Origin: an uncultured Verrucomicrobiae bacterium
Lineage (GTDB): Bacteria > Verrucomicrobiota > Verrucomicrobiia > Palsa-1439
Assembly (NCBI GenBank): GCA_963812605.1
Contig: CAWEWF010000001.1
Location: forward strand, 355,580-419,579
Length of the DNA: 64,000 nucleotides
Reading direction: 5' to 3'
A program made the position numbers and the translations under genes. The notes below the pieces were generated by a model. It was not told where the DNA came from. It saw only the letters and a list, made by a program, of their open reading frames with translations, and ran no database searches. This document shows positions 1 through 64,000 of this stretch, piece after piece; the first letter of the stretch is position 1; every line of letters begins with the position of its first letter.

Positions 1-1208
1 GAGTCCGTGAACCGAATTCCCCTGGCATGGTAGATCTTCAGGCCGGTCTTCGCTGAGATGGTTACGTTCGACAGCGTCACGTCGGTAACCGGTGCTTCCG
101 GCAAACCCCGGATTGTTCCGGCGGTTGGGCAGTTTGTCGCGGTCACATTGCGGATGATGATATTCCTGTTGATGGGCGTACGGTCCGTGATCGGCTCGGC
201 TTTTTCGGTCGCCGGATCCTGGGGCGCTTCCCGCTCTGGATACCAGTCGATGATATAGATGGGATTTTTCACCGCGGTCATCGTCAGGTTTTCATATGTG
301 AGATTGCTGCAACAAACCACCGCGCTCGCGCGCCGTTTTGATGCGAATACCGGCGTCGGTCCCCTCAAAGGAACAATTGCTGACCCGCAGGTCCTCAATG
401 CCCACCGGAAGTTCCCGAGCCAATCGACATTCCGTGACCATGCAAGAACTTGCAGTTCGTGATCGTGTAATTCTTGTTACCAGGAGTACGGCCGCTACCG
501 GGTTTCACGGCAATATTGTCGTCCCCAGCGTCGATCGTGCAGTCAGTGATGAGATAATTCCATCCCGAAGGATCGATCCCGTCCGTGTTGTGAGCATGGC
601 CTGGCGACTTGATGGTAATCCCCTGGATCGTCACCTCCATGCAATTTTGCGGCACCAAGTGAAACATCGGTGAATTGCTCAGGGTGACCCCCTGGACGAG
701 CACGCGCGTGCAATTGGAAAGTTTGACCATATAGGGTCGGTGCGTCATGGAATGGTCCGCCTCGAACGCCGCCCACCAGGCTCTGCCCTGGCCGTCGATT
801 GTTCCTGCCCCGCTGATTTCAATGTCCTGCGCATCGGTGGCAGAAATGCAATCCTGATACCGCGCCTTGGCGATGGGGTAGTTCGTCATATCGTCGCTAA
901 TCAGGATCATCGCCCCGCTGGTCAGGTGTAAGTTGATGCGGCTGGCGAGCGTGAATGGACCGGTGAGAAATTTACCTTCCGGGATTAAAACGATTCCACC
1001 TCCCGCTTTGGAAGCCGCATCAATCGTCTTCTGGATGGCGATGGTATTCATCGTCTGGCCATCCCCGACTGCCCCATAGTCGGTCACGAGGAATGTATTC
1101 GTTGGAATTACCGGGAAGCGGCGGGTTTTGTGCGGAAGCGGTTGCCGCAAACGCGAAGCAGAAGGCCAGCGCGAGGGCAGAAGCGTGCGGATTGTTCATG
1201 GCAGTCAT
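1..1208 (-). pseudogene. Glycoside hydrolase family 28 (polygalacturonase-like beta-helix), disrupted by at least three frameshifts; runs off the window start
   Basis: ORF 1020-1208 encodes a signal peptide (MNNPHASALALAFCFAFAATASAQ). ORF 395-1150 carries GH28 motifs YGAVGDG, NTDGIDP, GDD and GHGMSIGS. The expected C-terminal continuation (DLRVSNCSFEGTDAGIRIKT..., then NLTMTAVKNPIYIIDWY...NVTLSNVTISAKTG) is readable in two other minus-strand frames within 1-394. Confidence 0.65.
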
Positions 1209-2227
1209 TCCTTTTTCTCCGACTCGTAAACGAGTCCAATCGATTTGCGCCAGCGGTCGAGCGCCTGCATGTTGCCCAGCGAATCATTCCAACTCATCGC
1301 GGGCGCCTGGCGTTGTTCAACGTGCTCGGCGACGTGATCGGCTTCAATCGCATAGGCGGGCTGCGTTGATTCCACGATGATCTCCTGTTGCGGTTCGCCC
1401 TTGCGTTCGATAAACAGCCTGCTCGTCGTGCCATCGTTGATCTGCGTCCACGGTGCGGGCACGAAGATATTTCCATTCGAGCCGCAGATGCGCAGCGTAT
1501 TGTGTTGCTGCACTTCGACGCTGGTGGCCAGGGCCGCGAGGATGTCGCCGGGGAATTTCAGCGAGGCGGTGGCCCACGTGTCGACGCCGGTCGACGCCAA
1601 ATGTCCAACGCCTTTCACCTCAAGCGGGTCTGCGAACGGCTGGCCGGCAGCGATGCCCGCGACGAGACGTGACATGGACATCGGATAACAACCGACATCG
1701 AGGATGCTGCCGCCGCCGAGGGCGTTCTTGAACAGGCGGGCTTCGGGATTGAAATCCCTGTGAAAACCGAAAGACGCATGGATGACCCGCACCTCGCCGA
1801 TGATTTTCTTGCGAAGAAGTTCGATGAGTTTTGCGGTCTGCGGATGGCAGCGGTACATGAACGCTTCCATGAGAAAGACATCATGCTTTCGCGCCGCGTC
1901 GACGACCGCCAGCGCTTCCGAGTGGTTCAGTGTCAACGGCTTTTCGCAGAGAATGTGTTTGCCGGCCTTGGCGGCCTTGAGGCACCACTCGGCGTGCAGG
2001 GAGTGCGGCGTGGAGATGTAGACTGCCTGCACCTGGGAATCGGCGAGCAACGCGTCGTACGTGTTGTAGCCACTCGGTACGTGATACTCGGCGGCGAACT
2101 TGTCGGCACTTGCCTGCGAACGGCTGCCAACGGCAGCAAGTTTACCGGTTTTGGATTGGGAAAGCTGCTTGGCGAAGATGCCGGCAATTCGACCGGTTCC
2201 CAGAATGCCCCACGAAAGCGAGTTCAT
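1205..2227 (-). CDS. Gfo/Idh/MocA family NAD(P)-dependent oxidoreductase
   Basis: N-terminal Rossmann motif ILGTGRIAG; conserved EKPL motif; 340 aa typical of the family. Start overlaps the GH28 stop. Confidence 0.8.
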   Translation of the reverse strand: MNSLSWGILGTGRIAGIFAKQLSQSKTGKLAAVGSRSQASADKFAAEYHVPSGYNTYDALLADSQVQAVYISTPHSLHAEWCLKAAKAGKHILCEKPLTLNHSEALAVVDAARKHDVFLMEAFMYRCHPQTAKLIELLRKKIIGEVRVIHASFGFHRDFNPEARLFKNALGGGSILDVGCYPMSMSRLVAGIAAGQPFADPLEVKGVGHLASTGVDTWATASLKFPGDILAALATSVEVQQHNTLRICGSNGNIFVPAPWTQINDGTTSRLFIERKGEPQQEIIVESTQPAYAIEADHVAEHVEQRQAPAMSWNDSLGNMQALDRWRKSIGLVYESEKKE

Positions 2228-2295
2228 GACGGGAGAGTCCTAGGACGGTTTACGACGGTCGACAAGGAAAAAGTGGCGTGACTTGCCGCCGACCG

Positions 2296-2685
2296 TCAAC
2301 TGCAAGTCTTCACGGTCGTGCGAAGGGCGCGCTCGATCGTATTGGCGAATTCCTGGAAATTGATCGGCTTGGTGTGGTAGGCAAAAGCCCCGAGACTCAG
2401 CGCTTTATCCGTCGTGCATTGTTCCGTGTGACCCGTGATGATGATGACCGGAACATCGGGAAACGCTTTTTTCGCCAGCGCCAAGAATTCCATGCCGTTG
2501 ATGCCGGGCATGGCGAGGTCTGTGATGATCACGTCGAAACGGTTCCTGGTGCCGGCCACATAATCCATGGCCGCCTGGGAATTGGAAGCTCCAGCCACCA
2601 CATAACCAAAGTGGTTCAGCAACTTGGACAGCGACGCCAAAACCTCAATGTCGTCGTCCACGAGCAGGATCGTAGGGCTTGCCAT
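2296..2685 (-). CDS. Response regulator, receiver domain only (CheY-like)
   Basis: LLVDDD...DVIITDLAMPGINGMEF...KP pattern; 129 aa; no output domain. Confidence 0.75.
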   Translation of the reverse strand: MASPTILLVDDDIEVLASLSKLLNHFGYVVAGASNSQAAMDYVAGTRNRFDVIITDLAMPGINGMEFLALAKKAFPDVPVIIITGHTEQCTTDKALSLGAFAYHTKPINFQEFANTIERALRTTVKTCS

Positions 2686-2795
2686 GGCTACAGTAGATTC
2701 ACATCAAAGATGAATTAATAGCACCAGCCGTGCCGGGAGGCAAACTCACAAGTGGATTGCCACAATCAGGTTACGGCGACGCATGCGACGCCAAT

Positions 2796-4970
2796 TTATT
2801 TCTCCGTCACTTCGTACCAAAGCGTCTTGTGTTCCGGACCGATGACAAGAACGGCGTGGCCACCTTCATCCGGCTCCAGGGAAAGTGGCTCCTTGTGTTC
2901 TCCGCGCTCGTCGAGCGCCCAGCCCTTTGCTTTTTTCGCGGACAATGGCATGGTGATACGGGCTGGGATTCCCTCGATCAACGACGGGGCCTTGCCCCAG
3001 TTGCGGCCAACGCTGGAATGCTCGGCGTTTTTCCACTGCATCGCGGTATTCTCGGCGGAGCCCGTTGCGGTCACCAACCAACAACCCGATTGCAACTCAG
3101 TGACGGTGATTGCGCACCATCCGTTCTGGCGCGTGGCGCCCGGCTCGATTACCGTGCCGTCGAGATCGAACCGTTTCCCTCCGCCGAAGCCGATGACCGC
3201 CTTGCTCTTGGCCGTGTTCACCGTGATGACTCCGCAACCTTTCTCGCTTGCGTCCCACACGAGTTCGCCGGTGTCCGAGACAAAGCGGCTGGAGGTGAGC
3301 AAGTCTTTCCGGATCCCAGGCGAGGAAACCCTTCCGGTAACATCGATTGCGACGCGATGGACCAACGGTGTTTCCCGCGGCACGCCGAGTAGGCTGGCAT
3401 CGATCAATCCCCAGGCGTGGGCACGCCGCAAGAGATCCGCGTCGCGTTCTCCATCAAGCGCAACGACAACCTGCTCCTGGGCGGGGCGCACATCGCCGCG
3501 CACGAACATCGCCATGGCGGGAACCAAGGTGGCCATCTTCGTCGGATGCTGGTCGATGTCAAAGAAGCTCGTGATGTGTTGCGTGTCCCAGTCATCATGG
3601 CGATGGGAATAGGCGAACGCGTAGATGGCATCCCAGTCCTGCAAAGCGGCGTACGCGGCGAGCAACAGGAAGCCTTCACTGCCATAGGTGTTCGGTGCGG
3701 GATGATTGTACTCCGTGACGCAGTGCGGTTTGCCAAGCACGCGATGCAGCGCCAGTGTGGGAAGCGTGCCGCCGCGTTCATTGACCATCGTGACATTCGG
3801 CACGAGCCAGTTTTCATCGTCCCACGATTTACCCGGAAACTGTGGATGTTGCCAGTAGGCATGCGTGTCCACCGCGTCGAACCTCGCCATCAGGTCGGGT
3901 GTGCTGCACCCGACGATGGTGCCCATCACCACAGCGTGGACACGCAGTTCATTCTTTAGAAAATCATCCATCGATTGCCAGTAATGATCTTCCGTTTCCG
4001 AAAGAAATCGCATCCAATCCCGCTGCGCCTCGGCGGTGCATTTGTCCCACTGCGCCTTCGTGAACATGGGCAGCGTTCCGTCCTCGATATGTTCCGCATC
4101 GGCCAACCCGGCCACGCTGTTGGGCAACTCGCTCTTTGCGCCCCACACGGCGCGAAGTTTTTCCGTGGAGCGGTAGCGGTCGCGCAGCCACTCGTTCCAC
4201 TGGCGCCGCAAGTCGCGCGCAAAAACTTCCGGCAAACCGTCAAGTTGTCCACCCAGCCACGAGTGCGCCAACCCATTCTCATTGTTGATCTCGATGAAAG
4301 CGACGGCCGGGTCTTCGGTGTAGGCCAGGCCGGTCACGACGTTACGATGAGTCAAAAGCTTGCGCGCGTACTCTTTCTGGAGTTCGAGCAGCGGGGCGTA
4401 AAAGAAGCCGACACTGGCCCGTTCTTTCAACTCCAGTTTTTCGATCTCGATGGGCAGCCCGTCCGCGGCGTTGAAGGGACGCAACACGAGCAGGTTAAGG
4501 TTCGCGTAAATCCCGTGGCGCTTCAGCGCGGCGATGAAATAATCGAGACGGTCCAAGGCTTCCGGATCGAGTTGGCGTGTCGATTTGTCGTCGCGGGCAC
4601 GAATGCCGCCGGGGAACGGCTGCATGTCCATGTGATGGAACCGCACGACATTGATGCCGAATTTCGCCAGGCGCGCGGCGATCTTCTCGGCGTCATCGTG
4701 CCTTGGGAAATTCGCGCCAAAGCAGAAGTTTACGCCAAAGAAACGGATCCGCTGACGGCCCGCGTACAGATGACCGTCTTTCTCCGCATGGATGAAGCCG
4801 CGCTTTCCGGCAGGCGCTTCGAGCCAGCCGCTCAAGTCTGTCAGACTCGGCGTGGCGTCGTTCCACGGCAGGACAAACGGGAACACGGAAGCATCTTCCT
4901 GCGCCTTGCCGCTCGGAGTTGAGATGGACCCAAGAAAGAACGCAACGCCAAGGAGCAGGATTCGTCTCAT
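2796..4970 (-). CDS. Secreted clan GH-A (GH5-like) glycoside hydrolase, large multidomain
   Basis: Signal peptide MRRILLLGVAFFLGS from the internal ATG at 4970. TIM-barrel acid/base motif IEINNEN and nucleophile motif VTEYNHP. About 720 aa mature protein. Confidence 0.55.
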   Translation of the reverse strand: MRRILLLGVAFFLGSISTPSGKAQEDASVFPFVLPWNDATPSLTDLSGWLEAPAGKRGFIHAEKDGHLYAGRQRIRFFGVNFCFGANFPRHDDAEKIAARLAKFGINVVRFHHMDMQPFPGGIRARDDKSTRQLDPEALDRLDYFIAALKRHGIYANLNLLVLRPFNAADGLPIEIEKLELKERASVGFFYAPLLELQKEYARKLLTHRNVVTGLAYTEDPAVAFIEINNENGLAHSWLGGQLDGLPEVFARDLRRQWNEWLRDRYRSTEKLRAVWGAKSELPNSVAGLADAEHIEDGTLPMFTKAQWDKCTAEAQRDWMRFLSETEDHYWQSMDDFLKNELRVHAVVMGTIVGCSTPDLMARFDAVDTHAYWQHPQFPGKSWDDENWLVPNVTMVNERGGTLPTLALHRVLGKPHCVTEYNHPAPNTYGSEGFLLLAAYAALQDWDAIYAFAYSHRHDDWDTQHITSFFDIDQHPTKMATLVPAMAMFVRGDVRPAQEQVVVALDGERDADLLRRAHAWGLIDASLLGVPRETPLVHRVAIDVTGRVSSPGIRKDLLTSSRFVSDTGELVWDASEKGCGVITVNTAKSKAVIGFGGGKRFDLDGTVIEPGATRQNGWCAITVTELQSGCWLVTATGSAENTAMQWKNAEHSSVGRNWGKAPSLIEGIPARITMPLSAKKAKGWALDERGEHKEPLSLEPDEGGHAVLVIGPEHKTLWYEVTEK

Positions 4971-4980
4971 CGCGCTGTGT

Positions 4981-6354
4981 TCAACGTTCCACAAGAAATG
5001 CCAAATCGTCCTGCCGGTTTCCGGCTCCGTCACCCTTTTCACCGATGCTGTATACGACGTACCCGGGCGCGAGTTTCTTGTAGCGCAGCGGTTGGCCGTC
5101 GAACGGATCGGTCGGCACCCCGCTGCTGCCGAACGGCGTAAGTTCCGCGACGGTCTGGGGCAGTTGATGATCATGGGAAACGCGGAAGCGCTCGATGGCG
5201 ATGGCGATCCGCGCGGACCGGAGGCGGGCGGTGACGGCCGCGTCTTTCAAGATGACGCGGGAGCCATTCATGCCGCGCAACCATCCGCGGGAGAATGCGT
5301 GCAACCCATCCTGTTGTTCGAGAGACTGACGCAACACCTGCGCGGCGGCGATTCTCTCCGGAAAGTCTGTCTGGGCGGTTTGAATATAACGATCCATCGA
5401 CTGTAAATAATTCAATTCGTCCCACTGGAGAAATCCGCAGGAGTCGTACAAATATTGGGGCGAACTGAAAAAAATGGCTACATTTAGAAAAAGTCTTTGA
5501 CTGAGTGGGCGCGACCGGCCAGCCGGAAGAGCGATCAGGTCCGTGGTATCCCGCATCATATTAAAACCCTGGATGCCAATGCACCGTTGGCCGATGAACG
5601 CGCGGGCCAGCCCACGTTGGTCGTCGGCTTTCTCCAGAGCGACGGCAAGGGCGGCCAACTGCTCGTCCGTCAGGCGGGTCTTATTCAGGATGTGCTGGAG
5701 ACTGCTGACCGCGATTTTTTGGGTCTCGATCCGCGCCAGATGGGAACGCACCAGCGGTTCTTTCGCGAGCGACCGCGACAAGGCGAACGATGACTCGACG
5801 GAGAGGATCGCCAACTCCGGGCTGGTGTCCTCGGCGTGATTGGCGGCATCGGTCTGCAACAGGTAGGCGCTGCGAACGGCATTCGCCAGATGCGGATAGG
5901 GCATGATCGAAAGTTTGCCCAAATTGATCGGGAACCGGCTTCGCGGAATGTTGGAAGCCTGATGCAACAAGGCCAGCGCCTCAATGTTCCCGCTAAGGTA
6001 ACCCGCCATCGTTTGTTTGCCCGGGTCTGCTGATGACCCGTCCGCCGGTGGAAGATCGATGGATTTGTCATCCAACAAGAGGGATGGATTGAATTGGCCG
6101 GACAGACTTGCGAACGCCTTGCCGAAAACCAGCGCACTATTCTCTTCCACCGGAACCCGCGGGTACCACCGATCCAGCTCCGCCAGTGTGACGGGGTAAT
6201 TGCGCTCGTGGATGGCGGCCATTTCGGAGGCAAGAAGACGATTGAGAATCAATCGCCAGGCGATGAACAAGACAGAGAAAGCCAGTGCGACAAGAGAGAG
6301 GCGCCGCCGCCAGTACTTCCACCGCGAACCAGGTAACCGAATGCCTGCGCTCAC
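4981..6354 (-). CDS. Membrane-anchored protein of unknown function with a pseudopilin (GspG)-like C-terminal motif; paralog A
   Basis: N-terminal TM helix (LSLVALAFSVLFIAW). Conserved motif YPVTLAELDRWYPRVP. C-terminus DPFDGQPLRYKKLAPGYVVYSIGEKGDGAGN resembles the DPWG...Y.Y...SLG.DG..GG tail of type II secretion pseudopilins. 11 bp upstream of the GH5-like gene. Paralog of 11681-13012. Confidence 0.6.
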   Translation of the reverse strand: MSAGIRLPGSRWKYWRRRLSLVALAFSVLFIAWRLILNRLLASEMAAIHERNYPVTLAELDRWYPRVPVEENSALVFGKAFASLSGQFNPSLLLDDKSIDLPPADGSSADPGKQTMAGYLSGNIEALALLHQASNIPRSRFPINLGKLSIMPYPHLANAVRSAYLLQTDAANHAEDTSPELAILSVESSFALSRSLAKEPLVRSHLARIETQKIAVSSLQHILNKTRLTDEQLAALAVALEKADDQRGLARAFIGQRCIGIQGFNMMRDTTDLIALPAGRSRPLSQRLFLNVAIFFSSPQYLYDSCGFLQWDELNYLQSMDRYIQTAQTDFPERIAAAQVLRQSLEQQDGLHAFSRGWLRGMNGSRVILKDAAVTARLRSARIAIAIERFRVSHDHQLPQTVAELTPFGSSGVPTDPFDGQPLRYKKLAPGYVVYSIGEKGDGAGNRQDDLAFLVER

Positions 6355-6373
6355 ATGTGGATTCTAGCATCAA

Positions 6374-6766
6374 TTAGAGCCAAACGAAAGCCTCATCATC
6401 GGGGATTGGAGCGGGAGGGTTGCGATCGGACTCGGTGGCACTCGTCATTGATGCCACGGTCGACGCAACAACGGCATCCACAGCCCCATCAAATTTAGTC
6501 GGTGGATTCTTCGGTTTGGGGGGCCGGGTTGGCGATACGGATGGGACCGGGCTGGCGCCCAGCACTTGTACCGCTGGGCCTTGTTCAAATCCGAGCTCAT
6601 GCGCCAGGATGCCGAGCAACCGGCGGGTCGGCCCGCTGGGATTACGGCGCTGGTGTTCGAGGTATTTCACCTGTTTGATCGAGACACCAAGCCACAGAGC
6701 AAATTGGGCCTGGGTCATGCTGGCATGCTTGCGCAAAGCCAGAATACGGCTTGCTCCCCATTCCAT
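6374..6766 (-). CDS. XRE-family HTH transcriptional regulator with Pro-rich C-terminal tail
   Basis: MTQAQFALWLGVSIKQVKYLEHQRRNP is a typical HTH_XRE pattern. Ends 19 bp upstream of paralog A. Confidence 0.6.
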   Translation of the reverse strand: MEWGASRILALRKHASMTQAQFALWLGVSIKQVKYLEHQRRNPSGPTRRLLGILAHELGFEQGPAVQVLGASPVPSVSPTRPPKPKNPPTKFDGAVDAVVASTVASMTSATESDRNPPAPIPDDEAFVWL

Positions 6767-6868
6767 CGTTCTGCATGAGGGAACTGCGTTCCCCCACCTC
6801 CTTGTGACATATGGGTAACAAAGTTCGTTCTCTGATGCAACCCTGAAATGCAGTCGGGTGACTATTTT

Positions 6869-8365
6869 TTAAGCGCTGATCCCGGCCATCAAACGGAGCA
6901 GGGTTTCCTGGCTGGCCTGCGCGCGCGAAACCTCGCCAACCAAACGTCCATTGCGCAAGACCAAAATGCGCGTGGAGAGGTTGATCACCTCGGGAAGCTC
7001 GCTGGAAATCAGGAGCACGCCGTTGCCTTTATTCGCAAGTTCATCGATGAGACCGTGGATTTCTGCCTTGGCGCCCACGTCCACGCCGCGTGTGGGTTCG
7101 TCGACGATCAACACGTGACAATCCGCCGCCAGCCATTTCCCGAGGACGACTTTTTGCTGGTTGCCACCCGATAATCCCGCGACCACTGATTCGGTGCTGG
7201 GAGCCCTCACATGAAGGAGGTCGAAGTATTTTTGGGCGATCCGCCGTTCCGCCCCGAAGCGCACCCAGCCCAGGCCCGCGAACCTCTCCAGGGTGGGCAG
7301 AGTTGTATTTTCCCGCGCGTTCATCATCATCACCAAGCCGTGCCGTTTGCGGTCTTCGGGAACCATTCCAATATGATGGCGCATGGCAACCGACGGCTGG
7401 CGCAACGGCATCGGCTTGCCGCGCACGCGGACATGACCGGTCGCCAACCGGTCGAGTCCAAACAACGCCTCGGCAATCTCCGTGCGTCCGGCTCCCACCA
7501 ATCCGGCGAAACCAAGCACCTCGCCGGCGCGCAATTGGAAAGAGATATTCTCGAACTTGCCGGGGCTGGAGAGATCCTCCACGCGCAGCAACTCTTCGCC
7601 AGGCTCAGCCTGAAGATGGCGGGAGAAATATGCCTCCAGCGTGCGACCGATCATCATCTGTACCAAGCTGTTACGGTCGAGTTCCGCTGCGGATTTTGTC
7701 GCCACGTGCTGGCCGTCGCGCAATACGGTGATCGTATCGCAGAGATGATAGATCTCCTCCAGTCGATGCGATACGTAAATCGCGGTCACGCCTTGCGCCT
7801 GCAACCGCTTGATCAATTGGAAGAGATGGTCGCTCTCGATCTGTGACAGGCTGCTCGTTGGTTCGTCGAAGATCAGGATGCGCGCGCCATGCGAGACCGC
7901 TGCGGCGATCTGGACCAGTTGCTGTTGGCTGACCGGCAACGCGCCCACAAGTTTTGTCGGATCGATCTTCGCCTGGATGGCGGTCAGGTATTCCCTGGCT
8001 CGGCGCAACATTTCACGGCGGGAAACGAATGTCGCTCGCGCGGGCAGATGGCCCAGGCAGAGGTTTTCCGCGACGGTAAGGTTTTCACAGAAAGCCAGTT
8101 CCTGATGCACGATGCCGATGCCGGCGGCCATCGCATCGCTGGGACTTCCGAACCGCGCCGTCTTGCCGTCGACGAGCAATTCGCCTTCATCGGGCCTGTA
8201 GATACCCGCCAGGATTTTGCCCAGCGTGCTTTTGCCGGCGCCATTCTCGCCGCAGAGCGCGTGGCACGAGCCCGGCGCAACGTCGAAGCCCACGTTCCGC
8301 AACGCCTGTACGCCGGGAAAGCGCTTGCCGATCCCGCGAAATTGAATGATCGGATTCTCAGCCAT
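6869..8365 (-). CDS. Sugar ABC transporter ATP-binding protein (two fused ABC domains, RbsA/MglA-like)
   Basis: Two Walker A motifs (GENGAGKST; second domain), LSGGNQQK signature; 498 aa. Confidence 0.85.
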   Translation of the reverse strand: MAENPIIQFRGIGKRFPGVQALRNVGFDVAPGSCHALCGENGAGKSTLGKILAGIYRPDEGELLVDGKTARFGSPSDAMAAGIGIVHQELAFCENLTVAENLCLGHLPARATFVSRREMLRRAREYLTAIQAKIDPTKLVGALPVSQQQLVQIAAAVSHGARILIFDEPTSSLSQIESDHLFQLIKRLQAQGVTAIYVSHRLEEIYHLCDTITVLRDGQHVATKSAAELDRNSLVQMMIGRTLEAYFSRHLQAEPGEELLRVEDLSSPGKFENISFQLRAGEVLGFAGLVGAGRTEIAEALFGLDRLATGHVRVRGKPMPLRQPSVAMRHHIGMVPEDRKRHGLVMMMNARENTTLPTLERFAGLGWVRFGAERRIAQKYFDLLHVRAPSTESVVAGLSGGNQQKVVLGKWLAADCHVLIVDEPTRGVDVGAKAEIHGLIDELANKGNGVLLISSELPEVINLSTRILVLRNGRLVGEVSRAQASQETLLRLMAGISA

Positions 8366-8371
8366 CAGGTG

Positions 8372-9370
8372 TCAGGGCAGCTTCAGGTATTCCTCGGGCA
8401 CATCCGTAAAGCCCCACGCCTTGAGCTGGCGCGCCCAGGTCCCAAGGTTTTCCTTGGAGACGCGCACGAGTTCCATGCGGGTGATCGCCGGGACATCCTT
8501 CTTGAGATAGACCTTGTCGATGACCTTCTCGACCGACACGTGACCCCACATATAGGTGGGCTGCGCGAGTAGTACCGGCGCGATCCCCTTTTCAACGTAG
8601 GGTAATTCGGCCGGCAGCGCATCGACTGCAACCACTTTCACTTTGGCGGGATCGAGATCGGTCAGCAGGCTCTTCGTGAACAACGGCCAGCCGCCGATCA
8701 TCGCCCAGCCCGTGATATCGGGATAAGCGTTCATCACGCGTACGACTTCGGCCGCGCCGTCCTGGGGTGTTTCGATATGGTAAAAAGTGCCGACGATGGT
8801 GATGTCGGGATACTTCGTCGCTTCTTTCTTCACGCCGTCGGCACGCTTGCGCAGGTTCGGCGCGTTCTGGTTGCCGGCCAGGATGGCGACCTTGCCTTTC
8901 CCTCCGAGTTGCTTGGCCAGTTCCGACATAACTTGTTCGCCGCTCGCTACGTCGTCCACGCCATAAAACGCAAAGCGCTTCGATTGCGGCGCATCGCTAT
9001 CAAAGGTCATCACGGGCACGCCGCGCGCCGCCGCGTCGTTGATCGCACCGGTGAGTTTTGCCGCGTCGGAACAGGAAACCACGATGGCGTCATCGCCTTC
9101 GTTGACCGCCTCGGCGATCCGCTGGGCTTGTACCTGCGCATCTTCCGTCGGCGGCGTGCGCCAATCGATCACGATGTCGATATTGTACTTGGCGGACAGT
9201 TCCTTCGCCGCGGCTTCCGCGCCGGTGCGGGCGGAGAGGAACACGGGGTTGGTGGAGCTTTTCGCGATGAGCGCGATTTTGATGGTTTTCTTTGCCTGCG
9301 CGAAGCTGCTGGCGACCGCCAGCCCTGCCACGCAACCGAACACGATAAATGCTTTGCCGAGTCTGTTCAT
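8372..9370 (-). CDS. Sugar ABC transporter periplasmic substrate-binding protein (RbsB-like)
   Basis: Signal peptide followed by a periplasmic-binding-protein fold pattern (KIALIAKSSTNPVF...); 332 aa. Confidence 0.8.
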   Translation of the reverse strand: MNRLGKAFIVFGCVAGLAVASSFAQAKKTIKIALIAKSSTNPVFLSARTGAEAAAKELSAKYNIDIVIDWRTPPTEDAQVQAQRIAEAVNEGDDAIVVSCSDAAKLTGAINDAAARGVPVMTFDSDAPQSKRFAFYGVDDVASGEQVMSELAKQLGGKGKVAILAGNQNAPNLRKRADGVKKEATKYPDITIVGTFYHIETPQDGAAEVVRVMNAYPDITGWAMIGGWPLFTKSLLTDLDPAKVKVVAVDALPAELPYVEKGIAPVLLAQPTYMWGHVSVEKVIDKVYLKKDVPAITRMELVRVSKENLGTWARQLKAWGFTDVPEEYLKLP

Positions 9371-9385
9371 GATTTCCTCCGGTTC

Positions 9386-10414
9386 CTATCCTTTGGTTAG
9401 TCGTTTCGCCGTCAACCGCGCATTGAGTTGATCGAGCACCACCGCGATCACGATCGCGCTGCCGATGATGATCCATTCGTAGTTTTGGTCGAAATGCAAT
9501 TGGCGGATCGCCTGCCGAATCAGCACGATGAGCACCGCCCCCAGCATGGCGTTGATCGCGCTGCCTTTGCCGCCGCTCAGGCTCGCGCCACCGACCACCG
9601 CCGCCGCGATCACATATAACTCGTAGCCCGTCGCGTCCCCGCACGTCGCCGAGCCATAATAACTGATCCCCACAAACGCCGCGATGCCGGCGGTCAATCC
9701 CGACAACGCGTACACGCCGATCAGGATTCTTCCCAACCGCAACCCCGAGTAACGGCTGGCTTCCGCATTGCCGCCAATCGCGTAGATGTGCCGCCCCATC
9801 ACCGTTCGCGAGAGATAAATCGCGCCGAGCGCCGTGACCGCGAGCATCACCAGCATCGGCACGGGATAAAGGGCCGAACTCGAGCCGAGGGTCGTCTTGA
9901 CCACGCTGGTCAGCGCGTCGGGCACGAGGATGCTTTCCGCCTTGCTCGTGACAAACGCAATGCCGCGAAACACCCACATCATCCCCAGCGTAATGATGAA
10001 TGGATGCACCCGCAGCCCGACCACCATCACGCCGTTGGCCAGCCCGCACAGCAGGCCGATTCCCAGGCACAGCGTCAATGCCGCCAGCACCGTCACAAAA
10101 GGGTTGGAGAATTGCCACGACCGCAACGCCAGCGCCATCGTGGTCCCCGCCAGCGCGTACGTCGAGCCCACGGACAGATCGACGCCGCCCGAGATGATCA
10201 CCATCGTCGCCCCGACCGCCATGATCGCGAAAAAACTCGCGTCCGTGGCCGTCTGCGTGAGCGTGTAGAAGTTGAGGAAGTTGTTGACCGACCGGCCCGT
10301 CATGCGGTCCACGTGCGAACCCGCAAAAACGGTGAGCACGGCCCCCAACAGCAGGATCACCAGGATCAAACCGGACTGCTGGGCATTGAAAACGCGGCGA
10401 ATCGTCGGGTGCAT
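9386..10414 (-). CDS. Sugar ABC transporter permease (RbsC-like)
   Basis: Multiple TM segments. Likely start is the internal ATG at 10414 (MHPTIRRVFN), giving about 343 aa. Minus-strand operon order is permease, SBP, ATPase. Confidence 0.8.
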   Translation of the reverse strand: MHPTIRRVFNAQQSGLILVILLLGAVLTVFAGSHVDRMTGRSVNNFLNFYTLTQTATDASFFAIMAVGATMVIISGGVDLSVGSTYALAGTTMALALRSWQFSNPFVTVLAALTLCLGIGLLCGLANGVMVVGLRVHPFIITLGMMWVFRGIAFVTSKAESILVPDALTSVVKTTLGSSSALYPVPMLVMLAVTALGAIYLSRTVMGRHIYAIGGNAEASRYSGLRLGRILIGVYALSGLTAGIAAFVGISYYGSATCGDATGYELYVIAAAVVGGASLSGGKGSAINAMLGAVLIVLIRQAIRQLHFDQNYEWIIIGSAIVIAVVLDQLNARLTAKRLTKG

Positions 10415-10675
10415 GAAAATCCGCCGCCAGATTAGCGGCCAAAGCGCAAATTGCAAGCATTCGGCTAGCTCCTCCGGCTCGCCTGAATGTGGGAGGGACT
10501 CACCGTCGCGACTCCCATCCGCGTCCTCCCGGTCCGTCATGCTGAGTCCCGTCATGCGACGGGATCCCGCAGGATTGCGGGACTTGTCGAGGCATCTCCC
10601 ACGACACCAACAACCCTTCTAACAACCAGAGCACCCCTGCGAACCCGACTACTATACACTTTATAGCGTCAGGTA

Positions 10676-10699
10676 GCTTCGTTTCTCTGGAAACGAAGC
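10676..10699. promoter_or_regulatory. Perfect palindrome GCTTCGTTTC-tctg-GAAACGAAGC (10-bp arms); copy 1 of a repeated hairpin/operator-like motif
   Basis: Read directly from the sequence. Lies about 260 bp upstream of the permease start on the minus strand. Confidence 0.5.
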
Positions 10700-10738
10700 C
10701 ATTCTCACGAAAAATGCACCTCCTAGACCCCTCAAGAT

Positions 10739-10762
10739 GGGTTCGTTTTCGAAAACGAACCC
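10739..10762. promoter_or_regulatory. Perfect 24-nt palindrome GGGTTCGTTTTCGAAAACGAACCC; copy 2 of the same motif family
   Basis: Read directly. Followed by CCATTCAGAAAATGC, similar to the CCATTCTCACGAAAAATGC after copy 1. A degenerate third copy lies at about 10844-10866. Confidence 0.5.
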
Positions 10763-11294
10763 ATTCAGAAAATGCTACTGGAAGCGGTGCAACCTGCCGT
10801 AAATAAAAGTGATGCATCGAAAAATGTGCGTCAAATAAAATCGGGTTCGTTTCGCAGAAACACATGTTTTACGGCTTCGTATCCTCCCGCGATGGTTCCT
10901 GCACCCAAATGGGCAGCCTGCCGTAGTGGCGCGGGCGTCTCGCCCGTGTCCTTCCGCCTTCGAGTTGAACAGGCGTCCCGCCTGTATTTCCTTAACCGCC
11001 CATTTGCCACCCGCCGCTTGGCCTTCGTAGCCTTGTCAAAGCAGTCTCGCCGTGCTGCCTCCGAATTGTAGGGCTTGCCCCGATTTCGAGATCGGGGCGA
11101 GCGTCCCGCTTGCCGCTGTTAATCTTCCGTTCATAATCTCCGCGCTAATTCTAACGCCCGCCAGCACACCCTGTCCAGTAAAATTATCGATTAACGATAT
11201 ACAGGTGCGCATCAAGTTTTGCGCCTCGTGTTTCGGACGGAACGCTCGATCAGTGTGAGAAGATGAGGAAATAAAGAATCAAAAACCTGTCACC

Positions 11295-11363
11295 CTGAGC
11301 GAAGCGAAGTGTCTCTGTCGTTTGGGAATCCTCGGAACACCAGAGATTCTTCGCTTCGCTCAG
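11295..11363. other. Stem-loop: perfect 15-bp inverted repeat CTGAGCGAAGCGAAG / CTTCGCTTCGCTCAG with 39-nt loop
   Basis: Read directly. Intergenic; possible sRNA, terminator or REP-like element. Confidence 0.45.
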
Positions 11364-11504
11364 AATGACACCACCCTTTGAGTTGGCATTTGTAGAGGAA
11401 TTCTGTTCTCACAACCACCTTCCTAAAATCTGACTCGTGCACCCGACGCGTCAAATCACCAAATTGACATTGCATCGCGTTTTCAGCAGGGGCACAATTA
11501 CTGC

Positions 11505-11684
11505 ATGACGCAAAAGCAGTTGGTTCTGAATGCCATCAATGACTTGCCGGACGACGCCCCTCTTAGCGACATCGTCGAGCGCGTCGAGTTTTTGGCGGCG
11601 GTTCAGAAGGGATTGGATCAACTCGACCAGGGCCCTGGTATCCCGCACGACGAAGTCAAACGGCAACTGGCTTCATGGCTTTAG
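11505..11684 (+). CDS. Small 59-aa protein, DUF2281-like (antitoxin-like) candidate
   Basis: ATG...TAG ORF below the 60-aa track cutoff: MTQKQLVLNAINDLPDDAPLSDIVERVEFLAAVQKGLDQLDQGPGIPHDEVKRQLASWL. The LP...VEFL pattern resembles DUF2281. Its stop overlaps the stop of the convergent paralog B by 4 nt. Confidence 0.3.
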   Translation: MTQKQLVLNAINDLPDDAPLSDIVERVEFLAAVQKGLDQLDQGPGIPHDEVKRQLASWL

Positions 11685-13012
11685 CGTTCGACCGTGAAGG
11701 TGATGTCCTTCTTCTCATCCCCACCATCGTCCCGGCCATCCTCCCCGATGCTGTACACAACGTACCCTTTCGCCAGCTTCTTGTATCGCAATGGCTGGCC
11801 GTCAAATGGGTCGGCCGGAATGGCATCGAGGAACTTTGGTATGAGATTACCAAGCGAGTCCGGTAGCAGGCCGTTGGCGAGTCGGTACCGTTCGATCCCC
11901 AGGGAAATACAAACCGCGCGCAGCTGAGCGGTGTATCGAGCATCTCGTTTTGCCGAGCCGCCCAACAGATTGGCACCCATGCGAGTAAGTGGGCAGACTC
12001 TGAGATTCCCGGCCTTATGCTGTAGAGAATCGAACCGCTCGAAACGTTGCGGAAACGCTATGGTTGAACTGTTGATAAGACCATCCAAAAGGTCCAGGTC
12101 GGCGAGGTAGTCCAGATCCACCAGTCCAGACGGTCTGTAAATGATTCCGACCACGCGGTCGACGACGCCTATCTTTTCATCACTATATCGAGTCAGATCG
12201 GTGAGAGGCACTTTCCCCTTGCGGATTTCATCCCATTCTTCGTTGCCCCACGCTCTCTCGCCGATAAGAGCCTGAGTAAAGCTATTGGTGGTTTCGACAT
12301 CTCTAAAAGCAGCGCTTAACTCAGATAGCTGCGGGTCGGTGAAAGTCGCGCGACTCAATGCTTGTTCTAAACTGGAAATCGTGATCCCCAAGCAGGCGCT
12401 CTCCACAAGGTAGGAGATCAGCAAGGAGCGATCTCTCAATGATTCGGCCATGGCAAGCGAGGCCGTGACCGCTTCTGCGGCGCGGTGCGTATTCCCGCTC
12501 GCCGCCGCTAACAACGTCTCAAGATCGAGAAGACGGGCGCACCTTCTCACAGAAGTGAGCTGCTTCATCTGTGAACTGATCATCTTCTCAGGGGTGGATA
12601 AATCTGACGGATAACGACAGGATTTCATTTTTGCTGCTTCATGAAGGAAATTAAGGCTCTCTCGATTTGCGGCGAGATAGTCTGCAATTCCTTGCTTCAT
12701 CTCCGTCGGAAGCAGAGTGTTGCGCGCCGGCAGACGCGTAGATCCGACAATTGGCAGATTTGTGTCCGTCTCAGACTTGACGTAGTGCTGAAAAGCTTCC
12801 ATGTAGATGCTGGCGGCATTTTCGTCCAGCGGCACTTGCGGGTACCACTTATCGAATTCGGCGAGCGTGACCGGATAGCCTTGTTTGCGGATTTCATCCA
12901 GCTTGGATTCAACCATACGATGGAGCGTATAGCGGTAGATGGCGAAGATGGCGGCGAGCCCCAACACAATGAGCAGCACGAGGCGCAGTCGCCGGGCGGA
13001 CTTCGAAGCCAT
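11681..13012 (-). CDS. Membrane-anchored protein with pseudopilin-like C-terminal motif; paralog B
   Basis: Likely start MASKSARRLR at 13012. TM helix. Shares YPVTLAEFDKWYPQVP and C-terminal DPFDGQPLRYKKLAKGYVVYSIGEDGRDDGG with paralog A. The C-terminal coding sequence is also highly similar at nucleotide level. Confidence 0.6.
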   Translation of the reverse strand: MASKSARRLRLVLLIVLGLAAIFAIYRYTLHRMVESKLDEIRKQGYPVTLAEFDKWYPQVPLDENAASIYMEAFQHYVKSETDTNLPIVGSTRLPARNTLLPTEMKQGIADYLAANRESLNFLHEAAKMKSCRYPSDLSTPEKMISSQMKQLTSVRRCARLLDLETLLAAASGNTHRAAEAVTASLAMAESLRDRSLLISYLVESACLGITISSLEQALSRATFTDPQLSELSAAFRDVETTNSFTQALIGERAWGNEEWDEIRKGKVPLTDLTRYSDEKIGVVDRVVGIIYRPSGLVDLDYLADLDLLDGLINSSTIAFPQRFERFDSLQHKAGNLRVCPLTRMGANLLGGSAKRDARYTAQLRAVCISLGIERYRLANGLLPDSLGNLIPKFLDAIPADPFDGQPLRYKKLAKGYVVYSIGEDGRDDGGDEKKDITFTVER

Positions 13013-13077
13013 GCGCTGAGTGTAACATTTCCACCCGCGTTGACAACTCACGCTGGAGTTCGTAGCCTCGTGGCAAG

Positions 13078-14361
13078 ATGATTCGCCGATACAGCCGCGA
13101 GGCGATGCGCGAGATTTGGACGGACGAGAACAAGTTCTCCATCTGGCTCCGGATTGAGATTCTGGCGTGCGAGGCCCGCAAGATTCCCGCGAAAGACCTC
13201 GCGACCATCAAGCGGCGCGCGAAATTCAACGTCAAGCGCATCGACGAGATCGAGCGCACGACCAACCACGATCTCATCGCGTTTCTTACCAATGTCGCCG
13301 AACACGTCGGTCCGGCTTCGCGTCATATTCACGAAGGGCTCACATCGTCCGATGTTGTGGATACCGCCCTGGCAGTGCGAATGGTGCAATCAGCGGATAT
13401 TCTCATCGACGACGTGAGGAAACTGCGCTCCGTCGTCGCGAAGAAGGCGAAGAAATACAAATACGTTCCCATGATCGGGCGCACGCACGGCGTACACGCC
13501 GAACCGATTACATTCGGGCTCAAGATGGCGCTGATGTACGACGAGTTCGGTCGCGCGCTCGAACGGCTCGTGCTGGCCCGCGACATCGTTGCCGTCGGAA
13601 AAATCTCCGGCGCGGTCGGCACGTACGCGCACATGAACCCCAGGGTTGAGCAATACGTCTGCCGGAAGCTCGGCCTGCAAGCCGACAGGATTTCCACGCA
13701 GATCGTCCAGCGCGACCGCCACGCCGAATTCATGAGCGCGCTGGCGCTTGTCGGTTGCTCCATCGACCGCTGGGCGCTGGAGTTCCGTCACCTGCAGCGC
13801 ACGGAGGTGCTCGAAGCCGAGGAATTTTTCGCGGCGGGACAGAAGGGCAGCAGCGCCATGCCGCACAAGCGCAATCCCATCACCTGCGAGCGGCTCTCCG
13901 GTCTGGCGCGTGTGTTGCGCGGCAATGCGCTTGCCGCCATGGAAAACGTTGCCCTCTGGCACGAGCGCGACATTTCCCACAGCAGCGTCGAACGCATCAT
14001 CCTGCCCGATTCGACCACGTTGCTCGATTATATGCTCGTCACGCTCGCGGACGTGGTGGACAAGCTGCTCGTCTACCCCGCGCGCATGAAATCAAATCTC
14101 GAAGCGAGCAAGGGCTTGATCTATTCGCAAGGGATCCTGCTCGCCCTCACGCGCAAGGGGCTCGGTCGCGAGAAGGCGTATGCGCTCGTCCAGCGCAACG
14201 CGATGAAGACCTGGGCCGGCGCCGGGACGTTCAAGGAATTCCTGCTGAAAGACGCAGAAGTAATGCGATGGCTCACGAAGCGCGAGATCGAGGCCTTCTT
14301 CAATCTCGATGTTTACTTGCGTCAAGTAGACAACACGTTCCAAAAAGTCGGAATCAAATAA
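13078..14361 (+). CDS. purB: Adenylosuccinate lyase
   Basis: 427 aa; fumarate-lyase family signature GSSAMPHKRNP; full-length similarity pattern to PurB. Confidence 0.9.
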   Translation: MIRRYSREAMREIWTDENKFSIWLRIEILACEARKIPAKDLATIKRRAKFNVKRIDEIERTTNHDLIAFLTNVAEHVGPASRHIHEGLTSSDVVDTALAVRMVQSADILIDDVRKLRSVVAKKAKKYKYVPMIGRTHGVHAEPITFGLKMALMYDEFGRALERLVLARDIVAVGKISGAVGTYAHMNPRVEQYVCRKLGLQADRISTQIVQRDRHAEFMSALALVGCSIDRWALEFRHLQRTEVLEAEEFFAAGQKGSSAMPHKRNPITCERLSGLARVLRGNALAAMENVALWHERDISHSSVERIILPDSTTLLDYMLVTLADVVDKLLVYPARMKSNLEASKGLIYSQGILLALTRKGLGREKAYALVQRNAMKTWAGAGTFKEFLLKDAEVMRWLTKREIEAFFNLDVYLRQVDNTFQKVGIK

Positions 14362-14444
14362 CCAGAAAATGCGTGTTGGGCCATGAACAAGGTGAGCCGG
14401 GAGCGTAAAAAACATTCGTGTCCATTCGCGTCCATTCGTGGTAA

Positions 14445-14702
14445 ATGATTTTTATTGTTATGAAGGCGAGAATTATCGTCATGCCGAAGAAGACCGTGTT
14501 GGATCCGCAAGGGAAAACCGTCAAGCACGCGCTAGAGTCGATGAATTTCAGCGGTATCAAGGAAGTGCGCATCGGCAAATTCATGGAGATCGAACTGGAG
14601 GGTGGTAACAAGGCCGAGTTGCAGAAGAAGATCGACGAAGCCTGCCACAAACTATTGAGCAATCCGGTCATTGAAGAATACACATTTGAGGTACACGAAT
14701 AG
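14445..14702 (+). CDS. purS: Phosphoribosylformylglycinamidine synthase subunit PurS
   Basis: About 80 aa; VLDPQGKTVKHAL motif; sits directly upstream of purQ. Confidence 0.85.
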   Translation: MIFIVMKARIIVMPKKTVLDPQGKTVKHALESMNFSGIKEVRIGKFMEIELEGGNKAELQKKIDEACHKLLSNPVIEEYTFEVHE

Positions 14703-14711
14703 CTTCGTGTC

Positions 14712-15431
14712 ATGAACTTTGGGATTATCCAGTTTCCCGGCAGTAATTGCGATCAGGACGCCTATCACGTGCTTGCAGACGTGCTCGGTCAGCCCACGCG
14801 GTACATCTGGCACAAGGACACCACACTGGGCGATGTCGATTGCGTCGTCGTGCCCGGCGGGTTCAGCTACGGCGACTACCTGCGCACGGGGGCCATCGCG
14901 CGCTTCTCGCCCGCCATGAAGGCCGTGATCGCCCACGCGGAGTCGGGCCGGCTTGTGCTCGGCATCTGCAACGGCTTTCAGATTCTCTGCGAAGCGCATT
15001 TGTTGCCGGGCGCGCTGATTCGGAATCGCGGACTCAAGTTCCGCTGCGAACACGTTCATGTGCGGATCGAAACGACAAACTCGCCTTTCACCAACGCTGC
15101 GCGCAAGGGCCAGGTCTTGCGCATCCCGATTGCGCACGGAGAAGGCAACTATTTCGCCGATCCGTCCGTGATTGAGGAACTCCAGCGCGAAGACCGCGTT
15201 CTCCTCCGCTACTGCACGAAGGACGGAACGATTGCTGATGCCGCCAACCCGAACGGGTCACTCGATAACATCGCCGGCATCTGCAACGAAGGCCGCAACG
15301 TCTTCGGCCTGATGCCGCATCCCGAACGCGCCAGCGAACTCCTGCTCGGCAGCGAAGACGGAAAACTGATTTTCGAGTCGATTCTCCGGCACGCGAAAGC
15401 GGGATGGCAGGAAGCGGTCAGCGTCAGCTAG
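14712..15431 (+). CDS. purQ: Phosphoribosylformylglycinamidine synthase I (glutaminase subunit)
   Basis: Class I glutamine amidotransferase motifs GICNGFQ (Cys nucleophile) and HPE. Confidence 0.9.
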
Positions 15432-15457
15432 GACTGGCTGCCGCTGGCGCCAAAAGC

Positions 15458-16444
15458 TTAGCCCGCCAGGATGCGTTCGATTTCATGCAGCTCGGTGGCG
15501 GAGAACTTCAGGTTGGCGAGGGCGGCGACATTTTCATCGATCTGACTGACGCGGCTCGCGCCGATCAGCGCGCTGGTCACAGCGTCATCGCGCAGCACCC
15601 ACGCCAGGGCCATCTGCGCCATGCTTTGACCGCGACGCTGGGCAAGCGCATTCAATTGCTTCACCTTCGCGACCGCCTCGGGAGTGACGTGCTGCGGCCT
15701 GAGGAAACCGTCCGGACTGGCCGCGCGCGAGTTTGCCGGGATGCCCGCCAGATATTTGTCAGTCAATAAACCTTGCGCGAGCGGACAGAAAGCGATCACG
15801 CCCAGGCCCAGTTTCCGTGTGTGCGGCAGCAGATCGGATTCAATCCAGCGATTGAGCATGGAGTAGGAAGGCTGGTGGATGATCAGCGGCGTGCGCAATT
15901 CCTGGGCGACCTTCATTGCCGCCTCGGTCATCGCCCCATTATAGCTGCTGATGCCGACATAGAGGGCTTTGCCCTGTCGGACCGCGCTGTCGAGCGCGCC
16001 AATGGTTTCCTCCAGTGGCGTATCGGGATCGGGTCGGTGCGAATAAAAGATGTCCACATACTCCAACCCAAGTCTCTGGAGCGATTGGTCGAGACTGGCC
16101 AGAAGATATTTGCGCGATCCCCATTCGCCATAAGGCCCGGGCCACATTCCGTACCCGGCTTTCGTCGAGATGATGAGTTCGTCCCGATAACCCTGGAAAT
16201 CCTGCGCCAGCACCTGTCCCGCGAATGACTCCGCGCTGCCGGCCGGCGGTCCATAATTGTTGGCGAAATCGAAATGCGTGATGCCGAGGTCGAACGCGCG
16301 ATGCAACATGCGGCGCGCCTCGGCGTGGTCGGCGTGTCCGCCGAAGTTGTGCCAGCAGCCGAGCGACAGGGCCGGCAGCTTCAACCCGCTGTGGCCGCAG
16401 CGGCGGTACGGCATGGTTTGGTAACGATTTTCAGAAAAGTTCAT
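15458..16444 (-). CDS. Aldo/keto reductase (YghZ/Tas-like)
   Basis: AKR motifs [16 protein letters not shown] and IGISSY; 328 aa. Sits on the opposite strand between purQ and purL. Confidence 0.85.
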
Positions 16445-16542
16445 GGATTTTGATTTCGTTACTAGTGTGTGACATTGCGCAGATACTGTCGAGCCGGTTG
16501 TTGGTTTTCGGCAAGACGTATACTAGACTTCCTGCATTGCGA

Positions 16543-18870
16543 ATGAAAGCTGACATCGAAATCACGCCGGAGATTATCGCCAAGCATGGGGTCACACCAG
16601 AAGAGTACGAGCGCATCAAGAAGATCCTGGGACGCGCGCCGAATATCACGGAACTCGGCATCTTCTCGGTGATGTGGAGCGAGCATTGCAGCTACAAGAA
16701 TTCGCGGCCCGAACTGAAGAAATTCCCGCGTGACGCGCCGTTTATCCTGGTGAAGGCGGGCGAGGAAAATGCCGGGATCGTGGATATCGGCGACGGGTGG
16801 GCCATCGCGTTCAAGATCGAGTCCCACAATCACCCGAGCGCCGTGGAGCCGTTTCAAGGAGCGGCGACGGGAGTGGGCGGGATCATCCGCGACATTTTCA
16901 CGATGGGCGCGCGGCCAATCCTCAATATGAACTCGTTGCGGTTCGGTCTTATCGAGGAGAGCAAAGACACAGGCAGGGACGCCTGCGCCACCAACCGCCG
17001 GCTGTTCGCGGGCGTCGTGGCGGGGATCGCGCATTACGGCAACTGCATTGGGATTCCGACGGTGGGCGGCGAAGTGTATTTCGACGAATCATACGATGGC
17101 AACCCGCTGGTCAACGCGCTCTCGCTGGGCGTGTTGCGCCACGACCAGATCAAGCGCGGCAAAGCGGCGGGCGTCGGCAACCCCGTCATCTATGTGGGCA
17201 GCGCGACTGGTCGCGATGGGCTGGCCGGCGCGGCGTTCGCCTCGCGGGAACTCACGGAAGAATCGCAACGCGACCGGCCCGCCGTGCAGGTGGGCGATCC
17301 ATTCATGGAGAAACTATTGCTGGAGGCCTGCCTCGAAGTGATGCGCACCAATGGCCTCGTGGTGGGCATCCAGGACATGGGCGCGGCGGGGCTCACGTGT
17401 TCGACCTGCGAAACCGCCAGCCGTGGCGGCACGGGCAATGAGATTGACCTGGACCTGGTGCCGAAACGCGAGACGGGCATGACACCGTACGAGATCCTGC
17501 TCAGCGAATCACAGGAACGGATGCTGCTCATCGCGCAAAAAGGCCGTGAGAAGGAAGTCGAGGCAATCTTCGAGAAATGGGACCTGCACGGCGTCACCAT
17601 TGGCCGGGTGACGGACGATGGCCTGATGCGCGTCAAGGTTGGCAGCGCCGTCGCGGCGGAGATTCCGGCAAAACAACTCGCCGAAGACGCGCCGATTTAC
17701 CACCGCGAAGCGAAACAACCGGACTGGGAAATTCGCAACGCGAGTTTTGAAATTCAAGAAGTTACTGAACCAAACGATTGCCAGGACGTTTTGCTCAAGC
17801 TGCTTGGCTCTCCGACGATTGCCTCCAAGAACTGGGTGTACCGGCAGTACGATCACATGGTGCAGGACGGAACGGTGGTGGCCCCCGGCAGCGACGCGGC
17901 GGTGGTGCGCATCAAACTTTCGCGGCCCGATCTCGGCGTACCCGGCGCGACGGGCGAGAAATACCTTGCGTTCACGACCGACTGCAACTCCACCTACTGC
18001 TATCTCGACCCCTTTGAGGGCGGCAAGATCGCCGTGGCGGAAGCTGCGCGCAACCTGGTCTGCAGCGGGGCGCGCCCCCTGGCCATCACCGACAACCTGA
18101 ACTTCGGCAACCCCATGAAACCGGAAGTGTTCTGGCAGTTCCGCCGTTGCGTCGAGGGCCTCTGCGAAGCCTGCCAGGTTTTCGATACGCCGGTCACCGG
18201 CGGCAACGTCAGTTTCTACAACGAATCGCCCGCGGGCGCGATTGACCCGACGCCGACGATCGGCATGCTTGGGTTGATCGACGACCCGAAGCACATCACC
18301 ACCCAATGGTTCAAGGGCGAGGGTGATGTAATTCTGCTATTGGGCGAAATGGGCGACGAACTCGGCGGCAGCGAGTATCTGAAACGGGTCCATGGACTCA
18401 AAACCGGCAAGCCGCCGCGGTTGGATTTGACGTTGGCGAAGCAGATTTCGGACTTCACCCTGGAGAGCATTCGCAAAGGCTGGGTCAGGAGCGCGCACGA
18501 CTGTAGCGAAGGCGGCCTGGCGGTGGCCCTTGCGGAATGCTGCATGAGCAACGGCGAGGCGATGATCGGCGCGAGTGTGGACTTATCCAGATTTCCGGGA
18601 CGACTGGATGCCGTGCTGTTTGGTGAAACGCAGTCGCGGATCGTGCTCAGTTGCCCGGCAAAGCACGCGGAGGAAATCCTGCGCGCGGGCCTGCCGGCGA
18701 CCCGCCTCGGGGTCACGGGAGGCAATTCTCTGAAAATTCGAACGCTTCGCGGCGAGTTATCCTGGGACCTGGCGCGTCTGCGGGATGTTTGGTGGAACGC
18801 GATCGGGCGCCTCATGGACGTTCTGAGCGATGCGAATTATTTCTGCTTCCCCAACAACTTCTGGAGATAG
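16543..18870 (+). CDS. purL: Phosphoribosylformylglycinamidine synthase II
   Basis: MWSEHCSYK and ESHNHPS motifs; two AIR-synthase-related domains; about 775 aa from the ATG at 16543. Confidence 0.9.
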
Positions 18871-19205
18871 TCCGGCATCGATGGTCGTTGCGCGGGCTGG
18901 GCGGTTGTGTTGGTCGTGCTGGAAACTTTCTGCTGGATCTCGGCAATGGTGTCCTTGAGCGCCTGCTGCTGATCGGGTGTCAACTTGGCCTTGTGCGACA
19001 GGACCTGCAGGTCGCCAAGCGCCTCGGGATAGTTGTTGGATTTGACAGCCGACACGGCCTTATCGACGAGCGTCTGCATGGCGGGTTCGGCCTCTTTGAA
19101 ACTGCTCTGCAGCTCGGAAGTGCTCACCCGGCCTTTGTGACCGCAGCCGGTGATGGCCAACAATGCGCCCAGCGCCGCAACCAGCATCCACGCAAATCTT
19201 CTCAT
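18837..19205 (-). CDS. Small secreted lipoprotein, unknown function
   Basis: Lipobox LLAITGC after [14 protein letters not shown]; about 122 aa. Confidence 0.4.
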
Positions 19206-19715
19206 GACTGTGCTCCCGTCCGGGCGCAGGATAGGCAGCGCCCGCGGAACGGTCAAACTCAAATGCCGACCAATCCACGGCCCTTCGGCCTTCGTAGTAA
19301 CTATTGAACGGCGGGAGCGATGAGCCGTCGGAAACAAGGATGAGACGCATGAACCGAAACTGGAATGTGCCCGGTGCTCGCCTCAAAGCGAAACACCCGC
19401 GGCCTCATCCCCCTCGGCGGTGCATGGTGCCCGTCGCGTTCGTGGTCTCCCTTTCGTGGCCCGTGACGGTCACGATCAGGAGGCCAGAGTGCCAAAGCCG
19501 AAATAGATTCCTTCATGCAATTCGAGCCACATCAATTCCGAGAGCGCCCCTGCGCTTCCGCGCGCGGGTATGATCCGTTTCCGGAGCGGACAACCTCGTT
19601 TGGCATGGCGCTTCCACCAGCGCGCTGGCGCCGACCGATTTCAACCAGACGATCGCGATATCGCCCGCCAATCTTTTCACTCGCCAGCTTTTCGCGCGAT
19701 TGCTACATTGCCGCG

Positions 19716-20324
19716 ATGTCCGATGGCCAAAGTGGGGGAAACGCCGCTTCGACAGAGATGCGGGATGACGGCGCGTTGTTACGCGCAGTGACCGCGCGTG
19801 ACAAAGGGGCGTTTCAGCAGCTCTATACGCGCCACAGTCCGCTGCTCTTTGGCCTCGCGGTGAAGATTCTGGGTGATCGGGTCGAGGCCGAAGACGTTTT
19901 GCAGGAGACTTTCGTCCAGGTTTGGAAAACCGCCGCCACGTTCGATGACCAACGCGGCAAGCCGCTCGCCTGGTTCATCATGCTCACGCGCAGTCGCGCC
20001 ATCGACCGTCTCCGGTCGCGCAAGACCCGCTCCCGTCTCGCTGATTCCGTCGGCCAAGACAAATCTCAAATCACAACGGGCACGACACCCGCCGACGACG
20101 CGGTCGCCTCGGAGGCGCAACGGACCGTGCGCGACGCCCTGGGCAAACTCCCGGAGGACCAGCGGGTGCCCATTGAGATGGCTTATTTCGGCGGGCTGAC
20201 CCAGTTTGAGATCGCTCAAAAACTCAGCCAGCCCCTCGGCACGGTGAAAACCAGGATCCGCGCCGGCATGGTCCGTCTTCGCGAGCAACTGGGCGGCACC
20301 GTGAGAGAGGGGCGCACGCCATGA
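19716..20324 (+). CDS. ECF-type RNA polymerase sigma-70 factor
   Basis: Region 2 (FQQLYTRHSPLLFGLA...DVLQETFVQVW) and region 4 (QRVPIEMAYFGGLTQFEIAQKL...VKTRIRAG) patterns. Confidence 0.8.
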   Translation: MSDGQSGGNAASTEMRDDGALLRAVTARDKGAFQQLYTRHSPLLFGLAVKILGDRVEAEDVLQETFVQVWKTAATFDDQRGKPLAWFIMLTRSRAIDRLRSRKTRSRLADSVGQDKSQITTGTTPADDAVASEAQRTVRDALGKLPEDQRVPIEMAYFGGLTQFEIAQKLSQPLGTVKTRIRAGMVRLREQLGGTVREGRTP

Positions 20325-21478
20325 CGCACGACACCTTTCGCGAGATGCTTCCGCTCTACGTCATCGGCGCGCTGGATGGCGACGAATTGTATCATTTTGA
20401 GCGCTACGTGGCCGAGAACCGCGAGCTCTGCCGGGCCGAGGTTGCGGAATACCAGGCCATTGCCGACCAAATGGCGCTGGCCGCTCCGTCCGTGCAGCCG
20501 TCGTCCTCGGTGTACAGTCACATCCTGGCGGCAATCGAGGAAAAGAAACAGCCGCTGGAAGCGCCGGCGCCCGCCCCGGTGGCGGGACCTACTCGTGTCC
20601 CTGTGCGCGTGCCAGTGGCCGCCCCGGCGTCCACGCCCGCGGCTTCTGTCGCACCCACACCGGTTGTCAAACCCCGCGAGCGCGAGGGTTTCAATCTCGG
20701 CGCGCTCATCCTCCGTGGGATCCCCTGGGCGGTCGCCGCCGTATTGGCGATCCTGTTGATCGGCGTCAACGGCCAACTTCGCGAGATGACGCGTTTGCAC
20801 CAGGCGATGACGGAAGAGTACAACAACCTTCTTGCCAAAAATGACGAGCAACATGGCGGCCTTACCAATCTTGCCGCCCGCCTCGATATCCAGACCCGGG
20901 AGTACACCGCGCAGGTGCAGCAGCTTCAGGAACAAATCGAGAAGCTTCGCGTCCAGAACGACGAGCAACAGCAGAATCTGAAAACCTTGGGCGCGGCCAA
21001 CAAGCAACTGGATATCGAAAAAATCCAGTTGCAACATGCCGCGGATCGGATGCGCGAACAACTGGAACAACAGATCCAGCAAACTGGCTTGCTCCTGAAG
21101 AAGGTCAACGAACAAACCGCCTCGCTTGACCTTCTAATGGACCCCGGAATTCGCATCGCTCCACTGGTCGACCCGAAGGGAGAAGCCAGGGGGACCGCCA
21201 AGATCTATTGGCAAAGCGAGAAGAAGACGGGACTCATGGTCGTCTCCAATCTCGCGCCGGTCGTTGAAGGGCGGGGGAAATGCCTCGAGATTTGGGCGAT
21301 CTGCGGCACCGAACCGCCCGTTCCCGCGGGCGTCGGTTGGACGGACGAGTCCGGTCACGGCAATCTGCGGGTCAAGCTGGCCAGGGACATCGCCTGCATT
21401 GATAAGTTTGCCGTCACGATCGAGAAGACGGGCGGCGTACCGAGTCCGGAAGGCTCCATCATTCTCATCGGCCAGTAG
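20321..21478 (+). CDS. Anti-sigma factor (RskA-like): N-terminal anti-sigma domain, TM, coiled-coil, C-terminal anti-sigma-K domain
   Basis: ATGA overlap with the sigma gene. N-terminal LPLYVIGALDGDE motif; TM segment; Q-rich coiled coil; C-terminal KIYWQSEKKTGLMVVSNLAP...CLEIWAI pattern. Confidence 0.6.
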   Translation: MTHDTFREMLPLYVIGALDGDELYHFERYVAENRELCRAEVAEYQAIADQMALAAPSVQPSSSVYSHILAAIEEKKQPLEAPAPAPVAGPTRVPVRVPVAAPASTPAASVAPTPVVKPREREGFNLGALILRGIPWAVAAVLAILLIGVNGQLREMTRLHQAMTEEYNNLLAKNDEQHGGLTNLAARLDIQTREYTAQVQQLQEQIEKLRVQNDEQQQNLKTLGAANKQLDIEKIQLQHAADRMREQLEQQIQQTGLLLKKVNEQTASLDLLMDPGIRIAPLVDPKGEARGTAKIYWQSEKKTGLMVVSNLAPVVEGRGKCLEIWAICGTEPPVPAGVGWTDESGHGNLRVKLARDIACIDKFAVTIEKTGGVPSPEGSIILIGQ

Positions 21479-21624
21479 TTTCGCATTCCACCCCGTGGTT
21501 GCCAGAAACAACTACTTGGTAGACATCTGGTTACACGGGTGATTCAAAGTCCTTCGGAACAAAAGGCTTCCTTGGTTCGTGACGGTCGTTTTCTGGCATA
21601 AACCCTGCACTACATGGCTTCTGG

Positions 21625-22164
21625 TTGCCGTGTGAACTTATAGTCGATCAAGGAAAAAACCATATGGGCATTTTCACCGCAGCAGTTGCGTTATTCAGCA
21701 ATGGTGGCGTGGGCCAACGGGAAAGAAAGCCTCGAGGCGCCCATTCCGATGACGAAGCCGAACCGAAAGGGACGGTCCTGGTGATCGATGACGACCCGAC
21801 GTTCCTGGAGGCGATCCGGCTTCTCTTGCGCGATGCGGGATACAATGTGCTGACCTCCAGCACCGGCCCAAAGGGCCTCGACATGGTGCGTTATGCCCCC
21901 AAAGATGTGCGCCTCGTGTTGCTCGACTACAACATGCCCCGATTCAACGGTGCCGAGACGCTCGAATTCCTGCACAAGCTGAACCCGGCCCTGAAAGTCG
22001 TGGCCGTCTCCGGGTTCCGCGTCGCCGACCTTCCCGAAAGTTTCCACCGTGGCGTCGATCGACTCCTTTCCAAGCCGTTCAGCAACGATCAATTGTTGAA
22101 GACAGTGGAGGAAGTTATCGAAGGCAATTCCGTCAGCGAAGCCGCCGTTTCCGCCTCCCGCTAG
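21625..22164 (+). CDS. Response regulator, receiver domain only
   Basis: VLVIDDDPTF...VLLDYNMPRFNG...KP pattern; start codon uncertain. Confidence 0.7.
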   Translation: MPCELIVDQGKNHMGIFTAAVALFSNGGVGQRERKPRGAHSDDEAEPKGTVLVIDDDPTFLEAIRLLLRDAGYNVLTSSTGPKGLDMVRYAPKDVRLVLLDYNMPRFNGAETLEFLHKLNPALKVVAVSGFRVADLPESFHRGVDRLLSKPFSNDQLLKTVEEVIEGNSVSEAAVSASR

Positions 22165-22243
22165 CTCCTTCCATCAACCCGGATAATTTTCCTCGTCCGG
22201 GGTTGTCTCGGTAGTGTATCAGTTTGAATCAGAGGGCACGGAT

Positions 22244-22429
22244 TCAGATCAGTTTATCGGCGTAATTTGAGCGAACTCTCTTCTTCAAGAGGAACTGGGA
22301 CAATATCCCCAACGGAAAGACCAAGAACCATGCGGTTTTCTCCCACCCATACGAGATGCAGACGGTGAACAGGGCAAAATACAAGACCAAACCAATCCAA
22401 CGAATTACTCGCCAGCTAGTCGTGTTCAC
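22244..22429 (-). CDS. Small two-TM membrane protein, in a low-GC patch
   Basis: 61 aa, hydrophobic; local GC is clearly below its neighbours. Confidence 0.3.
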   Translation of the reverse strand: MNTTSWRVIRWIGLVLYFALFTVCISYGWEKTAWFLVFPLGILSQFLLKKRVRSNYADKLI

Positions 22430-22596
22430 GGATTGGAAGTTTATGGCACCCGGTCAATCAGCGCAATGATTTCCTCGACTTCCCAAACGTGGTCAGCAAT
22501 ACCGTTGTCTCTTGCAATTTCCACTTTGTTGGACTACACATCTCTTTCGAGGCGGTTTTCGACAGTTGGACTTCGTCGAAGCGAGTTGACCGAGAA

Positions 22597-24102
22597 ATGA
22601 ACCCAGAAGAAAGCGCGCGGCCACGGCATTATTGCGGGCTGTTTGGGATTTACGGACACCCGAACGCGGCGGAGCTGACCTATTACGGGTTGTACGCGCT
22701 GCAGCACCGCGGCCAGGAAAGCGCGGGAATCACGGCTTCCGACGGCATCGACCTGCGGACCTACAAGGGCATGGGGCTCGTCGGTCAGGTCTTCGACAAG
22801 AACATCCTGCGTTCCCTGCCGGGTCATCTCGCGATCGGTCATGTCCGTTACTCGACCACCGGCAGTTCCAATATCAAGAACGCCCAGCCGCTCGTGGTCG
22901 ATTGCGCGCGCGGGCAGATAGCCATCGGCCACAACGGCAATCTCACCAACGCCTCCCACCTGCGCCTCGAACTCGAAGAGCAGGGGTCGATTTTCCAGAC
23001 GACCGTCGATAGCGAAATCATCCTGCATTTGCTCGCGCGTCCATCCGACCACGACCGGGCGCATTCGCTCGAAGCGGTCATGCGCAAAATCCAGGGCGCG
23101 TACTCGCTCGTCATCATGGGCGAAGATGAACTCATCGGCGTCCGCGATCCGTTTGGCTTTCGTCCGCTGGTGTTGGGCAAACTGGCCGCGACGAAGGAAG
23201 ACGGCAGCGAGGGCGGTGTCGCCTACGTGCTGGCGAGCGAAACCTGCGCGCTCGACCTCATCCACGCCGAGTACGTGCGCGACCTCGCCCCCGGCGAGAT
23301 CGTTGTCATCAACAAGGAAGGCGTGCGCTCGGTCAATCCCTGGGCGGGTACCCAGCAGCCGCACGCGTTCTGCATTTTCGAGTACGTGTACTTTGCGCGG
23401 CCGGATAGCGACATCTTCAACAAGAACGTCGCGCAGGTCCGCATCAACCTGGGCCGCCAGTTGGCGCGCGAGCATCCCATTGAGGCGGACCTCGTGATCC
23501 CCGTGCCCGACAGCGGCAATTGGGCGGCGATGGGGTTCGCGGAGGAAAGCGGGATCGATTTTGGCAATGCTTTCGTCCGCAATCATTACGTGGGCCGCAC
23601 ATTCCTGCAGCCGACCCAGCTCATCCGCGATTTTGGCGTGCGGGTGAAACTCAACCTCATCGAGGAAATGGTCGTGGGCAAGCGCGTCGTCGTGGTGGAC
23701 GATTCGATTGTGCGCGGCACGACCGCGCGCGCGCGGGTGATCACCTTGCGCGAGGCCGGCGCGAAGGAGGTTCACATGCGCGTCAGTTGCCCGCCGCACA
23801 AATGGCCCTGCGCCTATGGCATCGATTTCCCGACGCGCAAGGAGTTGATGGCCGCGAACAATTCGCAGGAACAAATCCGCGAATTTCTCGGCGCCGATTC
23901 GCTCGGCTACCTCTCGCTGGACGGCATGATCGCCTCCACCGGCCTGCCCGCAAACGAATTCTGCGCCGCCTGTTACACCGGCAACTATCCATCCCCCGTC
24001 GAATCCGAAATGGACAAGTTCGTCATGGAACAGCGCCGCACCAAATATCGCCGCCCCGTCTCCGATTTGGTGCACGACGATACGCAGAGGCCGTTGTTAT
24101 GA
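22597..24102 (+). CDS. purF: Amidophosphoribosyltransferase
   Basis: N-terminal CGLFGI (Ntn Cys), GQESAGI, and PRTase motif VVVVDDSIVRGTT. Confidence 0.9.
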   Translation: MNPEESARPRHYCGLFGIYGHPNAAELTYYGLYALQHRGQESAGITASDGIDLRTYKGMGLVGQVFDKNILRSLPGHLAIGHVRYSTTGSSNIKNAQPLVVDCARGQIAIGHNGNLTNASHLRLELEEQGSIFQTTVDSEIILHLLARPSDHDRAHSLEAVMRKIQGAYSLVIMGEDELIGVRDPFGFRPLVLGKLAATKEDGSEGGVAYVLASETCALDLIHAEYVRDLAPGEIVVINKEGVRSVNPWAGTQQPHAFCIFEYVYFARPDSDIFNKNVAQVRINLGRQLAREHPIEADLVIPVPDSGNWAAMGFAEESGIDFGNAFVRNHYVGRTFLQPTQLIRDFGVRVKLNLIEEMVVGKRVVVVDDSIVRGTTARARVITLREAGAKEVHMRVSCPPHKWPCAYGIDFPTRKELMAANNSQEQIREFLGADSLGYLSLDGMIASTGLPANEFCAACYTGNYPSPVESEMDKFVMEQRRTKYRRPVSDLVHDDTQRPLL

Positions 24103-24368
24103 AAAGGCTTTCCTCTCGACGCACAGTCAAGAAGCCCCGCGCGTTTAGGCAGGGTGATTTCGTGACGGTTGTCAGAATTCCGCCGGGCTTGAAAGACGTA
24201 GAGGATCTTAAGACAAAACGTGTGTTCCGTAATGCCCTTGGCAAGACGTATCGCGTAGAGGGGCTTGGTGAGTTCGGCCATTTGGAATTGGCAGTTACCA
24301 AACGCGATACGATCTATATTGAACCTGAATTTGTTGTTCTCGCTAGAAAGCGTAAAAAGTTGCAGTGA
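24099..24368 (+). CDS. Small hypothetical protein (89 aa) translationally coupled between purF and purM
   Basis: ATGA overlap with the purF stop and GTGA overlap with the purM start. GC of about 47% versus about 62% in flanking genes. No recognisable motif. Confidence 0.45.
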   Translation: MKRLSSRRTVKKPRAFRQGDFVTVVRIPPGLKDVEDLKTKRVFRNALGKTYRVEGLGEFGHLELAVTKRDTIYIEPEFVVLARKRKKLQ

Positions 24369-25426
24369 ATTCTTCCAAAAGTTCCGAGGATCGATACACC
24401 CACTCAGGCGTGAACATTCATCTCGCCGACACGCTGAAGGGTGGGCTCAAGCAGAAGGTTCGTAAGACGCTGCGGCCCGAGGTGCTGGGGGCGATTGGTG
24501 GGTTCGGAGGGCTGTTTGCGCTTGATCTGAAGAAGTACAAGCGACCGGTGCTGGTGAGCAGCATGGATGGTGTTGGGACGAAACTCAAAATTGCGGTCGC
24601 GCTAAACAAGCATGACACGGTCGGGCAGGACCTTGTCAATCATTGCGTGAATGACATCGCCGCGGCCGGCGCGGAGCCCTTGTTTTTCCTGGATTACATC
24701 GGCATGGGTCAATTGGCGCCGCGAGTATTCAATCAAATTATCGATGGCCTGGTCAAGGCGTGCACGGAAGCAGGTTGCGCATTGATCGGGGGCGAGACGG
24801 CGCAAATGCCGGGCATGTATGCGGCGGGTGATTACGATTTGGTGAGCACGATCGTCGGCGTGGTTGAACGCGACCAGATCATTGACGGGTCGCGCATACG
24901 CCCGGGAGACGCGATCCTCGGCCTGGCCAGCACAGGGTTGCACACCAACGGTTATTCCCTGGCCCGGCAGATTCTTTTCGCGCAGATGCGGGTGCGGCTG
25001 GATGATTATCACAGCGGCCTCGGCTGCACGTTCGGGGAAGAACTGCTCAAGGTGCATCGCAACTACTGGCCCATCATTCGGAAAATTCGAAAATCGAAAA
25101 ATGAAATCCGAAACTCCATTCATGGGATCGCACATATCACCGGCGGCGGGTTTTATGACAACATTCCGCGGGTGTTGCCGAAGAATTGCGGCGCGGTCAT
25201 CCGCAGTGGTTCCTGGGAGGTGCTGCCGATTTTCAAACTGCTCCAGGAAGGCGGTGGGGTGACCGATGAGGAGATGCATCGTGTGTTCAACATGGGCATC
25301 GGCATGGTGTGCATCGTCGATCCGAAATCGGTGGCGGCGGTCCAGAGGGTCGCCTCGCGCGCGGGTGTGAAATCCTATCTCATCGGGGAAATCCGCAAGA
25401 GCAAGCCCGCAGTGGTCATCGAGTGA
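24365..25426 (+). CDS. purM: Phosphoribosylformylglycinamidine cyclo-ligase
   Basis: AIR synthase pattern SMDGVGTKLK...DLVNHCVNDI...HITGGG; GTG start. Confidence 0.9.
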   Translation: MNSSKSSEDRYTHSGVNIHLADTLKGGLKQKVRKTLRPEVLGAIGGFGGLFALDLKKYKRPVLVSSMDGVGTKLKIAVALNKHDTVGQDLVNHCVNDIAAAGAEPLFFLDYIGMGQLAPRVFNQIIDGLVKACTEAGCALIGGETAQMPGMYAAGDYDLVSTIVGVVERDQIIDGSRIRPGDAILGLASTGLHTNGYSLARQILFAQMRVRLDDYHSGLGCTFGEELLKVHRNYWPIIRKIRKSKNEIRNSIHGIAHITGGGFYDNIPRVLPKNCGAVIRSGSWEVLPIFKLLQEGGGVTDEEMHRVFNMGIGMVCIVDPKSVAAVQRVASRAGVKSYLIGEIRKSKPAVVIE

Positions 25427-25466
25427 TCAGCATTTCCTTTTCTGACATTCTGAACGAAGTTACGTT

Positions 25467-25946
25467 ATGAAGCGCCACGCAAAGCGCCTGCTCTGGCTCG
25501 TTGCCATCGGCGTGACCGCTTTTATGGTATTCGAGTTCGTTGTCGCGCCACACGTTGTGTATGGCGACAGCATGACGCCGACGTTGAAAACATGGGATTT
25601 TTGCCTGATGCAACGAGTGCGGCATTACGATCCTCGTCGGGGCGACATCGTGGTGTTCCGCACGGCAGACAATCCGCCATTGTATTTCGTGAAACGCGTG
25701 ATCGGTTTGCCCGGCGAGGCTGTCGCGATTGAGCACGGGGTATTCAAGATTAACGGCGCGCCATTATCTGAGCCATACACCACGATCAATCCCAACTGGC
25801 AAATGGAGCCCCTGTTGCTTCGCACGGGAAGAATTTTTGTCGTGGGCGACAACCGCGACTTCGATCTGGATGCCTACGTGAAAGGGCCCGTGGCGACCTG
25901 GCTTGTGCAAGAGCGAATGCTTTGGCATTGGAGATGGAAACGATGA
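25467..25946 (+). CDS. lepB: Signal peptidase I
   Basis: S26 motifs GDSMTPTL (Ser), VKRVIGLPGE and GDNRD. Confidence 0.8.
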   Translation: MKRHAKRLLWLVAIGVTAFMVFEFVVAPHVVYGDSMTPTLKTWDFCLMQRVRHYDPRRGDIVVFRTADNPPLYFVKRVIGLPGEAVAIEHGVFKINGAPLSEPYTTINPNWQMEPLLLRTGRIFVVGDNRDFDLDAYVKGPVATWLVQERMLWHWRWKR

Positions 25947-26401
25947 AATGGCTGTTACGAATCGTCATGGTCGGGATTGTTGCGTTCGCGCTGTGGCAGG
26001 TTTGGCAGCGGGTGTTTGTGACCGATGAAACGCGGGTCAAGAAACAGATCGCGCTCATGGAAAACGCGGTGGAAAAGGGCAAGCTGCTGCAACTCTCGGA
26101 TACGGTGGCGGCTGATTACAGCGATGACTGGGGAATGGACAAGTCCATGCTGCTGGGCGGGGTCAGTTCGTTTCGCGCCCAGTACGACGCGATCTTCATT
26201 CATCTCAGCGACCTGACCGTTACCGTCGATCCCGACCACCAAAAAGCGCAGGCCGTGTTCATTGCGAAAGTCCTCGCCAAGGCGAAGGGCAGCCTCTCGG
26301 AGAGTGAAGTCCGCGCCGAACGTTTTCGCCTGTACTTCCGCAAAAACGATGCCGGCTGGAAGCTCATCCGTGTCGAATCCCCCGAGTTGAAATTCGATTG
26401 A
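25943..26401 (+). CDS. Membrane-anchored hypothetical protein
   Basis: ATGA overlap with lepB; N-terminal TM helix; about 152 aa. Confidence 0.4.
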
Positions 26402-26435
26402 AGGTCAACCCGGCATCCGTTACCCTCAGCAGGTT

Positions 26436-28007
26436 ATGGGCAGAATCCAACGGGCGCTCATCAGCGTCTCGGACAAGGCCGGACTGGTTGATTTTGCGAA
26501 GGGATTGCAGGCGTTTGGGGTCGAGATCGTTTCGACAGGCGGGACGGCTCGCACCCTCAAGGACGCCGGCATTCCGGTCGTCGAAATCAGCGAGTTCACC
26601 GGCTTTCCCGAAATGCTCGATGGCCGAGTGAAGACGTTGCATCCGAAAGTGCACGGCGCCCTGCTCTACATTCGCGGCAACGCGGAGCATGAAGCCCAGG
26701 CAGCCAAACAAGGCATCCAGCCCATCGACCTTGTGGTGGTAAACCTTTATCCATTCGAGAAGACGGTTGCCAAGCCAGGCGTTTTGCTGAATGAAGCCAT
26801 TGAGAATATTGACATCGGCGGGCCGAGTATGTTGCGCAGCGCGGCGAAGAACCACGCCAGTGTCACCGTTGTCGTCGATCCCGCCGATTATCCTGCGGTG
26901 CTCCGGGACCTGAAGGAACACGGTGGCGACACCTGCGAAATGTTCCGCTGGAAGCTGGCGGTGAAGGTTTTTGAGACGACGGCGCGGTACGACGGTGCCA
27001 TTGCCCACTACCTGCACGCCGAGCGAATGCGGGCGAAGGGGGACACGGGAAAAGGGAAAAGCGAGTTGCCCGAGACCTTGCAGTTGTCGCTGAAGAAGGC
27101 GCAAGACCTGCGTTACGGCGAGAACCCCCATCAACAGGCGGCATTGTACGGCGATTTCTTCGAGCACTTCCAGCAACGCCACGGCAAGGAGCTTTCTTAC
27201 AATAACATCCTCGACCTCACCGCGGCCGCCGAGTTGGCAATGGAATTTGAAGAACCCACGGTCGCGATCATCAAGCACACCAATCCGTGCGGAGTGGGCA
27301 GCGCGCTAACATTAGTCGAGGCGTGGGACTTGGCGTATGCGACCGACAAGCAGGCGCCCTTCGGGGGCATCATTGCAGTGAATCGCCCGCTCGACGCCGC
27401 CATCGCAACGGCCATTGCGGAGGTTTTCAGCGAGGTAATTGTCGCGCCGGAATTTGAGCCCGGCGCGCTCGCCATCCTGCAGAAGAAGAAAAATCTGCGG
27501 CTCATCAAACACTTGCGGCCGACCGCCATCGGTTTGGCGCTGCGTTCCGTCACGGGCGGATTGCTCGTCCAGGAGCGCGATACGCGGCTGGTCTCGGCAG
27601 CCGACATGAAAGTCGTTACAAAGCGCCATCCGACGCACGAGGAGCGGCATGCGATCTTGTTCGCCTGGCGGGTGGTCAAGCATGTAAAGTCCAATGCCAT
27701 CGTTTTTGCGCGGTTCGATACCCGCGGAAGTCGAACATTGGGCGTTGGCGCGGGTCAAATGAGTCGCGTGGATTCCTCGAAGATCGCCGTCTGGAAGGCC
27801 CGGGAAGCCGGGCTCGATCTCGGCGGCAGCGTGGTCGCCAGCGACGCTTTTTTCCCGTTCCCCGACGGGGTGATCGCGGCAGCCGAGGCGGGGGCGACAG
27901 CAGTCATCCAGCCGGGTGGCAGCATCCGCGACGCCGAGGTGATTGCGGCGGCGGACGAACGCAACATGGCGATGGTATTTACCGGAATCCGGCATTTCCG
28001 GCATTAA
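26436..28007 (+). CDS. purH: Bifunctional AICAR transformylase / IMP cyclohydrolase
   Basis: MGS-like N-terminus ([18 protein letters not shown]...STGGTA) and AICARFT C-terminal domain; 523 aa. Confidence 0.9.
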
Positions 28008-28025
28008 GACGGGCAAGGAACGATT

Positions 28026-28493
28026 ATGGAACGAGCACCGACGCGGGCGAAAATCCTGGTGGTGGACGATGAAGCGCCGATTCGCGAATACGAAAGCGGC
28101 TTGCTGGCGGAATTGGGGCACGAGGTGATCACCGCCGGTGATGGCGCTGCCGCCTTGCAAGTGGCGCGGGAGCAGCAGCCCGATTTGTTGCTCCTGGACA
28201 TCATGATGCCCGAGATGTCCGGCATCGAGGTGTGCCAGCAGTTGCGCGCGGATCCGCGCACGCGGCACATTCGCATTATTGTCGTGTCGGGATTGGACTC
28301 GAAGCGGGCGATGGAAGAGAGTATCATCGCGGGCGCTGACGATTTTCTGGCGAAACCAATCCACGCGCTGGAACTAATGGTGCGGGTGCGCTCGATCCTG
28401 CGGGTGCGCCACATTGTGGACGAAGAGAAACGGCTCGAAGCCTATGTCAAGAACCTCCAGGCGATGCGTCGCCTGGAGCAACCGGTCAACTAG
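28026..28493 (+). CDS. Response regulator, receiver domain only
   Basis: ILVVDDEAPI...LLLLDIMMPEMSG...KP pattern. Confidence 0.75.
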   Translation: MERAPTRAKILVVDDEAPIREYESGLLAELGHEVITAGDGAAALQVAREQQPDLLLLDIMMPEMSGIEVCQQLRADPRTRHIRIIVVSGLDSKRAMEESIIAGADDFLAKPIHALELMVRVRSILRVRHIVDEEKRLEAYVKNLQAMRRLEQPVN

Positions 28494-28524
28494 GAACCAA
28501 CGTGAATTGCATGAGCGGTGACAA

Positions 28525-29094
28525 ATGACGCCCGCGGCGACGATTAGCATTTGGCAAGGCGTCAACCGCGTGACGGACAACGCAACAGGCAGGACCATGT
28601 GGCATCGGATGCTCCACCAGTGTGGAGACGGCCTGTTTTTGTACGCGCGCCAGTTGTGCCGCAACGACGCCGATGCCGCCGACGTGGTGCAGGAGGCCTT
28701 TCTCCGCGTCTGGCACAAACACGCCAACAACGGCGTCACCGAACCGGATCTCCCGGCGCTTTGTTATTCCGCCGTGCGCTATACCGTGCTCGACCGCCAA
28801 CGAAAAGCGGCGCGACGCTGGCGGCGCGAGGTTGCCGCCGGGGAATCTTTATACGAACAGCCGCCGTTGTTTGAATCGTCCCTCGAAAAGGCCGAGGAGC
28901 AAGCCAAACTGGAGACGGCGATCCGCAAACTACCCGTCGAGCAACGGGAGGTCCTCACGCTGAAAATCTGGGGCGAACTGACCTTTCAGCAGATCGCCAC
29001 GGTGACCGACGAATCGCCCAACACGGTGGCGTCCCGCTACCGGTTGGCGCTCGCCGCGTTGCGGCAACAACTCGCGAAGGCAGGCACACCATGA
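28525..29094 (+). CDS. ECF-type RNA polymerase sigma factor
   Basis: Region 2 DVVQEAFLRVW and region 4 LPVEQREVLTLKIWGELTFQQIATV patterns. Confidence 0.75.
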   Translation: MTPAATISIWQGVNRVTDNATGRTMWHRMLHQCGDGLFLYARQLCRNDADAADVVQEAFLRVWHKHANNGVTEPDLPALCYSAVRYTVLDRQRKAARRWRREVAAGESLYEQPPLFESSLEKAEEQAKLETAIRKLPVEQREVLTLKIWGELTFQQIATVTDESPNTVASRYRLALAALRQQLAKAGTP

Positions 29095-29396
29095 GTACAC
29101 CATTCGACACATTGGAACAGCAACTTAACGCTCTTCGTCCGGCGCGTCTACCGGCAACGGCCCGGCGATCCATCTTGCACGAGATGCAACGACCGGCAAC
29201 CGGACAGGGGTGGACGTTCTGGCAGTTCGCTCACCGCACTGGTTTTCAGGTCGCAATGGCCGGCGCCCTTTCACTTATGTTATTGGTGGGCTGGCATTGG
29301 CTGTCCCCGATCCCTGCACCCGGGCTCCCACGCCAATCCGGCGACGGTCATGGCCAGCAACGGGCTGATGCCTTCGCTGGCTTATTGGGAAACTGA
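29091..29396 (+). CDS. Small membrane protein, putative cognate anti-sigma factor
   Basis: ATGA overlap with the sigma gene; one TM segment; 101 aa. Confidence 0.35.
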   Translation: MSTPFDTLEQQLNALRPARLPATARRSILHEMQRPATGQGWTFWQFAHRTGFQVAMAGALSLMLLVGWHWLSPIPAPGLPRQSGDGHGQQRADAFAGLLGN

Positions 29397-29516
29397 ACTC
29401 GCGGCGGCCTGCCCCATGGGCGAGAATACCGTTGCCGTGCTCCGTTCGCCTTCGATACTGACAAATCTTCAAATTCGCCGCTGAAGCCGCACCCGCGACA
29501 CTGACGAGTAACAATT

Positions 29517-32500
29517 ATGGGCAAGAAAAACCGCAAGCCGACGAAACCAACCACCACCGCTGCTCCGGTCGCAGTTATGACGGCGCCGGCCGCCGCGCCG
29601 CCGGAACCGGCGCAAACCCCGCAGGGTTTTTTCACGCCGCAGGACTGGATCGCGGCGGTGATCACGTTCCTGATCTCCGGCTTTGCGTTCCTTTATTTCA
29701 TGTCGCCCGAGGTGACGCTGGAGGACTCCGGCGAACTCGTGACAGGCGCGTTCAACTTCGGCGTGCCCCATCCGCCGGGGTATCCGCTGTGGGCTTTCCT
29801 CGGCTGGGTGTGGCGCCATTTTGTGCCGTTCGGCAATCCCGCGTATCGGATTTGCCTGATGTCGGTGTTGACGGGCGCGCTGGTGGTCGGCGTGCTGACG
29901 TTGTTGATGACGCGTTCGATCATGATGTTGCTGCGCTCGGTGACCTGGGCGAAGGACCTGGAAGATTCCATGAAGCACTGGATGGCGCTGACGATCGGGT
30001 CCGCGGTGGCGCTGCTCTTCGGTTTTAACCGCGGCGTCTGGTTGTGGGCCTGCGTGCCCGAGATGCGCGCCTTGAATTTGTTCATGTTCATCATCACCGC
30101 GTGCACGTTCTTCGCGTGGATGATGCGGCCACAACGGTACGGATTTCTGTACGCAACGATCCTCTTCTATGCACTGGGTCTTTGTGTTCACCAGACCATC
30201 GTAGTGATGGCCGCGGCGTTCATTCCCGGCGCATTCGCCCTGGGACTTTTGTCGGTGTGGGAGCGGCGGCCCTGGCAGACCGCCGTGGTGATGCCGGCGT
30301 TGTCCGCGTTTTGGGAACTCACGGTGGCGGCCCTCCTCGGGTTGGCGGCCAGCGCGTATGTCGACGCGTGGTTGCAGACAGGACCCGGTGGCGAGGTGCT
30401 GGCGCAGAAAGTGAACATGTTCATTCTTTTCGGTCCGCCGATTCCCGCGACGGCCTTGATTTTCATGCCGGCGGCGCTGGCCGTATTGCTGCTGGTCTGG
30501 ATGGGGAATGAAGGGTGGCTGGATCGAAAGAGGGCGCTGATTTGCACCGCGGCGTTTATCATCGGTTGTAGTTGCTACTTCTATATGTCGGTCTCGTCGT
30601 CGACGAATCCGCCGATGAACTGGGGGTACGCCTACACGAAACAGGGATTCCTCCATACCTTTACACGCGGCCAATACGAGAAGCTTAATTTATCCCCGCC
30701 CTGGCACAAGGGGTTCTGGATCCAGGCCGGGCTCTTCGGCCGCGCGCTGTTGCAGCAGTTCAGCCTGCCACTTGAGTCCGTAGCGCACAAGCTTAATTGG
30801 CCAGCCCTTGCAGACTACGACTTCCTGCTCGGCCTGCCGCTTATCGCGTTCGCGTTTGGCACGCTGGCGATGCTGATCGGCTGGTGGAAGGACCTGCACG
30901 GGCGGGCCCGCGCCTGGCTGATCTTTGTCTGGCTGGCGTTCCTGACGACAGGCTTTGTCCTGTTGATGATCATCAACCCGGGCGTCGACAAGCAGAACCA
31001 GGAGATCAACATCAAGTTTTTCGCGCCCGCGCACGGATTCTTTGCGATGATGATTGGGTATGGAATGGCACTGGCGGCGGCATGGGTGTTGGCCCGTTGG
31101 AAGCAGTTTCCACGCGGGTTGATGAAGGCCTTGTGCGTGGCGTCGCTGGCGTTGCCGTTGGTTTCCTTCGAGCGCAACCTGCGGAGCTGCGATCAGCGCG
31201 ACCACGACTTCGGCTACCAGTTCGGCTACCGCATGTTCCGGCCCCTGGGTGGTTATCCGGATATGGATCGGGACGCCGTCCTCTACGGCGGGAACGGATC
31301 CGGGCCGTTTCGTGCCGACGTATATGATTTTCTGCGAGAGCCGCGTGCCTCCCAAGGATCGCTACCGCGATCCGCATTTCGATTCCGAGGGCAGCCCGAA
31401 TTTTGACCGCCGCGACGTGTATATCATCACCCAAAACGCGCTGGCCGACAGCACCTACATGTCCTACATCCGCGACCACTACGATTACACGCGGCCGGAT
31501 CCCAACAACCCGCAAACTCTCGAGCGCCGGCAGCCCTGGCAGCGGGCGGTGTTCCGCTGGGGTTGGACGCATCTCCATCGCGACACCATGTATCCCAAGG
31601 AGCCGATTTGGATTCCCAGTGAATTGGATACACAACATGCGTTTCAGGAGTACATCACCAACGTGCAAGCCGCCAGGCGCACGGCGAGGTGCTCAGCGCC
31701 GACGAAAATGTCACGGTCGAAGGCGGCGCCGTGCAGGTGCGCGGCGTGGCGGGCGTGATGAACATCAACGGCATCCTCACCAAGTGGATTTTCGACCATG
31801 CCAAGGACAAGCATTCGTTCTACGTCGAGGAGAGCTACGTCATTCCGTGGATGTACCCGTATCTCACGCCGGCCGGGATCATCATGAAGATCAACCACGA
31901 TCCGCTGCCCAGCCCGCAGCAGGACCCGAAACTCTGGCAGGACATCGTCAACCGCGACAAGGCTTATTGGAACAAACTCTGTGACGAATTGAACGCGCGC
32001 GAGCAGTTCCACCGCGACACCGACGCGCAGAAGACATTTTCCAAGCTGCGTTCGGCCATCGGCGGCCTCTATGCATCGCGGCAGATGGCGGTGGAGGCGG
32101 AATACGCGTTCAAGCAGGCCCTCCAGCTCTGTCCGGAAAGTCCCGAAGGCAATTTCCGCCTCGCCCAGCTTTACATGGAGCTTGGCCGCACCGACGATGC
32201 CCTGGCCACGCTGGAAGCGTTGCAGAAACTTGACCCGCTCAACGACAAAATCACGGGGGCCATCGACCAAATCAAGAGCATCAAACAGTCGCGGCAGGAT
32301 GTCCCCCAACTGGAGGCGGCATACACGAACAATCCGCACGACTTCGGGTTGTTGAGCCAATTGGCGCAAGCCTACATGAAAGCCGGACAGAAAGACCGTG
32401 TTGATACGCTCTTGGGCAGTTATCTGGCGCAAAAAGATATCCCTCCCGACGCCTTTTTACAGGCGGCCCAGGCCTACTGGAATATTGGCCAACACGAATC

Positions 32501-32729
32501 GGCCATGAGCGCACTGCAAACCATGACGGAGCGTTTCCCGCAGGACGCGCGAGGTTATTACTTCATCGCCATGATGAGCGCCATGGTGAACAACACCGCC
32601 ACGGCCCTCCCCATGCTGGAGAAAGCCTTCTCCCTGGCGCCGCAGCTTCGAGCGCAGGCAGCGAACGAGCAGCAGTTCATCAATCTTCGCGGCAACCCGG
32701 AGTTCCAGCGGCTCGTCGGCACTCCTTAA
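29517..32729 (+). CDS. Large polytopic membrane protein (DUF2723-like, putative O-mannosyltransferase-like) with C-terminal TPR repeats; interrupted by two frameshifts (possible pseudogene or assembly indels)
   Basis: N-terminal motif FNFGVPHPPGYPLWAF and more than 10 TM helices (ORF 29517-31406). The sequence continues in another frame (31249-31758) and then in a third frame (31689-32729), which carries TPR-like repeats (ALQLCPESPEGNFRLAQLYMELGRTDDALATLE...). Confidence 0.5.
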
Positions 32730-32735
32730 TGCGCC

Positions 32736-33395
32736 ATGGCGAGGGAGTCTCACGAAGCGAAGCGGGTTCGCGTCAGGAAAATCATCGCGCTCCTGAAACG
32801 CGCGCATCCGGACGCGAAACTGGCGCTGGATTTCTCGGACCCGCTCGAGTTGCTGGTGGCACTGATCCTTGCCGCGCAGGCGCGGGACGATCTCGTCAAC
32901 CTCGTGACGCCGGAATTATTCCGCAAGTATCGCACCGCCGCCGCCTACGCTAACGAGAAGGAAGCGGTGCTTCAAAAGCAGGTGAGCCGGATCAATTTCT
33001 TCCGCCAAAAGACCCGCTCGATCCAGGGGGCGTGCGCAATGTTGGTGAAGGACTTCGACGGGCGGGTGCCCGAGAACATTGACGATCTCCTGAAACTGCC
33101 CGGCGTCGGGCGCAAGACCGCCAACGCCATCCTGGCCAATGCGTTTGGGCAGCCGGCGATTGTGGTCGATACGCATACTTGGCGGTTGTCGCAGCGTCTG
33201 GGATTGACGGGCCAGGACACGCCGGACAAAATCGAGACTGACCTGGCGGCGCTCCTGCCGCGGAAGGAGTGGACGAGATTCTGCCACCTGCTACAGTTCC
33301 ACGGGCGACGCGTGTGCACGGCGAGAAATCCCAACTGCCCGAATTGTTCGATTAACAAACTCTGCCCCTGGCCGGAGAAAACGAAGGCGAAGTGA
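32736..33395 (+). CDS. nth: Endonuclease III
   Basis: HhH-GPD motif LPGVGRKTANAIL and a C-X6-C-X2-C-X5-C [4Fe-4S] cluster. Confidence 0.85.
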   Translation: MARESHEAKRVRVRKIIALLKRAHPDAKLALDFSDPLELLVALILAAQARDDLVNLVTPELFRKYRTAAAYANEKEAVLQKQVSRINFFRQKTRSIQGACAMLVKDFDGRVPENIDDLLKLPGVGRKTANAILANAFGQPAIVVDTHTWRLSQRLGLTGQDTPDKIETDLAALLPRKEWTRFCHLLQFHGRRVCTARNPNCPNCSINKLCPWPEKTKAK

Positions 33396-33712
33396 AACCG
33401 AAGAAGATTGAAACCGTGAACAACATCCTCGCCATCGTGTGGGAGGATGGGCACGAGAGCTATTTCGATTTCGAGACGTTGCGGCGCGCCTGCCCGTGCG
33501 CGATGTGCAAGGGCGAGACCAATGTGCTCGTCGAGTACAAACCGCCCTCGCAGAAGCTCACGCCGGCCAGCTTTGAACTGCGGAGTTGGCAGTACGTCGG
33601 CGGCTACGCCATCCAGCCGCAATGGGGCGATGGCCATGCCTCGGGCATCCTGTCGTTCCAATACCTGCGTGACCTCGACCCCGATGCGCCCCGGAAACCG
33701 GTCCCGTCGTGA
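33392..33712 (+). CDS. DUF971 family protein
   Basis: ILAIVWEDGHESYFDFETLRRACPCAMC pattern; 106 aa. Confidence 0.55.
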   Translation: MKPKKIETVNNILAIVWEDGHESYFDFETLRRACPCAMCKGETNVLVEYKPPSQKLTPASFELRSWQYVGGYAIQPQWGDGHASGILSFQYLRDLDPDAPRKPVPS

Positions 33713-34509
33713 GAATCATCGATCCCCACTGTCACATGGTGGCGCGCGTGACGGATGATTACGAACGGATGGCGCTGGCGGGCATTGAGGCTGTCGTCGA
33801 GCCGGCTTTCTGGCTTGGTTCACCGCGGACCAGCGTCGGCACGTTCATCGACTACTTCGAGATGATTATCGGGTGGGAGACGCAGCGCGCGAAGAACCAC
33901 GGTATCGAGCATTTTACCTGCATCGCAATGAACCCGCGTGAGGCGAACAACGTCCCACTGACGCGGGAAGTTCTGCCGGTCGTGGAAAAGTTTTGTCGCC
34001 GCGAGACTTGTGTCGCCGTCGGCGAGATCGGTTTCGACCGCCAGACCGACGAAGAGGAAGCCGCTATTCGCGCGCAGCTCAAGCTGGCGAAGAAATTCGA
34101 CATGCCGGCGCTGGTTCACCTGCCGCACCAATTCAAAAAAGTCGGCGCTGAGCGCACGCTGCGAGTGGTACGGGACGAAGGGATGAATCCCGACAAAATC
34201 CTGCTCGACCACAACACCGAGGAAACGCTGCCGCTTTATGAAGGCACGCGGTTCTGGCGGGGCATCACGGTGTACCCGGTCACGAAAGTCAGCGTGGAAC
34301 GCGCGGCCAATATGGTCGAGCAATACGGCGTCGAGCGCCTGCTTGTGAATAGCGCGTGTGATTGGGGCCCATCCGACCCGCTTAGCGTGCCGAAGGTGGT
34401 GCTTGAGTTGAAGCAGCGTGGTTTTCCTGTCGACCAGATCGAACAACTTGTCTTCCACAACCCGCAGGAGTTTTTCGGCCAGAGCGATAAATGGACGTTC
34501 AAAGCGTGA
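33709..34509 (+). CDS. TatD-family metal-dependent hydrolase
   Basis: IDPHCHM at N-terminus; AVGEIGFD motif; 266 aa. Confidence 0.7.
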   Translation: MRIIDPHCHMVARVTDDYERMALAGIEAVVEPAFWLGSPRTSVGTFIDYFEMIIGWETQRAKNHGIEHFTCIAMNPREANNVPLTREVLPVVEKFCRRETCVAVGEIGFDRQTDEEEAAIRAQLKLAKKFDMPALVHLPHQFKKVGAERTLRVVRDEGMNPDKILLDHNTEETLPLYEGTRFWRGITVYPVTKVSVERAANMVEQYGVERLLVNSACDWGPSDPLSVPKVVLELKQRGFPVDQIEQLVFHNPQEFFGQSDKWTFKA

Positions 34510-34577
34510 GGCAGGGCTTCCGTCGTCGTGGTCGATTTCACTGGAACTCACGGCGGACGGGATTTATACAAGCGCGT

Positions 34578-35489
34578 ATGAAACGCGTCGGGGCGCTAAT
34601 GAGCTTGGTTTGCGCCATTCTCTGTGGCGTATATCCGGTGGCGCAAGGCGAGGACGAAGCTTTGCCCGCGGACGTGTACCGCCTCAAGCTGGGGACACTG
34701 GATGAAATGAGCGAGCGCAGCGTGTCGCGGCAGGGCGACATGGCGCTGGGCATCAAGAGCATCACCTGGCAGCACAGCGAATCCGACCATTTCATTTTTC
34801 ACACCGAGGTGGGCTTTGCGGTGACGCAGCTTGTCGGCGTGGCGGAGTGGTCGTATGCGGAGATCAAGAAGGACCTGGAGATCACGCAGGATTCGTTCGA
34901 ACGCAAATGCCACGTCTACGTGTTTCTCAACGAACCGGCCTGGCAACACTTTGTCGGCGAAGGCAAGATGGAGCCCTGGACCGGCGGCTGGTGCACGGGA
35001 CGCGAACTCTTCTTCTGGTCGCGCCCGAATTTCAAGTTCCAGGGCACGACGCTGCCGCATGAGATGACCCATCTGGTGCTCCATCGGTTCGTGGGCGGCG
35101 ACATTCCGCTGTGGCTCAATGAAGGGCTGGCGGAATTCGAAGGCTTTCGCCTCTACCGCACGTATCTCAAGACGCGCAATTACACCCTGCCCAATGTTCG
35201 GGACCACCTGGAACGCGACCAGTATATCTCGTTGGACAACCTGACCGGCATGATCGATTATCCGAGGTCGACCGACGAGGTGACGGCGTTCTACACCGAA
35301 TCGGAGCGGCTGATCAGTTTTTTGTACTACCAGCACGGCGGGCGGGAACCATTGATGAAATTCCTGAAACTGCAGAGCGAGGGCGCGCGATTTGATTCCG
35401 CGTGGCGGGACATCTACGGCACCAAGTCCAGCGACCCGCAGGTGTTCGAAAATAAATTTATCGCGTACGTGACCAAGGCGAAGGAATAG
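34578..35489 (+). CDS. Secreted putative zinc metallopeptidase (HExxH...E)
   Basis: Signal peptide MKRVGALMSLVCAIL; motif LPHEMTHLVLHRF...NEGLAEFE. Confidence 0.4.
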   Translation: MKRVGALMSLVCAILCGVYPVAQGEDEALPADVYRLKLGTLDEMSERSVSRQGDMALGIKSITWQHSESDHFIFHTEVGFAVTQLVGVAEWSYAEIKKDLEITQDSFERKCHVYVFLNEPAWQHFVGEGKMEPWTGGWCTGRELFFWSRPNFKFQGTTLPHEMTHLVLHRFVGGDIPLWLNEGLAEFEGFRLYRTYLKTRNYTLPNVRDHLERDQYISLDNLTGMIDYPRSTDEVTAFYTESERLISFLYYQHGGREPLMKFLKLQSEGARFDSAWRDIYGTKSSDPQVFENKFIAYVTKAKE

Positions 35490-35514
35490 GCAGCGGAGAC
35501 ACGGAGAAATCGCC

Positions 35515-36069
35515 ATGCGCCTCTATCGTATCGTACCCGGGTTGGTTGCGCTGGTTCTTGCGCTGGGATTGGCGACGAGTTCCCACGCCAAAAGCGATGA
35601 GATAGCCGATGTTTCCAAGCTCCCCCGGGCGGTCCAGAAAACCGTCAAGGAACAGGTCGCCGACGGGAAGATTCTGAAGATACAGAAAGAGACCGTCGAC
35701 CGCCGAATTGCCTACGGCGTGGAATGCGCAAAGGGCGAGAAGAAGTGGCAGATCGAAGTGGCGCCCGACGGCAAACTGTTGCTCCGGGCCGAGGAAATGA
35801 ATTTGACGGATCTCTCCGCCGCGGTGCAAAAGACCGTTCGAGAACGCGCCGCCAACGGCAAGATTGAATCCATTGCCAACGTCACTGAAAACGGCCAGTC
35901 GTATTACGAAGCCGCCGTGACCTTCAACGGCCAGGAGAAGACTTTCATTGTCGGCGTGGACGGCAAACTTCTGGACACGCAAATCCCCGACAACCAGGCC
36001 CGCCTGCCCGAAGTTCAGGACCCGCGAAACGGCGAACCCAAAGGCGGCGGGTACGAGAGGCCGGAATAG
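35515..36069 (+). CDS. Secreted protein with two PepSY-like/DUF2874-like repeats
   Basis: Signal peptide; internal tandem repeat (LPRAVQKTVKEQVADGKI...DGKLL / LSAAVQKTVRERAANGKI...DGKLL). Confidence 0.4.
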   Translation: MRLYRIVPGLVALVLALGLATSSHAKSDEIADVSKLPRAVQKTVKEQVADGKILKIQKETVDRRIAYGVECAKGEKKWQIEVAPDGKLLLRAEEMNLTDLSAAVQKTVRERAANGKIESIANVTENGQSYYEAAVTFNGQEKTFIVGVDGKLLDTQIPDNQARLPEVQDPRNGEPKGGGYERPE

Positions 36070-36174
36070 GGTTCCATCACCGTCAGGCTTCACGCATTTG
36101 TAACAATTTCGCAATCATTCCACCACATGACGCGGCTACTCTTCGCTTCGTAGATAGGCGAGAGTTCCTTCCTC

Positions 36175-36212
36175 CGCGGAGGGCGGCGGGTAGTTGCGAA
36201 CCGCCCTCCGCG
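36175..36212. other. Stem-loop: 12-bp perfect inverted repeat CGCGGAGGGCGG / CCGCCCTCCGCG with 14-nt loop
   Basis: Read directly. Intergenic, upstream of the ADH gene. Confidence 0.35.
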
Positions 36213-36350
36213 TTAAGGAAGACAGAGAGCGACACCTGCCCGGTTTTTTTCGGAAGCATATCCATCCATTGCACGACACCTTGCGCCGTGTTTATTCTGT
36301 GAGTACCATTCAGTCGCAACGGCTGGTTGAGAAGACGATTGGAGGCAATT

Positions 36351-37370
36351 ATGGCGAAGATGCGAGTGGCACAGGTTTCCCGCCCGAAGGGACCCTTCGA
36401 GATTGTTGAACGAGAAATCCCGACGCCCCGCGCCGGATCGGTGCGCGTCAAAGTACAGGCCTGCGGCGTTTGCCACGGCGATGTGCTGACCAAGGAGGGA
36501 AGTATGCCGGGCATCCAATACCCGCGAGTTCCCGGCCATGAAGTCATCGGGCTGGTGGATGCCGTCGGCCCCGGGGTTGTCAGCTGGACGCCGGGCGAGC
36601 GGGTGGGGATCGGCTGGAATGGCGGATACTGCGGGCACTGTGATAATTGCCGGCGCGGTGATTTTTTTGTCTGCCAGACGGCCACGCTGATTACGGGTAT
36701 CACGAGCGACGGCGGTTACGCCGATTACATGGTCGCCCCCGCCGAAGCGCTCGCGCGGGTTCCCGGCGAGTTGTCCGGGGTTGAGGCGGCGCCGCTCATG
36801 TGCGCCGGTCTTACCACATTCAACGCTCTCCGTAACAGCGGCGCGCGGGCCGGCGAACTTGTGGCCGTCTTGGGGATTGGTGGACTCGGCCACCTCGGAG
36901 TGCAATACGCGGTGAAAATGGGTTTTAAGACGGTGGCCATTGCCCGCGGGAAGGACAAGGAACCATTGGCGCGCCAGCTGGGAGCGTGGCATTACATCGA
37001 CAGCCAGTCGGAGGACCCGGCGGCAGAACTGGCAAAACTTGGCGGCGCGAAGGTCGTTCTCGCCACGGTGACAAACGGGGAAGCGATGAGCGCGACCGTC
37101 GGCGGGCTGGGCACGCATGGAACGTTAATGGTCCTCGGCGCTCCGCCTTCGCTGACGGTGTCGCCGCATCCGCTCATCGGCGGGGAACGATCGATCCGGG
37201 GCTGGTATTCCGGCACATCGATTGATTCGCAGGACACGCTTTCGTTCAGTGTGCTGTCCGGGTGCGGTCGATGAATGAAGTTTTCCCGCTGGAACGGGTA
37301 AGCGAAGCCTACGATCGCATGATGAGCGGGAAGGCCCGGTTTCGTGTCGTCCTCACCACCGGGCAATAAG
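36351..37370 (+). CDS. Zinc-type alcohol dehydrogenase (MDR family), C-terminus shifted by one frameshift
   Basis: GVCHGD, PGHEVIG and GXGXXG (LGIGGLGH) motifs. The ORF stops at 37274. The canonical C-terminal sequence (VRSMNEVFPLERVSEAYDRMMSGKARFRVVLTTGQ) is readable in the next frame, 37265-37370. The shift sits at a GGG run. Confidence 0.7.
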
Positions 37371-37374
37371 CGAA

Positions 37375-37770
37375 CTAGACTTTCTGGATTTTCCCGAAGA
37401 ATTTGTCCACGAATTTGGCGATCAGGGGCAGCGGTTTGCATTGGCCGGAGCTGGCGTTGATAATCCCGAGAATGCACAGCACCAGCGCGCCCACTTCCAC
37501 GGTGATCAATAGTGGAATTCCGATGCAAATGAAGCAGAGCGGCACGCAGCACAGGGCGCCGACAAAGGCGCAAATATAAAGAGTGAGCGCCTGTTTCGCG
37601 TGATAGAGCGAGTACGCATTGTTCTTATTCGAGATGCACACAATCGACACGATCAAGCCAACCAAAGCGATGGGGATATAAGCCAGTATCGCCATGGTCT
37701 TGCCGCTGTCGATTTCCTGCTGCGAGAGTTGGGAGCCGGTTGCTGGAGGGGGTGTCGTCGCGTCAGTCAT
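37375..37770 (-). CDS. DUF4870-like small membrane protein
   Basis: MAILAYIPIALVGLIVSI...YHAKQAL pattern; three TM segments. Confidence 0.5.
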   Translation of the reverse strand: MTDATTPPPATGSQLSQQEIDSGKTMAILAYIPIALVGLIVSIVCISNKNNAYSLYHAKQALTLYICAFVGALCCVPLCFICIGIPLLITVEVGALVLCILGIINASSGQCKPLPLIAKFVDKFFGKIQKV

Positions 37771-37920
37771 GGCAATCTCCTTAAGGTTCGAGGGGTTTCC
37801 TCGCTCACTGATTTCCCGCGGATCCAAGCCCGTCTTCGATAATCCGTGACGCCCTCCCGTGTGTCAATCGCAAATCGAAACCGCCGGGACGCGCTCGACG
37901 CGGGCGAGAAATTGTGTATA

Positions 37921-38394
37921 ATGGCGAAACCGACCGCCATGAATACATCCAAACTCCAGGCCCTCGCCCAGGATCTCCGCAAACGACCGCCACCCAGCCC
38001 GCACGAAAAACTCGGCGGCTACGTGATTGCGATGCGCAGCCTCGTGAAATGCCGGGCGTTCCTGCTGGGCATGAACGGCGAATACAATTTTCACCCGTGC
38101 GGCCTTTCGGCGTTCCTGTGGCAGTTCACGGGCATCGCGCCCACCCCGTTCAAGGAATTCGTCGCGACCGGCGCGAGCGACGACGAGGTGGCGCACTGGA
38201 TCCGCGAGCAGTCCAAGGTGAAGGACGCCGCGGCGATCATCCGCTGGAACCACCAGATGAAGTGCAAACTCCTCAGCGAGTTGGCGGACAGTTATCTCAC
38301 CTACTACGAGACGTACATCCCGCAGTTTTGTCCGCATCCGAACCGCGTCCGTTTCTTCTTCGACGTGTACGACGACGAAGAAGACCGGCTTTAA
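37921..38394 (+). CDS. Conserved hypothetical protein (possibly DUF5069-like)
   Basis: 158 aa from the ATG at 37921; no definitive motif. Confidence 0.35.
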   Translation: MAKPTAMNTSKLQALAQDLRKRPPPSPHEKLGGYVIAMRSLVKCRAFLLGMNGEYNFHPCGLSAFLWQFTGIAPTPFKEFVATGASDDEVAHWIREQSKVKDAAAIIRWNHQMKCKLLSELADSYLTYYETYIPQFCPHPNRVRFFFDVYDDEEDRL

Positions 38395-38421
38395 GCGGAA
38401 CGGCGCCTCGGTTGCGGTGAA

Positions 38422-38919
38422 ATGGAGATCACCCTCAAACAAGCAACGGCGGCGCAAGCCGGGGCCGTCGCGAGGCTACGGGTCGCAGCCAATGAAAAAC
38501 TCACGCGCGAGTTTGGGCGCGGGCCGTGGACATCCACCGTGACCGAGAAGGGAATCCTGTACGCCATGCGCCTGGGGCGTGTCTACGTTGTCCGGGATGG
38601 GCGAGCGATTATCGGCACCCTTCAATTGACCACGAAGAAGCCGTGGGCGATTGATCGATCGTACTTCAGCAAGTGTGAACGGCCGCTGTATCTCCTGGCG
38701 ATGGCGGTCGAGCCGGACCGGCAACGGCGCGGCATCGGTCGCGCCATGCTGGAGGACGTGAAACGCATGGTGCGAGCGTGGCCGGGAGATACGATTCGGC
38801 TCGATGCGTATGACTTGCCCGGTGGCGGCGGCGAATTCTACGCCAAATGCGGTTACCGCGAAATGGGACGGGTCACCTATCGCGGCGCGCCGCTGATCTA
38901 CTACGAGCTACTGTTGTAG
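38422..38919 (+). CDS. GNAT family N-acetyltransferase
   Basis: Acetyl-CoA-binding motif RQRRGIGRAML; 165 aa. Confidence 0.75.
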   Translation: MEITLKQATAAQAGAVARLRVAANEKLTREFGRGPWTSTVTEKGILYAMRLGRVYVVRDGRAIIGTLQLTTKKPWAIDRSYFSKCERPLYLLAMAVEPDRQRRGIGRAMLEDVKRMVRAWPGDTIRLDAYDLPGGGGEFYAKCGYREMGRVTYRGAPLIYYELLL

Positions 38920-38938
38920 AACGCGGTCAGGCCGGCAA

Positions 38939-39322
38939 TTGCAGACCACGGCGAGGCTGCGGTATTCTGACGTCATGAATTTATCCATCGTGTACCGGAC
39001 TGTGGTGCTGTTGATTTGCTCGAATACCTTTATGACCTTTGCGTGGTACGCCCACTTGCGAAACTGGGGCGACAAGAAATGGTACATCGCGGCGTTGTTG
39101 AGTTGGGGGATTGCGTTGTTCGAGTATTTGCTCCAGGTTCCCGCCAACCGCCTCGGTTACACCACCATGAGCCTGGCGCAATTGAAGGTGACCCAGGAAA
39201 TCATCACGCTCACGGTGTTCGTGCCATTTGCTTTTTTCTACATGCGCCAACCGCTCAAGCTCGACCTTTTATGGGCCGGGGTTTGCCTGGTCGGCGCTGC
39301 GTACTTTATGTTTCGCGGATGA
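38939..39322 (+). CDS. DMT-superfamily small membrane protein (DUF486-like)
   Basis: FMTFAWYAHL...LQVPANRLG...LKVTQEIITL pattern; four TM segments. Confidence 0.65.
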   Translation: MQTTARLRYSDVMNLSIVYRTVVLLICSNTFMTFAWYAHLRNWGDKKWYIAALLSWGIALFEYLLQVPANRLGYTTMSLAQLKVTQEIITLTVFVPFAFFYMRQPLKLDLLWAGVCLVGAAYFMFRG

Positions 39323-39447
39323 CGCTGCGTTGACCTCGAGACAAAACATCCACCGGCGATAGCGCTTCCGAAACCGCCGGCGGATTGTTCAGGACTTTCT
39401 AGTGGCGTTCTTCGTGTTTATGGCGCGGGAACCTTGCGATGATCACG

Positions 39448-39759
39448 TCATGGTGCCGCCATGGTTCCCGTCCGTCTGCATCGAAATTCACGCTGGCCCC
39501 GAGGACAATGCCGGCCGGCACGCGCGGTCCCGAACGCCATTCCCCATTGATCTGCCACCAGTAGACCTGTGTCTCCGGGCACGTAGTACACTTCCTCCTC
39601 GGGATAATAGGTGTAGTGATACACAACCCCCGCCGGAGCCGCTTCGGGCCCGATATGTACGATTACGGTCGCCGCCGAAACACGGGGAACGATCATCGCA
39701 AATCCGCCGACCGCGATCATAAGAATCAGTCCGAATGATAATTTCTGTAACCGCTTCAT
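39448..39759 (-). CDS. Small secreted hypothetical protein; C-terminus possibly frameshifted
   Basis: Signal peptide MKRLQKLSFGLILMIAVGGFAMIVPRVSA. ORF 39399-39626 in another frame is a plausible continuation. Confidence 0.3.
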   Translation of the reverse strand: MKRLQKLSFGLILMIAVGGFAMIVPRVSAATVIVHIGPEAAPAGVVYHYTYYPEEEVYYVPGDTGLLVADQWGMAFGTARAGRHCPRGQREFRCRRTGTMAAP

Positions 39760-39887
39760 GACTTATCCCTCCATTCGTTTTAATTACGGTTCTTTCATCC
39801 ACTACTAATTTAATTGCGCCATTTGCCGGAACAATCGGACATCTCACCGGTTTGCGTCTAGGCCGTGCGCCTAGTCATTAAAACAAT

Positions 39888-39916
39888 GAGGGCCGGGCTT
39901 TTGAAGCCCGGCCCTC
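39888..39916. terminator. Rho-independent terminator-like hairpin: 13-bp stem GAGGGCCGGGCTT / AAGCCCGGCCCTC with 3-nt loop
   Basis: Read directly. Lies immediately downstream of the minus-strand SYLF gene, followed by a T-rich run on the minus strand. Confidence 0.6.
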
Positions 39917-39944
39917 GAACTACTCTGCTGTCACAGCCAACTCA

Positions 39945-40580
39945 CTATTGCGGCGGCGGCTGTGCCGGTGGTGTTGATGGTGCCGCTGGCGGCGTTGAAG
40001 ACGGCGCCGGCTTTTCCGCTGGAGCCGTTTGCGTTGGCGCAGGTTCCGCACTGCTTAGTTCCCGGAACTTGAAGTGCTGTCCACCGACGCTGGCCTCGAA
40101 CATCAGGCCCGACCTGTCCATCGTATAGACGAGCACGCCATGCTGATATTTCGCCTCGGCGCCGGTGCCATCGGCTGCGATCGCGCCACTGAGGGCGGCG
40201 CTGAGGGCGGTCTTGCCATCCTTGAACTCATCGAGCGCCTGCTTTGTCTCGAAGAAGATCACCTCGGAATACGACTGGGCACCCAATTGCGCGCCGACCG
40301 TGGCCTGCGTCAGCTTTGCCGTACCGACCAACCTTCCCCCTTCAAATACCTCCCCCCGGCCTTCCGCTCCACCGATGCCGATCGCACCTTTGCCGACCGA
40401 CGGAAAGATGGCATATCCATAGGCAGAGTCGAACAGTGGGGCCAGTTTTTGATTGTTCCGGAACATGTGCACGGCATCCTGAACCTCCGTGTCCAACCGG
40501 ACCGCGTCGGCGGCCGCTGCCGCGATCGCGCCCACCACTGTCAGTGTTGCGATCAAACTTACCATGCGTAACATCTTCAT
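39945..40580 (-). CDS. SYLF (Ysc84-like, DUF500) domain lipid-binding protein, secreted, with Pro/Ala-rich C-terminal tail
   Basis: Signal peptide; GYAIFPSVGKGAIGIGGAEGRGEVF pattern typical of the SYLF domain. Confidence 0.6.
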   Translation of the reverse strand: MKMLRMVSLIATLTVVGAIAAAAADAVRLDTEVQDAVHMFRNNQKLAPLFDSAYGYAIFPSVGKGAIGIGGAEGRGEVFEGGRLVGTAKLTQATVGAQLGAQSYSEVIFFETKQALDEFKDGKTALSAALSGAIAADGTGAEAKYQHGVLVYTMDRSGLMFEASVGGQHFKFRELSSAEPAPTQTAPAEKPAPSSTPPAAPSTPPAQPPPQ

Positions 40581-40799
40581 TTTGCGTCCCTCCATGCTTG
40601 TTGTTTTCAGAACAACCGAAGCCCCGGCCGATTGTTTTGTCACCCGACTTATTTGTCAGTGCCAACGCAACCAGCCAAAGGTCTCTCGTTGTTCTGCGAT
40701 AATCTCGACCTGGAGATGGGCGGTCGCAATCGGGCGAATGCCTGATCTGTTTCTAGGAGATTCTCTGTATGCCCTCTGTCGCGAGTCGAAAGAGAGTAA

Positions 40800-41044
40800 A
40801 ACAGTTGGCGCGAAGGACTTGAAGCTGCTGGCGAACCCCATTACTGTCGTCTTTACGATGGGGACAGCGCCTGGCAACCGAGGAGGACGTTGCCAGGGTC
40901 ATCTTCACCGCCGCCACCGATGGCACGGACCAACTGCGCTACGTCGCCACCGACGACATTCTGCCGCTCGTCAAGGCCCGGCGCGAAACGTCCGAAGAGC
41001 AGTACATGAAGTTCATGCGGTCGCGTTACCAGCCGCGAGGGTGA
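40800..41044 (+). pseudogene. Gene remnant: frameshifted C-terminal fragment of an unidentified enzyme
   Basis: Protein-like reading ...AKDLKLLANPITVVFTMGTAP in one frame continues as EEDVARVIFTAATDGTDQLRYVATDDILPLVKARRETSEEQYMKFMRSRYQPRG* in another. No start codon, and a stop lies just upstream. Confidence 0.3.
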
Positions 41045-41275
41045 GGTAAATTGCGGCGGACGCCGATGAGGATAAACTCAACGTTCTCGGCGCACAACGC
41101 GGACAACATCTCTTTGTAATCTTCGTTCCACATCGTGCTGAGGGCTGAGCGCGGCGACTTCGCGGGTGATGGGCCAGACCATCAACACCCGTTCCTCGAT
41201 GGTGCCGGGAACGTAGTTGTCGTCCGTATGATCGCCGAGCGCGGACTTGGTAATGGCCTGACGGTCGAGTTTCAC
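41026..41275 (-). pseudogene. Gene remnant(s) including a truncated nucleotidyltransferase-like N-terminus
   Basis: Minus-strand reading MWNEDYKEMLSALCAENVEFILIG... ends after 35 aa. An overlapping 65-aa ORF in another frame suggests a frameshifted fragment. Confidence 0.3.
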
Positions 41276-41376
41276 AGCGCTATTATACCCCGCCGGGTCC
41301 GCGGGGCAAGCCTCGCCGCGGGTAGGTAGTGTCCTAATCTTGGAGGGCCACGCTCTGTCGTGGCCGCATTGGGTTT

Positions 41377-41440
41377 TGTAGCCGAAGCGTAAGCTTCGGT
41401 GGTAGCAATGCAGATTCCCGAAGCTTACGCTTCGGCTACA
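41377..41440. other. Long perfect inverted repeat (23-bp arms, 18-nt spacer). Each arm contains an internal 7-bp hairpin with a GTAA (GNRA-like) loop. Candidate structured RNA or recombination site.
   Basis: TGTAGCCGAAGCGTAAGCTTCGG...CCGAAGCTTACGCTTCGGCTACA read directly. A second hairpin (GGCCACG/CGTGGCC) sits just upstream at 41345-41366. Confidence 0.5.
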
Positions 41441-41941
41441 GTCGGCGGCTGCAAATCAAGACATCACCACGAGTAACGAGAGGGGTCGCGCGGCGGGACT
41501 GCGCTTCACCAGGCAGCTACGCGCCGGGCTCGGCTTGCCATGGAGAATCGATTCGCCAATATCACCAGCGGCAACGGGAAACGGCAGGTACCGCCAATGC
41601 ATGGTAGTGCCATGTATCAGCGCTGGAAGAGAGACGGGGTTCGGGACGACGGTTGTGTAAAGCCGGTGAGCAACAAAGCAGTTTGTGTTAAGCAATTCGC
41701 GTTTTACTTTACACAAACGCAACGGGGCGGCTGCGATCAAATGACTGAAATGCCGTCGTAGTTCGTACAGAAGGCGATGACCTCTTTCCGTGTGTCGCAG
41801 GTACGGGTCGTGAGATGGGCGTCGTCAGCGGACTCGGTGGCGCTGTCGAACAAAACTTGATAGAACCTCAGGACTTTGCTTTCATAGGGCACATCCAACA
41901 CTTACTAAAGTTGTTCGTTCGTCTTCACTCAATCGAGGACC

Positions 41942-42553
41942 ATGTTCAAGAAAGCGCCCGATGCTCAAAACCGAAAGCGAGATGAAACCTTTATGTGTCG
42001 TCCTTTAATCATTGAGAGACATGGCGTCGAGAAAGTGCGTGGACAAACCTGCAGTGGTGAAAAATCATTTGCAGACCTTTCGATTTACCGGGTGACGTTA
42101 CCTAACGAAGATTATTTGGACGTTGCTTATGCTATCTGGAAGAACGGCGAGCGTGACATTCATACGTATCGGGTTGAAAGCTCAATTCGGGCGCTGCGAA
42201 GACTGGATCATGGCTTACGCCTATCTATCGACCGATATTCGTCACGTATTTCGGCCGTCGAATTACGCCAAGCACGTCTGGTAGAAAACACGCCGAAACA
42301 GTGGTCAAGATGCTTCAAGGCTTCGCTGAAGGAATTGCGGGAAGGGGCAGGTCTAAATTGCGTAAAGGTGCTTCGGAGGGCAGGAGCCGAAGCAATCGGA
42401 ACGAAGCAGGATGTGTTCGAAGATAATGGAAAGCGGCGGGACTTTCTCTGCGCTACGTTCAAATCGGAGGCGCAATGGCCTCCAATTCTTGCTTACGTTG
42501 TTTCAAGGATACTGCCCTTGATGCGCGGATACCGACACAAAGATTATGGATAA
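41942..42553 (+). CDS. Hypothetical protein (203 aa), first gene of the low-GC island
   Basis: Intact ATG ORF with about 47% GC versus about 62% in the surrounding genome. No recognisable motif. Confidence 0.5.
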   Translation: MFKKAPDAQNRKRDETFMCRPLIIERHGVEKVRGQTCSGEKSFADLSIYRVTLPNEDYLDVAYAIWKNGERDIHTYRVESSIRALRRLDHGLRLSIDRYSSRISAVELRQARLVENTPKQWSRCFKASLKELREGAGLNCVKVLRRAGAEAIGTKQDVFEDNGKRRDFLCATFKSEAQWPPILAYVVSRILPLMRGYRHKDYG

Positions 42554-42580
42554 CGATAAAATACAGCAACAGGAGGGTCA

Positions 42581-42814
42581 ATGAAAGGCAGGCAAAAAGG
42601 ACGCCCGACGAAGTGGGTTCATGCCACGATCGAGCAGTCGATATTCGTGGATCGAGCTGGATTCACGTTTTCGGTGTGGCGTAAATGGAAGCGCAATAGA
42701 AGTATGGTGGGCACTTTGACCGTCAGCGTGGGTGGTCTCAGATGGTTGCCGGCGAGGGGGAAAGCCCGCCGTCGACGCACTTGGGGAGAAATTGCGGACT
42801 GGCTAAGTGAATAG
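42581..42814 (+). CDS. Small basic protein (77 aa), possible DNA-binding or regulatory component
   Basis: Arg/Lys/Trp-rich. Lies between the orphan ORF and the nucleases, on the same strand with short spacers. Confidence 0.3.
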   Translation: MKGRQKGRPTKWVHATIEQSIFVDRAGFTFSVWRKWKRNRSMVGTLTVSVGGLRWLPARGKARRRRTWGEIADWLSE

Positions 42815-42862
42815 CGGCAGCCCGCCCGCCGCTCGGTCCACGACAGTCGTCCATTAATTAAT

Positions 42863-43594
42863 TTGGAGAAAACTACGATGAGACAGCACGAAGCGGTCAT
42901 GGAGGTAATGCAGTCAAATGGCGGCTACGCTACCCTCGGCAGGCTTTACAAGGAGGCGCTGAAAGTTCCGGGTGCGGATTGGACGAAGACCAAGACTCCA
43001 TTTAAATCCATCAACCGTATTGTTCAGGACGAAAGATTCTTCTTCCGAATTCGCCCCGGTCTCTGGGCGCTTAAAGATTGGAAGGGCAAACTTCCAAAGG
43101 AAATCGCGAATATCACGGACCCAGAATACAGTCATGGGTACTTCCAAGGCCTGTTGGTTGAACTCGGTAACTTGGAGAAGTTCGAAACCTTCGTCACCGC
43201 GCGAGACCGCAATCGGACTTTCATGTCGAAGCCGCTCGGCACCGTGGCGACTCTAAGTGAGATGTACCTGTTCACATATGATGAAATCGTCAAACGGGCA
43301 AAGATGGTCGATGTTGTTTGGTTTAATGACCGTAAAATGCCGCATACGTTCTTTGAGGTTGAACACACATCGGACTTCGACGCATCGCTACTGAAGTTTT
43401 TGAAATTCCAAGATTTTCATTGTCAGTTTCGAATTGTGGCGTCGGAGAACAAAGAAAAAGAATACGCCGACAAGATCGCGCATTTTGCCTACAAGGCCAT
43501 TGCCAACCGCACAAAATTTACGAGCTACAAAGTACTCTCGGACTATCATTCAAAGGCTCACGAAGCCGCCGTCGCTAAACGCCTCTGGGACTAG
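42863..43594 (+). CDS. HARE-HTH (winged helix) plus PD-(D/E)xK-like nuclease; candidate restriction endonuclease
   Basis: N-terminus AVMEVMQSNGGYATLGRLYKEALKVPGADW...FFRIRPGLWAL matches the HARE-HTH pattern. C-terminal MVDVVWF...FFEVEHT suggests a D...(D/E)x(K/H) nuclease core. Convergent with the methyltransferase. Confidence 0.45.
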   Translation: MEKTTMRQHEAVMEVMQSNGGYATLGRLYKEALKVPGADWTKTKTPFKSINRIVQDERFFFRIRPGLWALKDWKGKLPKEIANITDPEYSHGYFQGLLVELGNLEKFETFVTARDRNRTFMSKPLGTVATLSEMYLFTYDEIVKRAKMVDVVWFNDRKMPHTFFEVEHTSDFDASLLKFLKFQDFHCQFRIVASENKEKEYADKIAHFAYKAIANRTKFTSYKVLSDYHSKAHEAAVAKRLWD

Positions 43595-44947
43595 CGCGTT
43601 TTCACTCTCAAAATCTCCGTCTCGCACCGCACGATGTGTGTCGTCTGGAGCTTTACTGACTGTGGAGTGTGCGTCCAGGCGGATTGGACGTCGGCGTCGA
43701 CGGTAGTATGGACGACGCTGCCGGTGCGGGCTTGGGCGCACGAGAGGAAGACGAATTTCGTCTCGTGGAAGATGCTCTCGGTCTGGATTTCCGGTACGTC
43801 CGCCATTTCTCTGATCCGATCCATAGATCCGCTGCCGGGATCAAGATCATTCTGCGAAAAAGTTGGTATCTGGGACGCAACGGAGAACGACAGAGACCCT
43901 TCGACAAGCTCAGGGTGACAACCTGGCGGTTGCTCCTGACGCACCACGGAGACCTCGACACGGACGCGGAATTCACGGAGCCAGATTTGTATGATTTCGC
44001 GGTCGGCGCGTTTGGCGGCAAGTTCAATGTGGCGGTAATCCAGTTCGATACCGATAAATAGTCGGTGTAGTTGCGCACAGGCGACAGCAGTTGTGCCGCT
44101 TCCGAGGAATGGGTCAAGAACGCAGTTGCTTTCGTTGGTGGCCGCAAGCACGCACCGTTCGATGAGTGCTACGGGCTTCTGTGTTGAATGTCTGCCAAAC
44201 GTTTTCTCCGCCTTGCCCGGCGCGCGCATAGTCCACACCGTTTTCATCTGTTGCCGGTTGACGGCTTTCATGGCTTTGTAGTTGAAGACGTGTTTGCTCT
44301 TGTCGGTTTTGGCGGCCCAGAGGATGGTTTCGGTGGAGTGGGTGAAGTAGCGGCACGAGAGGTTCGGCGGCGGGTTCGGTTTTTCCCAGGCGATGTCGTT
44401 GAGAATCTTGATGCCGAGCTGTTGCATCGCGTAGCCGACGCTGAAAATGACGTGGTGGGTGCCGGTGACCCAAATGGTGCCGTTGGGTTTGAGGACGCGC
44501 TGGCAGCGCTTCAGCCATTCGGTGTTGAATTCGTGGTTTAGCTCGGGACCGCGACTCTTGTCCCAAGTCGCCTTTGTCCACTTTGACCATCTTGCCCGCG
44601 TGACAGGTGATGCCGCCGTTGGAGAGGAAGTAGGGCGGGTCGGCGAACACCATGTCGAAACAGCCGTCGGGATGTTTCGCAGCGATGGCGTCGAGGACCT
44701 CAAGACAGTCGCCCTGGTAGAGGAAGATGCCGTGGGGGTCGTCGCGGTAGACGCAATTGAGCGGCGCGAGCGCGCCGGGTTCCATGACGACGCCGTCGAG
44801 GGGATTATTGGAGTCGGAGGTGATAAGGCGTTCGGATGGGGCGGGGTAATTGACGGGGCGGACAGGATGAACGGGCGGGACGCCCGTTCTACGCGGACGG
44901 ATGGCAGGCGAGACGCCTACCCCACTATTTTTTGGTTTCCTCGCCAC
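43591..44947 (-). CDS. Beta-class N4/N6 DNA methyltransferase (DPPY motif), split by a 1-nt frameshift near 44563
   Basis: Motif IV FDMVFADPPYF is in ORF 44114-44947. After KVDKGD the reading switches to the frame of ORF 43591-44703 (WDKSRGPE...). Motif I DPFLGSGTTAVAC lies near the C-terminus. The methyltransferase domain ends by about 43990, and the remaining open frame down to 43591 is of doubtful coding value. Confidence 0.75.
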
Positions 44948-45081
44948 AGGCTGATCAGATCCATAGGATCGGGGATCGGATCAAGATCAATATCATTAAG
45001 CTTTTGGGGTGGTGGAGGACGCGGGCGCGATGCGATGCTGAAGGTTGACGAAGTGGCGGGGAGGGCGTAATTTGGCGTGGT

Positions 45082-45279
45082 ATGAGCGGCAAGGAATTGG
45101 CCAAACAGGTGGCGACTCTTTCTGACAAAGAGCGTGAGGCGTTTATTGCTGAACTGTTTACTTACGAGGATATTGTGGAGGATTTGGGGGACATACTCCT
45201 CGTGCGCGAGCGACGGAATGAGCCGTCCATTCCGTTTTCCGAGGTGGTCGAGAGGTTGAAGCGCGACAAGCTCGTATGA
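45082..45279 (+). CDS. Addiction-module antitoxin-like small protein (65 aa)
   Basis: LSDKEREAFIAEL...IPFSEVVERLKRD resembles small addiction-module antidote components. Its stop overlaps the downstream toxin-like start (ATGA). Confidence 0.4.
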   Translation: MSGKELAKQVATLSDKEREAFIAELFTYEDIVEDLGDILLVRERRNEPSIPFSEVVERLKRDKLV

Positions 45280-45347
45280 GCTACGCCCTGGCGTTCAAGC
45301 CATCATCTTCACAACCAGTCGGGGCGCTGAGGCCCCTCCCACGTTAA
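45276..45347 (+). pseudogene. Truncated RelE/ParE-like toxin stub (23 codons)
   Basis: MSYALAFKPSS... begins like RelE/ParE toxins (MxYxLxFxPxA) but terminates after 23 aa. Confidence 0.35.
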
Positions 45348-45409
45348 GAATTGAGAAATCCGGGCGAGGCACCCACCCCTTTATCCCCTCCGTGGAGGGG
45401 AACCGCTGG

Positions 45410-46306
45410 CTAGGTGGTTTTGGGATTGGGGCCGGTGGGGCGGTGGAGGAGGTGGTTGATGAGGCCGCCGAGGCCGTCGGGTTTTGTGCCGCTGCGGACG
45501 ACGAGCACGGGGAGTTCGGCGCGGTTGACGATTTCGCGGGTGATGTTGCCCATGATGTAGGTGCGGAGTCGGTCGTGGGCGGGAGAGGAACCGGACATCA
45601 CGAGGTCGTATTCGGTGCGCTGCAATTCTTCGAGCAATTCGTCGAGGACCAGGCCGTGTTGGAGGTGGACCTCGCAGGGAACGCCCATTTTCTCGAGCAG
45701 CTCTTTCTGATGGCGCAGGCTGCGGCCGAGTTTGGAGCTGGATTGGAGCACCTGACTGACATCGTCCTCGGATTTCACCATGTTGGCGTAAACGGCGGGC
45801 GGTTCGGCGAGCACATGGAGCAGATCGACTGAGGCATTCACGCGGCGGGCGATCTCACCCGCAAACTGCACGGTCGGGTCGGCTTGTTCCGTGCCGCCGG
45901 TGCAGAGCAGGATGCGACGCAACGCAGCGCGCTCGCCGATGACGACGAGCACGGGGGGTTCGACCGATTCGATGATTTTATAGGCGCGGGCGGACATGCA
46001 CATGGGTCCGCGGCTGCCTTTGCGCGCGGCGCCGATGACGACGAGATCGTAATGGCCTTCCTGCGTGCGCTTGATGATTTCGGGCACGGGCCGGCCAGCT
46101 TTCGTGATCAACTCGGCATTGAGATGGTACTCCTTCAGGATTTCCTGCGCCCGTCGCAATGCCTGCAAAACCTTGTCCTCCTGCCCGGCTTTTTCGACAA
46201 TGCCCAAGATGGAGGTTTCCGCCTGGCAGGCGGCGGCGATCAACGCGCCGAACCGCACGGCGTTCTCGGCCTGGCTTGAACCGTCACTGCAGAAAAGAAT
46301 TTTCAT
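45410..46306 (-). CDS. Universal stress protein, tandem UspA domains
   Basis: Two USP domains with an ATP-binding-like G-rich motif (VIGARKGSRGP / MSGSSPAHD). Confidence 0.8.
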   Translation of the reverse strand: MKILFCSDGSSQAENAVRFGALIAAACQAETSILGIVEKAGQEDKVLQALRRAQEILKEYHLNAELITKAGRPVPEIIKRTQEGHYDLVVIGAARKGSRGPMCMSARAYKIIESVEPPVLVVIGERAALRRILLCTGGTEQADPTVQFAGEIARRVNASVDLLHVLAEPPAVYANMVKSEDDVSQVLQSSSKLGRSLRHQKELLEKMGVPCEVHLQHGLVLDELLEELQRTEYDLVMSGSSPAHDRLRTYIMGNITREIVNRAELPVLVVRSGTKPDGLGGLINHLLHRPTGPNPKTT

Positions 46307-46322
46307 GTGTTTGTCGTTTTAT

Positions 46323-47246
46323 TTATTTGAAATGATGGCCTGTCAACAAACTATAGAGGATCAGCCCGGCTCCGAGAAGCGGCAGCGGCACGAACGCGAG
46401 CCGGATGCGCGCGCCGTGAAAGTATTGGGTCAGGGTCGCGCCGATTTGCGCGCCGATGGCCGCGCCGGTATGCATGACCAGCGCGATGAGGATGTCGACG
46501 TTGCCTTTGAGGGCGTGGGTGAAGGTGCCGTAGCTGGCGGAGATCACGACCTCGAACAAATCGGTGCCGACAGCGACATGCGTGGGCACGCCGAGAATGT
46601 AGACCATCGCCGGCATGCGGATGTAGCCCGCGCCGCCGCCGAGAAATCCGCTGAACACGCCGCCGATGTAAGCGACGACCAGGATCGTCCACAGCGAGAT
46701 CTGCTTGATGCCGGAATTCGGCAGGGAAATCATGGGCGGGAAATGAAATTTTTGGAATTTTTTGGCGATGTGGGCGATGGCCGAGCGGTCTTGCTTGGGT
46801 TTACCCTTGGAGGATTTGGGAGTGGGCGCCTTTCCCATCTTCAGGGTTTGCCAGCTTTCCCAGAAGATGAAAGATGAAATCGCAACGAGGACGATGACGA
46901 ACGCGATGGCGACAACGAAGTCCACGTTTTTATGCCGCTTCAACTGCTGGATGATTTGCGCGCCGGTCTCGACGCCGATGATGGTGGTCGAGGCCATGAT
47001 CAGGCCGAGTTTGATGTCCACATTGCCCAGCGCGCGATGTTTTTTGGCGGCGACGATGGATTTTCCCACGATGTGTGCGAGGTCCGTGCCCACAACGAAA
47101 TTCATCGGCACGCCGAAAAAGAACAGGGCGGGGCCCGCGAGAAAACTTCCACCGACGCCGAAAAAGCCGCCGCAGATCCCGATGATGAACCCGATGATAA
47201 TCAGGTAAACGGGATTGATGTGGGTGCCGGAGATCAGGAAATCCAT
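46323..47246 (-). CDS. TauE/SafE family sulfite/anion exporter (DUF81)
   Basis: Two internal repeats with the GVGGSFLAGPAL / GGGAGYIRMPAM pattern; 8 TM segments. Confidence 0.75.
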   Translation of the reverse strand: MDFLISGTHINPVYLIIIGFIIGICGGFFGVGGSFLAGPALFFFGVPMNFVVGTDLAHIVGKSIVAAKKHRALGNVDIKLGLIMASTTIIGVETGAQIIQQLKRHKNVDFVVAIAFVIVLVAISSFIFWESWQTLKMGKAPTPKSSKGKPKQDRSAIAHIAKKFQKFHFPPMISLPNSGIKQISLWTILVVAYIGGVFSGFLGGGAGYIRMPAMVYILGVPTHVAVGTDLFEVVISASYGTFTHALKGNVDILIALVMHTGAAIGAQIGATLTQYFHGARIRLAFVPLPLLGAGLILYSLLTGHHFK

Positions 47247-47249
47247 GGA

Positions 47250-47498
47250 TCACCCTTCACGTCTGCGAATGATGCGCAACAGCCCGGTGGTCAGCATTTC
47301 CAGGGCAACACCCTGGACGATGATCAAGCCGAGGGCCACGAACGCGTACAAGGTTTTGTTCTGGTCGAAGACGTGTTTGATCCAGCCGCCGAGAAAATGG
47401 AGGACGAGAAAAAAGTAGGCAAAGACAAAAGCGGCATAGACGGCCAGTTCCACGAGGAACGATCCCAACGACGCGCTTTTTTTCGGGCGACCGGCCAT
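47250..47498 (-). CDS. Small membrane protein
   Basis: 82 aa, two TM segments, immediately upstream of TauE. Confidence 0.35.
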   Translation of the reverse strand: MAGRPKKSASLGSFLVELAVYAAFVFAYFFLVLHFLGGWIKHVFDQNKTLYAFVALGLIIVQGVALEMLTTGLLRIIRRREG

Positions 47499-47567
47499 GC
47501 AATTCTCGTGACCTTAGCCTAAAACATGGAAAGTTTCCAATGGCGATGTTAGGTTCGTCCGCAAACC

Positions 47568-48632
47568 ATGGCCAAACTCGGCATCTGCATCGCGGGACTC
47601 GACGGGGCGGTCGCCAGCACGATGGTGGCGGGCGTGGCCTTGATGCGACGCGGTCGCGCGGAACCCTTGGCGATGATTGCGGAGCGGTTCGTGCGCTCGC
47701 ATAAGCTGGCGACGTTTGATGAGATCGTCTTCGGTGGTTGGGACCGCCGCGGCGAGAACCTGTTTGAGGCGGCGGTGCGGAACCGGGTGGTGGAGTTGGC
47801 GCGCTTGCAGCCCGTTGCGAAGGAACTGGCGGCCTTGAAACCCTGGCCGGCAGTGACCGCGCGGGCGGTTGCGGCCGGCCGCGACATCGAGCGCTTCCGC
47901 CGCAAGCACAAGGTCGATACTGTTGTCATCCTGAATCTTTTACCGACTGCCGCGCCGGGCGACTCGCAGGTGTACGCGCGCGCGGCGCTGGAGACCGGGT
48001 CGCCGTTCATTAATTTTACGCCCAACGACTCTGGGGAGGACGGCCTTGCCAACATTCCCTTCTGTGGTCGTGACGGCAAGACGGGGCAGACGTGGTTCAA
48101 GTCGGTGCTCGCGCCAGCATTGCGCGCACGGGAATTGCGGGTGACGGGCTGGTTTTCCACGAACCTGCTCGGGAATGAGGACGGGCGGACCGTTGGCGAT
48201 CCCGTGAAGGGGAAAGCGAAGATCCGTGACAAGTCACGGTTGCTTGGCGAGATGCTGGGGTACGAGCCGCATCATCACGTCGAGATCCATTATTATCCAC
48301 CGCGCGGCGACAACAAGGAAAGCTGGGACAATATCGACTTCGAAGGTTTCCTCGGTTCGCCGATGCAGCTCAAGGTGAACGCGCTTTTTCGCGACTCCAT
48401 TCTCGCCGCGCCGATGTGCCTGGATTTGGCGCGCTTCATGGAACTGGCGCAGCGCCGTCGCGAGCGCGGCCCGCAGGAATGGCTCAGCCTCTATTTCAAG
48501 TCGCCGTACGCGCGTTCCGTCAAGTCGCCGCCGCCGCACGATTTCCATAAGCAGGAACGGAGGCTCGTGGACTACCTGGCCGGCATCAACTTGCAAAGAA
48601 TGCCGACGAGTGGTCGTATCAGGGCGAGATGA
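47568..48632 (+). CDS. Inositol-3-phosphate synthase family protein (bacterial/archaeal type)
   Basis: N-terminal KLGICIAGLDGAVAST Rossmann-like motif and conserved WFSTNLLGNEDG / MCLDLARF region. Confidence 0.6.
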   Translation: MAKLGICIAGLDGAVASTMVAGVALMRRGRAEPLAMIAERFVRSHKLATFDEIVFGGWDRRGENLFEAAVRNRVVELARLQPVAKELAALKPWPAVTARAVAAGRDIERFRRKHKVDTVVILNLLPTAAPGDSQVYARAALETGSPFINFTPNDSGEDGLANIPFCGRDGKTGQTWFKSVLAPALRARELRVTGWFSTNLLGNEDGRTVGDPVKGKAKIRDKSRLLGEMLGYEPHHHVEIHYYPPRGDNKESWDNIDFEGFLGSPMQLKVNALFRDSILAAPMCLDLARFMELAQRRRERGPQEWLSLYFKSPYARSVKSPPPHDFHKQERRLVDYLAGINLQRMPTSGRIRAR

Positions 48633-48725
48633 ATGAGTTGCGGTGGGACTGAGTGAGAAAGACTTTTGACGGGTCGACACGGACGCGGCTCGCCGGGAGG
48701 CTCGCCCTCCAAACGGCTAATTGGA

Positions 48726-50483
48726 TTAGCGCTTATTAAGCGCCTTCTCCACGTCTTTGAGAGGGAGGCAATTAATGACGTCGGATTTGGTCAGCCAGCC
48801 TTTGCGGGCGATGCCGACGCCGACGGCGAGGAACTGGAGGTCGGGGATATTATGGGCGTCAGGGTTGATGGCGCATTTGACGCCGAGTTCCTTGGCGTGT
48901 TTCCAGAGGCGCCAATCCATGTCGAGACGGTAGGGGTGAGCATTGATCTCAATGACCTTGCTGTGCTTGGCGGCGGCGGCGATGACCTCGGGCATGTTGA
49001 CAGCGTAGCCTTCGCGTTCCAACAACAAACGGCCTGTGGGATGACCGAGCATCGTGACCAGCGGGTGCGCGAGCGCCTTGCAGATGCGCTTCGTCATCTT
49101 CCCGGCGTCCATGGTGAAGCCCTGATGAACGCTCGCGACGACGTAATCAAAGAGCGCGAGCGTCTTATCGTCGAAATCGAGCGAGCCATCGGCCAGAATG
49201 TCGCACTCGGTGCCGAAGAAGATGCGGAAACCTTCCTTGGCGAACTTGACGTTCAATTTTGTGATCTCCGCTGCTTGCAGGCGGACGCGTTTCTCGTCGA
49301 GACCGTTGGCCTGATACTCGGATTTACTGTGGTCGGCGATGCCGAGATATTCCAAACCCAAATCCAGCGCCGCCCGTGCCATGGCCTCCACCGTCTCGAT
49401 GCCATCGCTCCAGGTCGAATGACAATGGAAAGTGCCGCGAAGGTTTTCCAGCACGATCAATTTTGGCAGAGTCCCTTTCTCCGCGGCTTCGATTTCGCCC
49501 ATGTCTTCGCGCAATTCGGGCTCGACGTAATCGAGTCCAAGCGCCTTGTAGAAGTCCTCCTCGGTTTTGCACTTGATGGAACTACCCAATTCCTTCGCGC
49601 TCTTTTCTTTCTCGGCGGCGGGTGAGAAGCCGTATTCATTGAGCGAAAGATTCTTCAACTTCAACGCCCGCGCGCGAAGCGCGATGTTGTGCTCCTTGCT
49701 GCCGGTAAAATAGTTGAGCGCGAAGGCATACTGGTCGTCGGTGACGACGCGCAGGTCGGCCTGGATACCGCCCTTCAAGATCACGCTGGCCTTCGTCTCC
49801 CCCTTGGCGCTAACACTGAGGACGCCGGGGATCTCGACGAAGTCCTCAATGATTGCCGCGGCGTCCTTCGGTTTGGCGCTGACGAGAAAGTCGATGTCGC
49901 CGATGGTTTCACGGCAGCGACGCAAGCTGCCCCCGATGCTGCAACGAATCACGCCCGCGTGCGATCGCAATGCCTCAAGAATGGGCTTGGCGGCGGCATA
50001 GGCCTTGTCATAAAGATGACGGCCGCTGAACTGCCGCACGAGCGCGATGCCTTCGAGGATTTTCTGCTGCGATTTTTCGCCGAAACCAGCCAGTGCGGCG
50101 ATCTTGCCCGCTTTGCAGGCGGCTTCCAGTTTCTCGACGGAATCGATCTTGAGTTTGTCGTACAGAATCTTTGCCCGTTTCGGGCCAAACCCGGGGATCT
50201 TTAGCATTTCCAGCAGACCTTGCGGCATTGAAGACTTCAACTCTTCGTGAAAGCCCAGTTTGTTTGTCGTGTACAATTCGGTGATCTTGGCCGCGAGGTC
50301 CTTGCCGATGCCCTTGATGTCCGTCAGGCGCTCTTCCTTGATGAGCGTACCGAGGTCCTCCGATAGACCGTCCACCATGCGCGCGGCGTTGTAATAGGCG
50401 CGCACGCGGAATGGGTTGTCCCCTTTCAACTCCAGCAGCCCCCCAATCTCCTCAAAAACTTCGGCGATTTCCTTTTTATTCAT
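48726..50483 (-). CDS. DNA polymerase X family protein with C-terminal PHP phosphoesterase domain
   Basis: Pol-beta-like HhH motifs (IPGFGPKRA), nucleotidyltransferase CSIGGSLRRCRETIGDIDFLV, and PHP motifs (HCHSTWSDG, GIADHS). Confidence 0.85.
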   Translation of the reverse strand: MNKKEIAEVFEEIGGLLELKGDNPFRVRAYYNAARMVDGLSEDLGTLIKEERLTDIKGIGKDLAAKITELYTTNKLGFHEELKSSMPQGLLEMLKIPGFGPKRAKILYDKLKIDSVEKLEAACKAGKIAALAGFGEKSQQKILEGIALVRQFSGRHLYDKAYAAAKPILEALRSHAGVIRCSIGGSLRRCRETIGDIDFLVSAKPKDAAAIIEDFVEIPGVLSVSAKGETKASVILKGGIQADLRVVTDDQYAFALNYFTGSKEHNIALRARALKLKNLSLNEYGFSPAAEKEKSAKELGSSIKCKTEEDFYKALGLDYVEPELREDMGEIEAAEKGTLPKLIVLENLRGTFHCHSTWSDGIETVEAMARAALDLGLEYLGIADHSKSEYQANGLDEKRVRLQAAEITKLNVKFAKEGFRIFFGTECDILADGSLDFDDKTLALFDYVVASVHQGFTMDAGKMTKRICKALAHPLVTMLGHPTGRLLLEREGYAVNMPEVIAAAAKHSKVIEINAHPYRLDMDWRLWKHAKELGVKCAINPDAHNIPDLQFLAVGVGIARKGWLTKSDVINCLPLKDVEKALNKR

Positions 50484-50493
50484 GCCAAATCCT

Positions 50494-50955
50494 TCATGAA
50501 TTCGAATGCGTGGGTGATTTCACCTGCAACGTCGAGTTCACTTCGCGCACTCCGTCGGTTTCCAGGGCAATCAACATGGCCCTTCCAATTTGGTCGTGGG
50601 AAGCGACATTACCGGCCAAAGTGACACGGCCATCCGTGGTGTTGACGGAGATGCCGAAGATGGAGAGGTCACGTTCCAGCGCATACTTGGCCTTGATCTT
50701 CGTGGTAATCGCGGTATCCGAAGAGGCGCTGGCCACGGCGGCGCCGAATTCGGTGGCTTGGCGGCGCAAGACCTTTCCCGTGTGTCCAAGTTCGTCCTGG
50801 ATGTCGTCACCCCGAAGATGCCAGGCGGCCAGCCTGGCATCGAGAACATCCCACGCATGCGCCACGCGAGGGTCGTTTCTCGCAACGATGAAGTACCAGC
50901 CGGTTGTCGCCATCAGAAATGCGCCGACCAGAAGTCCGGTGAAGAAGTTTTTCAT
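50494..50955 (-). CDS. BON domain (OsmY-like) periplasmic protein
   Basis: Signal/TM segment then two BON-like segments (ITTKIKAKYALERDLSIFGISVNTTDGRVTLAGNV). Start taken at the internal ATG at 50955. Confidence 0.55.
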   Translation of the reverse strand: MKNFFTGLLVGAFLMATTGWYFIVARNDPRVAHAWDVLDARLAAWHLRGDDIQDELGHTGKVLRRQATEFGAAVASASSDTAITTKIKAKYALERDLSIFGISVNTTDGRVTLAGNVASHDQIGRAMLIALETDGVREVNSTLQVKSPTHSNS

Positions 50956-51026
50956 GTCGTTTTCCGGCAAACATCTTATCGCCGAAACCTTGCCGAGGCA
51001 ATCCAGCGAAAACAGGCGTACCGTCG

Positions 51027-54000
51027 TCAGGGCGAGGGTTCCACGGCGACGAATCCGGTCTGGTCCGGGCCCAGGAAGAAACCGGCGCCATCGTTTTGTT
51101 TTTGGAGGAGCGCACCCCGAAACACTGTCGGCTTGGCTGTGGCGGGGTCGACGAAGCTTCCCGAGAACAATCCCGTCTTCGCAGTGATGGTCAACTTGAA
51201 CCCGTCGGCAACGCACGGTGTGACCTTATTGTTGGTGTTCAGCGTCACGGAATTACTGACGAACGAAGCCAGGTCTCCCGCGCCGGACGTAACGAGGAGG
51301 TTACAGGTTGCATCCGAGACATTCAACGCGGCAGCACCCGGCGGTGGTGCGGCGTACACCGAACCCAGAAGCGTGATCTGTGTCTTAAACCCGTTGGGAA
51401 AAAGTTTGGCGCCCGCGATTGCCCGGCTTGAACCAGGTCAGCGTGCCGCCGAGGTCGCTGACACCAACGATGTTGGTGAAAGTCACGAAGCCCTCGATGG
51501 AACCCTGTTTTACGTACAAGGGAATGTAGACGGGCCACATCCCATTCTCGGAGACCGTCGCCGTTTGCGAAATCCGCGTACCATCACCCAACGTGGCGGA
51601 AAGTCGAATCTTGCCGCCAGCATCCACCTTGAGGCTCCCGTAACCATTCCCTTGCGGGAAAGACGGGCCGGTATCACCTGGATTTGGCGGCAGCACAATG
51701 GTGTAATTCCCCGCGTATTGCGGGGCTGGATTGGTCTTGATATTGAACGGGGAAAGATTGGCGGTCACCGCGGATGTGGTCGTTCCGTCCGATACAGTGC
51801 CAGTAATCCGGTCGGTCCCGTTCGTGAGATCGATCTGGAGCATCACGGTCAGTGAACTTGCCCCGGTGCGGTTGATCACAGAACTGGAATCGCCATTGTT
51901 GTCAAAAACACCGGCGAACGATTGGGCAACTCCACCCAGGGTGAATTTGGAGGAGAACGTGCCGTCACTATTCGCCGTGATGCTGATTGTGCCGGAGTTT
52001 GCCTGCGAGAAGGGGTTCGCCTGAATCAGCCCTTGATAAGCGCCAGCCACCGCTCCGAAGTTCGCCAGAGTGGCATTCGTCCCGTTATAGATGATGAGGG
52101 CAAAATCCTGGTCGGGCGAGGCTGGATCGCCAGATACGGCGCCCGAGTTGATATTGGCGGCGGTAGTCGTAACCGTGAAGCCGCCGATTGTGCCCGCTGG
52201 CAGAAAGACACTTTCGACATTGTTGCGGTGATCCGCCACACCTCCCGTAACGGAAGTCGCGCCATGGAATACATTCCCTTTGTAGGTCGCACCCGCAATC
52301 GTCACGGTCAGGTCGAGATCGTTGTTGAGGGCAAGGCCCCCCGTCGTGCTGCCAGGCGCGTCCGTCCATGCCAGCGTCACCCGGAATGGTTTGGAGGGAT
52401 CAGTGATTACCCCGGTGATTGTGCGCGCCTGGCCGGAAGCGGTGAACTTATCGGCGGTGAGTTCGTCCCGCAGGATGCGCTGCGCGCCGTCGAAGGCGGT
52501 TCCGAGATCCAAGGCGCCCATCCCCTGGCTGTTCGAGAAAAGATTGTCGTTGGCGCCCGAGCCGGTGACGTAGCGGGCGGAATTCATCAGGTATGCCTTG
52601 GTCATGGCAGGGCTGGGTGGGGGGAGTGATTGGTTGATAAAGTATTGACGCAACAAAGCGCAGGCGCCCGCCACCGCGGGCGCGGAATGGCTTGTCCCCG
52701 AGGACTCGGTGAAGAATTGCTGGCCGACTGGGAAAAAGTTGCTGGCGCTGATAAAACCACTGCCCGGCAGCCCGCAGACGCCGAGCTGGGTCGGGTCGAA
52801 TTCCGTGCCGAAATTAAAAAAGCAGTCCAAGGCCAGGCCGGTGCCACTGGGCGATGGCGGCGGGGAACCTTGAGGCGCGCCGCCGGTAATGTGCGAGGAA
52901 GGCGCGACGATATCCGGCTTGACCCGGCCATCCGCACACGGTCCGCGGCCGGAGAAACTGGCGATATCGTTCGCGCTGTTGGCATCCGTATCGAAGGTGG
53001 AACAACCGTCGTCGCCCGCCGTGTTATTGCCCCCGTTGGCGGTGGACATCGAGCGGACATTTTCGATGCCCCCAACGGCAATGATGTTTTTCGCGGTGGC
53101 CGGGGCAGTTATGGTTTGCGAGCCAGGGCCCCCATCACCATCCGAGAACACAAAAACCATTTCCTGGTTGCCGCCAACCGCTGGCTCCGCATCACGCACC
53201 AGCGCATCGTAGGCTTGCGAGTCGGAATTATACGAATCATCGTCCTCTCCCCAACTGTTATTACTGATGCGGGCGCCATCGTGGTAGGCCTGGGACGCCA
53301 ACGTTGGAAAGTCCGGATTCGTAAAATTGATCGGATCGAAAATCACCGAAGACCCAACCCGGACGAATGGACAGACACCGAGGTCGTAATAATAGCCGGC
53401 GGCATCCGTGTGGGGAAAGCCGGCGGCTGATTGTCATAGCCGCAGACAATATGAGCGTTGAGATTCCCATGGCCATCACAGCCCTCGAGGGTGCTGCCCG
53501 GATTGTTGGGTGTGCCCGCCAGGCGGTTGTAGATAACGCGGCTGGCGTTGCCGGTGTCACCGAGTTCGTAGAGGGCAAAATGCCCCGGGGTGATGGTGCC
53601 ATTATCGATGCCGCTGTCGCTGATGTCCACGGCGAATCCCGAAGCGGTAAATTGGGCCTGCGTGAATCCTTTGCTCGCCAACCACGCCAGATAACCCGGT
53701 GCGGTGGGCGCATCCCCCGTCAGATTGCCGGCGACGATCTGGTCCTGACGCTCGTCCTGTTTCCTTGGCGCATGGTGGGGCTGAATGGAAACCACATCCG
53801 GCTGAGCGGCGATCAAGTTCAAGTCTTGTATGCGGAGCCGCACCAGCACATTCACATACTGTAGTAAATTGTACTGGCGGTGGATCGGTTCCAGCTTGAG
53901 CCGGTCGATCAGCGCCAGCGTGGCCGCGTTTGCGGCAGGATCCGCAACGAGTTGAATTGCGAATTCATCGGTTGTAAGTTGTTGCGAGTTGCCATTCGCG

Positions 54001-54617
54001 TCCACGAGCCGCGCTTTGGGATGGATTCTGTAACTGTCCTGATACTCGCCGTCCCACTGCACATACGCCGTCGTTCCAGTGAAGCGCTGCAGCCTGGCCA
54101 GGGACGGGGCATCTCCATACACCAGGTAGGTATTCTCCGGGAGGTAATCGATAATTTGCGCGCCCGTTTTCTTCAACGCTTCATGCCAGGCTTTTTGCAC
54201 GGGGCCAATGAACTGAACCAGGTGCAGGCGTTTGCCGCTGAATGCCCCGACCGGCTGACGAAGCGACTTCCCGGCCGTGGTTGAGGTGTCGATTAGCGCC
54301 GCATTGAGGAGAATTCCATTGCTGTCGTCACGAACTTCCGCGTGATCCGATTGCAACACTTCGGGCCGAACGTGATCCACCTCGTAGAGTTGAAAACTCC
54401 CGTAATCCGCCAGGAGTTGGCCGCCATCTTCCACAATCAACTTCGCGATCGAAGGGTCCCAGACCTTGATTTTGTGAGCTTCCGCCGGGCGGGCGGCAAC
54501 CAGGAATGCACAAAGGAAAAAAACCGCCAGAAGAGGGAATGAACATGGCCCTCTCCCGCATCGTGGCGGACCCAATTGCATAACATAAGGCGGTGTCAGC
54601 ACCGCAATTTTCCCCAC
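51027..54617 (-). CDS. Large secreted subtilisin-like serine peptidase (S8) with long beta-rich C-terminal region; interrupted by two frameshifts
   Basis: Signal peptide. Catalytic Asp (DSGID) and His (GHGN) are in ORF 53343-54617. Asn (NNSWG) and Ser (GTSHSAP) are in ORF 51385-53346. The C-terminal continuation is in ORF 51027-51359. Frameshifts sit at a CCCC run (about 53420) and an AAAAA run (about 51400). Confidence 0.7.
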
Positions 54618-54691
54618 TCTTTGCAGACTTGACTGCGATGCTGTTTATCTAGCACAGAAGGAACAAACTGTCCATCGTTGGTGACCGCCGC

Positions 54692-55336
54692 TCAGTAATC
54701 GGGATATTTGCAGTCAAGGAGTTGTGGGCGGAATCGTTTGTAGGCGGAGACAGATTCGCGAATGACCGTGTGCGCGTCAATGCGTCCGCGGAAATCCTCG
54801 ACCACCACGTGGCCGGTTTTTTCCAGTTCCTTGTAGATTTCGAAGAAGTGACGGATTTCGCGCAGCGTGTGTGGCGGCAATTGCGAGATGTCGGTATAGC
54901 TGGAGTAAATCGGGTCGTTGGTATGGACGGCAATGATCTTGATGTCCTCCGCCCCCGAGTCGTTCATGGGCAGCATGCCAATGGGCCGGGCCTTCATCAC
55001 GCAGCCGGGAATGACCGGCTCCTGCGACAGCACCAGAACATCCAGCGGATCGTGGTCGCGGCAGTAGGTCTGCGGAATGAAACCATAATTGCTGGGATAA
55101 TGGACGGCGCTGTGCAGCGTACGGCTGATGTGGAGAATGCCGTTGCGCTTGTCGAGTTCGTATTTGATCTTGCTGCGCATCGGGCATTCGATAAACGCGT
55201 TGCAATCATCGGGCACCTTGTCGCCCGGGGACAGGACATGAAAGGGGTTGTACCACGCCGGCTGCAACGCCGTGCCCGAAAGCGCGGCGGGTTTTGCCTT
55301 TGAAATCTTCTTCGATTTTGCAGTTTTACGAGCCAT
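54692..55336 (-). CDS. ppa: Inorganic pyrophosphatase
   Basis: DHDPLDVLV motif and conserved family I PPase pattern. Confidence 0.85.
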   Translation of the reverse strand: MARKTAKSKKISKAKPAALSGTALQPAWYNPFHVLSPGDKVPDDCNAFIECPMRSKIKYELDKRNGILHISRTLHSAVHYPSNYGFIPQTYCRDHDPLDVLVLSQEPVIPGCVMKARPIGMLPMNDSGAEDIKIIAVHTNDPIYSSYTDISQLPPHTLREIRHFFEIYKELEKTGHVVVEDFRGRIDAHTVIRESVSAYKRFRPQLLDCKYPDY

Positions 55337-55392
55337 CTTCGCGGGACTCTAATGGACGGGCCTGCCGCACGCAACGTCAAAGGACAAGGAAA

Positions 55393-55884
55393 CTAACGGT
55401 CGGCGATCTCGCGCAATTGTTTCTGGCGCATCAACCAGCGAAGTTGGCCGGCGCCGGCGCGCAGTTGCTCCAATTCGACGCAGGCGACGCTGGCTTTGCC
55501 CAGCGGAAAGGCTTCCGGGCTTTCCGCGCCGATGAGCGCCGCCAGATGTTCGGACAATGACGGCATATGGCCGACCAACAGGATCTCATTGGCGGAGGCA
55601 AAGGGTTTCAAGGTTTTGAGAAACGCGGCGATGGTCGTGTTGTTCGCGAGTTCCTTCAGAAACTCCACGTCACCCGGGAACTTCAGCACCTGCGCGGTGA
55701 TCTCCGCCGTTTGGCGGGCGCGCAGCAAGGGGCTGCTCAGGACGTGGGAAAGCCCAACCCCCAGTTCCGCAAGAGCGGCGCCGACAATCCGCGCTTCCTC
55801 CCGCCCCTCTCGTGTCAGTTCCCGCTCCGCATCACTTGGCGCAACATCGACGGCGGTAGCATGACGCAACAAGTAGAGCTTCAT
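55393..55884 (-). CDS. sixA: Phosphohistidine phosphatase SixA-like (histidine phosphatase superfamily)
   Basis: LLRHA N-terminal RHG-type motif; 163 aa. Confidence 0.65.
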   Translation of the reverse strand: MKLYLLRHATAVDVAPSDAERELTREGREEARIVGAALAELGVGLSHVLSSPLLRARQTAEITAQVLKFPGDVEFLKELANNTTIAAFLKTLKPFASANEILLVGHMPSLSEHLAALIGAESPEAFPLGKASVACVELEQLRAGAGQLRWLMRQKQLREIADR

Positions 55885-57260
55885 CAGCCCAGGTGTTCAC
55901 GCGGGTCGGTGATATGCCCGGTGAGGGCGCTGGCGGCCACGGTGTAGGGCGACGCGAGGAACACCTGCGATTCGAGGTGGCCCATTCTGCCGGGAAAATT
56001 ACGGTTGGTTGCGCTGATGCACTTCATCGGTTTGTTCAACCGGCCAAAGGTGTCGGTCGGTCCGCCGAGGCAGGCAGCGCAACTGGCGTTCTCGGTCATT
56101 TGCACTCCGGCTTCTTCGAGAACCTGCCACACCGTCCGGGCGTTCATCTTCATGGCCTGCAACTCGCGCACGACGTCGGGCGTTGCGGGCACGCCGAAGG
56201 TATCGATCTTGACCTTGTGCCCGTTGATCACCTCGGCGAATGCGAGGAAGTCACTGGTTTTGCCGCCGGTGCAGGAACCGATGTAGGCGCGGTCGAGTTG
56301 AACCGCGCTCATGTCGCGGGCGAGCTTGCGGTTGCCTGGATTGGGATGACACGCGACCGTGGGCTCGAGTTTCGAAAGATCGAATTTCTTATCGTAAACG
56401 AATTTCTGCTGGTCGTCGGCATCGCAAAAGAGCGGCTCGTATTTTGTCTTGGTGCCATTGCTCCTGGTGCGCGCGTCAACGTACGCGAACGTCGTTTCGT
56501 CCGGCTCGAAAATACCGTTCTTGCCGCCGGCTTCGATGGCCATGTTGGCGATGGTCATGCGGTCGTCCATGTTGAGAGCCTTCGCGCCGGGTCCCTGGAA
56601 CTGCATCGCCCGATACGTCGCGCCGTCGAAACCGATGTCGCCGATGCATTCGAGGATGACGTCCTTGGCCATCACGCCTTTCGGCAGCGTGCCCTCGAGC
56701 CAGAACCGCATCGTCTCCGGCACCTTGAGGAGCAACTTGCCCGTACCGAAGACAAAACCCGCGTCGGTGTTACCGATGCCCGTGGCAAATTCCCCGAACG
56801 CGCCCGCCATGCAGGTATGCGAGTCTGTTCCGAGCAGGATTTCGCCGGGTCGCGTGTGGCCCTTCGCGGGCAGGGCCGTGTGGCAAACGCCCGCGAAATT
56901 GCTGCCGTACTGGCGTTTGAGTTGGCCCTCGCTCGCATCGAATGCCCAGTGGCCGTCCGGGTCATCGATCACGTCGTAGAAATACTTCAGCCCCTGTTCC
57001 CGCACGAAGTCACGCAAGATGTCCACGTTGCGGTTCGATTTTGAATCCGCGGTGAAAATGTAGTGGTCGGGGATGATGACAATTTTCTCGCGATCCCACA
57101 CTTTGGCGTTCGCGCCGAACTCGCGCTTGAACACGCCGATGGTGCCCGGCCCGCACACATCATGGGTCATGAGAACGTCCACGTTTACCCAGACGTTGTC
57201 GCCGGGTTGCACCGATTTCTTGCCCGAGGCGCGGGCCATGATCTTTTCTGTAAGTGTCAT
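55884..57260 (-). CDS. Aconitase-family dehydratase large subunit (archaeal-type LeuC / homoaconitase-like)
   Basis: Start MTLTEKI at 57260. Motifs GTDSHTCMAG, MRF.LEG and cluster Cys residues. No small-subunit gene is adjacent. Confidence 0.75.
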   Translation of the reverse strand: MTLTEKIMARASGKKSVQPGDNVWVNVDVLMTHDVCGPGTIGVFKREFGANAKVWDREKIVIIPDHYIFTADSKSNRNVDILRDFVREQGLKYFYDVIDDPDGHWAFDASEGQLKRQYGSNFAGVCHTALPAKGHTRPGEILLGTDSHTCMAGAFGEFATGIGNTDAGFVFGTGKLLLKVPETMRFWLEGTLPKGVMAKDVILECIGDIGFDGATYRAMQFQGPGAKALNMDDRMTIANMAIEAGGKNGIFEPDETTFAYVDARTRSNGTKTKYEPLFCDADDQQKFVYDKKFDLSKLEPTVACHPNPGNRKLARDMSAVQLDRAYIGSCTGGKTSDFLAFAEVINGHKVKIDTFGVPATPDVVRELQAMKMNARTVWQVLEEAGVQMTENASCAACLGGPTDTFGRLNKPMKCISATNRNFPGRMGHLESQVFLASPYTVAASALTGHITDPREHLG

Positions 57261-57301
57261 AGTATGCCAACTTCGAAGCCCCACAGGATACACGAGCAAT
57301 T

Positions 57302-57994
57302 GTGTCCGCGCAACATCCGCGCTACACTTCAAGCATGTTGGAAACCTGGGATTTTCTCTGTTCCCCGCCCGGCGGCGCGGCCTTCAACATGGCGCTGGAC
57401 GAATCATTGTTGCGCACGGCGGTAAAACGCGGGCGCCCGTTGCTGCGGGTTTATTCGTGGGAGAAGCCGGCGGTCACCTTTGGCTATTTCCAGAAATTCC
57501 CCACGCAACTTGCTGAGAATTACGAGGTGGTGCGTCGTTCCACGGGCGGCGGTGTGGTGTATCATGTTGAGGACACAACCTACACGGTTATCGTTCCCCC
57601 CGGGCATTCGTTGCACGCCATGAAGACCACGGACGCCTATTGTGCGTTGCACAAGGCCGTCGCCGCCGCGTTCGAGACGCGACCGCACCTGCACGAGGCC
57701 GAACTTCATTCACCGCAGGGCCAATACGAGTGTTTCCAGAAACCTATGCGCGGCGATGTCGTGACCAGTGGTCGCAAGTTGGCCGGCGGCGCCCAGCGCC
57801 GCACGAAGTCCGGTATGTTGCATCAAGGGTCCATTGACGCGAAAGTTTCCGTTGAGCAACTCAAACAAGGTTTTCAAGAAGCATTGGGCATCGATTTCGA
57901 GGACTACGAACTCACGGAGTCAGAGCGGACGGTTGCGGAAAAACTTTCCAGCGAGAAGTACGCAACCGATACCTGGAATCGGTACTTACGCTAG
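57302..57994 (+). CDS. Biotin/lipoate A/B protein ligase family protein (LplA/LipM-like)
   Basis: BPL/LPL catalytic pattern RRSTGGGVVYH...KLAGGAQRR. Confidence 0.55.
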   Translation: MSAQHPRYTSSMLETWDFLCSPPGGAAFNMALDESLLRTAVKRGRPLLRVYSWEKPAVTFGYFQKFPTQLAENYEVVRRSTGGGVVYHVEDTTYTVIVPPGHSLHAMKTTDAYCALHKAVAAAFETRPHLHEAELHSPQGQYECFQKPMRGDVVTSGRKLAGGAQRRTKSGMLHQGSIDAKVSVEQLKQGFQEALGIDFEDYELTESERTVAEKLSSEKYATDTWNRYLR

Positions 57995-58077
57995 AGTCAT
58001 TTAGGTCGACCCGGGTTGCTCGATTTGGCCGGGTTTGGCTTGGAAGTCGGGGGATTTCAGAGTTTCCGCAACAAGCG

Positions 58078-59067
58078 CTATTTGAAAACCATAGCAAGGA
58101 TGCCAGCCGAGACGCCCACCGCGGACAATAGCGCCAAGATAGACGCGCAGGCGCACGAGATGAGTATCAGCGCCAAAGGAATACTGTTCATACATATCGA
58201 CAAGAGTGTCTTTGTTTCAAGCGCGAGAATGCATCCCGATAGAAGTGTGACATACCCGATGGCCAGAAGGTTTCCAATGGTTGCCAACCAGTAAATCATC
58301 CCTGCATGCGCGATCGGTGACATCCAAACAGCGATGAAGCCGAGAACCATCAAGCTTGCTGCCAAGGGGGTGCCAATAGTCACCAGTTTGTAGGTTCCAT
58401 CGGTTGTCGTGGTTTTTCGTCTTCGAAGGGACTTCCAAATGACACAAACGGGGGAGAGCATCATGGCGAGGGCTATTGCGGCATTTATAAGGTCTTCAGA
58501 CCACCATCTGCGCAAAAGCTTTTCGTCCATGTAATATCCGATATCGATCTGACTGCCATCGATTCGAACCCGACTCATCAATCGGCCCATCGTGTAGTGA
58601 TCGACAAAAAAACGGTACTCGGCCAAACCGCCGCCATCGTAAAAGATGAACGAACCGTCCCACCTCGTACCGTCTTGCCACGTTCCTTCAGCCAAAACCT
58701 GTCCATTCCTGTCCCGCCAAGTGCTCCGGATGGGTTTTCCATCGAGATACTGCACTTCCTCAAACGTAGCTCCATCATTGTGGCGGGTCAGTTCCCGCCG
58801 TTTGCCATGGATGGCAAACCTGTTTCGAGGCTGCACAACACCCGTACATCCCTTGTAAATGTATTCGCTGAAATTCCATAATGGATCGCTGCGGAAACGA
58901 AGGAATTCAACGGGCGTATAGAGAAAATAAGCGAGCTTGCCAACGCCGAACACTTCCGCGACTGGAAGAATGAAACCGTAAGAAGCGAGGTACACGAAAA
59001 GCAGAGCGATCGCCAATCCTGCTGCGACCGTCCTTTTACCAGCTTCTCTCGGAGTCTGCAGCGCCAC
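58078..59067 (-). CDS. Membrane protein with MORN-variant-like repeats and multi-TM C-terminal half; low-GC
   Basis: Repeat-like GTWQDGTRWDGSFIFYDGGG; hydrophobic C-terminal 120 aa; AT-rich relative to neighbours. Confidence 0.35.
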   Translation of the reverse strand: MALQTPREAGKRTVAAGLAIALLFVYLASYGFILPVAEVFGVGKLAYFLYTPVEFLRFRSDPLWNFSEYIYKGCTGVVQPRNRFAIHGKRRELTRHNDGATFEEVQYLDGKPIRSTWRDRNGQVLAEGTWQDGTRWDGSFIFYDGGGLAEYRFFVDHYTMGRLMSRVRIDGSQIDIGYYMDEKLLRRWWSEDLINAAIALAMMLSPVCVIWKSLRRRKTTTTDGTYKLVTIGTPLAASLMVLGFIAVWMSPIAHAGMIYWLATIGNLLAIGYVTLLSGCILALETKTLLSICMNSIPLALILISCACASILALLSAVGVSAGILAMVFK

Positions 59068-59102
59068 GGCGGGCCTTTCAATTCTGATTCATGTAGTAGC
59101 GC

Positions 59103-60134
59103 TCAAGGAAGTTGACCGGACCGCGGTTCCTCGGCCTGTAGCTGTGGTTGCTCGATCTGGCCGAGTTTGGCGTCGAATTTGGCGAGCGCTTTTTCGCCTT
59201 CGGAATAGCTGCCCTGCGCGTTGGTCAGGTGCTTGCCGAGGACACGGAAACTTTCCTGCACGCGTTCGAAGTCGCCGCGCAGGCGGGCGAGCGTGTTGAG
59301 GATTTCCTGGGCGCGCTCTTCGACCTGCATCCCGCGCAGGCCGAGCAGGATGGTCTGCAGGTACGCGTAGAAGCTGTTCGGCGAAACGGGCACGACACGT
59401 TTCTCCAGCGCGTAGCTGAACAACGGCCGTTCCTCGCCCGAAGCACTCGCCTCTTCCTTGATGATGGTCTCGTAGTATACGTTTTCCGCGGGAACATACA
59501 TCAGCGCGAAGTTGTAGGTGCCTTCGTCGGGCAGGATGTATTTCGTGGCGATGGCATCGACGTGCTTTTTCACGTCGCGCAGGAATTGTTTACGGGCCGC
59601 GATGCGCTCGGAGTCGCTCTGCGAGTCCAGGATGCGGCGGAAGTTTTCGAGCGGGAACTTGGAATCGACCGGCACGAGCTTGTTGCCGATCTGGATGACC
59701 GCGTCCACCGCCTCGCCGCTGCGAAAACGATGTTGCAGTTTGAAATGTTCGGGCGGCAGGATCTGCGCGAGCAGGTCGCCCAGAAACAATTCGCCCATCC
59801 CACCGCGCAGTTTTGGCGCGCGGAGGATGTTCACCAACTCCGCCGCGGCCTTGCCGACCTCGTGAATCTGCCCGACTTTTTCCCGGAGATCGCCGACAAC
59901 CTTCGCGGCATTGTCGAGGCGGCTGTTCATTTGCGCGCTGGATTGCTGCAAGTTCTCGGAGACGGTCTGCCCAAATTTATCAAGCCGCTCCTGGAATGCG
60001 CTTACCTGCTGCTGGAGGAGCAGCAACGATTGGTCGGCCTGCTTCGGCCGGTTGCGTTCGCGTAGCACCACGGCGATCAGCGCCGCGACCGCGATCAAAG
60101 TGAGCAGGCCAATGATAATGACGACAGAGGGCAC
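59103..60134 (-). CDS. rmuC: DNA recombination protein RmuC
   Basis: N-terminal TM helix, long coiled coil, conserved RmuC C-terminal region (VPVDSKFPLENF...YILPDEG). Confidence 0.8.
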   Translation of the reverse strand: MPSVVIIIGLLTLIAVAALIAVVLRERNRPKQADQSLLLLQQQVSAFQERLDKFGQTVSENLQQSSAQMNSRLDNAAKVVGDLREKVGQIHEVGKAAAELVNILRAPKLRGGMGELFLGDLLAQILPPEHFKLQHRFRSGEAVDAVIQIGNKLVPVDSKFPLENFRRILDSQSDSERIAARKQFLRDVKKHVDAIATKYILPDEGTYNFALMYVPAENVYYETIIKEEASASGEERPLFSYALEKRVVPVSPNSFYAYLQTILLGLRGMQVEERAQEILNTLARLRGDFERVQESFRVLGKHLTNAQGSYSEGEKALAKFDAKLGQIEQPQLQAEEPRSGQLP

Positions 60135-60270
60135 GGTCCAAAGCTAACATTTGGCCACGCCGACGGCAATTCTTTGGTTTCAGGCGGGCCTCTCGTGTTA
60201 ACACCTTTTTAACGCATCGGCGCGGGGTTTTAATTAACGGTCTTTCGCAAACGCTGCGATGCTTTGGGGT

Positions 60271-62061
60271 ATGAACGCGCATGAGATTATTCAGATTATA
60301 CTTTTCTTCGGAATCGGCATCGCCCTGACGCCGCCACTGGGTCGATTCATGGCGAAGGTGTTCAAGGGTGAGAGAACGTTCCTGCATCCCGTTCTCCAGC
60401 CAATCGAGAACCTGGTTTATCGGTTGACGGGGGTTGACCCCGGCCAGGAAATGTCGTGGCCCAAGTATTTGGGGGCCGTCGTGATCATGACCTGCGTGGG
60501 GTTCGCTTCGCTGATGGCGATCCTGATGACACAGGTGTGGTTGCCCCTCAACCCGATGAAGATCGCCAATAACTCCTGGCATCTCGCTTTCAATACAGCG
60601 TGGAGTTTCACCTGCAACGCGGACTGGCAGTCGTACACGGGCGAATCCGCCATGAGCTATTTTTCCCAGACGATCGGACTCTCGGTGCACCAATTCCTGA
60701 GTGGCGCGGCCGGGCTCGCGGTGCTGATCGCGGTGGGGCGGGCCTTGAAGCGCCACACGACCAGGACCATCGGCAATTTCTGGGTGGACCTGACCCGGGC
60801 CCTTTTGTACATCGTGATCCCGCTGTCCGTGGTCTGGGCGATTCCGCTGGTCTGGCAGGGTTGCCCGCAAACCTGGAAACCATACCCGGACGCCAAGCTG
60901 ACAGAACCGTACACCACACAAGTGCCAAAGACCGACGACAAGGGGAACCCGGTCAAGGATGACAAGGGCAATCCGGTCATGGTCGACCAGAAGGTCGAGA
61001 CGCAGAGTCTTCCCATCGGCCCGGTCGCATCCTTCGAATCCTGCAAACAGCTTTTCACGAACGGCGGCGGCTACTACGGCGTCAATAGCGCCCATCCGTA
61101 TGAAAACCCGACGCCGCTGGCGAACTTTCTCGAAATGCTGGCGATCATCGTGGTGCCGATGGCTCAGGTTTATATGTTCGGCCTGCTGATCGGCAATTTG
61201 AAGCACGCGTGGTGTTTGTTCGCCGTGATGCTCGGGCTGTATTTGCTTTCCTTCGGCATCGCGTGGTGGGCCGAGACGCGGCCGAACCCAGTCGTCGCCA
61301 ACATCCAGCCATTAATGGAAGGCAAGGAGCAACGGTTCGGCGTGATGAACAGCGTGCTCTGGGGCGTCTCCTGCACGGCGATCGACAACGGCTCGGTGAA
61401 TTCGATGCACGACAGTTGGATGCCGCTGGCCGGCATGATGCCGATGTGGAACATCCTGATCGGGGAAATCATGTTCGGCGGCATCGGGTGCGGCGTGTAT
61501 TGCATGTTGTTCCACGTGCTGATCACAGTCTTTATCGCGGGGTTGATGATTGGGCGCACGCCGGAATATCTGGGCAAGAAACTCGGCGCGTGGGTGGCCA
61601 CGTGGGCGGTGATTGGCGTGCTGTTGCCGAATGCCGCGTGCTTGATTCCGACTGCGCTTTCGCTCATGCCCAATATAGTGCCCTCGGGATTGGCGAGTCT
61701 GGCCAATAACGGCCCGCACGGGTTGAGCGAAGTGCTCTATGCTTTTGGGGAGGCCGCCAACAACAACGGCAGCGCTTTCGCCGGATTGAACGCCAACGTG
61801 CCGTGGTATAACGTTGCGCTCGGCATTGCGATCATCATCGGCCGGTTCGCTCCGATCGCGGCGGCGCTGGCAATTGTCGGCCGTCTGGCCTCCGAAAAGA
61901 CCGTCGAAGCTTCCTCCGGCACGCTGCCGACGCACGGTTGGACGTTTGGCCTCACGCTGACGGGGGTCATCATCATCGTCGCCGCGTTGACATTCTTTCC
62001 GGTGCTTTGCCTGGGACCGATCATCGAGCACGGCCTGATGCTGGCCGGACGGGTGTTTTGA
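60271..62061 (+). CDS. kdpA: Potassium-transporting ATPase subunit A
   Basis: Full-length KdpA pattern including the selectivity-filter-like regions (NTAWSFTCNADWQSYTGES; TNGGGYYGVNSAHP). Confidence 0.9.
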   Translation: MNAHEIIQIILFFGIGIALTPPLGRFMAKVFKGERTFLHPVLQPIENLVYRLTGVDPGQEMSWPKYLGAVVIMTCVGFASLMAILMTQVWLPLNPMKIANNSWHLAFNTAWSFTCNADWQSYTGESAMSYFSQTIGLSVHQFLSGAAGLAVLIAVGRALKRHTTRTIGNFWVDLTRALLYIVIPLSVVWAIPLVWQGCPQTWKPYPDAKLTEPYTTQVPKTDDKGNPVKDDKGNPVMVDQKVETQSLPIGPVASFESCKQLFTNGGGYYGVNSAHPYENPTPLANFLEMLAIIVVPMAQVYMFGLLIGNLKHAWCLFAVMLGLYLLSFGIAWWAETRPNPVVANIQPLMEGKEQRFGVMNSVLWGVSCTAIDNGSVNSMHDSWMPLAGMMPMWNILIGEIMFGGIGCGVYCMLFHVLITVFIAGLMIGRTPEYLGKKLGAWVATWAVIGVLLPNAACLIPTALSLMPNIVPSGLASLANNGPHGLSEVLYAFGEAANNNGSAFAGLNANVPWYNVALGIAIIIGRFAPIAAALAIVGRLASEKTVEASSGTLPTHGWTFGLTLTGVIIIVAALTFFPVLCLGPIIEHGLMLAGRVF

Positions 62062-62084
62062 GATCGCGCCTTTGGCGGCGATGG

Positions 62085-62429
62085 TCAGGGCGTTTGGAGC
62101 AAGGCCTTCAGTTTGCCACGGACTGCCTGCATGATATCCGGCGGTAACATTCCAATTGCGCCGCTGATCACCGAATCATTCAAGGTGACCAGTTTGTCCG
62201 CCCGAATTACGGAGGCGCTTTTGAGGCCGATTTGTTTCCAAGCCGGGTGACCCGGGGAAATTGGCGTGGCCGAAGGAAGCCGTTCCGCTTCCATCCTGGT
62301 TGTGATGAACGCGACCACGAAATCGTTGGCCGTATCACCCGCGGCGAGAACGACGCACGGACGCCGTTTCGCGTCCGTGAGCGAAGTGAATGGAAAAGCG
62401 GCGATGACAATCTCGCCGGCTTGGAACAT
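62085..62429 (-). CDS. PemK/MazF-like endoribonuclease toxin
   Basis: EIVIAAFPFTSLTDAKRRPCVVL...ASVIRADKLVTL pattern typical of PemK/MazF; 114 aa. Confidence 0.7.
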   Translation of the reverse strand: MFQAGEIVIAAFPFTSLTDAKRRPCVVLAAGDTANDFVVAFITTRMEAERLPSATPISPGHPAWKQIGLKSASVIRADKLVTLNDSVISGAIGMLPPDIMQAVRGKLKALLQTP

Positions 62430-62707
62430 TACCGGCGCTCTCCGAAACGCGGGTTGCGGCGGCCCGGCAACACGTCTGCGTCGGAGTACAACTCCGGCTC
62501 CTCGCGCAGGAAATCAAAGGCTCCGCCCGCGTCGGCCAGCCGCTCGAGATCGATGCCATTCTCGCCTTCCTCGAACGCCAGCACCGCCAGATGAGCGTGC
62601 GCTGGCAGTTCGACGCTTTTCGGCAATCGCAGCACCCCGCCGCTGACTTCAATCGGGATCATTTTCATCGTTGCCCGTAGCATAACCCGTCCGGCGGGCC
62701 GTTGCAA
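62429..62707 (-). CDS. PemI/MazE-like (AbrB/SpoVT-fold) antitoxin candidate
   Basis: MKMIPIEVSGGVLRLPKSVEL resembles the swapped-hairpin antitoxin N-terminus. The stop overlaps the toxin start by 1 nt. The probable real start is an internal Met, about 79 aa. Confidence 0.45.
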   Translation of the reverse strand: MQRPAGRVMLRATMKMIPIEVSGGVLRLPKSVELPAHAHLAVLAFEEGENGIDLERLADAGGAFDFLREEPELYSDADVLPGRRNPRFGERR

Positions 62708-62799
62708 TCACTCTCATGGGACGCGCCGCCACTTCTTTCTTGCGGCTCATTACCGATAAAGCCAGGTACGAATGGCACAGTGGGGGCGTTAACGGCTTG

Positions 62800-63597
62800 C
62801 TAGGCCACGTGTTCATTCGATTTGCCGAGATTGCACTGCGAACAGAGTGTCTGAAGATTCTCCAGCACAGTCTCACCACCTTTGCTCCAAGCTATGATGT
62901 GATCGATGTGCAGCTCCACATTCATTGTCTTCGCTGGGCTAACGCCACAGTTGCAACAGGTGAATCTGTCACGATTGAGCACTTTCCAACGCAGGCGGAG
63001 CGAAGGCTCCCGGCCCGTCTTCCGTCGAATCGGTTCGCCGCCGATCCTTTTAGGTTCAGGAGATTCACGCTCAACCGAGTTGGCGTAGTCGACGAATGCC
63101 TCAAGCGCGGCAGTCCAACCCCCGAAGCGGCGAATGTACGGCCCTTCCGAGATGTTTGATGTGGCCTGCGCCAGTTCCCTCCGTCGCGGCTGCCGCCCAT
63201 AGTGCTGCCACAAGACAAACAAATTCTCAAACAGGCGCTCATCGGGAATGTTGATCTCATTGGACAAAGAAAGGCCTGCTTTAACAAGCGCCTTGTTCCA
63301 TGAGCCGAATCGTCGAGCAATGGTGGTGGGGGAGTAGTTCCCATGCTCCATGTATCGGGGTTGCGACACGGTGGGCGCATTGAGCAGTTGTGCAACGCGA
63401 CGCAGGTCGGTAAGTAGCTCGTCGTCACTGACAGGCTGACCTGAAACATGAGAAAGCCGAAATGATCCGTTCTTCATCGAACGGTATACAGGATACTCGC
63501 GGCTAAGATTCTTTGACAAGATTGGAATGACACCAGGCCATTGGGGCGTGGTGATTCCGTGCCGATCCATCTGCCGGAGACAGGGATGATGGTTCAA
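62800..63597 (-). CDS. HNH endonuclease with two N-terminal homing-endonuclease-associated repeats
   Basis: C-terminal CCNCG...HIDHIIAWSKGGETVLENLQTLCSQCNLGKSN is a classic HNH motif. Two upstream repeats carry RRFGSW..AL. Confidence 0.8.
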   Translation of the reverse strand: MNHHPCLRQMDRHGITTPQWPGVIPILSKNLSREYPVYRSMKNGSFRLSHVSGQPVSDDELLTDLRRVAQLLNAPTVSQPRYMEHGNYSPTTIARRFGSWNKALVKAGLSLSNEINIPDERLFENLFVLWQHYGRQPRRRELAQATSNISEGPYIRRFGGWTAALEAFVDYANSVERESPEPKRIGGEPIRRKTGREPSLRLRWKVLNRDRFTCCNCGVSPAKTMNVELHIDHIIAWSKGGETVLENLQTLCSQCNLGKSNEHVA

Positions 63598-63666
63598 CTG
63601 CGTTAATGATTTCTTAACGCCTCGCTACCCCCTTTTAATTACCGCCTGTCGATAGGTGCTGTCATG

Positions 63667-64000
63667 TTAGTGGCGTAACGGAAGACAATCATGAGCACAA
63701 AAGTTGAAATCAAATACTCCGAGTTGGTGCAGCAGGCGGTCATCAATTCGTTCAAGAAACTGAATCCGCGCGATGAGATCAAGAACCTGGTGATGTTCGT
63801 TGTCTGGGTTGGATCGATCTGGACAACCATCATCCTGTTCACGCCGGGCGGATGCAACCTGTTCAACGTCCAGATTTGCCTCTGGCTGTGGTTTACCTGT
63901 CTGTTCGCCAACTTCGCCGAGGCGATGGCGGAAGGCCGGGGCAAAGCCCATGCCGACGCATTGCGCAAGCTGCGCACCAAGACGATGGCCCGCAAACTCC
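63667..64000 (+). CDS. kdpB: Potassium-transporting ATPase subunit B, N-terminal part (runs off window end)
   Basis: NPVMFVVWVGSI...WLWFTCLFANFAEAMAEGRGKAHADALR matches the KdpB N-terminus. Confidence 0.85.

Follow-up and report, generated by a model that had tools for sequence, protein, structure and literature searches.

Two genes on the minus strand of the 64-kb window (that is, of the whole stretch of DNA analysed) encode proteins of the same architecture, namely an anchor, an all-alpha periplasmic domain and a GspG-like head. Paralogue A (4981..6354, minus strand) starts with GTG and codes for 457 aa, and paralogue B (11681..13051, minus strand) likewise starts with GTG and codes for 456 aa. 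An in-frame ATG of B at 13012 would give a protein of 443 aa, and this position is the end coordinate used in an earlier, sequence-only reading of the same DNA. The public gene call for A is a protein of 413 aa that begins at Met45 and loses the membrane helix; we favour the GTG start at 6354 because the 44 upstream codons are conserved among homologues of A, 256 of which were retrieved, all unnamed. Both ORFs exist on the minus strand and carry in their translations the motifs quoted in that reading, which had also proposed that the two are paralogous. BLASTP aligned A and B with 31% identity over 442 residues (E 5e-54); judged from the two sequences, the paralogy is real and chance is excluded.

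As had been noted, purB (13078-14361) adjoins B, and B orthologues adjoin purB in 16 loci. The description of B as standing alone does not hold, since B lies on the same strand as, and upstream of, a sugar ABC transporter, which is in turn followed by the HTH gene and A. Pfam matches identify this transporter as a CUT2-type sugar ABC importer (6869..10555, minus strand) located between B and the HTH-A pair and consisting of a permease (9386-10555), a binding protein (8372-9370) and an ATPase (6869-8365). Convergent with B is a 59-aa ORF (11505..11684, plus strand). Its overlap with B was correctly seen and amounts to 4 nt at the B stop, but its proposed likeness to antitoxins is weak (PaaA2 at E 0.019, and a faint RelB3_C match).

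A gene whose stop lies 20 nt upstream of A (6374..6766, minus strand) codes for an XRE-like HTH protein of 130 aa, which contains a linker of low complexity and has D(D/E)AFVW as a conserved C-terminal motif. The gene that begins 10 bases past the stop of A codes for a clan GH-A-like glycoside hydrolase of 724 aa (2796..4970, minus strand), which matched Glyco_hydro_42 at E 2.2e-4 and the GH5 mannanase 9m20 at E 0.001. A stand-alone CheY-like receiver of 129 aa (2296..2685, minus strand), a conserved downstream partner of A orthologues, and a GH28 gene (395-1150) complete the group. The placement of an XRE regulator and A upstream of GH5-like and GH28 genes is thus present in the window, but it is specific to this genome and no property of the family; the GH-A-like gene lies between A and the receiver in the window genome only, and is missing there in loci L003 and L005. 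A functional link to glycoside hydrolases was considered and rejected, as the surroundings of family members elsewhere show no recurrent gene of this kind. Scans for promoters and terminators yielded the number expected from shuffling, and Rfam detected no RNA family anywhere in the window.

Membrane anchor and helical domain

Members of the family share one layout, in which a short basic cytoplasmic N-terminus is followed by a signal-anchor helix, an all-alpha domain of ~300 residues and a C-terminal domain of ~95 residues. The full-length AF2 model of A (pLDDT 85.9, pTM 0.85) contains a continuous helix at residues 9-50 and further helices as far as residue 393; its strands span 424-427, 432-436 and 451-455. 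The signal-anchor helix (residues 19-41; 6232..6300, minus strand) is hydrophobic and has the basic stretch RWKYWRRR before it, and R34 and L37 inside the N-terminal helix are conserved in a 55-sequence alignment of the family. The earlier proposal that this helix anchors the protein in the membrane agrees with the modelled helix, the preceding basic residues and the two conserved positions. In 218 of 248 full-length relatives the maximum hydrophobic window falls inside the first 40 residues. The N-terminal helix of A lacks the small -3/-1 residues that form a cleavage site, which suggests a putative uncleaved anchor. An N-in topology is supported by the N-terminal fusions to GYF_2 and zinc-ribbon domains that occur among family members. 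The cytoplasmic part of A amounts to ~18 residues, which is little for signalling.

The motif YPVTLAELDRWYPRVP follows the membrane helix of A at residues 53-68 (6151..6198, minus strand), and the C-terminal end of the protein reads DPFDGQPLRYKKLAPGYVVYSIGEKGDGAGN...FLVER; the counterparts in B are YPVTLAEFDKWYPQVP and DPFDGQPLRYKKLAKGYVVYSIGEDGRDDGGDEKKDITFTVER, respectively. The post-membrane motif is conserved across the 55 aligned sequences, with P54, E59 and Y64 invariant and Y53, L57, L60 and W63 nearly so, and a motif of this type was found in 170 of 248 relatives. We also considered whether GYPVTLAEL in this region is a copy of the pseudopilin turn 'YPtT..GL..L', as would be found in a pseudopilin with an inserted domain. 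The two are in register, but the hhalign scores are not significant (E 0.26 with GspG, 0.052 with the C-terminal domain), and the candidate was dropped.

The all-helical periplasmic domain of A (residues 57-362; 5269..6186, minus strand) has ~14 helices according to the AF2 secondary structure. A Foldseek search of the PDB returned no relative of it (best E 0.18, TM below 0.2), and a PDB profile search with this region found nothing. The domain might be an enzyme, for instance an alpha/alpha-toroid lyase or hydrolase of polysaccharides or one that acts on peptidoglycan, with the pilin-like domain serving as an accessory carbohydrate-binding module. The conserved acidic and basic residues E59, E199, D312, R140 and R379 would fit this, as would the carbohydrate genes, the dcw cluster or the Mur ligase gene found near some members. 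But Pfam, NCBIfam and the PDB show no similarity to any enzyme, Foldseek TM-scores are at most 0.2 throughout, including for a PL17 lyase (E 1.6), and the neighbourhoods are heterogeneous, all of which makes an enzymatic role very improbable.

The C-terminal domain and its likeness to the GspG head

The C-terminal domain of A (residues 364-457; 4984..5265, minus strand) resembles the pseudopilin head according to AF2, hhalign and Foldseek, and in AF2 models it consists of an alpha1-C-like helix, a DPFDG loop and three strands. The corresponding GspG-like head of B (residues about 365-456; 11684..11959, minus strand) retains an intact YSIGEDGRDDGGDEKKDI loop. Among 55 homologues, D416 and P417 of this domain are invariant and F418, G420, R424, Y425, G431, Y432 and S436 nearly invariant. 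The soluble head of GspG/PulG/XcpT (PF08334, TIGR01710) can be aligned in register with residues about 364-457; both have the alpha1-C motif AL(D/E)xY(K/R)L, an xYP/LPxT turn, three strands and a DP(W/F)G loop. The Gly/Asp loop of B, YS(I/L)GxDGxxGGxDxxxDI, is matched to that of GspG, and it aligns without gaps with the XcpT (2kep) loop YSLGADGKEGGSDNDADI.

Profile comparisons point to the same family. B matched Pfam T2SSG at E 0.0028 (18.1 bits, cut-off 21, residues 407-451) and TIGR01710 at E 0.009 (16.1 bits, cut-off 88.85), A matched neither of the two models, and sub-threshold T2SSG matches were obtained for 23 of 55 members (best E 9.3e-5). GspG led the PDB sequence searches that were run with B and with the full-length and C-terminal profiles; it came at E 0.25-3.8 in the searches with single sequences and profiles. 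With hhalign, the C-terminal profile aligned with five GspG sequences in register, from the alpha1-C helix through the loop, at E 5.5e-5 to 8.6e-5 (probability 60-66%), while control regions of the same proteins gave E 0.16 and 0.26, 3-4 orders of magnitude worse. Foldseek TM-scores above 0.5 or at that level were confined to pilins, namely EHEC GspG (3g20_B, the best at 0.65), PilA1 (0.57) and gonococcal pilin (0.50), with E-values that exceed 1 for all these matches. The likeness to GspG is therefore measurable yet sub-threshold in every single test, and the three tests, each weak, are concordant.

Such similarity could also be convergent or generic, the domain being a small alpha+beta cap with a Gly/Asp-rich loop on an ordinary periplasmic helical-repeat scaffold. 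All the similarity scores lie below threshold, A is without a Pfam match and its clade without the loop motif, and in the PDB search with the C-terminal profile BEL beta-trefoil chains score nearly as high as GspG. Against this, three independent methods agree on the family and on the register across about 60-110 residues, AIERYRL is matched to ALDMYKL in the alpha1-C motif and DPFDG to DPWGN, the control regions fall far behind, and only pilins pass the TM-score of 0.5. We consequently regard convergence as unlikely. We take the C-terminal domain to be a probable distant homologue of the soluble GspG head; in B and most of the family it also has the loop S-x-G-x-D-G-x-D-D-G-G, which corresponds to the calcium site of GspG.

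The sequence-only reading had compared the C-terminus of both proteins with the calcium-binding tail of pseudopilins. This applies to B and to most of the family but not to A, whose loop is degenerate (EKGDGAGN); the calcium-loop motif is kept in 126 of 163 relatives outside the A clade, compared with 20 of 85 A-clade members. The tail is moreover only one part of the likeness, which extends over the whole head with its alpha1-C helix, DPW/F-G loop and sheet. Run against related loci totalling ~0.5 Mb, the C-terminal profile picked up no canonical pseudopilins; its only matches were family members and a single divergent relative, which has a signal peptide (L029 1382-2560).

Family size, prepilin leaders and filament machinery

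A and B belong to a very large family of bitopic inner-membrane proteins, without a name, that is found in Verrucomicrobiota, Planctomycetota and Hydrogenedentota. A profile search gave 7,724 clusters (50% identity) at E<=1e-30 and 47,340 at E<=1e-3, and the top 150 matches all span profile positions of roughly 10-453. Pfam, NCBIfam and PDB searches aimed at a named family yielded sub-threshold GspG/T2SSG matches only. At E<=10, A and B had nothing but T2SSG-type matches in Pfam and NCBIfam, none above threshold and none to DUF1559, and 55 members examined at E<=1 had no match beyond T2SSG. Every homologue is named 'hypothetical protein' in its source, and literature searches found no description of such proteins. 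This agrees with the earlier view that no named family can be assigned, and the profile searches, which also looked for a well-characterised family of the DUF1559 or prepilin type, found none. Our assessment is that the family merits a Pfam or NCBIfam model.

The absence of a prepilin cleavage site from A and B had been pointed out before, and it extends to the whole family. A regular-expression scan of the first 120 residues detected the prepilin leader G|F(M)-T-L-x-E in none of 263 family proteins, the motif is absent from A, B and every reading frame of the 64-kb window, and the N_methyl Pfam model matched neither A nor B nor any of 55 members. Unlike GspG, the family lacks a class III signal peptide, Phe1/Glu5 and a hydrophobic alpha1-N; its head is preceded by a predicted uncleaved anchor and a 300-residue helical domain, making the proteins three times the size of GspG; it falls below the curated cut-offs and it is not encoded with gsp genes. 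As for the latter, the window contains no gspD/E/F, pil or prepilin genes, and there are no T2SS or pilus genes among the recurrent neighbours of family members in about 110 loci. The single exception is a true prepilin gene (L003 10329-10733) that is closely preceded by a third paralogue. A link to T2SS/T4P was accordingly rejected as a candidate. In a set of 72 diverse metagenomic loci, no neighbour recurred in more than 7.

These data bear on whether A and B could be atypical parts of a type IV filament or T2SS. The uncleaved N-terminal helix and the pilin-like head would then allow docking at either the tip or the base of a pseudopilus, where the protein would serve as cap, terminator or adaptor for cargo. 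Such a role would suit a head with a pilin fold and a GspG-type loop, the paralogue beside the L003 prepilin gene, and the tandem arrays of 3-4 paralogues with 4-nt overlaps that exist in the family and resemble minor-pseudopilin operons. Pilin-like modules with large extra domains have precedents, one of them being GspK, a large minor pseudopilin with an alpha-domain insertion in which the canonical Glu5 is missing. The other is the tip subunit CpaL of Caulobacter, which combines a pilin-like domain with vWA (bioRxiv 10.1101/2025.02.12.637803). GspK and CpaL are like the present family in having a membrane helix, a pilin-like module and a large extra domain, but they keep a prepilin-type N-terminus and sit in pilus or T2SS operons, neither of which the family does. 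Furthermore, the extra domain lies within or after the pilin fold in GspK and CpaL, whereas in the family it separates the anchor from the alpha1-C helix, and no sequence similarity of the family to either protein was detected. Dozens of pulG-like genes occur in verrucomicrobial polysaccharide clusters, as in Verruconatronum alginivorum, with 67 pulG-like genes, some of them inside alginate-utilisation clusters (PMC13274419). The expanded pulG-like and DUF1559 (H-X9-DG) families of PVC bacteria share with the present family the same phyla, a GspG-derived head and a massive expansion of paralogues. They do, however, bear the cleavage/methylation motif PF07963, which the present family never does in 263 sequences. 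With the leader and a Glu5-type N-terminus missing from all 263 relatives, filament genes missing from the window and not recurrent in about 110 loci, and the helical domain occupying the expected place of the polymerisation helix, we consider a filament part improbable.

We instead propose that A and B are membrane-tethered, non-polymerising pilin-fold adaptors or sensors. Support for the architecture is good; the mechanism is inferred, and we give the proposal as a whole about an even chance of being correct. Canonical pseudopilus stacking would not be expected, because the proteins would not be processed by prepilin peptidase and the alpha1-N polymerisation helix is replaced. The helical domain and the head may bind a periplasmic partner, and in B-type proteins the head is predicted from its motif to be stabilised by calcium. 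The adaptor and sensor roles are drawn from architecture and synteny alone. A wider version, which we think rather unlikely, is that the family forms a non-filamentous branch of the type IV filament superfamily, in which heads detached from the polymerisation helix, joined to a novel helical domain and held at the inner membrane, would act as docking proteins, decoys or regulators. They would do so for the hugely expanded set of pseudopilin-like proteins of PVC bacteria, or else for machinery of the envelope or of sugar uptake.

Almost all known pilin and pseudopilin folds belong to filament subunits, which depend on a dedicated leader peptide and peptidase. Here, a pseudopilin head is found without the leader, behind a 300-residue domain and a plain anchor, in at least 7,700 clusters. 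If the adaptor or sensor reading is correct, PVC bacteria, which already bear puzzlingly many pseudopilin-like genes, would have repurposed the pseudopilin head for a periplasmic role outside filaments, and there would be a handle (a profile, a domain boundary and testable partners) on a large set of unannotated envelope proteins of the Verrucomicrobiota that abound in soil and peat. If the non-filamentous branch is real, the pilin fold would gain thousands of proteins and a new kind of use.

The HTH-A-receiver cassette and the sugar importer

The gene order around A is conserved in its own clade. An orthologue of the 130-aa HTH protein lies directly upstream of the A orthologue in 17 of 17 non-redundant A-clade loci, and a receiver homologue lies downstream in 19 loci, but this synteny comes from one related lineage (A orthologues with 50-90% identity) and amounts to roughly one evolutionary observation. 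The HTH protein matched HTH_19, HTH_3 and HTH_31 at E 0.0014-0.0024 (18.5-18.9 bits, cut-offs 23-30); in 17 orthologues its N-terminal 70 residues are almost invariant, its linker is variable and its C-terminal peptide is conserved. Residues 6-117 of the 129-aa receiver matched PF00072 (Response_reg) at E 2.6e-26 (92.4 bits, cut-off 30.2), and the protein is without an output domain. The N-terminal peptide SRWKxWxRR of A is conserved inside the A clade.

This arrangement would suit A as a membrane sensor or anti-regulator that holds the XRE-like protein, through the D(D/E)AFVW tail of the latter and the basic N-terminus of A, until a periplasmic cue releases it, a reading which we regard as doubtful. 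That this release controls the hydrolase genes and those of the sugar importer, and that the CheY-like protein modulates it, seems to us similarly doubtful. The strictly conserved order of HTH, A and receiver genes with a 20-nt HTH-A gap, the conservation of the HTH protein's C-terminal peptide past a variable linker and of SRWKxWxRR in the A clade, and the adjacent sugar ABC importer are all consistent with such a system. But the cytoplasmic segment of A has only ~18 residues, the cassette is without a histidine kinase, the HTH assignment is sub-threshold, the synteny is from a single lineage, and most family members, B included, have no such partners.

Within the adaptor or sensor reading proposed above, the A clade may have lost the calcium-loop motif and become fixed in a cassette of XRE-like HTH, A and CheY-like receiver, in that order. 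A would probably be the envelope-facing part of a small regulatory module beside the sugar ABC importer, and the glycoside hydrolase genes next to A would be a later insertion in the window genome only. The importer is present in 12 related loci, and in L042 and L044 a family member lies directly after the importer ATPase gene.

Membership of A and B in a large unnamed family

The minus-strand ORFs A (4981..6354) and B (11681..13051) both start with GTG and encode 457 and 456 aa, respectively; the boundary of 13012 first assigned to B is an in-frame ATG that gives 443 aa. As the sequence-only reading had proposed, the two are paralogous (BLASTP E 5e-54, 31% identity over 442 residues), and both motifs it quoted are found in each protein and rank among the most conserved columns of a 55-homologue alignment. 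P54, E59, Y64, D416 and P417 are invariant in this alignment, and conservation is 90% or more at F418, G420, R424, Y425, G431, Y432 and S436. In the public record (locus L001, 10001-11242), A begins at Met45, which gives 413 aa and leaves out the conserved membrane helix. Because the 44 codons upstream of Met45, R34 and L37 included, are kept in homologues down to ~30% identity, GTG at 6354 is the better start. The A-B spacing differs by 5 nt between L001 and the window, and the two are therefore different assemblies of near-identical genomes.

A and B belong to a huge unnamed family. Searching 1.84 billion cluster representatives with a profile gave 47,340 matches at E<=1e-3, of which 29,674 reached E<=1e-10 and 7,724 reached E<=1e-30; the top 150 are 400-670 aa long and nearly all cover almost the entire profile. 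Genome matches fall in Verrucomicrobiota (mainly peat, bog and soil MAGs), Planctomycetota and Hydrogenedentota, with several copies per genome. All relatives are named 'hypothetical protein' at source, literature searches found no description of such proteins, and Pfam gives nothing above threshold for A and B; they are real and conserved but unannotated, and the earlier observation, including its core interpretation and its failure to assign a named family, was correct. Two records with typical family members, L026 and L034, are titled as Bifidobacteriaceae and Chitinophaga pinensis MAGs, yet these contigs are probably mis-binned or mislabelled because of their gene content (a verrucomicrobial-type end of the dcw cluster in L034).

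A GspG-like head without a prepilin leader

The C-terminus of both proteins had been likened to the calcium-binding tail of pseudopilins. B scores below threshold against both models of GspG, the major pseudopilin of type II secretion (T2SS): Pfam T2SSG, PF08334 (E 0.0028; 18.1 bits, cut-off 21) and TIGR01710 (E 0.009). T2SSG matches occur in 23 of the 55 aligned members, always at this position and with E down to 9.3e-5, and no other Pfam family recurs among them. GspG (XcpT, 2kep) leads the PDB sequence matches of B and of both profiles, full-length and C-terminal, and the B loop YSIGEDGRDDGGDEKKDI pairs with YSLGADGKEGGSDNDADI of XcpT in an ungapped alignment. Comparing the C-terminal sub-alignment with five GspG sequences (from E. 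coli K-12 and four PDB chains), hhalign gave E-values of 5.5e-5 to 8.6e-5 (probability 60-66%), with the register held from the alpha1-C helix (AIERYRL vs ALDMYKL) via DPFDG vs DPWGN to the Gly/Asp loop, whereas N-terminal and middle control regions of the same proteins gave E 0.26 and 0.16. A separate AlphaFold2 model of the last 100 residues (pLDDT 76.9) had no significant Foldseek E-value against the PDB; the only matches with TM >0.5 were EHEC GspG 3g20 (0.65/0.55, 112 columns), PilA1 (0.57) and gonococcal pilin (0.50). Since these individually sub-threshold tests agree, residues ~364-457 are probably homologous, if remotely, to the entire soluble head of a pseudopilin, of which the tail is just one part; a convergent or generic resemblance, which any one of these scores taken singly would allow, is unlikely in view of their agreement. 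The loop matching the GspG calcium site is intact in B and in 126 of 163 relatives outside the A clade (the A-type members), but degenerate in A (EKGDGAGN) and retained in 20 of 85 A-clade members, so that the likeness to a calcium-binding tail holds for B and most of the family, but not for A.

No prepilin cleavage/methylation motif was found in 263 family proteins or in any frame of the 64-kb window, in line with the leaderless N-terminus described earlier, and the N_methyl and DUF1559 models, an alternative raised at that stage, matched neither A, B nor the 55 aligned members. A simple signal-anchor, also proposed then, is supported by a basic N-terminus (RWKYWRRR) ahead of a hydrophobic stretch; in 218 of 248 full-length relatives, the 19-residue window of highest hydrophobicity begins at one of the first 40 residues. 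The full-length AlphaFold2 model of A, built on the 55-sequence alignment (mean pLDDT 85.9, pTM 0.85), predicts a single continuous helix at residues 9-50, ~14 helices up to residue 362, a 30-residue helix (364-393), a short helix (402-408) and three strands (424-427, 432-436 and 451-455). We infer that the anchor escapes cleavage by signal peptidase I, because small residues are missing at -3/-1, conserved residues lie in the helix and the helix is predicted to be continuous. Some members carry N-terminal extensions with GYF_2 (P0112, P0150 and P0196) or a double zinc ribbon (P0238), which is consistent with a cytoplasmic N-terminus and a periplasmic bulk; other extensions, of 200-600 residues, have no Pfam match (the 1044-aa protein at L039 4210-7344; P0252, 669 aa). 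Both kinds of extension could hint at cytoplasmic partners. The helical domain had no relative by PDB profile search or by Foldseek (best E 0.18, TM at most 0.2). That the protein is an enzyme seems very improbable.

Possible role and comparison with pilin-like proteins

The architecture is thus an anchor, a novel helical domain and a GspG-like head. Because the leader is missing and the helical domain stands in for the polymerisation helix, the head would not be processed by prepilin peptidase or stack into a pseudopilus in the normal way. Most likely, the protein would act as a pilin-fold module that is tethered to the membrane, does not polymerise and binds a partner in the periplasm. An atypical component of a filament machine, to which the head might point, is doubtful, as no T2SS or type IV pilus genes were seen in the window or among the recurrent neighbours at ~110 loci, save one prepilin gene in L003. 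There, a third paralogue (10961-12496, minus) is flanked by this true prepilin-type gene (10329-10733, minus; RGFTLVEIMIVVAIVGLLAAL...), the only prepilin neighbour seen, and by a gene for a secreted protein with many YGTT/GG-rich repeats (12527-13933, minus).

Relative to GspG, A and B would work at most like a detached pseudopilin head, failing its defining features of leader, curated score threshold and gsp linkage. In GspK, a large minor pilin, a pilin-like module is joined to a large additional domain. The same is true of CpaL (bioRxiv 10.1101/2025.02.12.637803); A and B share this combination, but GspK and CpaL retain a prepilin N-terminus and have their genes in pilus operons, whereas A and B do neither. 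PVC bacteria have also expanded pulG-like genes (67 in one verrucomicrobium, some inside alginate-utilisation clusters; PMC13274419), but these have the leader that the A/B family lacks.

Gene neighbourhoods in the window and elsewhere

Downstream of the divergent purB, the minus strand carries B, a gap of ~0.95 kb, genes for a sugar ABC permease (9386-10555), binding protein (8372-9370) and ATPase (6869-8365), an XRE-like HTH gene (6374-6766), A, and genes for a GH-A-like hydrolase (2796-4970), a CheY-like receiver (2296-2685), a Gfo/Idh/MocA oxidoreductase (1205-2227) and GH28 (395-1150). The HTH gene lies directly upstream of the A orthologue in all 17 non-redundant A-clade loci (50-90% identity), and a receiver gene downstream in 19 loci. 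B-type copies adjoin purB in 16 loci, the ABC importer sits between B and A in 12, and in genomes further removed a member comes immediately after the ATPase gene. All these loci come from one broad lineage and are therefore not independent observations. The glycoside hydrolase genes noted beside A are present, but the hydrolase separates A from the receiver gene in this genome only, and the carbohydrate context is incidental.

The HTH protein has 70 almost invariant N-terminal residues, then a linker that is variable, of low complexity and rich in Pro, and at its C-terminus a conserved D(D/E)AFVW, which looks like a short docking motif, possibly for the basic N-terminus of A or for the receiver. 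Fixed between the two genes, the A clade would probably serve a small regulatory module. We give about an even chance to the combined reading of a tethered, non-polymerising pilin-fold module with a periplasmic partner and an A clade working in regulation; within it, the architecture stands on much firmer ground than the mechanism. That A is a specific anti-regulator would suit the HTH linkage, but seems improbable.

Elsewhere the surroundings vary, and among 72 metagenomic loci each neighbour is shared by at most 7. Arrays of 3-4 paralogues in tandem, overlapping by 4 nt at their stop and start codons, adjoin ftsZ/ftsA convergently at the end of the dcw cluster (L033 554-4769, L034 1679-7338, L035 622-6332); in another lineage a member fused to GYF_2 takes this place, between carA and ftsZ (L046 8001-9572), and others lie between kdsB/pyrG and a Mur-ligase gene.

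Within the window, 10556-11504, from the permease gene to a small ORF beside B, lacks a convincing ORF and any Rfam match; the B orthologue of L024 lies just 31 nt from the next gene. This small ORF (59 aa, 11505-11684, plus strand) is convergent with B, overlaps its stop codon by 4 nt and is weakly similar to antitoxins (PaaA2 E 0.019; a faint match to RelB3_C on record), with no toxin partner evident. The remainder is housekeeping (purL, purF, purH, polX, kdpA and others). G+C dips to 0.515 at 42-44 kb against ~0.59 elsewhere; an N6/N4 DNA methylase gene (43591-44703, minus) adjoins this dip, and the region 42001-44703 may have been acquired as a small restriction-modification or mobile island.

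Follow-up and report, generated by a model that had tools for sequence, protein, structure and literature searches.

Type II toxin-antitoxin (TA) systems of the MazEF/PemIK (Kid/Kis) kind are two-gene operons in which the antitoxin gene comes first and overlaps the toxin gene by 1 nt, with a promoter of their own and a presence at many unrelated chromosomal sites. Free-standing HNH homing genes are solitary, encode DNA-binding repeats, have their own promoter, dispense with an intron or intein, lie between subunit genes and are absent from relatives; in phage T4 such a gene, mobE, lies between nrdA and nrdB. Defence and accessory hotspots present different cargo in each genome at one core-gene junction, and insertion sequences with outward promoters, once inside an operon, carry at their downstream edge a promoter facing the next gene. 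The kdp genes are themselves needed conditionally, under K+ limitation, and are not essential. In E. coli the KdpE-dependent kdpFABC promoter has two AT-rich 6-bp repeats starting with TT, spaced by 5 bp and upstream of a weak -35, the KdpE site reading TTTATA-N5-TTTACA (PMC3264566).

Traits of each of these systems meet in the DNA analysed here, a 64,000-nt stretch (the window) of an uncultured Verrucomicrobiae genome. In this window 1629 nt separate the end of kdpA at 62061 from the kdpB ATG at 63691, and three minus-strand genes lie in the gap: they encode a toxin of the PemK/MazF kind, an antitoxin of 79 aa, and an HNH endonuclease that has two HNH_repeat units. We think it likely that the gap harbours a composite islet of independently mobile, self-contained modules antisense to kdp, accompanied by a second kdp promoter that would leave two transcription units. 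The initial annotation had given the ORFs and domains of the 1.6-kb interval as we find them, and its 23 bp between toxin and kdpA stops agrees with our measurement of 23 nt; its wording of an essential operon sits badly with the conditional requirement for kdp. The features are as follows.

60194-60267, plus strand: native kdp promoter upstream of kdpA (nhmmer E 2.8e-10)
60271-62061, plus strand: kdpA, clade A1 (ORF opens at 60259; Pfam KdpA 1.6e-212, TIGR00680)
62062-62084, no strand: spacer between the convergent kdpA and toxin stops, 23 nt, with a small GC hairpin ATCGCGCC-TTT-GGCGGCGAT
62082-62712, minus strand: TA module, promoter to toxin stop, about 631 bp
62085-62429, minus strand: PemK/MazF-family toxin gene, 114 aa, intact (PF02452 PemK_toxin 7.1e-14)
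62429-62668, minus strand: antitoxin gene, 79 aa (ORF 62429-62707), its stop overlapping the toxin ATG by 1 nt
62679-62707, minus strand: candidate TA promoter, -35 TTGCAA (62707-62702), 17-nt spacer, -10 TATGCT (62684-62679)
62783-63535, minus strand: HNH module, about 753 bp, from its promoter to 17 nt beyond the stop
62800-63477, minus strand: HNH endonuclease gene, 225 aa (ORF 62800-63597), two HNH_repeat units and a C-terminal Zn-type HNH domain
63490-63519, minus strand: candidate HNH promoter, TTGTCA, 18 nt, TATCCT (9/12 matches in promoter scan)
63599-63669, plus strand: second kdp promoter copy, facing kdpB (nhmmer E 5.8e-7)
63691-64000, plus strand: 5' end of kdpB, running past the window end (TIGR01497 6.7e-31)

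The true start of kdpA is likely ATG 60271, giving 596 aa, since alignments with relatives begin at residue 5 and the L001 gene call likewise has 596 aa. L001 is one of three loci (L001-L003) that are 99.9-100% identical to the window throughout and hence give no information on strain-level mobility. The window KdpA is 90-91% identical to the products of the kdpB-adjacent kdpA genes in the relatives L004, L005 and L057. The previous kdpB call is correct, the KdpB N-terminus (TIGR01497) starting at 63691; the full-length gene in L001 encodes 694 aa, and KdpB is 93% identical to that of L004. KdpA, KdpB and KdpC are all full length (83-93% identity to L004), and the same contig continues downstream with KdpD-domain, histidine-kinase and OmpR-type regulator genes. 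The hairpin between the kdpA and toxin stops lacks a U-tract on both strands, and the RNA fold of 62050-62100 reaches -19.0 kcal/mol on the plus and -10.5 on the minus strand. A search of Rfam over 59900-64000 (the gap and the regions upstream of kdpA and of kdpB) gave no match at E <= 1.

For comparison we drew 77 related kdp loci from the GTDB species representatives, some 70 of which hold both kdpA and kdpB. The distance between the two genes in these Verrucomicrobial loci is 2-50 nt, with two exceptions of 144 and 240 nt, and in the nearest relatives (KdpA 90-91%, KdpB 91-93% identical) the junction reads TAG-AGAGAAACTT-ATG. None of the 77 loci has a MazF, antitoxin or HNH match. GC3 is 0.66 in mazF and 0.62 in the HNH gene versus 0.80 in kdpA and 0.79 in kdpB. 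Because kdpA and kdpB are adjacent, without the island genes, in all of the relatives holding both, and GC3 is lower in the island, sequence comparison establishes the islet as a lineage-specific insertion, in keeping with the original proposal of a normally adjacent gene pair interrupted; the 77 loci rule out an ancient fixed arrangement.

Marks of a known insertion mechanism were sought at several levels. A target-site duplication, which the initial annotation had proposed to look for, was not found at the junctions on comparison with empty sites, and among terminal inverted repeats of the islet none was significant, the repeat list consisting of short pairs at chance level. There is no transposase gene in the islet and no full one was called in the 20-kb L001 locus, at the far end of which a cut ORF gives a faint HTH_Tnp_ISL3 match; with regard to an integron cassette array, the L001 gene calls include no integrase, and the 0-23 nt after the toxin stop are, by spacing, too short for an attC. 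The islet resembles insertion sequences with outward promoters in being an operon insert with a promoter at its downstream edge that faces the next gene, but it differs from them in having neither transposase nor terminal repeats, and in that its promoter is homologous to the regulated one of the operon itself rather than generic and constitutive. We found no paper describing a TA pair or an HNH gene inserted into a kdp operon.

The PF02452 match of the toxin aligns residues 4-111 with positions 2-109 of the 109-position profile. Toxin homologues are likewise 114 aa, and there is a weak match to M. tuberculosis MazF6 (E 0.0095) with the KRRP motif aligned; by family, the protein would be an mRNA-cutting nuclease. 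The antitoxin start is placed at ATG 62668 (79 aa) because most of its 87 homologues start likewise; these are mostly 79 aa long and largely Verrucomicrobial where the source names the organism. A PemK gene follows directly downstream in 64 of the 75 antitoxin loci with enough downstream sequence, and this conserved pairing, the profile match and the 1-nt overlap bear out the first description of a PemK-like toxin with a small co-oriented gene upstream. The same description called the antitoxin AbrB-like, which must be revised. Neither the antitoxin nor 40 members of its family have a PF04014 or other Pfam match, nor an AbrB/MazE signature, and remote members match PF01954 (AF2212-like). A PDB profile search returned VapB15 only, at E 0.34, and the AlphaFold model of the antitoxin (pLDDT 62) is too poor for a fold search. 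These comparisons place the antitoxin in a small family (131 cluster representatives in 1.84 billion proteins) that lacks a Pfam model and is distantly related to the AF2212-like antitoxins. The AF2212-like domain is usually paired with PIN/VapC toxins. The window pair shares the layout of MazEF/PemIK but differs in that its antitoxin is not of the MazE/AbrB (SpoVT) type; PADLOC matched neither toxin nor antitoxin. Judging by what is known of such families, the pair would serve as an addiction module that retains the islet.

The antitoxin ATG is 10 nt downstream of the candidate TA promoter, whose hexamers and spacing are conserved, with a varying spacer sequence, in L089, L101, L094, L097, L103 and other loci. 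Relative to L089-L093, the TA module is 81.6% identical at the nucleotide level over exactly 62082-62712; in L089 homology stops at 62712, just upstream of the TA -35, and at the toxin stop. Elsewhere TA homologues lie at unrelated sites without HNH, and no kdp, HNH or TIR match was found within flanks of up to 4 kb around 80 other metagenome loci found with the antitoxin profile, many of their contigs being shorter. Of two short contigs, both uninformative on kdp, L182 has a different flank again ahead of the TA promoter, and L183 has an upstream flank of low complexity.

Two further loci have the TA module at a kdp junction. L101 is 89.5% identical to the window over 62024-62730, including the 3' end of kdpA, and diverges from 62730 into a different ORF, which has no family match and only five homologues, in an unrelated context. 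This comparison indicates that the TA module had settled at the junction before the window lineage and L101 parted. The window arrangement itself recurs in independent assemblies of three samples (ENA ERZ25039605, Logan ERR12036779 and ERR10755940, 99.9-100% nucleotide identity); these identical junctions, together with the stretch shared with L101, rule out an assembly artefact. The second locus, L089, comes from another metagenome and has a related TA module and a kdp-type promoter at the kdpA-kdpB junction of a paralogous (type-2) kdp operon. Its cargo consists of a TIR-domain gene and an isochorismatase gene fragment, without HNH. The L089 toxin stop abuts the kdpA stop (TGATCA), leaving no counterpart of the 23-nt spacer, which measures 20 nt in L101, and its promoter ends 4 nt before the kdpB ATG. 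The antitoxin and the 5' part of the toxin gene are 82-93% identical to the window; the 3' two-thirds of the toxin gene are no closer to the window than toxins from unrelated sites. Three cargo variants of the junction are known: HNH in the window, TIR plus isochorismatase fragment in L089 and an orphan ORF in L101, and the TA pair is present in all three. As for defence families, the TIR gene matches the PADLOC candidate PDC-S35 (4e-9), HNH matches at domain level only, and the L101 ORF has no match. A single core-gene junction with different cargo per genome and TA alongside recalls defence and accessory hotspots; unlike these, the site is inside an operon, between subunit genes of one transporter, and includes an extra copy of the operon's promoter.

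In the HNH protein we find PF01844 HNH (6e-13) and two stretches of PF18780 HNH_repeat (3e-28), and an alignment with 11 homologues shows that all family-invariant residues are kept (the conserved Cys residues, DH and N), which upholds its identification as an HNH nuclease with homing-endonuclease-associated repeats. From family knowledge, it would be an active nuclease. We place its start at ATG 63477 because the homologues in this alignment start there (MKNGSF). This ATG is 12 nt downstream of the candidate promoter, which is kept in L181 (TTGTCG, 18 nt, TATCCT); the module is 80.7% identical to L181 over exactly 63535-62783, with unrelated flanks. HNH homologues, 5660 in number with top matches at 65-79% identity, are solitary genes in unrelated contexts, and the nearest (79%, 76%, 72% and 68% identical) have unrelated flanks that are not kdp. 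Phage records give domain-level matches only, with a coverage of the protein of 44% at best, and plasmid matches do not exceed 42% identity; a phage or plasmid origin is rejected on these grounds. The gene shares with free-standing homing genes its solitary state, DNA-binding repeats, own promoter, want of an intron or intein, position between subunit genes and absence from relatives. It differs in belonging to a chromosomal, very large and highly conserved family that does not occur full length in phages, with close homologues away from the target locus. Homing, in which such an endonuclease cuts insert-free kdp alleles and copies itself and the neighbouring TA pair into them, would suit the intact HNH and HNH_repeat architecture and a position resembling that of free-standing phage homing genes. 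We nevertheless hold it to be highly improbable, given the absence of close homologues at kdp, the poor phage and plasmid matches, and the presence of the junction TA without HNH in L101 and L089.

Since TA and HNH homologies each end at promoter and stop edges, with unrelated flanks, and the modules occur apart, their alignments demonstrate that the insert is a composite of separately distributed modules, each running from promoter to stop, and not one cassette. Of the original idea of a selfish or mobile cassette, the insertion stands, but the single cassette does not.

The kdpB side of the gap is different in nature. We built an nhmmer profile from the kdpA-upstream regions of 18 relatives (consensus TTTAAC-N5-TTTAAC), and on the 64-kb window it gave two matches only, 60194-60267 and 63599-63669, the next best having E 4.6; in relatives it never matched between adjacent kdpA and kdpB. 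The kdpA-side promoter has a KdpE-type box GTTAAC-N5-TTTAAC (6-bp direct repeats 11 bp apart), followed by TTTTAATTA and a -10-like GATGCT. The kdpB-side copy has a GTTAAT-N5-CTTAAC box, TTTTAATTA, 22 nt and a TGT-CATGTT -10-like element, and ends 21-22 nt from the kdpB ATG (range in relatives 3-35 nt). A possible stem-loop GCGTTAA...TTAACGC upstream of kdpB is better explained by the two direct half-sites of this box. Local alignment of this copy gives z of about 4 against shuffles, and the homology of the two promoters is clear from profile and alignment; the kdpB-side box is the more degenerate, scoring 25.5 versus 36.1 bits, the first T of each half-site being lost. The predicted KdpE box at both promoters consists of a directly repeated, AT-rich 6-bp half-site with an invariant TT and a 5-bp spacer, which is the architecture of the E. 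coli site (PMC3264566), but the clade half-site is TTTAAC instead of TTTATA/TTTACA. Unlike in E. coli, the element precedes several separate kdp-cluster units in this clade and, uniquely in the window, kdpB. By analogy with this family of regulators, KdpE would be expected to bind the second box and transcription to start there.

How did this promoter come to precede kdpB? One scenario invokes an ancestor with tandem kdpA genes in the order kdpA(A1)-P-kdpA(A2)-kdpB, in which the islet entered the A1/P spacer and A2 was later deleted, its promoter becoming fused to kdpB, so that it was never imported or duplicated for kdpB. In this clade kdpA paralogues often stand in tandem, each behind a kdp promoter of its own, the order A1-P-A2-kdpB is present in L028 and L055, and in tandem loci the promoter begins 5-40 nt past the upstream kdpA stop. 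The closest relatives L004, L005 and L070, however, show the reverse order, A2-P-A1-kdpB, and like the window they have RmuC upstream; no A2 remnant is found between promoter copy and kdpB, where there are only 21 nt. Furthermore, the type-2 operon of L089 has the same layout, yet none of seven type-2 operons has tandem kdpA. We regard this scenario as rather unlikely, while giving it some weight.

Alternatively, [TA ... cargo ... kdp-type promoter] could move as one mobile element into the kdpA stop/kdpB start, non-polar through a KdpE-dependent outward promoter and with exchangeable cargo. L089 speaks for this in several ways: its related TA and promoter (profile E 7e-11) are placed and oriented as in the window although the operon is a paralogous one, and the coding sequence on either flank is of type 2 as far as the stop codon of kdpA and the start codon of kdpB, which excludes flank-mediated homologous recombination. 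The kdpB-side promoters of L089 and the window are reciprocal best matches, and both filled alleles have TGA stops, compared with mostly TAG or TAA in empty ones. Against this, only two junction types are known, the diverged 3' two-thirds of the L089 toxin point to a mosaic history, and the two promoters are 62% identical, barely above the 53-60% for other kdp promoters. Searches for a recombinase, end repeats and a target-site duplication gave nothing, and 0 of the 80 other antitoxin-profile loci adjoin kdp. A unitary element is thus, in our judgement, unlikely. We are equally doubtful of a bolder version, in which a junction-specific, polarity-neutral block [PemK toxin - AF2212-like antitoxin - exchangeable cargo - outward KdpE-box promoter] would colonise kdpA-stop/kdpB-start junctions of different operons, bringing a host K+-responsive promoter so that the pump works, while antisense read-through from the kdpA promoter would link K+ starvation to the release of toxin or to expression of the cargo.

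A last possibility is that the promoter-like segment is inactive, kdpBC poorly expressed and the operon decaying after a polar, damaging insertion tolerated via other K+ uptake systems. The degenerate kdpB-side box, convergent transcription and the hairpin after kdpA, and a second kdp operon frequent in relatives are consistent with this. Nevertheless, all three of KdpA, KdpB and KdpC are intact and show orthologue-level conservation, the TA-at-junction state has been kept through about 10% nucleotide divergence between window and L101, and the promoter copy is correctly oriented at a natural distance from the ATG; we consider such decay very unlikely. The polarity on kdpB-kdpC anticipated by the initial annotation is probably bypassed, with a kdp-type promoter directly upstream of kdpB and both products full length and conserved. 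Antisense transcription may still affect the island or the 3' end of kdpA.

Our preferred reading of separate modules and a second promoter would run as follows. The TA pair, a type II operon of AF2212-like antitoxin and PemK/MazF toxin with its own promoter, would have arrived before the split from L101. The HNH-repeat endonuclease, a solitary gene with its own promoter, would occupy a variable slot taken by other genes in L101 and L089. Next to kdpB, a further copy of the KdpE-box kdp promoter of this clade may keep that gene switched on, removing the polarity expected of an opposite-strand insert. The kdp operon thus appears split into two transcription units with the same promoter type, P-kdpA and P-kdpB-kdpC plus downstream genes, rather than made polar.

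Operons that encode a single multi-subunit machine are considered to resist insertions between their genes, polarity and altered subunit ratios being costly. This locus suggests one way round: selfish or accessory modules on the opposite strand between subunit genes, with the operon's regulated promoter sequence before its downstream part. It also offers a natural test case for TA and single-gene nuclease modules that spread as minimal promoter-to-stop units without a recognisable recombinase. In addition, it gives uncultured Verrucomicrobia a defined, conserved promoter element of the KdpE type and brings to light a small antitoxin family, hitherto undescribed, that pairs with MazF-type toxins. 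Should the islet prove to target kdp junctions, it would represent a new kind of site-specific element.

In the window, 1629 nt separate the kdpA stop (62061) from the kdpB ATG (63691), and the identical junction sequence was assembled from three samples (99.9-100% identity). Both flanking genes are securely called. The gap, the gene calls and the three samples together confirm the split of kdpA from kdpB reported in the initial annotation, and the three minus-strand genes are present as described there: a PF02452 toxin, a small overlapping ORF and an HNH_repeat protein. The features of the region are the following.

60194-60267, plus strand: kdp promoter, kdpA side (HMM E 2.8e-10)
60271 (most likely start) to 62061 (stop), plus strand: kdpA (Pfam KdpA 1.6e-212, TIGR00680)
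62085-62429, minus strand: PemK/MazF toxin, 114 aa (PF02452, 7e-14)
from 62668 (start revised from homologue alignments), minus strand: antitoxin, 79 aa, overlapping the toxin start by one base
upstream of the antitoxin, minus strand: candidate TA promoter, -35 TTGCAA, 17 nt, -10 TATGCT, with the ATG 10 nt downstream; hexamers and spacing are kept across the family while the spacer varies
from 63477 (start revised likewise), minus strand: HNH protein, 225 aa, two HNH_repeat units
upstream of the HNH gene, minus strand: candidate HNH promoter, TTGTCA, 18 nt, TATCCT, conserved with locus L181
63599-63669, plus strand: kdp promoter copy, kdpB side (HMM E 5.8e-7)
63691 on, plus strand: kdpB (TIGR01497 6.7e-31 over 103 codons within the window)

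On the source contig (ENA ERZ25039605 contig_42903, locus L001) kdpB encodes 694 aa and is followed by kdpC, Usp, a Ser/Thr kinase, KdpD-domain ORFs, a histidine-kinase ORF and an OmpR-type regulator. GC3 is 0.80 in kdpA and 0.79 in kdpB, versus 0.66 in mazF and 0.62 in the HNH gene. Long ORFs antisense to rmuC and kdpA (59980-61206 on the minus strand and others in 59100-62100, up to 408 aa) are regarded as spurious, a by-product of the high GC3 of the true genes. Past the 3' end of the window (L001 528-6020), the genes downstream of kdpC encode Usp, a Ser/Thr protein kinase and an unknown protein of 118 aa. KdpD function appears split over three ORFs there, namely a KdpD N-terminal part, a KdpD, Usp, DUF4118 and GAF combination and a separate HisKA/HATPase, all before the response regulator.

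A KdpA scan of one genome per GTDB species gave 77 loci, nearly all from Verrucomicrobiota MAGs (Opitutaceae, Verrucomicrobiia, Limisphaerales) of peat and soil. Wherever both genes are present in this set, kdpA and kdpB lie about 2-50 nt apart, with two exceptions of 144 and 240 nt, and tblastn found toxin, antitoxin or HNH in none of the 77 loci. The proposed insertion is borne out by these adjoining genes and by the lack of islet genes. In the nearest relatives (L004, L005 and L057; KdpA 90-91% and KdpB 91-93% identical to the window) the junction reads ...TTC TAG AGAGAAACTT ATG AGC ACA AAA...; that of the window reads ...TTT TGA, 1629 nt, ATG AGC ACA AAA. Compared with these empty sites, the window junction has neither the target-site duplication that the initial annotation had suggested looking for nor terminal repeats. 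The insert is lineage-specific and built of selfish-type genes. In the related locus L040, a 237-nt non-coding kdpA-kdpB spacer (7900-8136) lies between GAATCCAA direct repeats and may be a small non-autonomous insertion; the kdp-promoter profile has no match in it.

The insert is a composite of separately mobile modules and not one cassette, as had been supposed, given that TA and HNH homologues occur apart, with unrelated flanks, as promoter-to-stop units. The HNH protein has 5660 homologues, the top ones of about 223 aa and 65-79% identical, from sources as varied as Methylomonas and Terracidiphilus; all four with context read are solitary genes in unrelated surroundings. The closest, in L181, shares 80.7% nucleotide identity over exactly 63535-62783, comprising promoter, gene and 17 nt past the stop, with unrelated flanks beyond. 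Phage records cover at most 44% of the protein, and the identity of plasmid matches does not exceed 42%. In L081 (1484-2678), an IS200-type Y1 transposase gene precedes a 76%-identical homologue by 41 nt, a hint of how genes of this family might be carried. Homologues of the antitoxin number 87, none covered by a Pfam model and those with a named source being largely verrucomicrobial, and a PemK gene lies directly downstream in 64 of the 75 loci with sufficient sequence. TA homologues occupy unrelated sites, such as one following polA and one next to an acyl-CoA dehydrogenase gene, and never accompany HNH in the contexts read. Both candidate promoters lie only 10-12 nt from their ATGs.

The order of arrival can be read from L101, a soil contig 89.5% identical to the window over 62024-62730 (kdpA 3' end, spacer and TA), which upstream of the TA promoter switches to a different, nearly orphan ORF. 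Since kdpA 3' end and TA are shared, the TA was present at the kdpA-kdpB junction before the two lineages split. Arrival of the HNH gene, or its exchange for another, came later. The PemK gene is frameshifted in L101 (921-1264) and lies in two ORFs in locus L100 (553-898), with the antitoxin intact; this may reflect toxin decay or sequencing error.

The antitoxin itself, initially called AbrB-like, matches nothing in Pfam, NCBIfam, PADLOC or PDB, and a profile search over 1.84 billion representatives retrieved only 131 relatives. Because PF01954 (AF2212-like) is matched by 4 of 10 remote relatives scanned (P0236, P0273, P0276 and P0289), it is a divergent member of the AF2212-like family instead. 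Its C-terminal tail, ADAGGAFDFLREEPELYSDAD..RRNPRFG, is strongly conserved and is presumably the toxin-binding part.

About 70 nt upstream of kdpB resemble the kdpA-upstream region. In relatives the latter has, at fixed spacing, TTTAACG-N4-TTTTAACG (two 6-bp direct repeats 11 bp apart), about 12 nt, TTTTAATTA, 22 nt and CATAGT, a repeat architecture like that of the E. coli KdpE site as defined by experiment, TTTATA and TTTACA with 5 bp between and a leading TT invariant across genera (PMC3264566). An HMM built from 18 kdpA-upstream regions, all from other genomes, finds exactly two matches in the 64-kb window, both on the plus strand, the next scoring E 4.6. In the 77 relatives it matches upstream of kdpA copies and a few other kdp cluster units, and never between adjacent kdpA and kdpB. 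From the end of the kdpB-side copy to the ATG there are 22 nt, inside the natural range of 3-35 nt, and this stretch holds a Shine-Dalgarno-like GGAAGA. Given this copy, and KdpB and KdpC being intact and conserved, we infer that kdpA now forms one unit and kdpBC another, with the same promoter type. The inserted selfish-type genes of the initial annotation stand, but the polarity on kdpB-kdpC that it expected is probably bypassed.

On the kdpA side (60258-60271), a -10-like GATGCT contains the longest-ORF ATG and ends 7 nt before the likely start 60271, which suggests a leaderless or near-leaderless kdpA mRNA. Further profile matches, upstream of non-kdpABC genes of the cluster, lie some 1.7 kb and 0.5 kb before kdpA (L045, L047, L048, L050, L064, L073), and others in L032 (10858-10929) and L040 (11437-11510), at sites including after kdpC and before a gene with a product whose end resembles a P-II protein; the KdpE-type regulon of the clade may comprise several short units.

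A second filled junction was found in metagenome contigs from five runs of another study (L089-L093), whole only in L089; L092 also has the kdpA-toxin junction. In the kdp direction, the L089 kdpA stop TGA abuts the toxin stop (TGATCA), followed by toxin, antitoxin, an isochorismatase fragment, a TIR gene, a kdp-type promoter (E 7e-11, ending 4 nt before the ATG) and kdpB. The TIR protein has 365 aa and is of CAP12/Pycsar type (PADLOC PDC-S35, 4e-9). The TA homology with the window covers 62082-62712 exactly, with one limit at the toxin stop and the other just above the -35, and precisely at its end begins the fragment (L089 1407-1580, minus strand of the locus), a 57-codon isochorismatase/nicotinamidase C-terminus (PF00857 1.4e-5) left behind by an earlier genomic context or by a deletion. 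At its C-terminus, L089 KdpA shares 84-91% identity with the second kdp operon of L054, L009, L032 and L039, where kdpA-kdpB spacing is 2-12 nt, but no more than about 51-55% with type-1 KdpA (window 51.5%, others about 54%); the L089 operon is of the paralogous type 2. Transfer of the block by flank-mediated recombination is excluded, as the coding sequence on either side is type 2 as far as the stop and start codons. Between window and L089, identity is 82-93% in the antitoxin plus the opening third of the toxin and only 65-83% in what remains of the toxin, a level that family members at unrelated sites also reach; the history is therefore mosaic. Type-2 operons (L032 560-700; L009 1150-1277; L077; L018; L033) carry a kdpF-like small ORF, ending in LVYLVVAVLRPEKF and a stop, directly upstream of kdpA; in type-1 operons, including the window, the promoter immediately precedes kdpA and no kdpF is found there.

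Bearing on the origin of the promoter copy is the KdpA tree, which has three clades: A1, that of the window; A2, a tandem paralogue that has a promoter to itself; and A3, of type-2 operons with kdpF. Many related Verrucomicrobia carry tandem A1/A2 genes, about 55-62% identical and each with its own KdpE-box promoter (L004 4109-7779; L005; L070; L035; L063; L028 6001-9907; L055; L006 8615-10399); two different KdpA subunits may serve one KdpBC. Acquisition of the islet followed by loss of A2, in an ancestor with the order A1-promoter-A2-kdpB seen in L028 and L055, would account for a promoter left before kdpB in the window. However, its closest relatives, with the same RmuC neighbour, have the opposite order (A2-promoter-A1-kdpB in L004, L005, L070 and L063; in L006, A2 is downstream of kdpC), no A2 remnant is present at the window junction, and L089 is left unexplained. 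Alternatively, the promoter may have come in together with the islet or have been recruited later. The kdpB-side copies of window and L089 are mutual best matches (62%, against 53-60% for other kdp promoters), their local alignment lying about 4 SD above shuffles. An element that inserts specifically at kdp junctions and brings a KdpE-box promoter of its own is considered unlikely. The islet resembles known kinds, namely TA and nuclease islets, accessory-gene hotspots and promoter-restoring insertions, and a duplicated native promoter appears, from the sequence, to make up for the harm expected for kdpBC expression.
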